This document shows positions 1 to 64,000 of a stretch of DNA of 64,000 nt, in pieces (positions within the stretch are counted from its first letter, which is position 1; every line of letters begins with the position of its first letter). The DNA comes from Octopus vulgaris (Eukaryota). The translations under genes were made by a program, and so were the position numbers. Below the pieces are notes generated by a model. It worked only from the letters and a program-made list of their open reading frames with translations. It was not told the origin of the DNA and did no database searches. The stretch is from contig OX597825.1 in the NCBI GenBank assembly GCA_951406725.2, forward strand, positions 15,562,001 to 15,626,000, read 5' to 3'.

Positions 1-275
1 AAAATCATTTTCTTATTTGTTATATAAAAAGAGAGAAAATGATGAAAAAAAAACCTGCTGCTTTTATAGATTTTTATTTAATTCCTTTCATTGCAAAAAC
101 CAAGACTGTTGTTTTGCTATAATTTTTTTTTTTAGTTTTTCTTTTCTTTTATTTTTTTGCTATAAAGTAATATTTCAGATTTTGTTTGGAAAATTTTTAG
201 GCATGAAATATCTGGAAACACTTCAAATGGAATATAAAATATTAATATACATACATATATACACACATATGAATA

Positions 276-340
<65 letters not shown>

Positions 341-352
341 ATGTATATATAT

Positions 353-389
<37 letters not shown>

Positions 390-966
390 GCGTGTGTATA
401 CATGTGTGTGTGTATGAATTTATATACAAATATTATGATGGTGATAATTAAAAATGGAAAAGTACGAATATGTGGAAAGTAAGGTATCATACACTTTCTC
501 TAAATTAATATGCTGTTGAAAATTTTCTTTTTTATTCAATGGGACAATTTCTGAATTTATTTTGATATATATATATGCCAATCTTTTGGCTTCACAGAAT
601 TGACGTAAAAGCGAACGTGTACAGCAATATTGTAAATATCCAGCGCCTTAATTTTGCCACTATTCTCCCTCAAATATTTGATGTACTCTGAAATTTAATG
701 ATATTAGAAAGCATCAATAGGGTTTGTAAACTTGTTTCGTCTTGTGGACAGCTTCAACATTTGTAAACGAGATAAATACTGATGAAGACACCGAGAGAGA
801 GAGTGGGGACAAACATACAGAGAGATACACAGGCAGACATCCTGACAGATTGACAGAGAGGCAGATAGAGAGATAGACACACATGCAGACGAATAGGCAG
901 ATAGAAAAAGTGACGGACTGAGAGAGAGATGTTGAAAAGATAAACGGTAGAGATGGGAAAAGGGAA

Positions 967-2197
967 ATGGTGTTCAGGCAAAATTTAACGGTTTTTCGTG
1001 TCTCATTTATTGGGCTTTTGTTTTTGGATCAGCTTGATGCATCGAAATTCAACGGCGTTGGAGAGCATGAAGATTAAAGTTGATAGAAGAAAAATTAGCT
1101 CACAAGAGAAAGTCATCTGAAAACTGCTCTGAAAACACTCTAAAGGTTATGAAATGTCTCAAAGACAGTTGTAATGGGGACTACGTAGCCGTGGCCAACA
1201 AGAAGGGACACAGATGGCGTTCTGACTGCGTCGGCATACCAGTATTCATCCACTCATCCTTGAATAGGGTCTTAGGTTCAATTCAGACGGCTACGTGAAG
1301 CTGCTGGAGACTGTAACTAATCCCTGGCTGAAGAATGTTGCTGCTGGAAGGCCATATCTGTGACAGAAGGACTAGGTTTCTTAACATATCCACCGGAAAG
1401 AACTACAAGTGTTTGTTGGAGAATATCTATGACTTCACCCACCCAAATTTCTGACCTTCTATAGCTCCCGGTTGTATAACTGTGGGGCGCGGTTGAGAAA
1501 CACACCAACCGCTTTGCCTGCAATGCCAAGGTCAAATTGATGGCCAAGATCACGGAAGTGTTCGATCTTCTCTGGGACACAGTGAAGAACGCATGCAACA
1601 GGTTCCGGATCCCTGCTAAGCTCGTGGTAGAATCTGAGGGCATCTACTTTGAGAAAATTATCTCCCTGCCATAATCTTTTTTATTTTTTATTTTTCTCTT
1701 TTAATTGGTTTCAGTCATTTGACTGCGGCCACGTTGATGCACCGCCTTTAGTCGAATAAAATGACACCAGAATTTATTCTTTGTAAGCCTATTACTTATT
1801 CTATCATTCCCTTTTGCCGAACCGCTAATGTACAGGGACATATACACACCAGCATCCGTTGTCAAGCTGTGGTGGGGACAAACACAGACAAACAAACATA
1901 TATACATATATACATGTATATATACAAGAGAGGCTTCTTTCGGGTTCTGTCAACCAAATTCACTCACAAGGCTTTGGTCGGCCCGAGGCTGTAGTAGAAG
2001 ACACTTGCCCAAGGTGCCACGCAGTGGGACTCAACCCGGCACCATGTGGTTGGAAAGAAAGTTTCTGACCTGACAGCCACGCCTGCGCCTAATCTAGTAA
2101 ATATTTTCTTATTTTTTAAAATACTTCCATTTATTCTATGAGATTGTGTTTATTTTTTTCTTTTCTTGCCAACTGTCAAATTTAGCCCGAGCACCAT
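967..2197 (+). mobile_element. Internally deleted, decayed IS630-Tc1-mariner superfamily DNA transposon (possibly maT/DD37D-like), interrupted by a SINE
   Basis: Imperfect TIRs: ATGGTGTTCAGGCAAAATTTAACGGTT (967-993) and the reverse complement of 2171-2197. Broken frames at ~1290-1655 read LLETVTNPWLKNVAAGRPY...WGAVEKHTNRFACN...TVKNACNRFR...VVESEGIYFE, typical of a DDE transposase C-terminal half. Confidence 0.75.
1695..2090 (-). mobile_element. tRNA-derived SINE family A, full length, nested in the DNA transposon
   Basis: Reverse complement matches the copy at 32769-33180 (tRNA-like head, central TA/TG tract, tail GGCGGTGC..CAGTCAAATGACTGAAAC). Confidence 0.9.
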
Positions 2198-4612
2198 ATA
2201 TAGCTCGCTGATAATGCCTTGCTGATACGTTAGAATGCCTCATTTATTTCTCCATTTCCCATAGCTCACCAGATGTACATTGCTCGACATATCCAAATGC
2301 ACAGTCTGTTTGGTTTGCTAATAGTACCATGTTGGCATAGAGCAGCAAACTAATGACATATATCTCATTTAACATTGCTTGTCTTACCTGAAGCTATTTT
2401 TATCTATTTCCACAAAATACCTGTTTACTGCAAGGGTTATCTGGCACGCGACAACATGGGCCTTCTGCGTCTTCTTTTTCTTCTGAACTACAACAATTTT
2501 TCTGTTAAATATGGCCAATCCAGCTGCGGATAACAATTGCTTTGGTTTTTACCGTTGACAATCCCTTCTTAACACCTGCACACTTCATTCCTTCGTCTCC
2601 GCAGACAATCTTAGACACTCATTATATGACTATCAGAAACACAGATAGTACTAAGTCTTTTTCACATTACCAACAGCGTAACACCCTACGTCCATCTCGA
2701 TCTCACGCATACACACCTCTACATACACTCACGCAAAATACTTGCATACATATACTCACTTCAAAACACACAATTTTTTTTTAATATTTTTTTTGTTGTT
2801 TTTGTAAAATCTCAGAAATTAATTAAAAATTCGCATTTTTTGTCAAATTATCTTGTTATATTTGTCTATCTATCCAACAGTAAACATTTTAAATATTTCA
2901 CTAACTTTTTGTTACAACTTGACAAAAGAGTACATTTTTTGCCAAAAATTGCTAAATTCGTTCCCACAGTCTTCCCACGCATAAACCTTACCATAAAATT
3001 TCTGTAATGATTTTCTGGATCTATATCCTCTCTCGCTTTTTTGTTGCAACAAACCAATATTTTATACTCTTTCTGCGCTTCAACTCAATCTTCTCTCCTT
3101 CTTTCATCAACCATGCTTCTTTCGCTATAAACCACATTATTTTTAATGAAACGTTCCTTTTCTCATCTCATATTCTTGGTAAAGTATTTCTTTCCGAAAC
3201 GTTGAATTATGATCTGTTTTTCTTTTACTGGGTAATTACCTATTACGTTTTCTTTGTCATTGCTTTATAGTTTTTCCCTATTTTCTCCAGTCACTTAGGA
3301 TATTCTGTCACTATACTAACTCACTCACTCACATTATCGCTTGAGTTATCTTATTACATTACATAACATTCCTATGGCCTTCTAAACTCTCCACAGAGTA
3401 ACAAAGATTATTTTCCTGTGAATTACATCATCTCTCAAGCAATTTCTAATTCCTTTTCTTCATAATTTCCACCACGAATCCCTGCATCTTTTCTCATTTA
3501 TTTTAGACTTCCTATTGTCGATTTATTGTTAACTGCTACACCACCAACAATCATTCCAGCACCATTTCGGTCCCTCTATTTACTCTTTTGTCTATTCAGT
3601 CTATTACTTCAAGTAATTCCCTCTTTCCAGTGATTAAACCGAGATATTATTACCATGGCGGAACCCAATTACGCAAAGCTATTTGCCGATCCTAAATAGT
3701 CACCAGGTTCCCTAGACCTCCTCCTCCTTAATGACTGGTACTTGCGCCTTATTTACTTGTACCAACCTGAGCACTTTCAAAACCTTCCACACTATGATAG
3801 ATTTTGTAGCTACCTTTATCTCCATCGCTTTTGCTAAATTCTTTCCAAGATTTAATCTCGCTTTTGTCACTCAAACCCAGTTTGCTATTTCCTACACAGA
3901 AGTAATCCTATTTTATACAAATATTGTTAAATTCATCCAGCTTATGAAGCTAACTTCCATTGTGTTCGCTCTAGTAACTGTCATTCTGCTCTCTCGAATT
4001 TTTCCACATCACATCCAAACACCTTTCCTTTCAACATATAAGGTCCCCTCTAGCTTACCCAAACAACACACTACCCAAGCGCAGTTTTATTTCTTCCTAC
4101 AAGACCACATCGCTCTCCAGATCGTCCATAAATACTCTCTCACTTCTAGGTGATGGATACTCTACGGTGGCCTCAGACAGATATCTGTGAGTTTGTATAC
4201 GTGTGTATGCGTGTATACTCGTGTCAACTGCAGGAATCAGATGCATTCTTGTCTGTCTTCTGTCCAAGCTTGTTCCTTCGCGTTCGCCACCTCACCTCAT
4301 TTAGACTTAGCAGCCCTTCTTGTTTGTTTCTACTGCCCTGTTTTTGATACCAATTTTTACCCTCTGCAAAATCCAAAATTTTATTTAATTTGCTTTGGGA
4401 GAGGAACTGTTTTATCGAAGGCGTATCTTTGCTTAACTTTTTTTTTTCCATTTGTTTCTTTCGTTGTTCCAGAAAAGAAAAGAGTTCATATACCATGTAT
4501 TCGTATTTTATGTTGTTTACGTTCTGTGCGGTCCTGTGCCCACATATGCATATGCATATGTATATAAAGATGTACATATATGTATGTATATATGCATATA
4601 TAGTATTTATAT

Positions 4613-4652
<40 letters not shown>

Positions 4653-6272
4653 AACATATATATAAATATATATATATATGCTTATATACGTATTTATATA
4701 TCGATGCATTTATGCATATGTGTACATATTGTTGTTTGTCTTTATATCGCAGATATATACTGGAGTAGGATGAAAACATTTTTGAGTAAATCGAAAGAAA
4801 AAAAAACAAAAGATCTATGAACGAAGTTTATAGCAAGGAATTAGATGGATATTAGTTTGTGTCTCATGCTATCAAAAATTTACTGAACAAATGACTGACA
4901 TTTTGACGAGCTGTAACGCTGTTAATCACAAATTATGATATAAAGATATAAAAATATGCAAATATGTAACATGTTTAATGTGCTTTCTCTTAAAAAATAT
5001 GAATAATTTCTCGAGGGACTTTAATAATCTTTCATTTCCCGTGACCATCTTGGACTAAGAAAATGGTCTGGTTTTAGCCACGATTTGAAACAAATGCAGA
5101 GTCTCGGATAACTAAGATTTTTACTTCTTGGTTAGGTTTTCTTTATGAAATTTAATTTTGTTGTATAAAAAGACAATTGAAATTATAATGGAGTGTATGT
5201 TTGCAGGGAAACAATGATATCAGCCGAAACAGATCATTGGATAATAAAGAATTGAAGTTGTAACCACATTACATTAGCAATATTCTGTGAAATATGAGTT
5301 TTCATACATTTAGTTAATAAACTAAAGAAAAAAAAAATACTAATACATACACAAGATTTAATTTATATAAAATTTATATATAAAAATAGAAATAAAACAC
5401 TAAGTTTTGTTCTGCTCTTTTTGTTTGTTTGTTTTGGTTGTTGGTTCGTTTTTGCTATTGTTCGCATAATTTTTCTTTTATATTTCTCCTTTTTCCTTTC
5501 TGTTGTTCAGATTTTAATTGAAGTATAGGAAAATACAATTAAATTTTTCATATTTGAATTGAAAATTCCATAGTTTCAAGTGCTCTATTACTCCATTTGC
5601 ATTTTCCTATTTAATTCATAGCCATGGATAGCAAACTTTTTTTATTGATTGAAATTTAAATTACACGAGATAACAGCAACACAGATGGATGGTGATGCTG
5701 CAAAATATTTTTTTTTTTTTAATTTTCTTAATCATTTCCCCACATTTTTTCTCTTCCTCTGCAGCCACTATTCAGAGTGTTGTCAAAAATCATTCATCAC
5801 AGTAAGTAAGATAATTATTTTAGAAATGACAATCAACTTTGAAATGATTGCTTTCAAATGATTCGTCTAAATATTATCAATTGATTTGTAAGCAAGCTCA
5901 TATATAAAATTATTTCTTTTTCTTTTTTTCTATCTTTTTTTTTGGAATTCTTACATTTCACGTAATGTAATTATATTAATATACTAGTTTTCTGTTTTAA
6001 TAAATACGCTTTCAGATCAGTGGAACGGCAAAAATGGGAATACTACAGAAAATTTTCAATGAATTTAACTACTAACCTACAGATTTTAAGCTCAAATTTC
6101 TTTGGCATTCACTCTGCTTTTTACCGCACTCAGCTCAATAAAAATGTCCCAATAATATACTAGAATCAGTTCCTTTCTTTCCATTTCTGTTCTGGTTCCA
6201 TAGTTTGAAAGAAAGTAATTGTCCCATATATAATGTAGAAAAGAACATTTCCAGTGATATATGCATGTGTAC

Positions 6273-6390
<118 letters not shown>

Positions 6391-7287
6391 AATAATATAT
6401 ATGACCAACCTTGTCATATTCTGTGTCAGGCTGAATCTTCGTAGGATTTAGGCTGAGCCCTCTATATCTGTGAAGTATTCAGCCACTTGCACACTAATTT
6501 CACGAGTGGGCTGTTCCCTTGATCAGGTCAACTGATACCCGCCTCGTCATAAGCGATGCAGTGCCTCTTATTATGCAACTATACATACATGTATTTGGTG
6601 CATCAAGCCAGAGAGAGAGCATTAAATACGTACGATAATGTAGGATAGATTTACTGGTACGATGAATTAATTAGTCCTGTGAAAGATAACCCTAACGAGA
6701 AGCGTCGGGGTGAAGCCCCCGCTACCATCATATACACACACACACACACATACATATATATATGCAGATATACACATATATACACATATATAGTGTGCAT
6801 GTATGTGTGTGTGTTTTTTGGTTTCTAGCATATACATTTTGGTTTCTTTGGTTTCCTGCATATGCATTTTGGTTTCTTGCATATACATGCATATGTGTAA
6901 ATGCATGCGTGATCCTATTAGTTCTGAAATGGCTTGGGAGTTGGTATAATTATACACACACGCGTGCACACACAGGTACACATGCACAGACACAAAAACA
7001 GACACATGCACACACATATATATGTGTGTGAGTGAGTGAGTGTGAACGTGACCCAATATATATACACCTCTATGTACCTGTATATATATATGTGTGTGTC
7101 TGTGTGTGTGTGTGTGTGTATGAATGTTATGCCTTTATAAACGAAATTTTTCCATTGCCTCGTTTTAACATGAGTACATTTTCATTTGAACTACACTTTC
7201 CATGCATTTTAAAGATCAATCAAGCAACGCTAGGCTTAGTACGGTATACATGCATGCATATGCATATCAGCACCATTTAATTAGAAG

Positions 7288-7497
<210 letters not shown>

Positions 7498-7512
7498 GTT
7501 TGTGTGTGTGCG

Positions 7513-7891
7513 TGTGTCAGTATGTTCGGATGGTTGAGTCTGGGTTTGTACTTTTCAATGAAGAATGTTTCCTTGTTCAGTCTCATTTGTGTTGATGATC
7601 CGAAAGCACATTGGTAAAATGGGAAGATTAAAAATTGTGGCAGTAGTTGCTTTGCGCATTTCTCAATGTGCTCACTAAAAGGTATCATTCTATATTCTGG
7701 GAATTCCCAGAATATAGAATGATACCTTTTAGTGAGCACATTGAGAAATGCGCAAAGCAACTACTGCCACAATTTTTAATCTTCCCATTTTACCAATGTG
7801 CTTTCGGATCAACACAAATGAGACTGAACAAGGAAACATTCTTCATTGAAAAGTACAAACCCAGACTCAACCATCCGAACATACTGACACA
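7513..7891. repeat. Near-perfect 379-bp palindrome, no spacer
   Basis: Arms 7513-7703 and 7704-7891 centred on GAATTC; they differ only by a 3-bp indel. Confidence 0.97.
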
Positions 7892-8084
7892 GAGAAATTA
7901 ACAAGGGAAAGGGAAAAACCATCCGAACATACTGACACAGAGAAATGAACAACGGAAAAGGAAAACAAATTTTAAGCGATTATCTCCCTTACACCGGAAG
8001 AAATCACTCACTACCTCCCCTTATTTAGAAATCTCCTGAAAATAAATACAACGATAACTCCATGCAATATAAACATAACGTCAC

Positions 8085-8124
8085 AAGAAATTTGAAAAGC
8101 TACACGCGAAACCGGTAATTTCTT
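8085..8124 (+). ncRNA. Minimal type I hammerhead ribozyme, U3:A8 variant
   Basis: AAGAAAT-[TTGAAAA]-GC tacac GC-[GAAA]-CCGG-TA-ATTTCTT: 7-bp stem I, 2-bp stem II, palindromic ACCGGT stem III, GUA triplet (predicted cut after 8117). Confidence 0.8.
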
Positions 8125-8295
8125 TAAAAATTTTTAAAATTATGTCATTTTAAGGAAAGGAAAAAAATTTTTCCAATATTCTCCAAACATTTTGACACAA
8201 ATATATATATTTTTTAACATTTAAGCCTTCTGTCGTTTTTTCACACTTTACTATTTTCTTATATATTCACCCACGTGCTTTACCAAACAAACTTT

Positions 8296-8375
<80 letters not shown>

Positions 8376-9241
8376 CACATATATATATATATACATATAT
8401 ACACCCTCGTGCCTGCACATACATGACATGTCTACATATAATAGCGTCGTTGCCTGACTGCAAACATTCGACATATATCATACGTGACGCAGAAATTTGG
8501 CTCAGACCGCAAATCGTAGCCACACATCTTTCAAATTTAATAATACATATTATGCTATTTTTCTATAGCGAAAATCTGTTGAAGAATTTTATTCATTTCA
8601 TACCACAAGAGTCACTAGCGTCAGTATACAATGAATTCTAATTCACATCTAGCAAGAACTACTTGTAATGGCGATGTTATTATTGTCCTTCCTCTCTCAA
8701 TGAAAATTTTAGTTGCTGGCCTTTTAAATGACTATTGATTAATTCCACCAGTTGACCAACTGACAAATCGTACAGCAATACGTTCAGAACTGGGGAAATT
8801 ATATCCTATATACCATTATCTTCAGTTCTGTGTCTTTTATATGACTCACACTCAATTGAAATGACATACTATGTTAACTCAAACATGAAGACGCATTTTT
8901 AAATGAGTCTCCCATTGAGAAAGTCATGTGTTTTACATTCGCTCTGATCTTTATTGCTGCATCTCCAATTTTTATTCATTTCCTGTTACTATAAAATACC
9001 AGAAAAAAAAGGAACATATACGTAAATATATATCACGCAAACATACACACACACACGTATATACACACACACTCAAACACTAATATACACACATATGCGT
9101 GTGAATATACACGTACAACATCCATTGGTATTTATGCATATTTATACACACGCATAATGTATGTGCACATATATTTCTCTCTCTCAGTGTCTCTCTCTCT
9201 AAACATATATATATATATACATAGACACACATACATATATA

Positions 9242-9316
<75 letters not shown>

Positions 9317-9487
9317 TCATAGTCATACATGCATATACATAGATATATGTGTACGTGTGTTTGTGTGGCGGTGGAGAGTGGGGTGTATGCGTGTATGTAT
9401 TATGGAACGTTGACCTAACCGTATTGATTTATGTTTGCGTGTAGTTATTATTTTTTCTCACGCAAACCCTATCTCTGTCTCTGTCTC

Positions 9488-9521
<34 letters not shown>

Positions 9522-11049
9522 GCGCTTCTCTCCTTCTCCTTCTCATACAGAAAAGCACATATTTATAACATGTGCACATTTGTGTGTATAAATGCGTATA
9601 TAAATATATCATCGCACGTGTTTTCTATTCAAGAGGGACGGATATTATCACAAGTCCAATAAAATATATAATTGTCAAGTTTATACGGGATATATTTTGG
9701 TGTACACATACAGAGCCTTGATATTAATTTGATGTTCTTTCTTCCTTAAACTATATCATTGAATATTCATCGTATATTTAATGTTCATATATTTTTCTAA
9801 GTGTACAGGAATAAGTACATTCCTTTGTTCTACATGCATGATGCCGTGCTTCTGGTGCAGTAGGCTATCCGTATGCATTTATTACAATAGATGATTAAAT
9901 ATCAACAGCCAAGTCTACCTAGGTTTGTGTACATGTAAACGTGATAGTACCTCTGAATTCGTGAATAAAATATTGGTTAGAAATCCTGATTGAAATGTTT
10001 TTGTGTAGAAAGCTTCCTCTATTAAAACAGCATGGAGTCCATTCAGAGATTTGTTTCTCATCAACTTCATTCAACAGAAACAGAAGATAAGGCCTGGCTG
10101 CGTATCTAAGAGCAGCTAAGTTTACCTAGACTTTATACAGGTGTAATGCTGATTGCATTTGAGAATTCATCAATTAACTATTGGTAAGTGACCTGTTGTA
10201 AAGGGGTCTTTGCCACTGTTGTATCTGTCTTTTGACGAAGCTTATCCCTCTGAAAGATATTACTATAGTCCGAAGTCGTCGATAGAGTGCTTCTATGTGG
10301 CACTGTACGACCTCCAGTCGTACAATGTTATTGTCCTCAAAGGGTTGGATCGTTATAACGTCCACTTAATATCACAGTATAATTACTATATCAGCACAGA
10401 CACGACTATCAACACAATCTACACGTACATCCCACCTTCCGAATTTCTGTTGTCAACAGGCTACTGGTCTATTTATAATGACTGGCTACTACCACTTTTT
10501 ACCGGGCGGAGTGTACAGTTTCACTATAGAACAAGATCTGACATAAATATTTTGGAGCCAAACATATATATCCGGGGGTAAAAAGGGATTGTGAAACAGG
10601 GAGAAACTAGTTATTTAATATTATGAAAAGTATCAAGTCATACATACCTAAACACATACTGCATCAACTGAACACGCAATTCGAAACAATACCTTACGGT
10701 CTGAAATCTCGGACAAATATCTTTGTCACAGAAAATATGCTCTCTTATATAACTGTAATATCCCTACTAGGAATATATAATTATGCGTATGAGACTATAG
10801 GCGTGTTATTTAGTGTTTAAGGTGTTGAACTCCTGATCGTATGATTGAGGTTTCGATTCCTAGATCGGATGGTGTATTGAGTTCTTGAGTAAGTGAAACA
10901 CGTCATTTCCCATTGCTCTATCCCCTCTGCTGGCGATAATCTGTAGCCTCACGATGACCGGGAGTCCCGTCCAGAGTTTGAATCCAGGAAACCACCATTC
11001 TGAGCCTCTAGCCCCCGAGATACCTTTGACCAATTATGATATATACAAG

Positions 11050-11270
11050 TGTGTGTGCGTGCGTGCTTGTGTTTGTCTTCCACCACCGCTTCAAAACCGG
11101 TATTTGTTTGTTCACGTCCCCGTAGCTTAGCGTTTCGCTAAAATAAACCGATAGTATGGGCACCATACGTTAAAACAACTACTGGGATCGATTTATTTGT
11201 CTGAAACCTTCAAAATGGTGCCCCAGCATTGCCGCACTTCAATGACTGATGCAAGGAAGATACAAAAAGA
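11050..11270 (+). mobile_element. SINE family A, degenerate 3' half
   Basis: ...ACGTCCCCGTAGCTTAGCG...ATGGTGCCCCAGCATTGCCGCAC..AATGACTG matches the family A tail. Confidence 0.75.
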
Positions 11271-11589
11271 TATACAAACGATCCTTTTTGTGACAGATGA
11301 GCGAGGAACGAAAAGCTTCAGTCAACTTGGTTGATCCACACTCAGTGTTTGTCCAGACGAAAGACAGAAGGAAGAGCCGAATTCTAATTTAATGGATTTT
11401 CGCTGACTTCTGTAGTTGTTATTTTGAGCCGACGTTTCTAGAAAAATCAATACTTTGGAAAAATTCAGTACAACGCTTATTTAATACTTTCCGTGTAGTG
11501 GAATAGCATTTTCATTTAAAATTTCAGCAGAATTTGATTGGATTTAATAGCGTTATGAAATGTTGTTTTTTTTCGCAATATTCTTATCA

Positions 11590-11809
11590 TCCCCATCATC
11601 GTCATCATAAGCAGCAGCAGCAGAACCAGCAGCATTATCATCATCAAAAGCATCATAGTCATCATCATCATCATCATCATCATGGTCATCATCATCTCAA
11701 CCAGCATCGCCGAGTTTCCAATCATCCACATCAACGTCAATGTTGTTAATAATAATAATAATAATAATTATTATTATTATTATTATTATTATCATTATTA
11801 TTATTATCA

Positions 11810-11843
<34 letters not shown>

Positions 11844-12042
11844 CATTATTATTATTATTATTATTATCATTATTATTATTATTATTATTACTATTATAGT
11901 AATGATAATAACAGTAATAACAATAATAGTAGTAATAGTAACAACAAAAAAGAAAGCTAATAACGATAATAATTGTAATTATAATAATGATCGTATCAAT
12001 AAAAAAAATTAACAATAAGAACTACCATATCAACAAAACCAC

Positions 12043-12141
<99 letters not shown>

Positions 12142-12510
12142 TGCAACAACAACGGCAAAATCAACAACAACAATAATAACAATAATAGTGGAGGTGATGT
12201 TGATGATGGTGGTGGTGATGGTGAGGGTGATGGTGATGAGGATGAGGATGAGGATGATGAGGTGGAGGAGGATGTTGATGATGAAGACGATGACGAAGGT
12301 CACGACGAAGACGACAACGAGGACAACGATGAGGATGATGAGGATGATGCTGATGATGACGACGATGATGGTGGTGGTGGTTGTGGTGGTGGTGGTGGTG
12401 ACGGTGACGACAAAACTATTGTCATCGCTACTATTAATAATAACGATGATATAAATAATGATGTCAGTAACAACAACAACAACAACAACAACAACGACGA
12501 CAATAATAAT
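11590..12510. repeat. Compound trinucleotide microsatellite block (CAT, TAT/AAT, GAT/GGT, CAA)
   Basis: Directly visible; produces the poly-H/Y/I/D/N pseudo-ORFs. Confidence 0.95.
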
Positions 12511-12986
12511 TGCAATATTAAAAATGCATCGTCTAATGCAACATGACTGACTACAGCTCCAATCATTTCGCTTGTAATAGCTTCCTTATCTACCAGAAAG
12601 CAATATTCAAAATAATGAATAAGAATAATATCAGATACGTTTATTGTTTTCTTGTTATTTCTTATATTTTAAATTATATTAATTCATCTACACTGTGTTT
12701 ATTGTAGGCCTTCATTTATTATTAAGATTTTATTTATATATATATATTTTTTTTTTTCTGAGCTATTGTTTCTTGAGCATAATTTTCTTCTGTTTTCTAT
12801 TTAAAAAAAAATAATAATAATAATAATATCTTTGGTGATTTGCAGATTAGCCATTTTCGAAGTCTGAACGAATTTTCTGCTGTTGGCGTAGATAAATTGG
12901 GAATTTCAAGAAAGATATCACCGACAAATTGCAGCAGCATCACCACATTATTCTCATACTCCGAGATGTCTCAGACATGTATATGG

Positions 12987-13107
<121 letters not shown>

Positions 13108-13110
13108 TGC

Positions 13111-13162
<52 letters not shown>

Positions 13163-13181
13163 ATGTATGTATATGTATATG

Positions 13182-13219
<38 letters not shown>

Positions 13220-13459
13220 ATACAATAATATATATATATACTTATATATATATTATGAGTATACATGATTCATTAACACTATCTGGAAACTCATAATCAA
13301 TATGTTCCTAATGGATGTATACATATTATGTAAAAACCTATACACAGTATCGTATATATGTATAAATATGATTGCGTGACTGCATATGTATCAATGACTA
13401 TAAAGACATATATACTTGTGTGTGTGTGTGTGTTTGCGTGTGTGTGTGCTTGCGTGCGC

Positions 13460-13505
<46 letters not shown>

Positions 13506-14894
13506 TCATATATGTGTATTTATGATTGTTATTTTCCGTATACTTCTCGAAAAACGTTAACCTTCACTATTGCGGAACATTCCAGTGGTGAGATACATTT
13601 TGAAATGCATGTGAAAACTATTAATTCTTCTATTCTTCTGATGTTCTGATGATAATAACTGTCTTTCCTGTGTCTAATAGCTTTGTATAAATCTCTTTAA
13701 ATTCATCAAAGCATTCTTATTGACCAAACAACAATCTGAAGACGAACGAAATAGCAACGGGTATTGGTAAGTAAATGATGGAGCCTGAATGTCAAGTAAT
13801 TAAAATAGCAAAGGTTATTAGGCAATTAATGAGATATTGAGATATGATAGAAGTTAAAAGAAAGCTTCCCAATAATCATCTCTGACATGAAATGTCAATT
13901 ATAGAAGATTTAGAATTTCGTTATTGACTTCATAGCAGCATTTCAATAGAAAGGGAGACTTTTGATCTGTTTCTTACAAAGGCTATATATTCCTTCACAA
14001 CTCTACACACTTTTGGGAGAGAGGTGTAATCAATTAAATGGACGTCAGTTTTTAATTGGTATATATTTTATTCGCCTGTTGAAGATGAACTGCAAAGTCG
14101 ACCTCGACAAGATTTCAAGTTGTTCTATCACCCCATTTTCAGCTGTGATTGAACGCTTTTATAGTAAACAAGTAGTTTCAAGAACGAACAGACGTGACAT
14201 ACAGATCCATCTTTCCAAATACGTAATGTCCATATGCAGATGAGGAGCAAATCAAAGTGCACTCTCCGAAAGGCTTGTTTGATTCATACGTGGCACAGCA
14301 TGACACTATGGACATTTTATATTCCTTTCCGTGTCTAATCTACTCCTAAAGATTCTAACGATAGTCTCAGTGGACGTAGACAATTAGAAAGCTATTCTTA
14401 ACGTTGTGCATCGCACTACAGTGTTCGCAGCCATTAATCACCTTTCAAATGTTGCAGATATTTCTACTTATATGTGTTCCTTCCGCTTGTGATGGTTGGC
14501 TATAATAACGTTCTAGCATGATTAAGTAATGCTCTGTTTTAGAGTGCTGCATATGTGTGTGAATATTTCAATGCAGCTTTCCACAGTGTGAGAATATGTC
14601 TGAACTGTTGCAGTGACAAAATCTACACCACAGATATTCAGATAGACTTTCAGTTTTGGTATTCTTGTTTCATTGCATAGGTACGACATGTTATGATGCT
14701 AACAATGCTGCTCTATGTACTTTGTACAGACAAGAGTTAGAAAAATTTGCAATGCAGGAAGTATTGGGATAATCCATGATATATATAATGTTCTATTTTC
14801 TTTTAAGAACATTACTTATTCAAGAATTATATAAAATAATGTATATGACTTGAGATGATTGTTATCCCTCGGCATTTGTTTCCACTTTCACAGT

Positions 14895-14927
<33 letters not shown>

Positions 14928-15042
14928 CGTGTGTAAATATACGCGTCTGTGTGTATGTGCGTTTTTGTATGTGTGTGTAGAGTATGGAGACGTATTCATG
15001 CATAAAATATATTTTCTCTCTTTAAAAATTTTATACAGTATA

Positions 15043-15443
15043 GACGTAGGAGTGGCTGTGTAGTAAGTAACATGCTTAATAACTACATGGTTCCGGGTTC
15101 AGTCCCACTGCGTGGCACCTTGGGCAAGTGTCTTCTACTATAGCCTCGGGCTGACCAAAGCCTTGGTAGACGGAAACTGAAAGAAACCCATCGTATATAA
15201 GTATATATATATTTATGTGTGTGTATATGCTTGTGTGTCTGTCTTTGTCCCCCCACCCAACATCGGTTGACAACCGATGGTGGTGTGTTTACGTCCCCGT
15301 AACTTAGCGGTTCGGCAAAAGAAACCGACAGAGTAATTACTAGGCTTACAAAGAATAAATCCTGGGGTCGATTTGCTCGATTAAAGGCGGTGCTTCAGCA
15401 TGGCCGCAGTCAAATGACTGAAACAAGTAAAAGAGTAAAAGAG
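15043..15443 (+). mobile_element. SINE family A, near full length
   Basis: GGAGTGGCTGTGTAGTAAG...GGTTCAGTCCCACTGCGTGGCACCTTGGGCAAG...CAGTCAAATGACTGAAACAAGTAAAAGAG. Confidence 0.92.
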
Positions 15444-16394
15444 TAGTATATTATTATTGCCTACACGTGTTTCCACTGCACACTGCACAGGCAACTGACA
15501 CTTGCAGATGTACCCTGGCACTATTATCAGTGCAGCTTCTTCAGGGGTATATACATTTCACCAGTCTCGAAGCCAACTGTGGAGTTAGTTTCTTTTTTTT
15601 TTTTTGTTAGTTAGCGTTCAAGGTAGAGATGTGGAGGAAGTTTTATTTTTGGAAGTGAAACTTGATCCGTTTCCAGGCTTCCTATAATTCTATGTATTTT
15701 CTAGTTAGCATACGAATGATTCTAAGCCTCTGTTATTGAAAACTTATGTAAACATTTACGTCATCTTCTTGATATTAGTATTTATAAAATGTTGCTTGAA
15801 ATCTCATACACCTTTCTTAATCAACTTCAAGTAATACTGGCCGTTGTACGATGTATCCACCTCGTTATATCACTGATCACTGTGTAAATTATACGTATTA
15901 CAAAACCGAATAAACACCTTGTTTACTGACGATTAATCTCATTAGCTAATCCACCAGATATGACAGGAAAAATAAAGTCACTCATTTATTTTGTTTTGCT
16001 TGTGTGAAATAAATAAGACACGTAAATTAGTTAAGTAAAAAGTAAAAAGTAAAATATTTCAAAGAATTAAAATAAATGTAATTATGTAAACAAGGATGTC
16101 TAAGAATTATTTTGTTTAATGAGAAACTAATTAAGACAGATATTTAATGTAACTTATATGTATATTTTGGCTTTTTTTTTTCCTATCTTTTACTTATTTC
16201 AGTCATTAGTCTGCGACCATGCAGAAGAAATCAACTTCAGGACGGATTTTTTAAACCAGCTACTTATTCTATTTGTCTCTTCTTAAGGGAAGATGGCAGA
16301 AAAAGCGAAGCGGTACACACCACCATATATACATATACACACCACCATATATACATATATACATATACACACCACCATATATACATATACTCTC

Positions 16395-16425
<31 letters not shown>

Positions 16426-16428
<3 letters not shown>

Positions 16429-16634
16429 GGTCCCGGGTTGATTCGGGGTTAACCACAGTAAATAAGGTACTCAATACATAGCAGAGTAAAATTAATTTAT
16501 TATATAGAAGGAGCTTCTACAGGACTAGAACTGTTTCATTCAAGAGAAATCTTCAGGAAGCTCAGGAGCTTCCTGAAGATTTCTCTTGAATGAAACAGTT
16601 CTAGTCCTGTAGAAGCTCCTTCTATATAATAAAT
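16426..16634. mobile_element. Short (TA)n-embedded insert ending in a 69-bp-arm fold-back with hammerhead-like core
   Basis: Arms 16495-16563 and 16566-16634 are perfect reverse complements. Each contains CTGAAGA-TTTC tctt GAAT-GAAA-CAGTT. (TA)n on both sides. Confidence 0.75.
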
Positions 16635-16655
16635 ATATATATATATATATATATT

Positions 16656-16839
16656 GGGAGAGTTCACGAACAAAATAACAAAAGACGAATACAGGTGGTC
16701 TATAAAACAAACAGATGTATTAGTATAACGCTCAGGAATAGAAAAAGTCTTTTACGTTTCAAGCCTACGGTCTTCTACAGAAAGGAACACAGAGAAGAAG
16801 AAGGAGAGAAAAAGTTTGTAGTGGCTACCGATCTATCAT
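16656..16839 (-). mobile_element. Non-coding hammerhead-bearing short element, family HH-A, copy 1
   Basis: Aligns with 29427-29611, 39419-39607 and 55292-55480. Minus strand 16749-16784: CTTT-CTGTAGA-A-GACC gtag GCTT-GAAA-CG-TA-AAAG. TA-repeat flanks. Confidence 0.8.
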
Positions 16840-16863
16840 ATATATCCAAATATAACATATGTA

Positions 16864-17835
16864 TTGGTTGTCCGGAAAGTTCGTGCCGATTTATTTCGAC
16901 TTATTTTAGAACATTGGATTAGACTACACCTCCATTTAGAGCACAGTTTAAGCTATCTTTTCGTGGAAGAAGGTTTATGTTCCTATAACCTGTGTTAATT
17001 CTGTAACCCTTTAAAAGGGAAGATAACAAAGTTCATTTTTGGCACTTGATGCTTTTCTTTTTCGGTAAAGGGAAAAATGCCTCACAAGCAACCAAAGAAA
17101 TATGCGCAGTTTATGGTGATGTTTCTTTATCCGAAAGAACTGTACGGAAGTGGTTCGCAAGGTTCCGAGCTGGAGATTGTAGCCTTATTAACAAATAGCG
17201 ATCAGGTAGACTATTCACTACAAATGGTGACCTAATGAACTTATTTATGAGAATAGCCCACATTGCACAACCCGAGAATTGGCAAAAAGCCTCAATCCGT
17301 CGTTCATGAGTACCTGGTAAATCTTGAGTACACAAATCGCTCCGATGTTTGGGTACCACACAAGTTGAGTGAGAAGAAACTTTTGGATCCCATTTCCATC
17401 TGTGATTCGCTTTATAAACGGAATGAAAACGCGCCTTTTTTAAAGCAAATTGTGCCAGGTGATGAGAAATGGATTATCTACCGAAATGTTCAGAGAAAGC
17501 GATCCTGCAGTAAGCGACATGAACCATCCTTAGCCACCCCAAAAGCGGGACTTCACCATAAAAAAAGTCTTGCTTTCTGTATGGTGGGATTGGAAAGGAA
17601 TTCTGTACGATGAGCTTCTCCCAAATAACCAGACAATTAATTCTGAGCAAAACTGCACACAACTGGACGAGTTAAAAGCAACAATTCAACAGGAACGTCC
17701 AGAATTGGCCAACAGGAAGGGTGTTGTATTCCAACATGATAATGCAAGACCTCACGTTTCTTTGGGAACCAGACAAAAAATGCTGAAGCTCGGCTGGGAT
17801 GTGTTACCCCACCCTCAATATTCACCAGATATTGT
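16864..17835 (+). mobile_element. Mariner (DD34D-type) transposon, frameshifted, 3'-truncated
   Basis: WVPHKL, IVPGDEKW, LSVWWDWKG, FQHDNARPH and HPQYSPDI motifs across frames 17016-17833; HTH N-terminus (KNASQATKEICAVYG..WFARFR); TA followed by a putative left TIR at 16864. Confidence 0.93.
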
Positions 17836-17871
17836 GCGGAATTCTATAGATTATGTAAACATTTTGCAGTA

Positions 17872-18255
17872 GGACGCAGACATGGATGTATGGTAACAAG
17901 ATTGCTTCCCAACCACATGGTTCCGGGTTCAGTCCAACTACAAGTCTCGGACTGACCAAAGTCTTGGGAGTAGATTTGATAGATGGAAACTGAAAGAAAC
18001 TTGTCTCACATGTGTGTATGTCTGTGTGTCTGTGTGTACCTCTTGGTGTCTGTGTTTATGCCTGCCACTGCTTCACAACCGATGTTGATGTGTTTACGTC
18101 ACCGTAAGGTAACGTTTTTGCAAAAAATACTAATAGAATAAGCACCAGGAATTTTTTTAATATTAAGTCCTAGCATCGAATGTTTTGGATTAAGATTTTT
18201 CAAGGCGGTGCCCCAGCATGGCCGAAGTCTAATGACTAAAACAAGTAAAAGATTA
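17872..18255 (+). mobile_element. SINE family A, diverged
   Basis: CCAACCACATGGTTCCGGGTTCAGTCC...GGCGGTGCCCCAGCATGGCC. Confidence 0.85.
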
Positions 18256-18269
18256 AAAAATAGTGTCTT

Positions 18270-19075
18270 TCTACCTGATTTTGTTTTGTATGGCATGCTA
18301 TAATGTTTAGCAATGGCTCCTTGAAGTTTGCGGCTTTCAGTTTTACGGTCAAAATTTATAGATTACAATGGTCATTAGTAGCTTATTTGTGGATTCATAT
18401 ATTCACATGCATGTGGTCATTTATTGATAAAGACGTTTTATTTTTTTTCCACTTCTTGGCTTCGTTATTTTTGTCGTATATTATTTGTCTGAGATTGTGG
18501 TCGATTCGATACATTTTGTGTTCCGTTTTATGGGGATTTTGATTATGGGTTCATCTTTTCGTTAGTTTCCATGTATTTGATCTATATAAGATTTTATGTG
18601 CAGTTTTATGAATGTGTATGTATTGGTGCATTCTGCGATGTATTTGTTACATTTGCGTCTGGATTTTTTATAGCTTGATCTACGAGGCTGTTAGAATATC
18701 TGCTGTTAATTAACGTTTATTTTATTCTATGTATTTATTTCTTTGGTGCACCATTTGTGGACAAAAATATAAACGCTCGTCTGAAGAGTGATTTTTACCA
18801 CTGGCATCTTGTAGTTGTTTCGACATTCACGGTTTCTGTGAAAGTATATACATTTATTTGATCATTTGGTATATATTATCATAATTTATCTGTTTTAAAT
18901 TGCATGTTTGTCTAAAACGGAGATTTCATTTGTATTCTGGGTGACTAACTTTAGTAAGGAGTTTATTTCTTTCTCAAGTTGCTCAACTACCTTTAATGTG
19001 TGCATGACGAACTGTATATTCTCTTAGTATTTGGTGTAAATTTTGTGTCTATGTATTGGCATTATTCGTTTCTTC
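18270..19075 (-). pseudogene. Heavily decayed Penelope-like RT thumb plus GIY-YIG remnant
   Basis: Minus-strand fragments read KSLFRRAFIF..., KEIN, LINSRYSNSLVDQAI (PLE RT C-terminal L.RA..I..KEI..L..N.YP pattern), then DHMHV and QGAIAKHY (GIY-YIG region). Many stops and frameshifts. Confidence 0.6.
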
Positions 19076-19154
19076 ATTGTGGGTAAATAGAACTCCACAA
19101 ACCTATCTCTGTGTTACGCTACATCCTGACTATATTTGAACAACCCAAACAATT

Positions 19155-19538
19155 CATGTATATATATATATATACGAGCAAAACGCCCCACATCCAATGG
19201 ATGCTGCTGAGCTGTCAAACATTTAAACCATATTTTCTCAAAACAACTTGTCCGACCATCCCCTAAACCTCCCCTTTGAGAAACACTGATTTAACCTAAA
19301 TTTGAGACACCAGCAAAAGAAGAAATAAAGATAGATGTTTTTTCTATTCCATAGAAAAGCGATTTCCCACGGCTTTATCGATCGCATTCTCACCTGGAAT
19401 CGATTTTTGTAATTTTTTCAAGACTTATACACGCCCTGATACCGTCGGTATTTACATATCAAATTTGAGCGCAAACGGATGGAGGCTGCCCGAGATCCTA
19501 GAAGCCACAAACACAGACTGAACGGAGATGATTATATA

Positions 19539-19545
<7 letters not shown>
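19155..19545 (-). mobile_element. Possible non-autonomous Helitron-like element
   Basis: Minus strand begins TATATAAT..CAGTCTGTGTTTGTG..GATCTCGG..CATCCGTTTGCGCTCAAATTTG, resembling the 5' region of the element at 28878. 3' terminus not clearly identified. Confidence 0.4.
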
Positions 19546-19580
<35 letters not shown>

Positions 19581-19628
19581 CTGTGTGTATGTGTGTGTGT
19601 GTGTGTGGGTGTGGGTGTGTGGGTGTGT

Positions 19629-19674
<46 letters not shown>

Positions 19675-20299
19675 AAGGATACTAGATAGAGTATACAGCC
19701 GTAAAATACTGCGAAGTTTGGCCCTTGGAATTTATACATGTTTATGGATGAGAGTAAGGGCGTTGAGGCACCAAAAAGATTATTCACCTAACATATACAA
19801 TATTCCATTGGTCTCTTTTTACGTGGTTGCTCTTGTTATCGAACCATAAAAGTGATGTCACACATTATATGAGATTTTTTAACCCATCTATACACATCTA
19901 TACAAGTTACTTGACCGAGCGAAGATATCTACTTGTTGCCCATATAATTCAATGATTCAGACCCGGCTATGTTTATTTACAATCAGTACGATTCTCATTT
20001 TCTGAACTTTTCAACCTTTAAATACTTGTATTTTCCTCAATACCTTTCAAAAATACAGTTTCCTGCTTGTGTTTACGTGCGTGTGTGTGTGGGTGTGAGT
20101 GCACTTGTTTTTGTTTTTTAGGCAATATCGAAAAATTAAAGAAACTTTCCAAACTGCATTGAATACGCTTTCCAAAAGTCCGTCCATAATGGCTCCAATA
20201 TATATCTTATCAAAACAAGATTACTTATATGTGAATGTGTTGGTGCTCGTGTATACATGTATACTTATATATATACATACATATACCTATGTATATATA

Positions 20300-20337
<38 letters not shown>

Positions 20338-20414
20338 GGTATATGTATGTATATATATAAATATACATGTACACACGAACGCAAACACACATATATATAT
20401 GTGTGTGTGTGTAC

Positions 20415-20449
<35 letters not shown>

Positions 20450-20487
20450 TGTGTGTGTGTGTGTGCGTGTGTGTGCTTGCGCGCGTG

Positions 20488-20534
<47 letters not shown>

Positions 20535-22299
20535 TTTTTGTATGTTCATGTATGTAAAAATCATTTCTGGTTGCGAAAGATAACGAAACAGATTTTCTCT
20601 TTTATCAATCGCTGCATTTTTTTTTTCCTTCTTGTATTTCTCGAAGAAAGCCTGAGTGTGTGTGTATTGATTGTGCAATGTATATAGAGAAAACCAACAT
20701 CCCTGAGGATAGCTACAGCCTACGCTGGATTCACATGCAATATATTATTACTCGTACAGAATCTCCATGGAACTTGTTTTTGCATGTCTTATAAATGTGC
20801 ACCCTTCCTTCTACTCTGGTTTGCTTTCTCTTCTCGGTCAGTTTGCACAAGGTGTTTATGAATGTGAAAATATCTCAGAACGGGCTACTACAATTTTTTT
20901 GTTGTTGTGTATGCATTGGAAATCTGTGGGCGTATGGACATCTGTGTGTTTCTGTGTGTGTAGGTGTGGATGGATGTATGTATGTATGCGTGTATGGATG
21001 GATATGTTTCTGTTTTGTAAGTGGGAATATTTGCATACTTGTATGTGAAGTGATTTATCTTTTTGTAGCATCTGGAAGGTTTACTCTCAAGATAAATCTT
21101 TCATTATTTTGTTATATTTGTGTTTTGGTTATTTTGTTTTGAATAACTTCGAAGTTATAACTTCACAAGATTTATCTTAAGTTTATTTGCAAACTTATAC
21201 AGTATGATCGAATGGATAAGTAGCTCGCATTCATCAGATACTGAGTTTCATACTTCTGCGCGATTCCCTGGACGCAGTTATTTCTGCCATAGTTTCGAGC
21301 CGATACAAGATTTCTGGGATATCTCCACTGAAGAAGAAACATATATATATATATATATATATTGCTGAATCCGAGATATGTCTAAAATGCTATTTACGCC
21401 TGAGATTGTCTTGTATCTCCATAAGGCTACCATTCCCCCTTGCATCTTTTCTATGGGTATTTCTACGGTCATTAATCTGACGGATTTTCTAGTCTATTAA
21501 TCTCAGTCAAAATTTTAAACGGGTCACTCGCTTCTCTTCTCAGGCGCATAGTTTCTCTGTTGAGCCTCCTCTTTATCTGCTAGTTATAAGTTTGTCTATT
21601 CTAATAACTTCTTTCTTCAAAGTGCTGCTCCCTGGAACTCAGTACTATCATTTCTGGGGTTTTTTTTCCTCTGGTTTATGATATCTAATCTTTAATCATT
21701 CGGTCAATCGTCATCTTTGTATTCATCAATCTCTTCTTTTTCTTATTTGTAGCCCCTTTACTCTTCAGTGGCACTGATCCTTGTTTGGAACAACATTTTA
21801 TACAGATAAAATTGGAGTAGGCCGAATCAACAAAATACCATTTAATTCACAGGCTTGGGTGTGTGGTAAGAAGTCTGCTTCTCAACTACATGGCTCCAGG
21901 TTCAGTCCCACTGCGTTGCACCGAGGCCAGGTATCTTTTAATCTAGCCTCCGACTGAGGTTATTGTACTTTGTGTGTGCGTGTTTGTGTTTGTGGGGTGT
22001 AGATATATTTATGCGCGTGTGTCTTTGTGTCATTGTTTATCCCTCATCACCGCTTGACAACCGGTATTGGTGTGTTTACACCCACGTATTTCAGCGGTTC
22101 GGCAATAGACACTAATAGTATAACTACTAAGCTTTAACGTCATGAATGGAACATTTTTGATAACAAATGAGATCATTCAAGTCTGCAGACCAGAATCATT
22201 TATTACCATAAAGTGTTCCATCAACCACAACAGCTACAACAATAGCAAATAAAATGTATACGGAGCGCAAAAATGGTACTTTCATTACCTCGTAATAAT

Positions 22300-22536
22300 G
22301 ACGGCGAACTGGCAGAAATATTAGTACGCCGGGCGAAATGCTTAGCGGTATTTTGTGTGCCGTTACGTTATGAGTTCAAATTACGCCAAGGTCGACTTTG
22401 CCTTTCATCCTTTCGGGGTCGATAAATTAAGTACCAGTTACGCACTGGGGTCGATGTAATCGACTTAATCCCTTTGTCTGTCTGTCCTTGTTTGTCCTCT
22501 CTGTGTTTAGCCCCTTGAGGATATTAAAGAAATAGG
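22300..22536 (+). mobile_element. SINE family B (Deu/Nin-like central domain)
   Basis: GGCGAACTGGCAGAA...GAGTTCAAATT..GGTCGACTTTGCCTTTCATCCTTTCGGGGTCGATAAATTAAGTACCAG...AAAGAAATAGG. Confidence 0.9.
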
Positions 22537-23440
22537 TACTATCATTACCTCTTAATATCTATCTTAGTCTCTCCTTCTCTCTCTCTCTCTCTCTCTCACC
22601 CTGTATTGTATGCTTAATTCAAAACAATGTGAAACGATAAACATTGCATTTGACAGAGTTATCTGAACGCTAAAGGGTTAAAGTTCTAATTAATATGTTG
22701 TTGTTTTACAAATATTCGTATTGTTTGGAGCTAAACTGATTTGTTAGCCAAAATCTTTGTATCATTTTACAGGTACTTACTTACAATTCATGGGCGTTAT
22801 TAATATATCTATGAAAACGGCGAATAGCAGAACCCTTAGTACATCAAGCAAAATGATTTGCGCTATTACTTCCGACTCACTCATTGCATTCTGAGTTCGA
22901 ATTCAACTCATAATGTCAACTTTGACCGTCAACTCTTCTAAAGTCGCTAAAATACAATATCAGTAATTAACTAGAATGGACGGTATCCACTTACCCCTTT
23001 TTCTCGAAACTGCTGGCCTTGTGCGCCAAAATGTAAAGATGTCATTCATATAGTTTTTAGGGGGACCAGTTAGCAGAGCCGTAAAAGCGCCTTACGTTCA
23101 ATGTTCAAGCCCTGAAATGGGCAGTTTTGAGTTTCATACTATGTGGTCGACAAAATTAATTGTCTGTGAAGCATTATAATCCAACATCTGCCCCCACCAA
23201 TTTTCTGCTCTCATCATCCATTATTGGTATATTTGTGGGTTTATTTATTCTCAGATGCCAAAAGTGTCATGAATAGCTTATAACTAAATCTCATACAGTT
23301 TTGCAACTACATGATTTTGAGTTCAACCACACTATACGATATTTTAGTGGCCTCTGCCATAGCACAGGGCCGATCAATGTCTATTGACAGAATTTAGGAG
23401 ATGAAAACTGAACATGCATATCTATATGTATATATATGTA

Positions 23441-23690
23441 CAGTGTGACCAAATAGTATCACCCGATTCTCATTGTACGTTTCTCAATTAATTTTATTGT
23501 ATAGAACAATGATGAATAATAGCGGAGAATGAAACAATGATAAATACGAACGAAATGGTTCAAAGAGTTCCCCATTCTTTTCGCTACAAGAAAGCAAACG
23601 CAAAGCAACGTTGCGACAAGGACTTTTGGCACAGTTCCAAACTAGTTGTGACGAATTGCTCGTTAATAACTATTTTTTTTGGTTTTTAAT
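23441..23690 (-). mobile_element. Possible right end of a decayed Tc1-like element
   Basis: TA-CAGTGTG terminus; the minus strand reads ..VALRLLSCSEKE..ELFEPF across a frameshift, like a transposase C-terminus. Confidence 0.35.
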
Positions 23691-24655
23691 CATTAAATGA
23701 AAATAAAGTACAGCATTGCACTGTATAACACATTAATTAAAATATATTAAAAGAAAATACGTAGTGTACCGTAGATGACTGAAAACAAATCGCACACACT
23801 CTATGGAACACGCAATTCGGGAGGTGAGTGTGTGGTGTTGTTTTGCATTTATAATAAAATATATATATGAATTATAAAAATATTTTTTTAAATATACAGT
23901 ACTATTTTTACTTTGCGGATTTTCACTTATCGTGGGGGCTTCTGGAACGTAACAAGGGCGGTAGTCGAGGGATTGCTGCATTATGGTTGCATGACAAAAT
24001 ATGGTGTCCCTACTCCCAATGAATAATAAATAGTTTATTTGGTACCTGCTTTTCTTAAGGATACAGTATATGAGTTACTACATCTGGACTTAAAGCAATC
24101 ATATTACACATGTCATACGAACATAATATAATTTTTTTATGAATAATAAAGATGACAGATAGACAACACGTTTGTAAAATATGAATAAATTTGGATTTAC
24201 TTTTGTACGTTGTCATTTATGATAGACATTTTGTGATTCGAGAATTTGCTGAGGTAAACACTTCTTACGTTTACAGCCGAGATATTCATTCAAGGATTTT
24301 TTAATTAATGACTTGAATTTGCGATTACCTTTATTTACTGTTATGTTTTTAGATTCCATATATTCATCACGATTTGTTTGTTTTTTCCCTTCTTTTTCGG
24401 ATTCATTGTAATTATTTTCAGAGTTCTTTCCTTACCTTTCGTTGATAACAATATATCAAAACTTTTTTTTTTATTCCAGAATTTGCTGACATCATCGTAT
24501 AACAGGTTTTTTTTAAATTACCGATGTTTTTTTTTATTAAAGCATATATATATATAAAGTTTCTCTTATTCCTAAATAAAGTGAATGGGTAATACAATTT
24601 AAAACGAATAATGCTTAGTTAAAATATGCCAACTCTTACGTATGTATGAGTGCAT

Positions 24656-24700
<45 letters not shown>

Positions 24701-24704
<4 letters not shown>

Positions 24705-24955
24705 TAAACGGTGAAATATAATTAATTTAATAAAATCAATAAATTTCATCTAGTAGTATTTCGGTATGGAAAAGACCATATTCAGTAAAAATTAATTTAT
24801 ATAATTATAATAAGGGTTTTTTGCATTCTTTGTGGAGACTTATTTTTGTAGTAATAGATATAGTAGCCCTTTGACTGCTATTTCTAATATTTTCGGTATG
24901 TTGTTTAAGCAACTTGTTGCAAAAAACCCTTATTATAATTATATAAATTAATTTA
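24701..24955. mobile_element. (TA)n-embedded insert with 37-bp inverted repeat and degenerate hammerhead-like core
   Basis: IR 24789-24825 / 24918-24954. Minus strand 24759-24785: CTGAATA-T-GGT...ACC-GAAA. (TA)n on both flanks. Confidence 0.6.
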
Positions 24956-25143
24956 CATATATATATATATATATATATATAGTAAAAGCAATTAAGATTA
25001 AAGTGAGTTCTGTTGAATTCACATGTATGCGGTACTTAACTTAGATGCACCAGAAATCTATATGGTGTTAACCATAAAATAATGCAGGGTGATTATAAAT
25101 AAGAAAAAAACATATTTTTCTTATTTATATATACATATATATA

Positions 25144-25221
25144 TACCATCTGATGATCTTGTAGATGTCTGCGGGTTTATATACGTAGATATTAACAAGT
25201 GAAATCAATGGGTCGTAGGTA
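25144..25221 (+). ncRNA. Type I hammerhead ribozyme with long stem II and GUC triplet
   Basis: TACCAT-[CTGATGA]-T-CTTGTAGATGTCTGCG ggtttatata CGTAGATATTAACAAG-T-[GAAA]-TC aatg GG-TC-GTAGGTA. Canonical core, ~15-bp stem II with G-U pairs, bulged stem I. Confidence 0.72.
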
Positions 25222-25626
25222 ATCGTTTATATTTCGTATGTTTTCATTTTTCTTACTCATTTTTGCATTTTGACATTTTGCTGGGATTATTTTCTTGAGA
25301 AAATATTCTTCGTGGTAATGGCGATTTGACGTCTGTGTTTAGCATATAGGGTGTCCACTTTAGTGGTCATTCCTCATAATTTTGTGTATATATATATATA
25401 TATATCGGAGTAGAATGAAACAGGGAATTTGGTTAAATTTTTTATTATAACATCATCGATTACATAATCTTTTCAACTGTATTGCTGGCATAAACCAGGA
25501 AGGGATATGGGATCGTTAACAAGACGATCGCATAACCACCATCTGAACAGGCAGGTAACAAACAACAGATCAAATTAGCTTTTACTTCTGACGATCTAGC
25601 GTTAATTGGTAATTATTCACCCTTAA

Positions 25627-25860
25627 GGCAGCGAGCTGGCAGAAACGTTAGCACGTCGGGCGAAATGCTCCGCGGTATTTCGTCTGCCGCTACGTTCTGA
25701 GTTCAAATTCCGCCGAGGTCGACTTTGCCTTTCATTCTTTCGGGGTCGATAAATTAAGGACCAGTTACGCACTGGGGTTGGCATAATCGACTTAATCCGT
25801 TTGTCTTTCCTTGTTTGTTCTCCCTGTGTTTAGGCCCCTGAGGGTTGTAAACGAATAGGT
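25627..25860 (+). mobile_element. SINE family B
   Basis: Near-consensus match to 47651-47887. Confidence 0.92.
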
Positions 25861-26586
25861 AATTATTCAGCCGTCTATATCATGATAACAGCATGGTGTA
25901 CAAATATTCGTTAGTGAAACACGTGTAATATATGCTGTTATAATAAAAAAAATTACCGAATCTCCGAATTTACTCTGTTTTGAGATATATTCTCTGTAAT
26001 TTATTCAAGTGTGTATAATTTAAAAGTAATATTTCAGGACAAATAAAATGCTGATGAATACGTTAGCTACATAATTGAAACTTTTCCTATTTTTAAAATA
26101 AATATTTAATGCCAATGAAACTACTCTCCACTGGACGAATAACAGTAAGAACGTATATATCATTAACAGAAAAGATGTTAACATCGAAATATAGAATTAC
26201 AGTATTATTATACCGTAATATATTCGATAGCTGTTTCATAAAGTTATCATTAATTAATATGGTTCTTATTCCACCTGCTATATATGATATCATTAAATCA
26301 AAAATACTATTCGAGAATATAAGTATGTAAATATGAGAATTACTATAATAATCAAAAACAAGTTTTATCAGAATTCTTTGTTTTTTCCTTTTGCTCAGTT
26401 TAATGGATATGAAACTTTTGCAAAAAAAAAAATTATATTGGTTTCACAATGTTATTAGAATATAAGCGTAGGCATTGCTCGTTGGTGATAAATATCGTAT
26501 TACAATAATGTGGTTTCGGATTCCATTTCACTGCGCAGCACCTTGGGTGAATATCTCCTATAATAGCCCTCGGCCACCCAATACTT

Positions 26587-26952
26587 TGTAGTGACGCTAC
26601 TGTGGAAGTTTCAGCGCGCATGCTCAGGAACTGCAACTTGAGAGCGTAAGCGCTAAATCGGTCATTTTAGCAGAGCAGCCCTAACGAACGGACGTGACTA
26701 AAACTTCTCTCAGGGAAAAACCCTACGCATAAAGAAGCTCTCTTCGGCGCGGAAACGGAAGTCCTGTGGACTTGGCTGCCGGTTCGCCCTTAAGAAATAT
26801 ATATGCATATATTTTACCTGTGAATCCGAAGAATAAAGTACTATTTATTGTTTTCGAAGACAGCCGGATTTTTGGTTCCTTTTCTTCGACTTGTATGTGA
26901 CAAGATAAGACTAGACACCCCTCCAGTGTTTCTGAACCCTCATCTTGTTACA
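26587..26952 (+). mobile_element. Solo LTR inserted into a SINE family A copy
   Basis: Begins TGTAG, ends TTACA, 4-bp TSD ACTT (26583-26586, 26953-26956), internal AATAAA at ~26832. SINE sequence is continuous across the insertion. Confidence 0.75.
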
Positions 26953-27214
26953 ACTTTTTAAGTGTCTTGGTAAAGAGAAACTATGTAGAAGCCGCTTGTT
27001 AAACTAACCCGTTTGTTGTTTGTCAACCTGTCTTCGTCTTTTGTCTTTTTGTAAATTCCAACTATATACTGCATGCTCACGTTGTCGCACCAATTTTATT
27101 CTGTTTCTACCTCCCACACTTCGGACTTACACGTGGATTTTCTGCACCTCTCCTTGTCTACACATGGATTTCACTGGACTCTTGCGTTGATGAGAAATCA
27201 CTCCAATACACCAC

Positions 27215-27394
27215 GACGTGTGGTAAGAAACTTGCTTCCCAACCAACTTATTCCGGGTTCAGTCCTACTACATGGTAGCTTGGGCAGGTATCATCTACTA
27301 TGGCCTCGGGCCGACCCGACCGAAGCCTTGTGAGTAAATTTTGCAGACAGAAACTGAAAGAAGCCACACACATACACATATATATATATAAATA

Positions 27395-27426
<32 letters not shown>

Positions 27427-27806
27427 CGTAAATATAAGAGAGTTAACGTTAAATAGGTTAACTCTAGTGCTAGAAATAGCTCCTCCGGTTGATGGTTTAT
27501 AGATATATATGTGAGTATAATTTGCATATTATATTGATAAAGAAACAATTGTACAACATTAATCTACTTTTTAGTTGTATTTCACTTTTCTTACGTTGAG
27601 GGTAGTGGTATTTCTATGTGGAGGTATCATCAGCGATTATACCAGAGGAGCTATTTCTAGCACTAGAGTTAACCTATTTAACGTTAACTCTCTTATATTT
27701 ACGGATAAATACGTATCGTCTCCCTGGTTTGCTATGTGCTAGGTCGCTTGGTGTTAAAATAAGGGTATTATTAAATTAATATCTAATTTTTCCCCCTCAT
27801 TTTTGA

Positions 27807-27855
<49 letters not shown>

Positions 27856-28090
27856 TATATGCATATGTATACCGCTGTGTGTGTGACTTAGTGTTTGTCT
27901 CCCACCAAAGTCAGTATGTGTTTATGTCCCTGTAAGTTAGCTGTTCGGTTTGACAAAAGATTCCGATAGAATAAGTGCCAAGCGTTAAAGGAAAATAAGT
28001 TTAAGTTTGAGACATTTGTCTTACAAAATTCTTCTAGACGATGCTCCAGTGTGGCCGCTGTCCAATGACCGAGACAGGTAAACAGATAGT
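27215..28090 (+). mobile_element. SINE family A split by an insertion into its central (TA)n tract
   Basis: 5' half 27215-27370, 3' half ~27870-28090. Confidence 0.75.
27427..27808. mobile_element. (TA)n-embedded insert with 63-bp inverted repeat
   Basis: Arms 27427-27489 / 27641-27703 (1 mismatch). Minus-strand CTGATGA-TA cctccaca TA-GAAA at 27611-27633 lies in the spacer. Confidence 0.7.
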
Positions 28091-28349
28091 GAAACAGGAA
28101 AGGAACTTTTAGTCCAGACATTATTTATATCGCCACGTCAACAGGAAGTGAACGACAGGAAGTTTTAGTTGCTGAAGAAATTGATAAACTGTTTATGGAA
28201 TTAAAAATTAGTTAAAATTTAGTTGATATGGTCAGCGTAATTACATATGGCGAAAGAGAGCTGCACATTACTGAAGCGGCCTTACTGATTACGAATAGGA
28301 TATGGATTACTGATGGCAAGAGATTATCAGGCAGTCTGGCACTTGGTTA

Positions 28350-28481
28350 GAAGAAGAAGCAGAAGAAGAAGAAGAAGAAGAAGAAGAAGAAGAAGAAGAA
28401 GAAGAAGAAGAAGAAAAAGAAGAAGAAGAAGAAGGACGAGGAGGAGAAGGAGAAGAAAAAGAAAATGAAGAAGGAGATGAA

Positions 28482-28541
<60 letters not shown>

Positions 28542-28721
28542 AAAGAGGAAGAAGAAGAAGACGATGATAATGATGCAGATGATGATGATGATGAAGAAGA
28601 AGAAGGAGAAGAAGAAGAAAAGAAAGAAGAAGAAGAAGAAGAAGGAGAAGAAGATGATGATGATGATGATGATGATGAAGAAGAAGAAGAAGAAGAAGAA
28701 GAAGAAAAAGAAAAAGAAAAA

Positions 28722-28753
<32 letters not shown>

Positions 28754-28772
28754 AGAAAAAGAAAAAGAAAAA

Positions 28773-28807
<35 letters not shown>

Positions 28808-28848
28808 AGAAGAAGAAGAAAAAGAAGAAGAAGGAAAAGAGGAAGTAG
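28350..28848. repeat. Compound (GAA)n/(TAG)n/(GAT)n microsatellite
   Basis: Directly visible. Confidence 0.95.
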
Positions 28849-28877
28849 ATTAAAACAAGAAGAAGAATTCATTTTAA

Positions 28878-29259
28878 TCTCTCTCTATGTAAACGGCAGT
28901 TTGTCTGTGCGTTTTCTGTGTGTCTGTTTTCTCGTACCCTCACTCTGACCACGGCTTTCAACCGATTCTGATGAAACTTGACACACACATAGCCCAATGT
29001 CATAATTCAAAACTAACGCAGCGAAAATTTTGAAAAGTTCCCCAGTTCTGAAAAAAATCGATAAATTCGACATGGGGTCGAGAATCAGAAACCCAAACCA
29101 CGGACCGTCTAGGGGACGCAACTCCACCTTTTTTCACTCTCAAAAAAATTTACCATCATTTTTTTTCCATTTTTTTGCTATTTTTTGGCTATAACTCTCT
29201 AAAAATGCTTTATAGTTATTTCCCTTACAAACCTGAGCAACGCCGGGCGATACTGCTAG
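28878..29259 (+). mobile_element. Non-autonomous Helitron
   Basis: 5' TC, 3' CTAG, inserted between A and T, subterminal hairpin CCTGAGCAACGCCGGG; 3' ~110 bp shared with 60390-60785. Confidence 0.8.
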
Positions 29260-29426
29260 TATTTGATAAGATGAAAACATCGTAACCGGTTTTATCTTAA
29301 ACCACTTGCTGTAACAAAACTATTAAACATTCTCCAAAGTATACTTTTATGCTTTTTTTCCAACTTAATTTATGTCTTTAACCATAATATTTGATTTGTA
29401 TGGAATCTTAACTCCTCCGCTGAAAA

Positions 29427-29611
29427 CTACAAGTCTTTTTTCATTCTCTCTCTGTTTATTTTTCTCTTATTTCTTTCTGTTGAAGAGCGTAGGCTCAAAA
29501 CATAAGAGACTTTTACATGTTTCCCATGCGTCAAACTGATACATTGGCTTTTTTGTTCATACACGTGTCTTCATTTTTTTGTTTCTCTATTTTAGATAGA
29601 GAATTTTATAT
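29427..29611 (+). mobile_element. HH-A family copy 2 (diverged)
   Basis: 29473-29508: CTTT-CTGTTGA-A-GAGC gtag GCTC-aAAA-Ca-TA-AgAG. Confidence 0.7.
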
Positions 29612-29655
29612 AGATGGATATAGACGTATATCTGTCTATCTATTTATCTACATAA

Positions 29656-29686
<31 letters not shown>

Positions 29687-29718
29687 CGTGTGTAGATAAA
29701 TAGATAGATAGGTAGATA

Positions 29719-30070
29719 TACCAAGGACTCCAAATTTGCCATCAAGATGTAGGACAAGATACTGTGATAGCCTGGGCTTCCGAGGCCCACAGCTCTTCAA
29801 TATCCTCCCGAAGAACCTGAGAGACCTGCATGGGGTGGATGCAGATGTCTTTAAAATAAAACTGGTTCTCTTCCAGTCAGGTGTCCCAGATGAACCAACT
29901 TCACGGCAGGAGGTGCAGATGAAGGCAGCTGCATCGAACTCTCTCATGCACCAAATGGCAGTTGCTAAAAAGCATTCGTGAAGTAAAATCAAGTAGCAAC
30001 ACCAAATGGCGGTGCCCCAGCATGGCCACAGCTCATGAGCTGAAACTAGATAAAATGAAATAAATAAATA
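29719..30070 (+). mobile_element. 3' end of a CR1/Jockey-group LINE
   Basis: SLGFRGPQLFNILPKNLRDL..FKIKL..VPDEP..AAASNSLMHQ, stop at 29981, short 3' UTR with stem-loop and A-rich tail. Confidence 0.8.
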
Positions 30071-30097
30071 TAAAATACATCTATCCGCGATAGAGAT

Positions 30098-30325
30098 ATA
30101 CATCTATCCGAGGTTTATCCGGGAATTTTTGAAAGGATTTGTCCAAAGACTTCTTGAACTTTCTGGGGCTTGTCTCTGCCTTAATGTGTTTTGGTGTAAT
30201 GTTCAAGAGACCGGGGCTAATGGAGGTGAAATAATTGTGCCGTATTATTGTTATGTGATGCGAATATGATTTTCGTTGTGGGCGGATACCACAGGGCCCA
30301 GGTCTTGGGTGTATCTTAAACGTGC
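30098..30325 (-). mobile_element. Second CR1/Jockey-group LINE ORF2 C-terminal fragment
   Basis: Minus strand: RHNYFTSISPGLLNITPKHIK..FKKSLDKSFQKFPDKP, homologous to the adjacent plus-strand fragment. Confidence 0.65.
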
Positions 30326-31110
30326 ACCTGTTTTTGGCAACCAGGATTTGATGGGGGCTGGGGTTGAGCTAACGTACAGGACATGAATTTGATCCATACA
30401 AACAAACCATTTATGCAAGTCATCTGGCTAAACAAAACTGAGTATTCCCATTATATCCCCCACCGGGGAGTGCATCGTGTGTGTGTGTTTGTGTGTGTGT
30501 AAATCTAGTAACATGTGTATTCATCCATATATATATATATATATAAGTTCAATATACTATTACTTCAATTTAGTTGGCGATCTATTTTAAAAGTGTAATT
30601 AGAACATGTCTACACCAACTTACGCGATGTTGATTTGCATGGAGACATGCAGAGCCGTCTGTCATGTAAATTAACCGGCAAAAGCTTGTGGATATAGATA
30701 GATACTTTTCCTTTATATATATATATATCGATAGATACTTTCATATATATATACATATATATATACATATATGTTTGTAAATATTTACATATGTGTTTAT
30801 AAATTTATGTACGTTTTTGTCTAAAACTCTGTGCGAGTGCGCGTGCCAATTCCCTGTTGAGCACAGGAGAAAAGTTTTGAAGGAAAACTTGTGCACGTAT
30901 GCACAAGAGTGTGTATGCATACACGTATGTTTATATATATGAATACACACCTATATATATTTATATACATATATGTACATTATGCATATATATACATATA
31001 GATATGTATATGTATGTGTATATTCACATATAAAAATAAATAAATATGTATGAACATATATATTTATATATATATATATTTATACATATCTATATATACA
31101 TATATGCGTG

Positions 31111-31187
<77 letters not shown>

Positions 31188-31978
31188 CTTCAGTATTTGT
31201 TTTTGTGTCATATCTTAATTATCTTTGCCTCACTAGTCATTATAACTCACCATTTAGACTCCCATTAAAATGTATTGCTTGAGAACAGATACTTGACAAG
31301 ACGCAACTCTGCTACTGCCACCTCCACTGATAGAACAGGAAGAACGGTGGACCAGGTTATCACGACGTTGTTGTCTCTCTTGCAGTAGAAGCAGTTGTTT
31401 TAGCCATTGTTGTTATAGTTTTTCTAGTTTGTTATAGTTTTTTAAGTTGTTTTTTCTTTAGTTGAGTTTTTTTTTTTGTATGTGTATATTATTTGTGTTA
31501 GATTTGTTTCCATCAATCTTCATTCTTGAGTGGATTTCCTTTCAATTATTATTCCGCTTTCCTCTCCTGAATGTTCATTATCAGGAGAATAACATTATTA
31601 TTTCTGCTTTTGCCGTCTTAATTTGTTTACTTAATTGTTCTATTCAGCTGTGTATTTATGAGAAATTTCCCTGCGTGATTAACATGTGTGACGTGTGGAC
31701 TTGTGCGTTCTGTATGCGTATTTCTCTGGGTGTGAGTCGTTGTGTGTCTATATGTATAGATGTATGTATGTGAGATGGTGTGTATATGCTTGTGTTCGCG
31801 CGAGTATTTGTGTGCATGTGCATTCTATTGTAACTTTTGTTTCATATTCATTCTACCATACTTAAATGCCATTTTCAGTCAATACGTGGAACTTGAAAAT
31901 ATATCATTCAGACGGTTTCTGATGTGCGCCCCACAACAACATAACATACATTATATATATATATACACACACATATGA

Positions 31979-32020
<42 letters not shown>

Positions 32021-32459
32021 ATATATATACATATATACATACGCATATATCTATATATATATGTATGTATGTATATATATATATATATATATATACATAC
32101 ATACATACACATATATCTATGTATACATACTCATCTATCTGTATATATATATATGTATATATATGTACACTTACACTGGCGCACACACACACATACACAC
32201 ACACATACTTACATATATATATATGAATGATTAGCACTAGCACTGGAGGCCACAATGATGTTGTGGACTCAAGAGTCAAGAACACCAAGAGAGTAAATAT
32301 TTATTTATAAATATAATCAGCGACAGATTTCTAAATATTTCAAACTCAGTGTCTGGTCGAACTAATGGTTTGACAGAATCATAAATTGGAAATAGCCTAT
32401 TTGGAATATAATGGCATAAGTATCAATACTGAGTTGGAGCACGTTTTATTGTAACGTTG

Positions 32460-32506
32460 AGTCCAACAAAAAGTGTTTTATTTCGCTTCAAAACTCGTAA
32501 GAGATT
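32460..32506 (-). ncRNA. Degenerate type I hammerhead
   Basis: AATCT-[CTTACGA]-GTTT tg AAGC-[GAAA]-TAAAA cact TTTTG-TT-GGACT. All three stems can be drawn; G5 is mutated. Confidence 0.5.
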
Positions 32507-32652
32507 AACTAAGGTAGGGTTACATATTAAGTAACGAATGGCAGGGTAAAAGGTTTTTCTTCTAATATTGATGTTACTAAACTGGAACGGAGAAAAGAGT
32601 GAAACTAGTAATAAAAGAATTAAAATGCTTTTCGATAATCTATATATATATA

Positions 32653-33180
<528 letters not shown>

Positions 33181-33181
33181 G

Positions 33182-33252
<71 letters not shown>

Positions 33253-34651
33253 GGCGGTGCCTCAGCATGGCCACAGCTCATTAGCTGAAACTGGAAAAAT
33301 CAAAAAAAAAAAAATATTCAACCTAGTGTCATTACCTTAAGCTTCACGAAATTAAGAACTTTCAAACGGGTACTACTCATCTAAATATTTACATGAGTAT
33401 GGAAGATCTCTCCTTCCCAATTGCAGCTGCTCTTAATTGACATTTGGTAATTACGCGATAATTCAATAAATTAAGAATTAATGCTGTGTAGTACTGGATA
33501 TACCTGCATTTTCTCTCTCTCTTTCTCTCTCTTCCTCTCTTTCTCTCTCTTCCTCTCTTTCTCTCTTTCTCTCATATGTGTGTGTATGTGTATTGGGTGT
33601 ATGTGTATTGTGTATATATGTGTTATGTATGTGTGTGTCTGTGTGAATGTGAGGTACGTGGCCTAGAGGTTAGGGTTTCAATTCCTAGACCGGGTGGTGC
33701 GTTGTGTTCTTGAGCAGAACACTTCATCTCACGTTTCTCTGCGATCTCTTCGACACCTGATACCTGGCACCCCGTGTACCTATTCAGATAACGACAATTT
33801 ATGAAGAGAATGAGCTAATATGCAACACACACATTTCCAACAGAAAAGTTCATAGTACACATAATTGTGCTTCTGTGTTTGTATACATGAGTGTGTTTTA
33901 GTGTTCAGAAGATATTGGCCAACTTTTGGTTATTGTAAAATATATATGTAGATGGAGAGGAGAACATAATCTAGCTCAGGTGGTGAAAATAAATTATTAA
34001 TTCTATCAGATATATTATCTTCCTTTTTCTTTCTTTCATATAAAAATCTATAATTCAAACACAGAGAATTTACAACGGAACAAGATTCTGTTTTACAAAC
34101 CTTTATAAATCATTGGAAAGTGAAAAGCCTTAATGTCTCAAACAGAGAACATACCGAGTCAGGAAAATATCTTTAAATGATACAAAAGAGATGAGGCAAG
34201 AAAATGAGAGAAATAAGTATTCACTTCTAAAAAAATGTAATTTTTCAAATTAATATTTAATATTTCAAATTCAAAATGTTTTGTATACGGTATTTCTATG
34301 TTTTATTACTACGATGCGTCGAAAACAGGCACACTCAGTGGTAGATTTCAATTACCAATGGAAGGAAATATTTGTCGTTGTTGTATCATGGAATGTGACA
34401 TGTTGGGGTACAGAATCAGAAGGTTTTATGGGGTAGTACAGACACTGATACAAAGTCACACGAACTCATACATAAACACACACAGGCGCGCGCGTATATA
34501 TATATATATATATATTAAGGTATGTAGAAAAATACAACATGGACAAGAACGTATAACTCTTAGAAGACGACACAATAAACACGGACAGGACATTCGAAAC
34601 CCTCAGTCTTCAGTCAAGAACCGGATCATCGTAGTAATTTCGGCTGATTAA

Positions 34652-34700
<49 letters not shown>

Positions 34701-34779
34701 CATCCACAACCACACACGCAAACACACACACACAGACCTGCGTGCACGCACATACCTACACATACACACACATACCTCC

Positions 34780-35035
34780 TTCTCTTGCACTCTGCTGCCT
34801 TAGACTGAACTTTTTCTTCACCCATTCCCTTCAGGTCATTTCAATGTGACCGCGTGTTTATCGTTGGCGATTTTCTTTCTCCGTCTTCCCTTCTTTGGAC
34901 TTTTTCTATATATCTGATGAAGAGCTCCGCTCGAAGCAGAGAATCCTCATCCTTCTGTTTCCTTTCCTGAGCGTCCAATAACACTGCACTTATTCCAACT
35001 CCTCACGTTGTTGTTTTTTCTTGCTTGTTCATTTT
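34780..35035 (+). mobile_element. Short element related to HH-A with canonical CUGAUGA core
   Basis: 34914-34937: CTGATGA-A-GAGC tcc GCTC-GAAgC; the downstream TTCCTGAGCGT..AATA motif is shared with HH-A. Confidence 0.6.
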
Positions 35036-35045
35036 GGGATTGGGG

Positions 35046-35394
35046 CACAGGCTGTTCCGTTGATCGGATCAACTGGAACCCTCGTCGTCGTACCCGACGG
35101 AGTGCCACGAATTTATCCTTTTCATGTGCACTCGATATCATATATCATGCTATTATATCATTCCATGCTATTTGATACACCGTTACTTTTCTTCCTTGAA
35201 CAACCTTATCCCACTGACCCTGCGAACAATTCCATCTTAGTGCAGTTTATATATATAAACTTTGCCTTAAATCCTCTTCTTCTCATGGTTGGTAAAATAA
35301 GTACCAGTTTCGCACCTTCGTCGAGGCAATCGACTTGGTGGACTTATACATGAAAATATGTTGTCTATTGACTTCTATTACACATGCTAGCTGC

Positions 35395-35429
<35 letters not shown>

Positions 35430-36329
35430 CAGGATGTACTTCGACACAGTTTCTATCTACCACATTCCCTCAGAATGTGCCTTGATCGTGCCAGAGCTAT
35501 ATTAAAAACACACTTCCCCAAAGTGACGCGTAGTGTGACTGGACCCAAAATTCCGCGGTCCAAAGTGAGCTTCTTAACCACGCTGCAATTCCTGCGATTA
35601 TACATACACACACATGCATACATACATACAGACAGACAGGCAGAGAGACAAGCAAACAGGCGGATAGACAGGCAAATAGACAGACGACCAGACAAAAGCA
35701 ATGGAGGTATACTGTTGACAATCCTCATTAGGGTGAAACTGTGCCGTCCAGTGTTCTAGCTTGGCAAGAGTTATTTTTGCTACCTTCAGTAATTCCAGTG
35801 CCTTTAGCACAGCGGGTCTATCACAGACGCTATGTCGGGATGGATACCGCAGTAACTGTCCTATGAACTGCGTATATACGTGAAGTATGATCAATAGATA
35901 GCAATATAGAAATTGAACTAAGAGAAAGTGCTGACAGTGCCAGTAGGATAGAGTTGTTCAAGAAAGAAAAGTAACGGCGTATCAAATTTAGAAAATTTTG
36001 AGACCTGTGGCTAGCTTGGGTAATAGAAGTCAATAGACAACATATTTTCATGTATAAGTCCACGAAGTCGATTGCCTCGACGGTAGTGCGCAACTGGTAC
36101 TTATTTTACCAACCCTGAGAAGAAGAGGATTTAAGGCAGAATTTATATATATAAATTGCACTAAGATGAAATTGCTCGCAGGGTCAGTGGCATAAGGTTG
36201 TTCAAGAAAGTAAAGTAGCGGTGTATCAAATAGTAGGATACCGACTGCACATGAGAAGGATAAATTCGTGGCACTGCGTAGGTTACAACGACGAGGGTTC
36301 CAGTTGATCGATCAACGGAACAGCCTGTG
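35046..36329. repeat. Diverged inverted duplication, ~330-350 bp
   Basis: 35046-35398 vs reverse complement of 36003-36329; includes a SINE family C tail plus flank. Confidence 0.9.
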
Positions 36330-36718
36330 TCCTGAACGTAGTTGTCAGGGAGATTCAGCGTCACACAGACGCTATGTCGGGATGAATACCGCAGTAACTG
36401 TCCTATGAACTGCGTATATACGTGAAGTATGATCAATAGACAGCCTGTGTCCTGAACGTAGTTGTCAGGGAGATTCAGCGTCACACAGAGTGTCACAAGG
36501 CATACCCTTTGAAATACAGATACAACAGAAACAGGAAGAAAGGGTGAGAGAAGGTTGTGGTGAAAGAGTACAGCAGGGTTCAACCCCACCTGGCGGTGCC
36601 TCGTGGGGCTTTAGGTGTTTTCGCTCAATAAACACTGACAACGTCCGGTCTGGGAATCGAAACTGCGATCCTGCGGCCGCGAGTCTACTGCCCTAATCAG
36701 TGGGCCATAGCGCCTCCA
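36270..36718 (-). mobile_element. tRNA-derived SINE family C, with internal rearrangement
   Basis: Minus strand GGAGGCGCTATGGCCCACTGATTAGGGCAGTAGACTCGCGG...GTTTCGATTCCC tRNA-like head. Head also at 39680-39755; tail also at ~6405-6565 and 35046-35108. Confidence 0.85.
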
Positions 36719-37064
36719 CGAAGGAAAAATAAGCATAAGAATCAAGAATGCTCTGGAATTCAGAATGTACAGAATTGTTGTAACTAATGAACAGCTGTGT
36801 ACATGTGTTTCTACATCAACAGACGTCGTTTGAACAGTGGTTGTTCTATCTACAACAGCCGTTAGACTTAGATATATGCAAAAAGAGTACAGCATGTTTC
36901 TTGCTTAGGGCGTTTTGCGTCTATGAAGCAAAGGGAGTGAAGAGAAATAATGCTCTCTGTCTCTCTCTCTCTTTCTCTCTCTCTCTCTTCTCTCTTCCTC
37001 TAGTCTGTCACCCTCGTTATCTCTCGTTCTTTCTCTGGACGTGTTTGTGTGTGCGTGCGCAGGC

Positions 37065-37108
<44 letters not shown>

Positions 37109-37195
37109 TACAGACACTGACAGACATACATACATACATACATACATACATACATACATACGTACAGTCAGGCAGATAGAGAGACATGTAGATAG

Positions 37196-37282
<87 letters not shown>

Positions 37283-37283
37283 T

Positions 37284-37321
<38 letters not shown>

Positions 37322-37393
37322 ATATATATATGTATATGTATATACATATATATATATATGTATGCATATATATATATATATATATATATTTTA

Positions 37394-37437
<44 letters not shown>

Positions 37438-37945
37438 CATATATATATATATATGTACGTGTATGTATATATAAGAGTTGTATATATATTTGTGTGTGCA
37501 CGCGTGTGTGAGATAATGTGTGTGCGTGTGTTTGTGCGCATAGATATATACACATGTAAGGAATATCATTTACTTGGATGTTTGTTTTTATATTCATATG
37601 TTATTGGTTCGGTTTCTTTTCAGCATTATTTCGTTTTCCACGTCACCTCACATTCCTCTCTTTTACTCTTTTCGCTTTTACTTTATTTTTAATTGACTCC
37701 ATTTTCCTCTTAGTTGATCCTATATTCTTGGTCATTTCTATATACATGTGTATGTGTGTGTATGCGTGTGTGTGTGTGTTTGTACGTGAGTGCCAGCCTA
37801 TTTATGTGCATGCCTGTACAAGCGTATATAGAAATGTGTACTATGTACGCACAAATATATTGACATATTCAGGCACACACATCACACAAATACATACACA
37901 CATAAATACATACACACACACATAAATATATACACACACACACAT

Positions 37946-38066
<121 letters not shown>

Positions 38067-38106
38067 TTTTGTTTTCCTGTGCATATACTCATCCGTGTGT
38101 ATGTGA

Positions 38107-38157
<51 letters not shown>

Positions 38158-38192
38158 AGTGAAATGTAGTTACATAGTTATATATATGTGTG

Positions 38193-38229
<37 letters not shown>

Positions 38230-38319
38230 ATATTTACATATAAATGTGTGTATATATATTTATATAACCCGCACAGAGACACACACAAATACAGATATAC
38301 AATCACATAATGCATACGT

Positions 38320-38350
<31 letters not shown>

Positions 38351-38351
38351 C

Positions 38352-38382
<31 letters not shown>

Positions 38383-39251
38383 TGTACATATGTATGTATG
38401 TGTGTATGTATGTATGTATGTATACCTAAACATATATCGCTGGAAGTAATTTCATTTATGGAAATAAAATATTCTCATACAAAATTTTCGATTCACTGAT
38501 ATATCTTATATCTGAAAGGAAATCTTTACTAAGATTTTGATATCGGATAAAATTAAGATACAAACAAACAAACAAACAAACAAACAAACAAACAAGAATA
38601 ACAACAACAAGGGGAAACAATCAAGGAAACACAAGAGAAAAATATTGAGAAATCCGTATTGAATAGCATATAAAAACCACAAAAGGAATCTATGTCATTA
38701 TTTCCATTATATAAAATTCTTCATGAGTTTTTATTTCTTTTTTAAAGAATTCCAATTACCTCTATACAGAACCGGAATAAAAATTAATTTCTACTTCAAA
38801 ACCACAGTATTGTCAACATTCAGATTTTAGTTTAGGCTTCTTTGTAACACATACATGGGCTCTCGTTTTTCTTTTTGTCTTTTTCCTTTCTTTTCCTGCT
38901 TCACTGTCCTTCTCTACTTTTACTTTCTCTACTTCTCTACTTTCACTTTCTCTTTCTCATTTTCTAACTTTGTCTGAGTCTGTCTGACTTTTTCTGAGTA
39001 TATGTGTGAGTGTGTGTGTTTCTGAAGTTTGTCTTGTTTTCTAGTTTTTCTCTCTTCCTTCCTGTCTCCTCTTGGTCGTTTTCCGACATTTTCTCAATCC
39101 GTCTATTTCTCTTCATCACATACACCAATTTCTCCATGTTCCCTTCTTCCTTCCTCGCATTCTCTCTCTATTCCACCTCTCTCTCTCTCTCTTTCTCTCT
39201 CTCCACTCTCTATACACACACACATAGATAGACAAATAGATAGATAGACAA

Positions 39252-39290
<39 letters not shown>

Positions 39291-39338
39291 CAAGGAGAGA
39301 TAGCTCTTTTACTTTCTCTCTCAATGCATATATACACG

Positions 39339-39418
<80 letters not shown>

Positions 39419-39421
<3 letters not shown>

Positions 39422-39601
39422 AGAATTCACAAAAAAAAACAAAGGACGAAGACAGGTGGTGTAGGAAACAAACATATGTATTAGTATAACGGTCGGGAAT
39501 CGAAAAATTCTTTTACGTTTCGAGCCTACGCTCTTCCAAAGAAAGGAACAGAGAAAGAAAGAAGGAGAAAAACAAGGAGAGAAAAAATGTGTGTAGTGGC
39601 T

Positions 39602-39607
<6 letters not shown>
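39419..39607 (-). mobile_element. HH-A family copy 3
   Basis: Minus strand 39510-39545: CTTT-CTTTGGA-A-GAGC gtag GCTC-GAAA-CG-TA-AAAG; (TA)n on both sides. Confidence 0.8.
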
Positions 39608-39637
<30 letters not shown>

Positions 39638-40173
39638 CCCATGTGGGATAGGTATGGGAGGAAGCAGAAGAAAAGGTGAATGGCCCAGTAGTTAGGGCAG
39701 CGGACTCCCGGTCATAGGATCGCGGTTTCGATTCCCACGCCGGGCGTTGTGAGTGGCAAAAAATTAGTTATACCTGTGTACACGTGTGTGTATGCAGGAA
39801 TATATATATATATATATATATGTTTGTGTCTATGTGTTCGTGTGTGTGTGTGTGTATTTATTTATTTATTTGTGTATGTGTGTATAGCTTTACCCTTCTT
39901 TTTCACTCTCTCTCTCTTTTCATTTCTTCACTGTCTCTCCCGTCCCCTTTCTCTTCCTTATTTCTCATTTCCCTTTTTCAACATCCTCTTTCTTTTTACC
40001 CTATTTCCCTCCCCACTCTCTTCTATTTGCTCTGTCACTCACCTGTTAAAACCTGATGAACAAATATTTTCCCTCTTGTTTCGTCCACCCGCATCTTTTT
40101 CTAAGTTCAAGCATTCGCTCTTTCTTACTCCATCACACTCTCTATCACACTCCCTCTCTATTTCTCTCTCTCT

Positions 40174-40212
<39 letters not shown>

Positions 40213-41242
40213 ATGCACGCATGCACACAGTTCATTCTTTTGGGTTCTTTCTATTCAAATTCCTGATTTTATCACACAAATAAATAAGCACATTTTTCTC
40301 TCTCCCTTCTCTTTTTCTCTTTTCCTCCCATCTATCTATGTATACACCCACATACACACACATACGCACACATATATACACACAGACACACACACACAGG
40401 CATATACATATATATATAAATATATATATATATTTCTCAGTCTTTCTCTTTCTGTGTCTTTTTCAGACAAAGATTCTTTGGTGCTTATATGAACTTTTTA
40501 CCTGTCTTAGAAAATAATAAGACGAAGCATATGTGTAGTTGATCGACCTGCCACGAACTATAAATATGGCCCCTTTAAGGGATCTGTCCATCATACCATT
40601 TGTATTAGGTACAACTACAGCTTGGAATCATACACAATAGCGTCAGCAAATATACTGACGTGTTAGCTATAAGGAAAGACATGTTCCGAAAATAGTAATA
40701 TTAACGTTTGTAAATATTGTTAGAAGAATCTCACAAAGCATATGTTAACACAAAATAACGATGTGCATGATTTTGAAAGGAAGGCAGGAACTTCGTGATA
40801 TATCTCTGAAATAATCAATAGTAGGCGCGAGCGGAGGTATGTGCTTAAAGGTAGGAAGAGATCGATTGGAAATCGTGTGGTTTTGAGATCGAACATACTA
40901 CCCGCTTCTATAGCGAGTGATTTCGATTATGATTTCTAGCTGATTGGTGCAATATCAGATTTGGAGATTTGGTGATTTTTGTGGATGGAAGCTACGCTGT
41001 GGCCCTTGGTGTACACACTCACACATACACACAACGAAAGCGCTCGCACACTAGAAACAAAACGGTTAATAACATCTTCCTAAAAGATTTCATAACATTT
41101 TTTTTAGTTATTTATTTTTTAACATTTTTTTAAAAATCACCTTTACACTTCAAAAACTGTATTAAGTAAACCTCATAGATTTTCAATATATATATATATA
41201 TGTATGTGTGTGTGTATATGTATATATGTATATGCATATATG

Positions 41243-41298
<56 letters not shown>

Positions 41299-41311
41299 CA
41301 CAAATATATAC

Positions 41312-41342
<31 letters not shown>

Positions 41343-41357
41343 CACACAAATATATAC

Positions 41358-41424
<67 letters not shown>

Positions 41425-41426
<2 letters not shown>

Positions 41427-41588
41427 ATGGGCTTCTTTCAGTTTCTGTCTACCAGATCCACTCACAAGGCTTCGTCGGTCAGATGCAATAGCAAGAAGAC
41501 ACTTGCCGAAGTTTCCACGCAGTGGGACTGAACCCAGATACATGTGGTGGGGAAGCAAGCTTTTTACTACACAGCCACGCCTGCACCT
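41425..41588 (-). mobile_element. SINE family A 5' half
   Basis: Reverse complement of the family A head. Confidence 0.85.
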
Positions 41589-41609
41589 ATATACTTATCT
41601 ATAGTACAT

Positions 41610-41724
<115 letters not shown>

Positions 41725-42084
41725 TTAGAGTGGAAAATGGAATTAACACATTAAAATAAAAATTATGCTTTAAAATAAGTTGTCGATATAAAGACAATGC
41801 GCATGCGTGATTGCATTCAGATAACTAAAGCGGTAGGCGTTCTGTTAGATTTTTCTTTGCCCCGAATAACTATGATTATTTCAATCTGACATGTAATGAA
41901 TTTACCCTTACTATGCTCATTTGCACAGATGACAGACTTCTCACCAAAAACGTCCTCCATTCCGGAACATAAACATAACTCACGTCACTGCTACAAAATA
42001 CAAACATCCAAATAACAGATAATTTCAGACGACATTTTCTACAAAATAACAAACGTATCACTGAAGTAATAATAAAAGATTGAT

Positions 42085-42600
42085 GAACAAGTTATGTTCC
42101 ATGGAGTGTCACATTAAAAGAAAACGCTTCCTCTTCACTTGAGCTGTAACTCTCATCGTAGATGTTATTGTGTTTTCCATAGCTCTCTATGAGCTTCTTT
42201 TCGATTTTTAGCCTCCTTGCCAGGCTCCCCTAACATCCATCTATAACCAATTCTAAGAATTGAATTGCCTGGTTCTATTGTAAGTATGAACTTTCTGGTG
42301 ATTTACAGCTCGTTGTTGAAGCAGTTGCTGTGGACGATTCTCACAGCTTCCTCTGGATTAATAAGGAGAGGAGTAAATTTAACTTTGGTCCTAGTACAAA
42401 GTACAGCACAATTCATTTTGACGACTGTAAACTTGCTCACGGAGCTCCCATGGAACCATCAACCTTCATAATTTGTTCTTACTGCTTTTCTTCTTTTAGA
42501 TTTTCTGAAAAATTCCTTAAACAGCTTTACTGGGAACTGGGTGTTCTGCCATCGACGGTAAGGTTTTAGATCTTCCCGTCAGTATTATCTACGAAACACT
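42085..42600 (-). pseudogene. Possible highly decayed CR1-group LINE RT C-terminus
   Basis: Only weak motif traces near 42095-42135; no sustained frame. Confidence 0.3.
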
Positions 42601-44039
42601 GGCATTGTTTGTGAGTTTGTAGGGTCATGAAGATTTGTATGTTCATGATGAGCCAACCCGAACACATTGCCGGAATTTACATCTGCACTGGCCACTTGCT
42701 AAGCAAACTTGGGCTACTTCCCTTTATTAGCGCACCTCTGTGGCGGTTTATGACAGGTTGGCTTTTATCTAGTGGATAATCAGTATAAATTATGTGCAAG
42801 AGTTCATAATTAAGGGGTAAAAATTGGTGAGTGTAAGTTGAGTCAGAACACTTACGATACTGATCAGTTCTGTCAGTTTCTTTCAAGTACCGGAATCTGT
42901 CGTCCTGAAAGGATCAATAAGTAGTTAAAGTATCGAATTGATAGAAACATGATCCCTCTTTCGACGGTTAATTTAATATAGCATTTGATAAACATATATC
43001 TTTAAGTACGCTCTGTTATTGACATGTTCCACAAAGTGGTAGATCATCTCTTAGAATATTAGTAAATATTAGTAAATTTCAATTGTTCTTCAACATTTGT
43101 TTGGTCTTCCATTTGTCGCTTGTTTTCTATCCGAAGCTCGGTGATAACCGTCTCGGTGATGTAGTCAACCTGGAATTTTTCATTGCCTTCCTATGACGTG
43201 ATAGTCACAGTGCTTTTCTTTAGCCCGACTTTTGAGAAACAGATGCAGTTGTAAGGGAGAATGTCTTTCCACAGTGTTCTCAGTCATAGATAACAAGGAG
43301 AGAGTCACATTGGTCTTATATCGCTTGATGGTGAGTATTTTTTACTACACTTTTGCTAACACCTCTTCTGATTGCCACACAAAGATAACTAGAAAGCTTT
43401 CATTTTGAGGATGCTCAAATTGGGAATTTTCTACATTGACAAATTTTTATATATAGTTTCAATCCCGACAAAATTTTGCTAGACTACTTGTTCTGGTATA
43501 AACTATTTCACGTACAATTTCTTCGTTAACTAACAACGTAGACAGACACTACCAATTTCAAAAATTGTTCCGTTTACACTTTTGATCGGGATGTGTATGA
43601 AATTCGTTGCTCATGATATCGGTGTTGATGGTGGTAATGTTGCTAACAATATCGTCCACATTTTCTGTTTCATTGCTAATAAATTTCCTACAATATTGTC
43701 TTTATTGAACTGTTCCCATTTGCACATTTAATATTGTTAATTTTATTGTTTTTTTACTTCTGTAAATTGTATTCTGTCAGTTTTGAATTGGGAGAATGTT
43801 CCCGTTTATTGCTGTTGTGGAAGCCATTTTTCTACGGGTCTGTTAGCTTCCGAAAAATATGTTTTAATAAACGGACCTTGAAGCATTCCTCGTGTAAGGG
43901 GGAAACGCGCTTCTGGGTTTTCCTATAGAGTTGCTTTATAAAAATGTCGAAAGGAATAACTTTCCACGTGTCTTGTCAGGTAAGGGAACTCTGACAATAG
44001 CAACATATAACAAAAATAGCAACAAAAAAATAAATATTG

Positions 44040-44482
44040 ATTTCAAGTTTTGAAAGAAGGCCAGTAATTCTGAGTGGAGCAGCAAGTCGATTTATATCGA
44101 CTCCAGTACATGACTGGTATTTTATTTGACCAACCGCAAGAAGAGGAAAAGCAAGGTAGGCATCCGTGGCATTTGAGCTCAGAACGAGAAGAGTCGGAAT
44201 AAAAGCCGCTAAGCATTTTCTCTGACATGCTAACGGTTCTGCCAGCACTATACCTAAAAATAATAATAATATATTCTGTTATAGGCGCAAGACCAGAAAT
44301 TTTGGGGGAAGGAACCAGTCAATTATATCATCTTCCGTACACAACTGGTACTTAATTTATCGACCTCGAAAGGATGAAAGGCAAAGTCGACCGCGGTAGA
44401 ATTTGAACTCAGAATGTAGCAACGGGTGAAATACCGCCATGCGTTTTGCCCGGCGTCCTAACGACTCTGTCAGCTCGCTGCC
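44040..44482 (-). mobile_element. Two adjacent older SINE family B-like copies
   Basis: CTGGTACTTAATTTATCGACCTCGAAAGGATGAAAGGCAAAGTCGAC core at ~44345-44390 and a more diverged copy at 44040-44245. Confidence 0.8.
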
Positions 44483-44506
44483 TTAGCCTAATAATAATAA
44501 TAATAC

Positions 44507-44593
<87 letters not shown>

Positions 44594-44609
44594 TAATAAT
44601 AATAATAAT

Positions 44610-45999
<1,390 letters not shown>

Positions 46000-46049
46000 G
46001 CTTCAAATTTTGCCACAAGGGCCACCAATAACGGTCATACTGATTGCAT

Positions 46050-46402
46050 TTATTTGCCACAAGAGCGAAGGATGAGGGGGACACTACAGAGACAGACATA
46101 AAGTGTTGGGGTTGATATATAATATTGAAAAGATAAAAAAAAAGAATACAATATACACGGTATATACTGAAAAAGAAGGAACATATGCATAGCATAGAAA
46201 AGTAAAACATAGGGGTGGATGACAGAGATATGGCCCTCATAAAAGAGGAACGCCTCTAGGGATAATCGAGGAACCCCATTGCCCGAGATTTCCCTGAAAC
46301 TCTAGGAGCAAGTGCCCTCTCTAATTCCTTCTCTTCGACTCACAGGTCTGTACTTTGAGAGGTATCATCTACTCTTGACATTTTCGCAACTTTCACCCAC
46401 GT
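46050..46402 (-). mobile_element. 3' end of a second Tx1-like LINE subfamily
   Basis: Minus strand WVKVAKMSRVDDTSQSTDL* parallels WVNVAKMVRASDETTLNMLL* of the 56277-56936 ORF; similar 3' tail. Confidence 0.7.
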
Positions 46403-46573
46403 ACCTGGTGGCCAGAAGAATTTTTGCTTGCTGTGTTTTTTTTTTTAACTGCAGACTGTTTTCTTTCCTTCTCCTAACTTTTGTGTGACTGTCTTTTTTC
46501 CATCCTTCTCTTTTGATTTTTAAAAAAAAATTTTATCTTGAATTGTTTTTAGACTTTTTATTAGAAAAAAAAC

Positions 46574-47000
46574 ATGGCAAAAAAACAAGGATAATGTTTT
46601 GGAGTGGGAAGTTGTCTGTTGTCCCACACAAACAGTGGTTGAAAGACTATGAAGAGAGGACGGTGGTTTTGAGGACTTACTCCAAGTCGCTAGACACCCT
46701 ATTTCAAAAGTCTGTTATTGAAAAGGAGTTGGCAGGGTATCTGACAACTATTATCATCTCCAGGGGAATCAAATATGCAACGATGTTGTTGCTATTTGAC
46801 ACCCTAAGGAGGCTCGCAAATTTGCGAGCCAGCCCTTAGAACTCAAAGAGATTTTGTTTCTTCCCACATATTGTGGGAAGAAGTTGACAAGAGCCTGAGT
46901 CTGCAAGTTGCTGCTCAGGATAGAACCCGATTGGATAGAGGAGACTATCCGCCGGGGTCTGGGTGGCAGTGGGAGCCAAGCTCCACAATGTGAAAATTGA
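46574..47000 (+). pseudogene. Probable LINE ORF1 N-terminal remnant (Tx1-like by inference)
   Basis: Coding-like composition over two frames (MAK..EERTVVLRTYSK..RGIKYATMLLLF / KEARKFASQPL..LPTYCGKK) after a T-rich 5' UTR-like tract. Confidence 0.45.
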
Positions 47001-47650
47001 GCAAAATTCAAAACACTATTATCACCACTAAACTATACAATCAGCTCTAAGCTATACTTAGCTACATTGCCGCCTTCCCATAATGCCAGTTATCACTAAA
47101 TTTTATTTCTACCATTAAATTACACTATCATACTCTGAACATTAAACTACTTAATCAAAACATTACACTGTCAATCTGGGTTACAATTTCACCAAAAAGC
47201 TGCACTGTTTTCCCTAATCTATGCAGTAATCAGTAACTGTCTTCTGAACAGAAAGCAACATTTTTGTCTCATTAAATAACCACCGCTTCCCCTAAACTAT
47301 ACTTTAATCAACAAAGTACACACTACCAGCAATAAAGTGCATTGTAATCGGTAAATCACAATTCTGCCATTAAACTACAATGTCATGTATATATTTTATC
47401 AGTATACTATTTAATCTCTGCTCCATATACTTTCATTCTCAGCTTTTGGATATGCAACTTTGTTGAGATAATTTTTTATGAACAAGCCACAATATTTTGT
47501 TTGACACTGGAAGCCTTCTGTTCTTTTTTGTAAATCTGCCATGGATGTTTATTTATTCACCAGATGTACCACCAGTGGCCCATAGCTTAACTTCACGCAA
47601 CAGTCAATTTTTAAGTCTTCTTCTCAGCACCATTGTTATTTTTGTAGCGA

Positions 47651-47887
47651 GGGCGGCGAGCTGGCATAATCGTTAGCACGCCGGACGAAATGCTTAGCAG
47701 TATTTCGTCTGCTGCTGCGTTCTGAGTTCAAATTCCGCCGAGGTCGACTTTGGCTTTCATCCTTTTGGGCTCGATTAAATAAGTACCAGTTACGCACTGT
47801 GGTCGATATAATCGACTTAATCCGTTTGTCTGTCCTTGTTTGTCCTCTCTGTGTTTAGCCTCTTGTGGGTAGTAAAGAAATAGGTAT
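47651..47887 (+). mobile_element. SINE family B, young copy
   Basis: Near-consensus head, Deu/Nin-like core and tail. Confidence 0.93.
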
Positions 47888-48395
47888 TTTTGTACGGTCA
47901 TGAGGATTTGTATTTTCATGATGAATACAGCCGACCAAATTGCAGAAATTTACGTCTGCACTGGCCACTTTCTAAACAAGACAAAGCTAGGCTGCTTCCT
48001 TTCATTTTCGGCTTTTATATATTTAATCTCTGCACCATATACTTTGATTCTCAACTTTTAGATATGCAACTCTGTTAAAGATAATTTTTTTTTATGAACA
48101 TGCCACAATATTGTGCTTGATACTGGAAGCATTCTGTTCTTTCTAGTAAATTTGTTATGAATATTGAACAAATTAACTGACACATGCACCACCGGTAGTT
48201 CATTGCTTAACTTCACACAAAAGCCAGTAACAGGCCGTGGCAGTTAATGTGTTAATAATAATAATAACATACGGGAGCATTTGTATTGGATCAATAGTTA
48301 ATATAATTATAACCACCTTTGTACTAAGCCTAACCTAAAAGTTGGTTGAGATAAACACGCAGAGGAAATTTGTATCTATCCCAACGCAACGTTAA

Positions 48396-49465
48396 ATGCA
48401 CACGATCAGTTTTGGATGCTATTACCAGCGTGGTGATATCTCTTATAAACCCTGAATTATAATTTTAATAATAATTGTTACCTTTGACGTTTTTATTCTC
48501 ATGCTAGCCACCTGATGAGATCGGTATTTAAATATCGATCTTACCTTATATATATACACCGTCCGATGCGGGAATCAAATCCATGATCTAGCGATCATAC
48601 GGGCAACACTTTAACCACCATGCCACGCGCGTTCACGTAGCTGAAGAGAAATATAAATTATTTTATTAGTTTGTCAGATAAATTCGTTCGTTATTGGGTA
48701 GGGGGATCATATTTAACACACTGTTGTTATATATATATGAAAAGAGGTAAAACTTATGCAAATTACAACAACGATATATCAAAGTTCTGCAGGAAAATAG
48801 GGTTACAAAAAGTTCACGAAGCACGACGAAAAAACTATATTTTGTGGTAATTCAAATAGCATTGCAAAGTATTAAAATAACAGGAAAAGAGCGAACGAAG
48901 TTATCTGGCAACCCAAAATATCCATGTGAAGTTCAGTAGCTTTAACTAATCATATTCGGACCATCGGTGACTATACATACTTAAGAACCACTCCTGCAGG
49001 TATCCTAGCTATTTGCTTTGAGAATCTTCAGAGATTAAGAGACGAAAAACTTATTTGATATGCAACATCGTTCTAACCAACGATGGCGTGTCAACACCTT
49101 CGTTGGACCATCTAGAAAGAGCGGTAAAATATTTCTCAAATCATGCGCTATCAATTGAAATCAATTATTATATTCCATGATGTGACTTTGTATATATTTT
49201 GTCAAAAAAAGGCCATTCAGATCTTAAGCGCATTTAAGCATAGCGATGGTAAATGAGGGCCAACTTGGGGGTTAAATATCTATGGTAACAAGCCAGATGT
49301 TAACCAACACAACATTTGGAAATTATTGTAGTGCTACCAACATTAAGATATGTATAAATGATCCACGTGACTGTGCATTATGTAATCGCTTTGTGATGTT
49401 ATAATGAGCTGTTGTAAACAGTAATCATGCTGTAAAAGTAATAAGACTTTAAATAGTGTTTCGTG

Positions 49466-49510
<45 letters not shown>

Positions 49511-49656
49511 AGATCGATATTTAAATACCGATCTCATCAGGTGGCCAGCATGGCAATAAAAACGTTAAATGTAATAATTATTATCAAAATTATAATTTAG
49601 GGTATCTTAGAGATATCACCACGCTGGAAATAGCAGCCAAAACTGATCGTGTGCAT
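48396..49656. repeat. 152-bp inverted repeat pair ~960 bp apart
   Basis: 48396-48547 vs reverse complement of 49505-49656. Both inner ends abut (TA)n; each has CTGATGA followed by a hairpin. Confidence 0.88.
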
Positions 49657-49754
49657 ACGTGCATAAATATGTATGTATACGTTAGTTTGTATATATAAGT
49701 ATATCGTATATTGTATATATATATATATTTGTATTTATGTGCTATCCGAGTATA

Positions 49755-49811
49755 TTCCACTGATCAAGGCAGAGCATCTCTTATGCAGAGCCAGAAATCC
49801 GGGACCTGGAA
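49755..49811 (+). ncRNA. Degenerate hammerhead-like motif
   Basis: TTCCA-[CTGATCA]-A-GGC aga GCAT ctctt ATGC aga GCC-A-[GAAA]-TCCGGG-ACC-TGGAA. Stems I and II intact; G8 and the cleavage triplet are non-canonical. Confidence 0.5.
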
Positions 49812-50035
49812 CTACCAATAATTTTTTTTTGCTAGTTTATTTTATCCCTTTGTCTTCTGGTGCCAAGTTTTGGCTGCTATTTCCAGCGTGGTCGTATCTC
49901 TTAGATAACCTAAATTATAATATATATAGAGAGAGACGGGGGAAGAGAGAGGGAGAGAGAGGAAGACGGAGATAGAAGGAGATAGAGATAGAGCGAGAGA
50001 GAGATTATATATACACAAATATACATATATATATA

Positions 50036-50137
<102 letters not shown>

Positions 50138-51185
50138 TATTGATGTATATTGATATTAATATATAAATCGATAAACAAACTGAAGTGATGCTGGATAAAT
50201 ATCCTCGCAAGCTTTATAGCTAGATGGCTTCACTAGTGAAGTGATGTGTATATTTATCAATTTATCTATCTATTTATACTCAATTACGCATGCAGTGTGT
50301 GCAATATGCCAAATTATTTTGTTTCAATATCATCTTTGAAAATCGAATATCTTTAGATTTGGGTGCAGTTCGCCATTAATAAATGTTTGTTTATAGGTGT
50401 GTATGTGTGTGTGAAAGTACCTTTGTGAGTTTGTAAATGTGTGTGCACATGCGCGTAGAATGGTAGGATTCTCTGATGTTACCATAAACTGAGCAATATG
50501 CAAACGATTGAAGTCAAAAGGATTAATCACCAGCAAGTCTGTTTCAGAGCTCTATCCACAAAACTATGATTTTTCAAAGAGAAGCACAGGGTGTATAGCT
50601 AGAAAATGGTTCTTATGTCTTTTAACATCTGTATAAAAGACTGACTAAGCGCCATATAATACAGTTCCAAGGAAATGAAGGAAGAAATTTCTATACATAG
50701 AGCAAATATTTATAAGTAAATCTTCACAAGTCTTGATCTAATGTAGAAGGCAATATCTTCTAACACACACGACTCAGTCGTTGAAAGACCCGCTGAAGTT
50801 ATTGATGTCTTTGATAAGATTTGAACTGCAACAAATGTTCCTGATAGAATGAAACATTTCAATTTGATTTAACTTCAAATAACCTTTTATTGCGTCAGTC
50901 ATATAAATTCTATTAAACACCATATATAAAAATACATACATATAAATATATGAGCATATGTGTATGTGTGAGTGTGTATACACATATATATATATACATG
51001 TATATATGCTGATACATATTTCTGTACATGTATGTATAAATGCATATACATATATACACACACATACACGCAAAAACGAACACACACACACACACCCAAA
51101 CACACGCACACACACACACATATATATATGCATGCATTTTAGTGTATGATGTATACATGTGTGCGGGTTGCAATCTATTATGCAA

Positions 51186-51296
<111 letters not shown>

Positions 51297-51327
51297 TACG
51301 TATACATATACTTTTCAGTTTATATAT

Positions 51328-51362
<35 letters not shown>

Positions 51363-51564
51363 CACGATTATATACATAATAGATTACTATATTCACATAT
51401 ATACGGATGCCAGTGTCTGTGAGTGTGTGAGTGTGCATGTGTTTTTGTATGTATGCGCATGTGTAAACAATTGCGTATTCACGTGCACAGAGCAAGCAAC
51501 GATTTTATATGAGGTACGATAACTTAGGGCAATGTTTTTGTGATGTATAAGTGAAAGAGGAATA

Positions 51565-53070
<1,506 letters not shown>

Positions 53071-53247
53071 GGAAAAGGAGAGTAAGTAAATGAGAGTGAG
53101 AGATAAAAGATGAAAGAAAACTTGCTTATGATTCAATGATTTAAATTTAGCGCAAAGAATGGTAAAGTCAGCGGGGAGGCATTTGGGTATTGCTTATATC
53201 TGCGTGTGTGTATAAATATGTATGTATGTATATTTACACACACACAT

Positions 53248-53288
<41 letters not shown>

Positions 53289-53753
53289 TATAGGTATGTA
53301 TATATATACATATATATATATACACATATATGTTTATTTTTACATATATATATATATACACATATATAGAGAGAAAAGGAGGGAGAAACGGCAGTAGGAA
53401 ATGTGTAATGGTAGGAGGAGAATGAGGACAAGGACGAGAGGAGGAGTAGCCATTGTAGTAGATACGGATAGAAAATTACAGATGGCGACAGAAATATTGG
53501 GCGATTAAGTAAGCATAACAAAGCGATAACGAGGGAGAGAAAGAAAGAGAGAAAAGGAAAACGAAAGAGAAAGAGGGCGTATGTGAAAGATAGTGAGACA
53601 GATATACAGAATGAGAGAGAGGGAGGGAGAGAGGGAGAAACAGTGATTGAGTGATTGTAGGAAAATAAACAAACAAAAAATTTGGTTCAATTTCCCCTTC
53701 TCCCTTTTTTTCTCTCTACTTCTCTCTCGCTCTGTCTCCGTCTGTCTCCTTGA

Positions 53754-53795
<42 letters not shown>

Positions 53796-53796
53796 G

Positions 53797-53833
<37 letters not shown>

Positions 53834-54600
53834 TTCATATATATACACACACACACACATCATAGGCAACCTTGATCACTAAATATAAAGTTTGCGCTAG
53901 AACAATACATAATGCATTATTTAACTTGAGAGGATTTCTCATAATGCTTATCTCTCACGTGTTGCATAAAAGCGCCCGTAAATTTGTCGTTGACAAACGA
54001 GAAGCGTTCAGAACTACAAGATTACGGTATTTCGCCCTGCTGTGGTCTCGTCAGTGACAGATATCCAGCCACGACATAACAGCCATAATTCCCGACAGTG
54101 ATGTATAGAATGCCGGTGGCTATTCAGTCACAGGAGTCGCAAATAGCTAGTAGGCTTACTCAAAAATAATTAATAACGTGGAAGGCCGTATTAATACCAA
54201 TCGACGGCCTTGAACTCTAAATTAACGTGGATGTCGTGTTACTTACTTTTTGAAAGTATCTCTCATATGGACTCGTCTCGCATAAAATCACTCGCAATTA
54301 TATCGTTGATCGATGTGAACTGTCTGCTATGGCCCCCAAAACGGCCAGATCATATAATTCCGTCCTGCTACGGACTCCTTTGTGATAGATATATAGACTA
54401 ATTAATCATCTTTTAATAGGGCACTGGATATCTACGACACTATTATCTATATGATATACATATACTTATTATGTGTCCTTCTTTTACCGAGCGATTATGC
54501 TACGGGCGGTAAACACAAAAACACCTGTTGCAAGAGATGGGAGATAAACACACTCACAAAGATATATACGCACAAATACATACATACATACATACATACA

Positions 54601-54662
<62 letters not shown>

Positions 54663-54667
<5 letters not shown>

Positions 54668-55020
54668 TGTTGTATTTCGGGACGGTCCTTTTTTTCTTTT
54701 GCCAAATAGATACATGCACTATATGTTCGTTCGTCACTCGTTTATCAATGTTCTTATTCTAACTCATGTCCATTGTCTGGAAATCGTGTGTGCTCTTGAT
54801 CTCCTTATTCCATTCCGTTCTTCTGTGCTCTGAATAAGTAGAGCAAGAGTACACACGAAGACGGAAAGTGTCTCTGAAGAGGTCACACATGTGTGACGAA
54901 AGATTTCCAGGCAATAGACAGTAGTTAGAAAAAAATAGTAATAAACGCGTGAAGAACGAATATGTAGCGCGTGTGTAAATTTGGCAAAAACAAAAATGAC
55001 TGTCCCGAAAAACAATAATA
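54663..55020. mobile_element. Diverged inverted pair of a short element with hammerhead-like core
   Basis: ~54663-54786 vs reverse complement of ~54901-55020. 54869-54913: TGTCT-CTGAAGA-G-GTCACAC at GTGTGAC-GAAA-GATTTCC-AGGCA. Confidence 0.65.
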
Positions 55021-55291
55021 TCTGTTTCAACACACGACTTCACATCAGGTAGCTTGCAACACAAATTCATGTATAAGTATAGGTGTGTGTATATGTATAT
55101 AGATAGATAGACAGGCAGACAGACAGACATTTACACCATTACTTACCGCATAGCTTCTATCCACCAAATTCACTCGACACGGGCTATAGATGAAAACTAG
55201 GTGCTGTGAACTAGGACTGAACCTAAAAATAATATGCTTCCTAAGCGAGTTCTTTACCCACTCAACCATATACATATTCATATATATATAA

Positions 55292-55480
55292 AGGGAAAGT
55301 TTACGAAAATAAACAAAAGATGAAAGCAGGTGGAGTACTAACAAACAAATGTATTAGTATAGCGCTCAGGAATAGAAAACGTCTTTTACGTTTCGAACCT
55401 ACGCTCGTCGACAGAAAGATACGCGGAACAAAAAACAAGGAGAGAAAAAATGCGTGTAGGAGCTAACGATCTATCATGGC
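55292..55480 (-). mobile_element. HH-A family copy 4
   Basis: Minus strand 55383-55418: CTTT-CTGTCGA-C-GAGC gtag GTTC-GAAA-CG-TA-AAAG. Confidence 0.8.
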
Positions 55481-55607
<127 letters not shown>

Positions 55608-55874
55608 CATACATACATCAAGATTTCGTCAGCTGTAACAGCGCTCCTCAGATACTTTGTGACTTACGGCAATGTGGACGATCAACGCGTTTATTATTTT
55701 TATCGTCACTTCATGATATTCGAACACTAATGGAGTAATGGATTAAGAAGCAATATTGTTCCAAACTAAATACGTGGAACTGATAAGATTAAATGGAGAT
55801 CCTTGGTATAAAAGTACATACTTGAATGAAATATACTTGTGTAATTATTGATAGGTACATAGGTATATAGATAC

Positions 55875-55960
<86 letters not shown>

Positions 55961-55962
<2 letters not shown>

Positions 55963-57570
55963 TAAAGTCCTTTATTGGCCACACAGGGCTGAATACAGAG
56001 GGGACAAATACAAATGTAGAGCTTTTCTTTTCGAAGATGGAAAAAGAAAAAGGAAAAAGAGGAAAGAATTGTAAAATTCCGATCAAAAGAGATCGAAAAA
56101 AAAAAGGCGTTCAAAAGGGATCCTGTATCACAAAAAGAAATTTTTTTAAAAAGTAAGAAACGAGATTAGGTTCATCCGTGGAAAGAAAAGCCTATAGAAA
56201 ATACCACGGTAACCTCAGGCAGGGAGGAAAATAAACACATGAGAGCAAAGTGCTCTCTCTCTGTCTCTTTTACGATTTACAGGAGCATGTTCAAAGTGGT
56301 TTCGTCACTCGCACGCACCATCTTTGCTACATTCACCCACCTTTTTTTGAAACTTTTCCGAGACAAAACCTGCCTCTCCATTCTCACCTTCCTTTTCAAG
56401 TGGTACTTGAAAAAGTTGATGAGCGATTGGCCAGAGAGGTAAGTGTTTGTCTCTAATCCTTTCGCTCGAGTCCACCACACACATACTTTCACCATGGCCA
56501 CCAGTACGATGCAAACTGCCTTGCCTTCCCGGTTAAGGAAAGGGGACGGAGCAATGTTCACGATAGACTCGGCCGACAGGCGGACTCGTCCCACACGTGA
56601 CAGCAGCCGTTCGGCATAAGCCCACAGGTCTGAAATGGTTGGACACTGCACGAGTGCGTGCAGAACGGTTTCGTCGCTCTGACCGCATCTCGGGCAAGTC
56701 GGTCCAGTGTGTCTCGAACCGTGACTGTAGAGCTTATCCCGAACAGGTAATGCTTCTCGATAGCACTGCCAGACCAGGGATCTTTGGTGACTGTCCATAG
56801 GTCCCGGCCCGAAAGTTGTCCTGAACAGGCGGGTCAGGTGTTCCTCGTCGACGCCCAGATTCTGCCCGAGAACGTCGTCGCACGTCCCCTCCACTAATCC
56901 TCTATAGGACACCTTTGTTGTAATGAAGTCGCACAAGCTTCGTCCCGGACGGCAGAGTTGCTTGAGAGCAATGCGACACTCGCGGTGCCGTTCGCTTAGC
57001 CTCGGTCTCTGCTTGATTCACGACTGTAGTTCGGCCAAGGAGACGAGCTGCGGGAAAGCGCGTCGCACAAAAGGCGACCACACCTGTTCACCGTCGTCTA
57101 TGAAGCGCCGGAGATGTCGCAATCTCAGCGCATGTCTGCACATCTCTTTCTTTATTACCCACAGGGGGCTAAACATAGAGAGGACAAACAAGGACAGACA
57201 AACGAATTAAGTCGATTACATCGACCCCGGTGAGTAACTGGTATTTAATTTATCGACCCCGAAAGGATGAAAGCCAAAGTCGACCTCGGCGGAATTTGAA
57301 CTCAGAACCTAACGGCAGACGAAATACGGCTACGCATTTCGCCCGGCGTGCTAACGTTTCTGCCAGCTCGCCGCCTTATCAACCTGCACATCATCAACCA
57401 CGGCATGCCTAGCCCTCCATTTAGCAAGTGTTGACAGCAAATGGATCGCCTAACCATCGGAACACTTCCCTTCCACCTGAAGCGCATGAGTATTGATGTT
57501 CAACAAAGAAGACCTGACGAAGAGGAAGGAAAATCGGCCGCTTTGAGTAGTCTTTCAGTCTTTGGAAGGA
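55961..57570 (-). mobile_element. 5'-truncated Tx1/L1-clade LINE (ORF2 C-terminus with zinc finger), interrupted by a SINE B
   Basis: GGLGMP, LPVRDKL, CPRCGQSDETVLHALVQC motifs; 3' UTR ends at (GATA)n. Confidence 0.88.
57145..57376 (-). mobile_element. SINE family B inserted in the Tx1-like LINE
   Basis: Near-consensus; 9-bp target duplication CTGCACATC at 57136-57144 and 57384-57392. Confidence 0.92.
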
Positions 57571-57859
57571 AGTGATATGAAACAAGGTGTCTATTCTTTC
57601 TAATATTGGTTATTTCTTTCACATTTAATATGCAGTTTTATATATCTACACTTATATTCTATTTACAGTGTGTCATTTTACCCCTGAAGTTGTCTATGAT
57701 TTGCCAGAACGATTTCATCTGTTTTGTTTGAAGTGATTTATTACAAAATATAAAGTACGTAAATTCAATAATAAATATATGAAAATGCTCTTCATCTACA
57801 GATTGGAGTGGTTCTGTTTCACTTTTGTTTATTATATCATCTATTTATTTGTCTATTTT

Positions 57860-57924
<65 letters not shown>

Positions 57925-58162
57925 ACCCTTCTCTCTATCGCTCAATCCAATACCATCGCTATCTCCATCACCAACACCACCTCCACCATCGTCAATATAC
58001 ATTTTCAAACGTCCTTGGTTTTATTACTGGAAAACCACTTATGGCAGTTTCATACTTTTCAGATATTTTTGTGAAGTAAATTTCTTCATATGAGTCTGTA
58101 TGCATATGTGTCTGTGTATGAGGGTGTTTGTGTGAATGTATGTGTGCAAGCATATGTGTGTA

Positions 58163-58239
<77 letters not shown>

Positions 58240-59188
58240 GTATGTACTTTCATATATATATATATCTATATACACATACATACTTGTATATATATATGTA
58301 CGCACTTTCATATATATATATATATGTATATATACATACATACTTGTGTATATATATATATATATATGTATGTATAAATATATGTGTGTATATACGTACA
58401 CAGAGACGTGTGAGACATAAACACGAATACTGACTCATATATACGTTCGTATGTACATATGTATATATGTATGTATAAATATGCGTTTATGTATTTATTT
58501 GCATACATACACACATATATATATGTGTGTGTGTGTGTGTATGTGTATGCGGTGTATATGTATTTATGCGCCTATGTATATATGTGTGTATTTATCTATG
58601 TATGTAGGTACGCATTTGTGCACGCGTGCGCATGCATGTACGTCTGGGAGCGCGTACATTCATATATGCATGTGCGTACCTATGTAAGCGCGTAAGTATG
58701 TCTGTATATACCTATACGTACGTATTCTTATCTGCTAATATATCAGTGAAATATCTACATAATGTTGAAACGTAGTAAAGATGGGCAAATTCCCAGTAGT
58801 CATGTCATGAAAACCCTGCAGTATTCATTACATACAAAGTAGTTTAACATGAATTATATTAAGAATGAATGGTTTCTGAGTTCTGCCTTTGAGCGAAATA
58901 TATTTTCACCACGACTTGTAACAAACACCCGCAACAACCAGCATCACCAACGCTATCAACACCACAACCATCATCACCGCCGCCACATATACTGTAATTA
59001 CTACCTCTCGCCTTGTCTTCTGTACCACAGCCATCACCATTTGGTAATGAGGAATCGTTGCTGGCCTGTTAAAAATGACAGTCAAACCAACGTTTGAATT
59101 ATACAGTGCTCACCTTCTTAGAGACGAAGTCTTTAGGTCATGTTGTCTCGGCGTTCCTGGGAACGGGAGAACGGATGTGATTGGTCAA

Positions 59189-60093
59189 GGCGGTGAGCTG
59201 GTAGAAATGTTAGCACGTCGGGCGAAATGCTTAGCAGTATTTCGTCTGCCGCTACGTTCTGAGTTCAAATTCCGCCGAGGTCGACTTTGCCTTTCATCCT
59301 TCCGGGGTCGATAAATTAAGTACCAGTTACGCACTGGGGTCGATGTAATCGACTTAATCCGTTTGTCTGTCCTTGTTTGTCTCCTCTGTGATTAGCGCCT
59401 TGTGTGTGTTCTGACTTCAAATTCCGCCGAGGTCGACTTTGCCTCTCATCCTTTCGGGGTCGATAAATTATGTACCAGTTACGCACTGGGGTCGAAATAA
59501 TCGACTTAATCCGTTTGTCTGTCCTTGTTTGTCTCCTCTGTGTTTAGCGCCTTGTGGGTGTTCTGAGTTCAAATTCCGCCGAGGTCGACTTTGCCTTTCA
59601 TCCTTTCGGGTTCGATAAGAGAAGTACCAGTTACGCACTGGGGTCGATGTAATCGACTTAATCCGTTTGTCTGTCCTTCTTTGTCCTCTCTGTGTTTAGC
59701 CCCTTGTGGGTAGTAAAGAAATAGGTATTTCGTCTGCCGCTACGTTCTGAGTTCAAATTCTGCCGAGGTCGACTTTGCCTTTCATCCTTTCGGGGTCGAT
59801 TAGATAAGTACCAGTTACGCACTGGAGTCGATGTAATCAACTTAATCCGTTTGTCTGTCCTTGTTTTTCCCCTCTGTGTCTAGCCCCTTGTGGGTAGTAA
59901 AGAAATAGGTATTTTATCTGTCTTTACGTTCTCGGTTCAAATACCTCCGAGGTCGACTTTGCCTTTCATCCTTTCGGGGTCGATTAAATAAGTACCAGTT
60001 ACGCACTGGGGTCGATGTAATCGACTTAATCCGTTTGTCTGTCCTTGATTGTCCACTCTATGTTTAGCCCCTTGTTGACAATAAAGAAATAAG
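59189..60093 (+). repeat. Head-to-tail array of five SINE family B units
   Basis: Units start ~59189, 59408, 59560, 59724 and 59908; only the first has the full 5' head. Confidence 0.92.
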
Positions 60094-60389
60094 ATTCGCA
60101 TGATTTGACCACAGGTCTGCTATATCAGGGGTTCACCTGAACGACAATTATTACTACCACTACTTCTACTGCTGCTGCTGTTCCCACAATAGTCATTGAG
60201 CCATTATGGAAGCCGCTGTACGGTCCTTCAACTTGATGGAAATAGGAGCTTAATCCGTTTGTCTGTCCTTGTTTGTCCCCTCTGTGTGTAGCCCCTTGTG
60301 GGCAGTAAACAAATAGGAGCTTGATTTCTTTTAAATCACAAAAACTAATAATCTTTTAAAATATGGGACACAGTGAACAACGTGTCCCA

Positions 60390-60785
60390 TCTTTATATAT
60401 AAAAGTAAGGTTGTGTGTCTGTCTACTCCGATTTAGATTCCTAACTACTCCCACATTTTGCAGTGCAGTTTAACCAAAATCGGGTATCTTATAGTTGTGA
60501 TTCATATCGAGACCTTCTGGATATTAGCGTGCGTCTACGATGAGTCTACGATTTAAAAAATAATTTACCATCATTTTTTTCCATTTTAATGCATATTTTT
60601 TTAATATAAGGGAAGTAACTCTCTAAAAATGTCTACGACGAGTCAACGATTTTTTAAAAAAATTACCATCATATTTTTTTTCCATTTTTAATGCATATTT
60701 TTGCTATTTTTTGGCTATAACTCTCTAAAAATGCTTTATAGTTATTTCCCTTACAAACCCGAGCAACGCCGGGCAATACTGCCAG
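60390..60785 (+). mobile_element. Non-autonomous Helitron
   Basis: A|TC start, hairpin CCCGAGCAACGCCGGG, CCAG|T end; internal tandem duplication. Confidence 0.75.
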
Positions 60786-61442
60786 TATTTTAATAAAAGA
60801 GTGAATTAATGGAGACTCATGCACATTTTTTTTCCCTTCGTCTCCGATATTTCATCATTCTCATTCGCTTTTGGTCATCAGTTTCGCTTTTGGTCATCAG
60901 TTTCGGCTTTTCATCTTCGTTTCTCTTTCCTTCCATCACATTCATCTTTCTTTCTATACAAGCTCTTTCTTCCTTTCATTCTTTCTTTTATTATTCCCGT
61001 TTCCCTTCCAACTCCTCCTGCTTTTTGCCAATAAAACCTGACAGTTGTATTCATTCTATTTCTTAACCTCCTTCTTCTCTATTCTCTTATCAATCATCTT
61101 GTTTTCTAGACTCGTTCTTACATCGTTCATTGACTTCTCAATCTATTGATACAGCAGCTGACGATGACGATGATGATGATAATGATGATAAGGAAGATGA
61201 GGAGGAGGAGGAAGGTGACGGGTACGACGACGATGATGATTATGTATACTCACATATACGTATAAATGCGCTCCTAAATGCGCATGCATGCGTACGCACA
61301 TTCAGTGGTCCTCAGGTGGGGTCCATATATTATTAGATTAGTATTTTGGATATAACTTACTATGTGTTCTCCAGAAAATAAGGTTGTCCTGAAATTGAAG
61401 CTGTGGTCCTATTGGTAAAATCCCAAATTTGTAAAAATATAC

Positions 61443-61484
<42 letters not shown>

Positions 61485-61494
61485 GTATATATAT

Positions 61495-61678
61495 GCCTTA
61501 TTTAAAAGCAGCAGAAAATTCAACAAAACCTGTTACTCTGAGTTTCACGTTCCCGTTCGTCGGACGGAGTAACAGGTTTTGTTGAGTTTTCTGCCGCTTT
61601 TAAATAAAACATATTACTCAACCCCTGGTATTTGAGTACTCTTTTTTCCACCTTGTTTCACATTTATGTGTTTACTCC

Positions 61679-61680
<2 letters not shown>
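61495..61680. mobile_element. (TA)n-embedded insert: 41-bp fold-back enclosing a minimal hammerhead-like core
   Basis: Arms 61498-61538 / 61567-61607 (2 mismatches). Minus-strand loop CCGACGA-ACG ggaa CGT-GAAA-C-TC. Confidence 0.7.
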
Positions 61681-61725
<45 letters not shown>

Positions 61726-62214
61726 ATATACGTGTGTTTGTGTGTGTGTGTGTGTCATGCGCTAAGCATTCTATTTTACATATGTAGCTTTGCAACAAAT
61801 AGAATTTTAAGGTGAGGAATGCTTATGAACACACTCTGTGAGCGTGTTGTTGTAATTTTAACAACCTCAACACACTCTTAGGGCTTATTAAGTATATCTG
61901 ACGCGATCATAAAATTTAGCGTAAATCCTTACAGAAATTTTACTGTATAGAAATTTGGCGATGATGGTTTAACAAGCATTCATCTAGATTAACGGAACCT
62001 TTCACTACATCACTGGATCTGGCATAATGTTTCATATTGGTTTATTAGCATTAAATATAGGTATCACGAGATAGTAGCCTAGCTGGCTCCAAATATCTCG
62101 CATAATCATATTCTGCCGTCTCAAAACATCTTTGCCGATGTAAATCGTGACGAGATGGTCGCTGGTGGAACACTTTTAGTCATAGGTATATTCGATTAGA
62201 GTTAATTTTGGATA

Positions 62215-62750
62215 CAATGCCAGTAATTTAAGGGGAATGGGTAAGGCGATTGCATTGGCTCTTGTTTTATAGACCCCGAAAGTATGAAAGGCATAGTCGA
62301 ACTCAGCAGAAATTGAACTCAGAACGTAAAGACACATGAAATGCCGCTAAACACTTTTGTATAGCTATACAGTGCTATACAAAAATGTATTTATTAATCC
62401 TTCAGGTAAATGTTAAATTCGTTTTATTATAAAGTGAGACAAGAACACAACGAGCTGACAGAGTAATTACCGTGACGTTCAAAATGCTAAGCCACATTAG
62501 GTCCGGTGTTCAAATCGTATCGAGGTCTATTTTTGCCTTTTTTTTTTTACTTTTGGGATCGAAGAAATAAGTACCAGCAATTTAAGGGGAATGGGTAAGT
62601 CGATTGCATTGGGTCTTGTTTTATAGACCCCCAAAGGATGAAAGTCAAAGTCGACCTAGTCTGAATTTGAACTCAACACGTAAAGGCGCATGAAATGTCG
62701 CTAAACATTTTTCCCGCTATGCTAACTATTTTGCCTGGTTACCGCCTCGA
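62215..62750. mobile_element. Cluster of three old SINE family B-like copies (-, +, -)
   Basis: Deu/Nin-like cores at ~62270-62320, ~62510-62577 and ~62620-62675. Confidence 0.7.
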
Positions 62751-62936
62751 TTAGACCTAATATTGCTTAAGACAATAATGGAATTTAGAGACCATATGGT
62801 CTACACAGTTATGCAAAAATAATCCGATAAATCAAATCAATTAAAGTAAAGAGGTTTTTTGCCATTTTAAAGAGGCTTTTAACATGGGGATTTTCCTCTC
62901 ATACAAGTGTATTCTAATTAAAGAATAAAATATATG

Positions 62937-63340
62937 TGTGGTAAGAAACTTGCTTGCCAACCCACTTCCTGGCACCTTCTACTTTAGTCTCGGATTCAAC
63001 AAAGTCTTGTGGGTGGGTTTTATTGATGGAAACACAAAGAATCCCGTCCTGTGTGAGTGTGTGTGGGAATGTATGTTGGTGTGTGCATCTGTGCGGTTGT
63101 GTGTGTGTTTGTGTGTACGCGTGTGTGTATATCTCTGTGCCTGTATTTGGCCCCCTTGCACCGCTTGATAACGAATGTTGGTTTGTTTATGTCCCTGTAA
63201 CGTAGCGGTTCCACAGAAGAGACCGAAAGAGTAAGTGCCTGGCTAAAAAATGTAAGTGCTGGAGTCGATCCATTCGACTAAAAATTCTTCAGGACGCTGC
63301 CCCAGAATGGCAGGTTAATAACTGACAGAAGTAAAAGAAA
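62937..63340 (+). mobile_element. SINE family A, diverged
   Basis: Head, TG tract and tail recognisable. Confidence 0.8.
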
Positions 63341-63504
63341 AAAAATTCTGCCGAGTAAAATTATATTCAGAGATGCTCGAGACAAAACCAAACAGGTTTT
63401 GCATTGACTGAAGCTTTCACGGTAGAAATACAGTCTCATCTATAATACAGTCGTAGCAGATACCTTTACAAAAGCAACCAGGAACATTTTGAATTTTACT
63501 TAAA

Positions 63505-63626
63505 TGACTGTTGTGTCTGGGGTGAGTCATTCTCTTTTAGTGCTTTATAATTTAACACAGTCGCCGGTGAGTGTGTCAAATTATAAGGCACTAAAAAATA
63601 ATGACTCACCCCAGACACAACAGTCA
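63505..63626. repeat. 122-bp imperfect palindrome, no spacer
   Basis: 61-bp arms centred on CC|GG at 63565/63566, a few mismatches. Confidence 0.92.
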
Positions 63627-64000
63627 ATATGCTTCAACACACGAATTCACATAAAGAATCTTGCAAACCAAATCCAAAAACCAAATTATTTAATGACGTT
63701 TCATAAAAACAACCTAGTTTTCATTTAAAAAGGCAAGGCATAATATACACTTTATATTTGTAATCCAAAACAAGTTTGAATTCCCCTATAAATATCAATA
63801 ATTTTTATTGATTAAACTCCTTTATTTTATATGTGTTTTTCATTTTTATTTTTGTTTTTATATTTATTTGCAATAATGCTTCCCTTTCGCTCAATGCATT
63901 TTATGAATGAGAAGCGTCGTAGATTTAATCTACAAAGATTTTTCTTTGTTTAATTGTTTCGTTATTTTTGCTGTTGATGTTGTTGTTGTTTGATTTCATA

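What the first reader, a model, noticed from the sequence alone, without database searches (positions are those of the whole stretch)
8085..8124. Complete 40-nt hammerhead with compensatory U3:A8 core and palindromic stem III
The core reads UUGAAAA rather than CUGANGA. Both members of the C3-G8 tertiary pair changed together to U-A, which is what selection on catalysis predicts. Stem I is a perfect 7 bp. ACCGGT can only form a stable stem III as a dimer, as described for PLE hammerheads.
Basis: partly seen in the sequence, partly recalled or inferred. Interest (0 to 1): 0.72.

Follow-up and report, generated by a model that had tools for sequence, protein, structure and literature searches.

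The report
Penelope retrotransposon minimal hammerhead, U3:A8 core
This 40-base motif is a tiny self-cutting RNA of a kind already known from Penelope-like jumping genes, sitting in the tail of one such truncated element; its odd U-A core pair is in print, and its one unusual trait is that the same U can also pair with the base at the cut site, which may slow it down.

Summary
The motif is there as described: 7-bp stem I, UUGAAAA core, GAAA, palindromic ACCGGU, predicted cut after 8117. Stem II has only 2 bp. It lies 194 nt behind the C-terminus of a GIY-YIG endonuclease (98% identical to P0001, whose relatives are RT+GIY-YIG Penelope-like proteins), in a 5'-truncated copy with an inverted head, between microsatellites. 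A model built only from 11 C3:G8 motifs of related elements ranks it first in the window (E 0.00018). Positions 3 and 8, left free in the scan, are Watson-Crick in 39 of 40 motifs in 97 related loci. U3, A8 and A17 are unchanged in at least 97% of laid depth in 2 of 3 DNA-like runs. U3-A8 is already published for Schistosoma Penelope-like elements, and this scan found such motifs before on other DNA. Cleavage is untested; this copy has no second hammerhead in cis. One twist: U3 can pair with A17 (predicted probability about 0.7), the analogue of the known inactive C3-G17 trap, seen in 0 of 41 related motifs. Verdict: new member of a known kind; interest 0.3.

The parts
8085..8124 (+). Type I minimal hammerhead motif, U3:A8 core, GUA cleavage triplet
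8085..8091 (+). Stem I, 5' strand (pairs with 8118-8124)
   Evidence: all 7 stem I columns show changes on both sides among 13 motifs
8092..8098 (+). Core U3 U4 G5 A6 A7 A8 A9; U3 (8092) pairs with A8 (8097) in the active fold, or with A17 (8117) in a trapped fold
8099..8107 (+). Stem II: G10.1-C11.1, C10.2-G11.2 and a 5-nt loop
   Evidence: a 1-nt loop deletion at 8103 in about 1% of depth in runs X2 and X4
8108..8117 (+). G12 A13 A14, palindrome A15.1-CCGG-U16.1 (8111-8116), A17 (8117); predicted cut between 8117 and 8118
   Evidence: hammerhead numbering from PMC4209133; cut site inferred, not shown
8118..8124 (+). Stem I, 3' strand
7704..7901 (+). Last 65 codons and stop of a Penelope-like RT-GIY-YIG ORF (5'-truncated)
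   Evidence: 98% identical to P0001 residues 261-326; profile of 45 relatives hits at E 9e-19
7513..7703 (-). Inverted 5'-truncated copy of the ORF end, head to head with 7704-7891; it ends before the stop codon and holds no hammerhead
   Evidence: 188 of 188 paired bases match, plus a 3-nt indel
7869..7964 (+). 48-nt tandem duplication of the ORF end, rare in the family
   Evidence: depth at 7924-7963 is 100-fold or more below the flanks in X1, with joints that skip it
7902..8266 (+). 3' untranslated part / pseudo-LTR that holds the hammerhead; many family copies end at 8266 in TA repeats
   Evidence: depth and loose ends at 8266; pLTR label inferred from duplicated motifs in L001, L013, L031, L037, L048
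8267..8297 (+). 31-nt extension before the (TA)n tract, probably the optional 30-40-bp PLE 'tail'
   Evidence: size matches the tail described in PMC8557442; inference
7288..7517 (.). (TA)n(TG)n microsatellite at the left end (insertion target)
8298..8401 (.). (TA)n microsatellite at the right end (insertion target)

Best explanation
It is the type I minimal hammerhead of the 3' pseudo-LTR of a high-copy, endonuclease-bearing Penelope-like retrotransposon (Neptune-like), here in a 5'-truncated copy. Shown: the motif, its place behind the ORF, covariation of 3:8, stem I and the palindrome in related elements, and near-fixation of U3, A8 and A17 in the family. Inferred mechanism: one copy cannot close stem III; two copies (the 5' and 3' pLTR of one tandem transcript, or two transcripts) swap stem I strands and pair ACCGGU with ACCGGU into a double hammerhead. 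U3 then pairs with A8, G12 acts as base and the 2'-OH of position 8 as acid, and the RNA is cut 3' of A17 (8117), leaving a 2',3'-cyclic phosphate. This would trim element RNA out of longer transcripts. Cleavage is probably slow and helped by the element's own protein. This particular copy has no partner in cis, so it would cut only in trans.
For: Context: ORF end 98% identical to P0001; 89 longer relatives, RT (Pfam RVT_1 above cut-off in P0002 and P0003) plus C-terminal GIY-YIG; inverted head and TA target as described for PLEs. Homologous position: of 15 loci with 38% identity or more (to P0003 or P0001) and the ORF end on the contig, 12 carry a core with Watson-Crick 3:8 and a 6-nt palindrome 84-445 nt behind the ORF (11 C:G, 1 U:A; ACCGGT in 5); 1 is degenerate, 2 have none. 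L001 and L011 have the same build (2-bp stem II, ACCGGT, 8-10-bp stem I) with C3:G8. 3:8 free in the scan: 39 of 40 distinct motifs Watson-Crick (31 C:G, 5 U:A, 2 A:U, 1 G:C) against 1 of 5 in shuffles. Covariation score 0.755 against 0.229 in shuffles and at most 0.176 in slid controls. Model search E 0.00018. Double-hammerhead fold -14.1 kcal/mol against -2.3 for the open monomer. U3-A8 active in vitro according to PMC3088659; dimers cleave, weakly, and monomers not, in PMC4209133; protein-assisted cleavage in PMC11167929.
Against: No cleavage data. Stem I pairs with probability only 0.03-0.19 in four longer contexts. U3-A17 is predicted at 0.73 (monomer) and 0.71 (dimer). In one type III hammerhead only the C-G to G-C swap rescued activity; other double mutants in that region were low (PMC9901934). 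The lack of listed variants inside the 40 nt is not significant (P 0.10-0.12 per run), and 2-3 hidden rows per run may lie in it. In the anole element, hammerhead mutants did not affect insertion in vitro and no reads ended at the cut site. Rows were picked for a palindrome, so that helix is partly circular. Pfam GIY-YIG stays below its cut-off (16-20 bits against 22.6).
Confidence: 0.8

Rival explanations
1. Braked ribozyme (a refinement of the best explanation): U3 pairs with A17, extends stem I to 8 bp and covers the cut site, as C3-G17 does; the family keeps this because uncut RNA is the better template, and dimer formation or the element's protein releases the brake only at times.
For: The minimum-energy monomer and dimer both hold U3-A17; probability 0.71-0.73, against 0 with C or U at 17 and 0.79-0.99 for the known C3-G17 trap. 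N3 is Watson-Crick complementary to N17 in 0 of 41 related motifs and in 0 of 3 U3 rows in the published alignment. A17 with U3 and A8 is near-fixed in X1 and X4. The C3-G17 trap is described in PMC3884650.
Against: A17 is rare anyway (3 of 31 C:G motifs), so 0 of 6 among U:A motifs is not significant (Fisher P 1.0). Secondary-structure models leave out the tertiary core. A U-A end pair is weaker than C-G. A weak ribozyme need not be a selected brake.
Confidence: 0.25
2. The fold is kept for protein binding or template recognition in retrotransposition, and this family no longer cleaves at a rate that matters.
For: Hammerhead cleavage was dispensable for insertion in vitro in the anole element; Naiad PLEs spread without canonical hammerheads; 2-bp stem II and U3-A17 predict low activity; L004 has a degenerate motif and L016 none that fits.
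Against: Watson-Crick 3:8 in 39 of 40 motifs and invariant U4 G5 A6, A9, G12 A13 A14, A15.1 and U16.1 (partly by selection of rows) are what the active site needs.
Confidence: 0.12
3. It cleaves as a monomer, with A15.1-U16.1 alone or a 2-bp stem III held by the 7-bp stem I.
For: Stem I is long for this class (7 bp); weak stems III are common in natural hammerheads (PMC3088659).
Against: Closing A15.1-U16.1 costs 5.4 kcal/mol; the palindrome covaries as a palindrome in relatives; a Schistosoma monomer showed no cleavage.
Confidence: 0.05
4. Chance look-alike in AT-rich DNA.
For: z-score -0.37; 1 equal hit in 200 shuffles; no Rfam hit.
Against: It sits where homologous elements have their hammerhead, shares ACCGGT with 5 of them and is the top hit of a model trained without it; Rfam misses the relatives too.
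Confidence: 0.02

Closest known systems
Minimal hammerheads (min-HHR) of metazoan Penelope-like elements, incl. the U3-A8 variant of Schistosoma mansoni Cercyon elements (Cervera and De la Pena 2014, PMC4209133)
   Same: Type I, in the pLTR behind an RT-GIY-YIG ORF, palindromic helix III, G10.1-C11.1, U3-A8 core (about 1,300 hits in S. mansoni; one row reads UUGAAAAA), mostly single motifs in truncated copies.
   Different: Here stem II is 2 bp (published families mostly 4-8), stem I 7 bp (mostly 3-5), no extra base between 9 and 10.1, a 6-nt palindrome, and A17 beside U3 (published U3 rows have G, U, U).
Small PLE hammerhead variants that cleave as dimers (Lunse, Weinberg and Breaker 2017, PMC5785218)
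   Same: By title and by the review PMC6765202: small, PLE-linked, short palindromic stem III, dimeric cleavage.
   Different: Paper not held, so whether U3:A8 with A17 or 2-bp stem II forms were tested there is unknown to me.
Natural U3-A8 core covariants (Perreault et al. 2011, PMC3088659)
   Same: C3-G8 covaries to U3-A8 in several natural hammerheads; such pairs are active in vitro; stem II of 2 bp is frequent.
   Different: The section read does not concern Penelope-like elements or the base at 17.
PAc hammerhead of the Anolis Poseidon element (PMC11167929)
   Same: pLTR hammerhead with a 3:8 pair shown by mutation and rescue; cleavage needs the element's protein.
   Different: C3:G8; it overlaps the start codon, whereas 8085-8124 holds no ATG; other PLE clade.
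G17 hammerheads trapped by C3-G17 (Kalweit and Hammann 2013, PMC3884650)
   Same: Base 3 can pair with base 17 and cover the cut site; the effect is strong in minimal forms.
   Different: Here the pair would be U3-A17 and is the main natural state of a mobile family; untested.
Neptune/Nematis-type EN+ PLEs (as described in PMC8557442)
   Same: C-terminal GIY-YIG, CX2-5CxxC linker (P0001 residues 189-197), microsatellite target, inverted 5'-truncated head, tail.
   Different: Clade not placed against named reference elements.

Membership tests
Hammerhead ribozyme (type I) | Core N3 U4 G5 A6 N7 N8 A9, G12 A13 A14, A15.1-U16.1, H17 in the right order | tested here: met
Hammerhead ribozyme (type I) | Watson-Crick pair between 3 and 8 | tested here: met
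   U8092 and A8097; 39 of 40 related motifs Watson-Crick with these positions left free; 13 of 13
Hammerhead ribozyme (type I) | Three helices, open end in stem I, supported by covariation | tested here: met
   12 of 13 pairs change on both sides; score 0.755 against 0.229 shuffled; stem II only 2 bp here
Hammerhead ribozyme (type I) | Match to an Rfam hammerhead model | tested here: inconclusive
   No hit, but also none in 8 of 8 related loci that carry clear motifs
Hammerhead ribozyme (type I) | Self-cleavage 3' of N17 | not testable with these tools
   Only contigs were available; they show no RNA ends (table 6 empty)
Canonical, tertiary-stabilised hammerhead | 4-bp stem II with loop II contacting a bulge in stem I | tested here: not met
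   2-bp stem II, unbroken 7-bp stem I; not filed under this class
PLE minimal hammerhead | Short palindromic helix III that pairs only between two copies | tested here: met
   ACCGGU; monomer closure +5.4 kcal/mol, dimer probability about 1.0; model only
PLE minimal hammerhead | Located in the pLTR of a PLE, sense to the ORF | tested here: met
   194 nt behind the ORF end on the same strand; duplicated at both ends in L001, L013, L031, L037, L048
EN+ Penelope-like element | One ORF with RT and C-terminal GIY-YIG | tested here: met
   For the family: P0001 (98%) and P0002 (75% to P0001, RVT_1 above cut-off, GIY-YIG E 0.0006 below cut-off); this copy keeps only the last 65 codons
EN+ Penelope-like element | 5' truncation with inverted head, optional tail | tested here: met
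   7513-7703 / 7704-7891; 31-nt extension, tail label inferred
Neptune clade | CX2-5CxxC linker before the endonuclease and microsatellite target | tested here: met
   P0001 residues 189-197; 87 of 90 proteins; TA/TG flanks. Nematis shares the linker
Neptune clade | Placement with named Neptune RTs in a tree | not tested
   No named reference elements were in the tree
Non-LTR retrozyme | Short non-coding tandem repeats, each with a type I hammerhead | tested here: not met
   Single motif, no second copy in the window, attached to an ORF remnant

The most novel reading that the evidence does not exclude
A very successful Penelope-like family has fixed a self-inhibiting hammerhead: the swap from C3:G8 to U3:A8 beside A17 lets base 3 choose between the catalytic partner (A8) and the cut-site base (A17), a built-in switch that the element's protein or dimer partner flips. 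It would give a two-base test of whether PLE hammerheads are tuned to cut slowly.
Probability: 0.2. Interest if true: 0.55.

Novelty: new member of a known kind. Interest (0 to 1): 0.3.

Why it matters
Hammerheads in Penelope-like elements and the U3-A8 swap are published, so the finding adds one more family, probably from an octopod mollusc (inferred from named relatives). What these ribozymes do for their elements is still open: published ones cut poorly, need the element's protein, and were dispensable for insertion in vitro. This family offers a cheap handle on that question, because a single change at position 17 or a swap back to C3:G8 should remove the predicted U3-A17 trap; a large gain in rate would mean that a family with thousands of copies has kept a slower ribozyme than it could have.

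Tried and rejected
No whole genome is held, so copies could not be aligned one by one. Rfam: nothing at gathering score in the window and two irrelevant weak matches around the motif; uninformative, since 8 related loci also give nothing. The 65-residue ORF remnant alone gives no useful Pfam hit; it had to be placed through P0001. The viral scan with the U3:A8 core and ACCGGT gave chance matches only and served as a control. blastn of the three motif regions against the 97 related loci gave no hit at E 0.001, so relatedness rests on protein and on the RNA model. The descriptor called 8085-8124 the only hit in the window; that was too strict, since it missed motifs with U10.1-U11.1. No RNA holder is on record among the 24 runs listed; X9 is RNA by guess only and contigs show no RNA ends, so expression and cleavage in cells are not addressed. 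Conservation of the 40 nt within the family over its flanks: not significant. The tree does not resolve whether the U3:A8 of this family and of L085 share one origin. Retrozyme and canonical hammerhead were considered and rejected (see membership test). Papers not held: PMC5785218 and a 2007 RNA paper on 3:8 exchanges, known to me only from recall; both may already cover U3 with A17. Searches that found no paper on U3-A17 or on this motif in octopus. Supplement file 1 of PMC4209133 was not searched and part 3 of file 2 not read; bioRxiv supplements were not seen.

Full report
Observation. Window 8085-8124 parses as AAGAAAT | TTGAAAA | GC TACAC GC | GAA | ACCGGT | A | ATTTCTT: a 7-bp stem I, core U3 U4 G5 A6 A7 A8 A9, a 2-bp stem II, G12 A13 A14, a 6-nt palindrome from A15.1 to U16.1, and A17 at 8117. 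In 200 dinucleotide block shuffles the descriptor gave 9 loose hits, 1 with stem I of 7 bp or more plus a palindrome, and 0 with a 6-nt palindrome; a looser descriptor gave 1 equal hit in 200 doublet shuffles. Folding energy alone is ordinary (z -0.37). Rfam finds no hammerhead, but it finds none in 8 of 8 related loci with clear motifs either. Of 116 viral loci that match the core letters and ACCGGT, none has stem I of 4 or more with stem II of 2 or more.

Context. The DNA is microsatellite-rich and eukaryotic; no whole genome is held. 7704-7898 encodes 65 residues that are 98% identical to the end of P0001. P0001 has a CX2-5CxxC linker and a GIY-YIG-like motif (Pfam GIY-YIG E 0.014, below cut-off). 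Its 89 longer relatives are proteins of 577-1099 residues, most with RT and many with GIY-YIG annotations (RVT_1 above cut-off in P0002 and P0003); a profile of 45 of these proteins hits the window only at this place (E 9e-19). The named relatives are mostly from molluscs, among them Argonauta and Octopus, so the host is probably an octopod; this is inference. 7513-7703 is an inverted copy of 7704-7891, the unit lies between (TA)n(TG)n and (TA)n, and a 31-nt extension precedes the right tract. PMC8557442 (passages) describes 5' truncation, an inverted head, a 30-40-bp tail and microsatellite targets for such elements. The inverted arm stops before the stop codon, so this copy has one hammerhead only.

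The family. 20 of 24 listed runs, from 4 organism labels, hold half or more of the words of 7700-8290. I laid 4 of them (X1, X2, X4, X9), all contigs. Summed depth over the motif is 4-6 x 10^5 in X1 and X4, while the low-depth contigs listed have 40-60; the tool warns that this is no copy number, but thousands of copies are likely. None of the 40 listed substitutions falls in 8065-8124; 34 rows were hidden. Comparing listed rows with the per-run totals leaves only C>T and G>A rows hidden in X1 and only C>T in X4, so U3, A8 and A17 are unchanged in at least 97% of laid depth there; X2 has one A>G, one A>T and one C>T unplaced, and no T>C. The gap in variants is not significant for 40 nt (P 0.10-0.12). 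Contigs drop rare variants and need 80% likeness. Loose ends show sister subfamilies, one with G8 (base 3 not visible) and one with C17.

Covariation in related elements. Two scans with the protein alignment gave 97 loci (the first kept 80 of 376). With positions 3 and 8 left free, 40 distinct motifs were found, on the ORF strand in 37 of 97 loci; 39 are Watson-Crick at 3:8 (31 C:G, 5 U:A, 2 A:U, 1 G:C) and 1 is U:U; 20 shuffles of all loci gave 5 hits, 1 Watson-Crick. Of 20 loci with the ORF end on the contig, 15 are close (38% or more to P0003 or P0001); 12 of them have a core and 6-nt palindrome 84-445 nt behind the ORF (11 C:G, 1 U:A), 1 a degenerate one, 2 none; of the 5 distant ones 1 has a weak motif. 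L001 and L011 have the same build as the window, with C3:G8. On 13 aligned motifs (these 12 and the window), 12 of 13 pairs change on both sides, score 0.755 against 0.229 for shuffles and at most 0.176 for slid partners; the rows were chosen for a palindrome, so that helix is partly circular. A model from the 11 C:G motifs ranks 8082-8127 first of 12 matches, rough E 0.00018. In a tree of 29 proteins the 3 U:A rows never form one group in 200 bootstrap trees and C:G surrounds them, so U:A is probably derived; the five nearest proteins have no DNA here, and a shared origin with L085 is not excluded.

How it most likely works. Shown in models only: closing A15.1-U16.1 in a monomer costs 5.4 kcal/mol, while two copies form a double hammerhead at -14.1 kcal/mol with the ACCGGU duplex at probability about 1.0. 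Inferred from the literature: such dimers cut weakly and monomers not at all (PMC4209133, parts 1-2 of 4 of the text); G12 acts as base and the 2'-OH of position 8 as acid (PMC6155905, passages); the anole element's hammerhead cuts only with the element's protein, and cutting was not needed for insertion in vitro (PMC11167929, passages). I therefore expect slow, dimer- and protein-dependent cleavage after 8117 that trims element RNA; confidence 0.8. Against: stem I pairs with probability 0.03-0.19 in longer contexts, and in one type III hammerhead only the G:C swap rescued 3:8 (PMC9901934, passages), whereas PMC3088659 (section 8) calls U3-A8 active in vitro.

U3 can pair with A17. The lowest-energy monomer and dimer both contain this pair, at probability 0.73 and 0.71; it is 0 with C or U at 17, and 0.79 and 0.99 for C3 with G17, the trapped form described in PMC3884650 (part 1 of 5 and passages). 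Base 3 is complementary to base 17 in 0 of 41 related motifs and in 0 of the 3 U3 rows of the published alignment (supplement file 2, parts 1-2 of 3). But A17 is rare overall (3 of 31 C:G motifs), so 0 of 6 among U:A motifs proves nothing, and these models omit the tertiary core. It is a testable lead, not a result.

Comparison with what is known. PMC4209133 reports minimal hammerheads in PLE repeats, with palindromic helix III, and a U3-A8 variant with about 1,300 hits in S. mansoni; PMC3088659 reports natural U3-A8 and frequent 2-bp stems II. The dimer paper PMC5785218 is not held; I saw its title and a review's account (PMC6765202, passages). Searches showed no paper on U3-A17 or on this motif in octopus; PMC13282606 (passages) counts Penelope families in Octopus vulgaris without the word ribozyme; the retrozyme preprint 10.64898/2026.07.22.740005 was read in part 1 of 5. 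Two earlier notes of this scan describe U3-A8 PLE hammerheads in other genomes; I did not test them and they did not change my reading. It works like, and passes the sequence tests for, a PLE minimal type I hammerhead; it is neither a canonical tertiary-stabilised hammerhead nor a retrozyme.

Verdict. Observation confirmed, interpretation supported, catalysis untested. New member of a known kind; interest 0.3. Most novel reading: a fixed U3-A17 brake, probability 0.2, interest 0.55 if true.

Noticed in passing
window 16564-16620 (+) and 16511-16563 (-): A second hammerhead-like motif, C3:G8, U10.1-U11.1, 3-bp stem II, 3-bp stem III with an 8-nt loop, 9- and 7-bp stem I, mirrored in a 140-bp palindrome (16495-16634) whose centre lies at the 5' edge of stem I, between TA tracts, with about 70 extra bases on one arm. 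Probably the end of another PLE family, truncated right at the ribozyme (model E 0.0075 and 0.017).
   Followed up: partly
window 35705-35758 (+): A third candidate with U3:A8 and C17, 6-bp stem I, U10.1-U11.1 (model E 0.016); single copy, no PLE ORF beside it, and its lowest-energy fold is not a hammerhead. It lies between arms of an 85% inverted repeat (35043-35398 / 36003-36332).
   Followed up: partly
run X9 laid on window 7704-8290: 36 of 59 variable places are A>G or T>C, against 5 of 33 in X1 (Fisher P 2e-5). It would fit A-to-I editing of family RNA from both strands, but X9 is RNA by guess only, has low depth and no matched DNA.
   Followed up: no
window 7807 and 7594-7596: The two arms of the inverted head differ by a 3-nt ATC indel that is also polymorphic in the family (10-34% of depth in X1, X2, X4 carry the longer form); either slippage or two different template RNAs in one insertion.
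   Followed up: no
L009:1858-1897: A PLE hammerhead motif with only 3 nt between A9 and G12, so no stem II at all, yet a 6-bp stem I and a 6-nt palindrome.
   Followed up: no
L058:2391, L072:1964, L033:113: Motifs with A3:U8 (two) and G3:C8 (one) in PLE-related loci, so all four Watson-Crick forms of 3:8 occur.
   Followed up: no
L002, L003, L005, L007, L082 (3' flanks): U10.1-U11.1 replaces the usual G-C at the base of stem II in 5 of 12 close relatives.
   Followed up: no
L081-L097: PLE-related ORFs, which look eukaryotic, occur in bacterial genome bins, most on short contigs; probably host DNA binned by mistake.
   Followed up: no
window 59256-60091 and dispersed copies (22367, 25694, 47719, 57308 and others): A unit of about 150 nt in five tandem copies and at least four further full-length dispersed copies, 91-95% alike; SINE-like; no tRNA gene found.
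   Followed up: no
window 56280-57017 (-) and 44487-45518 (+): Frames with a zf-RVT domain, probably 3' ends of LINEs.
   Followed up: no
window 63505-63626: A 122-bp palindrome, 90% complementary, without a hammerhead core.
   Followed up: no

Follow-up and report, generated by a model that had tools for sequence, protein, structure and literature searches.

A U6 variant of the minimal hammerhead motif in solo pLTRs of a Neptune-type Penelope-like retrotransposon of Octopus vulgaris

The window analyzed here, a 64-kb stretch of the Octopus vulgaris genome (C12:15,562,001-15,626,000), contains four short copies, each with a hammerhead motif, that are the 3' ends (solo pLTRs) of a Neptune-type Penelope-like retrotransposon (PLE) and not a separate SINE or retrozyme, together with one end fragment. 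The genome counts given below cover the 2.8-Gb, 227-contig assembly. The features of the window are the following.

16656..16839, minus strand: solo pLTR (5'-truncated 3' terminus) belonging to the A7 subfamily of a Neptune-type PLE; identity of 89% to the 3' end of L150, an older copy with RT
16749..16784, minus strand: minimal type I hammerhead motif with a CUGUAGA core (U6 at position 16777) and a broken stem II; the cut is predicted to fall between 16753 and 16752
about 26998..27062, plus strand: 3'-terminal fragment of about 65 nt, older subfamily, without hammerhead, followed by TATATA
29417..29596, plus strand: solo pLTR, most diverged U6 subfamily, decayed; 29 relatives at 82-86%, and 74% to the intact unit
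29473..29508, plus strand: hammerhead motif, core CUGUUGA, with G12A and a stem I mismatch, predicted to be dead
39419..39607, minus strand: solo pLTR, G7 subfamily, (TA)n on both sides; 86% to the 3' end of L081, an older copy with RT, and 39 other genomic matches at 88-92%
39510..39545, minus strand: hammerhead motif, core CUUUGGA, with G5U on top of U6, predicted to be dead
55293..55481, minus strand: solo pLTR, C7 subfamily; identity of 91% to the 3' end of L148, an older copy with RT
55383..55418, minus strand: hammerhead motif, core CUGUCGA, better preserved than the other three, with C at 9.1 and a single stem II G-U

A sequence-only reading of the window had placed four copies of a non-coding family of about 185 bp at these positions, and they are there: the 36-nt motif consensus matches the sites at 16749, 29473, 39510 and 55383 with 2, 3, 1 and 2 mismatches, respectively, and has matches in 0 of 100 shuffles. 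The 29473 motif is on the plus strand and the other three are on the minus strand. The reading was also right that U occupies hammerhead position 6 in four of four copies and that position 7 is A, U, G and C across them; position 7 differs because the copies come from different subfamilies, the window holding members of four separate subfamilies with a mutual likeness of 72-81%. The consensus core CTGTNGA proposed for them fits three copies, but the 39419 copy has lost G5 and reads CUUUGGA and not CUGUGGA, and every window copy deviates somewhere from the shared consensus. As for the similar boundaries and TA flanks attributed to the copies, the 3' end (in the hammerhead sense) is sharp but the 5' end is clustered and ragged, and the 39419 copy has (TA)n at both sides but the 29427 copy has no (TA)n run at its 5' side. 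The end fragment reported near 27011-27063 exists and has no hammerhead. The stated lack of a tRNA head and of an ORF agrees with ARAGORN, which gives 0 tRNA genes in the 64-kb window, and with tblastn using the element's protein, which gives 0 matches within it. The copies are spaced 10-16 kb apart, and the window is richer in copies than average, since 39 arbitrary 10-kb stretches gave only three motif-bearing copies and one fragment. A repeat search of the window was dominated by microsatellites, and no hammerhead family was among the best 150 of the 270 rows of its Rfam scan. A perfect 140-bp palindrome with 69-nt arms occupies 16495-16634, and 21 nt separate it from the 16656 copy at the 3' side of the latter. 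One arm matches five further loci at 95-100% identity, with both orientations present in L092 and in L121, so the palindrome forms a young repeat family of its own.

Of 30 relatives of the 39419 copy in the genome, most have one common sharp end that adjoins (TA)n and another end that is variable, and a walk outward from the ragged side leads through a low-complexity 3' UTR to a GIY-YIG domain and then to RT motifs. The 2.05-kb, 5'-truncated copy L038/L081 (L081:6975-9025) has a terminus identical to that of the short copies and holds RT motifs, a zinc-finger-like linker and GIY-YIG. A protein search with the RT part of L081 gave 11,985 candidates; among the best 150 scored, more than 100 share one score and the longest open frame has at least 1,211 aa. 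Examination of 20 stretches around RT matches, selected by long frames or top scores, yielded an element unit of 4,479 nt that is arranged in tandem or partial tandem, units following one another in L131-L132 and in L133-L134, and that carries an intact ORF of 1,076 aa (P0001). P0001 scores 31.9 bits for Pfam RVT_1, above the cutoff of 29.6, and 17.2 bits for GIY-YIG (E 0.0065), below the cutoff of 22.6, although the latter motif is recognizable by eye. By the definitions in PMC8557442, its linker CSRPRCRTC (C-X4-C-X2-C) fits CX2-5CxxC and its IIYCISCSLCNSLYIG supplies the cysteines between GIY and YIG (CCHH finger). Judged by linker and target site alone, the parent element would be a Neptune-type EN+ PLE, with Nematis, which shares a linker, as a possible alternative. 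Near-identical units gave 15 matches in 14 loci at 97.4-99.8% DNA identity across the full 2,861-nt query, and the parent element, which is very abundant, shows signs of recent activity.

The hammerhead is located in the pLTRs formed by tandem or partial-tandem units, and the GUAG-loop motifs of the young loci L131-L145 read CUGUUGA in 24 of 24 cases. Within tandem units, the pLTR 3' boundary is followed by TTATATAT and then by the 5' UTR, the distance from this boundary to the first Met of the ORF being about 620 nt. Young 3' ends have TTATAT next in 82 of 90 cases and close variants in the other eight, and insertion is biased to (TA)n. The separate SINE-like or retrozyme-like family that had been suggested is not borne out, since longer copies continue unbroken into the RT and GIY-YIG ORF: the parent PLE whose search had been proposed was found, and the ragged 5' ends run into its ORF, which the sequence-only reading had itself named as the mark of truncated PLEs. 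Nor is there the tRNA-derived head of a SINE, the 5' part being pLTR sequence found in intact units.

Genome counts support the proposal of a family-wide U6 hammerhead variant. The exact 29-nt pattern has 15,703 matches genome-wide, 15,153 with U6 and 550 with another base, and the reversed control pattern has none. The first 100 of the 550 non-U6 motifs have C in 71, A in 20 and G in 9, a base mix expected from mutational decay. A pattern that leaves loop II and position 4 unconstrained finds 18,892 motifs, with U6 in 94 of the first 100, and two older subfamilies have U6 in 87 of 100 and 91 of 100. U6 departs from the CUGANGA core of the minimal type I hammerhead; the other core positions fit. 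On a tree of 137 rows whose bootstrap had not fully converged, comprising all 91 non-U6 motifs collected and 46 of 159 U6 motifs, A6 and C6 copies are dispersed within the U6 lineage, and a sister lineage of 34 rows, all A6, has a branch value of 100/100. Exact motifs of this sister lineage (L073, L099 and L281-L300 are examples) number 13,228. Among the first 100 of them, 99 have A at position 6, and position 4 is occupied by C in 69, by U in 29 and by A in 2; some of the U4 copies may be products of CpG decay. A decayed copy of the sister lineage, with a 3-nt loop II and a canonical CUGAUGA core, lies in the window at 34901-35008 (+), and at L363 a young U6-family 3' end is joined to a sister-type CCGACGA core, possibly by a template switch. 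Since A6 is the published state of PLE motifs (PMC4209133), U6 is most likely both derived and old in its PLE lineage. Small basal A6 or C6 groups may exist within the U6 lineage. A stepwise history from A6 through C6 to U6 was rejected, the older subfamilies being U6 already and the A6 and C6 copies being scattered on the tree. No report of a natural A6U hammerhead was found in the literature searched; Lünse, Weinberg and Breaker 2017, the subject of which is reportedly PLE hammerhead variants, might contain one.

Clustering of 240 distinct copies gave six U6 consensuses with a mutual likeness of 75-94%, and U6 is fixed in all six. Variable columns number 3 of 36 in the motif and 49 of 114 outside it (Fisher p=9e-5), or 4 of 36 in the motif at the finest clustering (p=5e-4), values that include a bias toward apparent conservation, as many loci were chosen by patterns holding the motif. 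Within the motif, N7 takes all four bases and H17 is either A or U but never G; beyond these there are one or two changes of CpG type, confined to the cluster seeded by a decayed query. C3, G8, A9, G12 and A13 are invariant at k=8 and k=10, and at k=12 there is G12A in the consensus seeded by the decayed query. The features of a minimal type I hammerhead are present (stems I and II, an extra base after A9, G10.1-C11.1 and a palindrome replacing stem III), and stem I has a C-G/G-C swap between the U6 lineage and the sister lineage. As far as column comparison can tell, this is the pattern of a hammerhead under selection; the possibility, raised beforehand, that the U6 form is not under constraint conflicts with the conservation of the motif across subfamilies. 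The constancy of U6 alone is not significant, since 57% of the outside columns do not vary either. Within the U6 lineage, stem II and loop II are as invariant as the core, and conservation of the motif may reflect a role other than cleavage.

A conserved CCYGAGCG...TAATA block lies 30-45 nt downstream of the core in both the U6 and the sister lineages; its GAGCG could pair with the stem II 3' arm as an alternative partner, a pairing predicted strongly in one of three long-context folds. A 50-nt pyrimidine tract lies 5' of the hammerhead in all subfamilies (about 2840-2890 of L143), with a splice-acceptor-like YAG end in A7; an intron between the start motif and the hammerhead was rejected as unsupported, since the loci hold no copy in spliced form and the joint is missing from contigs of four sequencing runs, under four organism labels, that cover this stretch.

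Of 40 consecutive exact motif matches, 34 reach less than 100 nt upstream of the core and six reach 141 to more than 2,499 nt; by eye, 24 of the same 40 copies have their ends no farther than about 30 nt from a common ATCAG/CAGT/TAGT-CGCCAT motif, nine are shorter and seven are longer. A sample chosen without the hammerhead motif, made up of the first 90 among 3,277 exact hits for the terminal 28 nt of young subfamilies (partly overlapping the 40-copy sample), has 37 of its 5' ends at 203-217 nt from the 3' end, 14 of these at 210; three copies start at 218-300 nt and 27 exceed 300 nt. Among the 30 young copies that pass the 203-217 interval, one ends within the next 15 nt (Fisher p=3e-7). These 5' ends were called by local alignment, and a few are placed wrongly (L335 is over-extended and probably belongs in the peak). 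The pile-up falls in a 15-nt interval at the ATCAG/CAGT motif, which we take to be initiator-like, and the family of about 185 bp proposed from the window stands as a recurrent short length class but not as a fixed length, the lengths being ragged at the 5' end. There is no 5'-end peak at the cleavage site (102 nt; bin 96-108), where 0 of 81 copies start; this lack of 5' ends gives no sign of cutting in vivo, and any copy extending across that site came from RNA that was either intact at it or joined again. Among the ten distinct junctions listed for units that keep the 5' UTR, none starts at the initiator-like motif and seven extend far upstream, so long copies require either a second insertion or a template of greater length, by read-through or from a circle. 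At L178, a pLTR preceded by 5'-UTR sequence is an internally shortened tandem.

It is fairly probable that the short copies are 3'-terminal inserts produced by (TA)n priming and copying of uncleaved RNA to the pLTR start, the U6 hammerhead being attenuated. The element's endonuclease would nick a (TA)n target, and the nicked DNA would anneal to the UA-rich stretch right after the pLTR and prime reverse transcription. Copying from the upstream pLTR of a tandem transcript would halt at the RNA 5' end, marked by the ATCAG/CAGT initiator-like motif, and the cDNA end would be joined to the target by AT microhomology, a type of join known for PLEs (PMC3846280); copying from the downstream pLTR would give the long, variably truncated class. 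The predicted U6-A15.1 pair would close the monomer into a rod, so that cleavage would proceed slowly and depend on a dimer, the element's protein or Mn2+. By analogy, the proposal fits PAc (Poseidon, Anolis), in which RT initiation is internal, the hammerhead is protein-assisted and unprocessed RNA is a substrate (PMC11167929), the start of Penelope transcripts within the upstream repeat/pLTR (PMC2377424), and the 181-212-bp pLTRs with initiator-like motifs described in PMC3846280.

The predicted G5-C15.2 pairing of the native U6 form versus A6 is 0.98/0.02, 0.85/0.22, 0.43/0.01, 0.98/0.12 and 0.22/0.0 in five of five subfamilies tested, and the predicted monomer rod (U6-A15.1) is strong in three of the five subfamilies and weak in two, with 0.22 in the G7 subfamily. 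The idea that U4C and A6U stabilize one common rod fails in folding of the native sister sequence. The U6 hammerhead is likely attenuated, with cleavage that is weak or occurs only when assisted. Mutations of the CUGA turn reduce activity (PMC3088659), and a mutational scan in which single changes there left little activity, without rescue (PMC9901934), raises the possibility that U6 is dead and not slow; the natural A6C variant retains activity (PMC3088659, PMC7151607), being slow in Mg2+ and rescued by Mn2+ (PMC7151607). Residual, conditional cleavage by the U6 hammerhead is mildly probable, what is left of that judgment falling to a dead motif kept for another job.

With the same origin of the copies, a catalytically dead U6 motif kept as a protein-bound hairpin or downstream promoter element is possible but doubtful. 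It would agree with the low activity of CUGA-turn mutants (PMC9901934), with PAc insertion in vitro that is unaffected by hammerhead mutants (PMC11167929), with a cut site that has no 5'-end peak, with the tolerance of U4C by the sister lineage in 69 of 100 motifs, and with an invariance of loop II and stem II that exceeds catalytic need. However, the two real consensus changes sit at N7 and H17, which are the positions free in a working hammerhead; C3, G8, A9, G12 and A13 are unpaired in the predicted rod yet invariant at k=8 and k=10 (with one G12A at k=12); and the natural A6C variant is active (PMC3088659, PMC7151607). It is unlikely that U6 marks a working, switchable hammerhead, its rod opened by a dimer or by the element's protein, and that the inserts of about 210 nt are strong-stop-like cDNAs that can be re-mobilized; if this were true, these inserts would map the promoter and serve as ready-made SINE or retrozyme precursors.

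Two other rivals concern the copies themselves. Random 5' truncation, with ends clustered by AT microhomology or an RT pause and no defined RNA 5' end, is quite improbable: 14 of the 37 peak copies do begin at one AT directly after (TA)n, as the microhomology joins of PLEs (PMC3846280) would allow, but the bin richest in AT/TA (61-95 nt, 0.31 per nt) has only 6 ends versus 37 in the peak bin (0.17), and the bin at 261-300 nt (0.15) has 0. An RT pause at an RNA structure may nevertheless contribute to the clustering. The remaining possibility, that the copies of about 210 nt are in part a self-propagating, non-autonomous (SINE-like) class with a start motif, a hammerhead and a restored (TA)n priming site, is very improbable. 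The length class is discrete, and the second-youngest subfamily has 24 of 40 copies in the peak and 2 of 40 long, whereas the youngest has 10 of 39 in the peak and 24 of 39 long; but age-related loss of long copies would yield the same pattern, and the RT-bearing copies L111, L119 and L120 of the second-youngest subfamily group with short copies on the tree. No variant is private to the short copies for the three markers tested, and the window has no tRNA gene. Tandem copies, which the earlier proposal of a retrozyme-like element made worth seeking, are rare: the loci examined have three short same-strand pairs less than 400 nt apart, which would suit such a class, but no longer arrays.

Insertion by (TA)n priming and copying of uncleaved RNA to the pLTR start, the preferred reading, can be set beside known systems. 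Among the min-HHRs of metazoan PLEs (Cervera and de la Peña 2014, PMC4209133), the closest form is the Acropora digitifera Neptune motif. The octopus motifs share with these min-HHRs the short stems I and II, the extra base after A9, the palindromic ACGU for stem III, the pLTR location and the predominance of single dispersed motifs from truncated PLEs, and differ in having U6 versus A6 in the rows of Fig. S3 compared; the search descriptor of that work was built on conserved core boxes. The parent element shares with Neptune EN+ PLEs (Craig et al. 2021, PMC8557442) an RT followed by a C-terminal GIY-YIG and a CX2-5CxxC linker, and with these and the Adineta Penelopes (PMC8557442, PMC3846280) tandem units, microsatellite targeting, pLTRs of about 180-210 bp and an initiator-like motif. 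In Adineta, solo pLTRs are few and are ascribed to recombination or deletion (PMC3846280), whereas in octopus they predominate among the products and resemble insertions whose upstream limit is sharp. As in PAc (Frangieh et al. 2024, PMC11167929), targets are AT-rich, and the RT start would lie 3' of the hammerhead, the template would be uncleaved RNA and the hammerhead would be weak. The start in PAc lies inside the ORF and is not target-homologous (PMC11167929), whereas the octopus boundary is followed by the target-matching TTATATAT; the available part of PMC11167929 gives no core change for the PAc hammerhead. A natural pyrimidine at position 6 is shared with the A6C variant Bcep176 (Perreault 2011, PMC3088659; Naghdi 2020, PMC7151607), but the latter is a single phage motif with C6 that was assayed, whereas U6 is fixed in more than 15,000 copies and is known by sequence alone. 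Non-LTR retrozymes (Cervera 2020, PMC7229834; Li et al. 2026, 10.64898/2026.07.22.740005) are likewise of 150-450 nt with a type I hammerhead and pLTR kinship, but are described there as tandem arrays with no ORF-bearing continuation, whereas the octopus copies are dispersed monomers continuous with an autonomous PLE. The kind of element, solo pLTRs and minimal hammerheads are already known; what is added here is a U6 motif linked to tandem long-ORF units, a 203-217-nt class with a sharp upstream edge, and the absence of cut-site ends.

The U6 lineage offers a natural test of whether PLEs must cut with their hammerhead, a question left open in PMC8557442 and PMC11167929. One genome holds two abundant sister lineages, one with A6U fixed and the other with U4C in 69 of 100, that both keep the catalytic guanines; matched natural variants and a protein are available for a direct test, and the U6 lineage has recent long-frame units. 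Motif searches that demand CUGANGA overlook more than 15,000 motifs in the octopus genome. The sharp 203-217-nt class predicts the position of the promoter and a route to solo pLTRs, perhaps to retrozymes. Inverted motif pairs about 150 bp apart, like the inverted pLTR structures of PLEs, occur at G000:C1:1878302(+)/1878451(-) and G000:C2:168232465(-)/168232620(+). Within the window, 35168-35398 and 36003-36233 form a 231-nt inverted repeat that is 92% complementary, with 604 nt between its arms.
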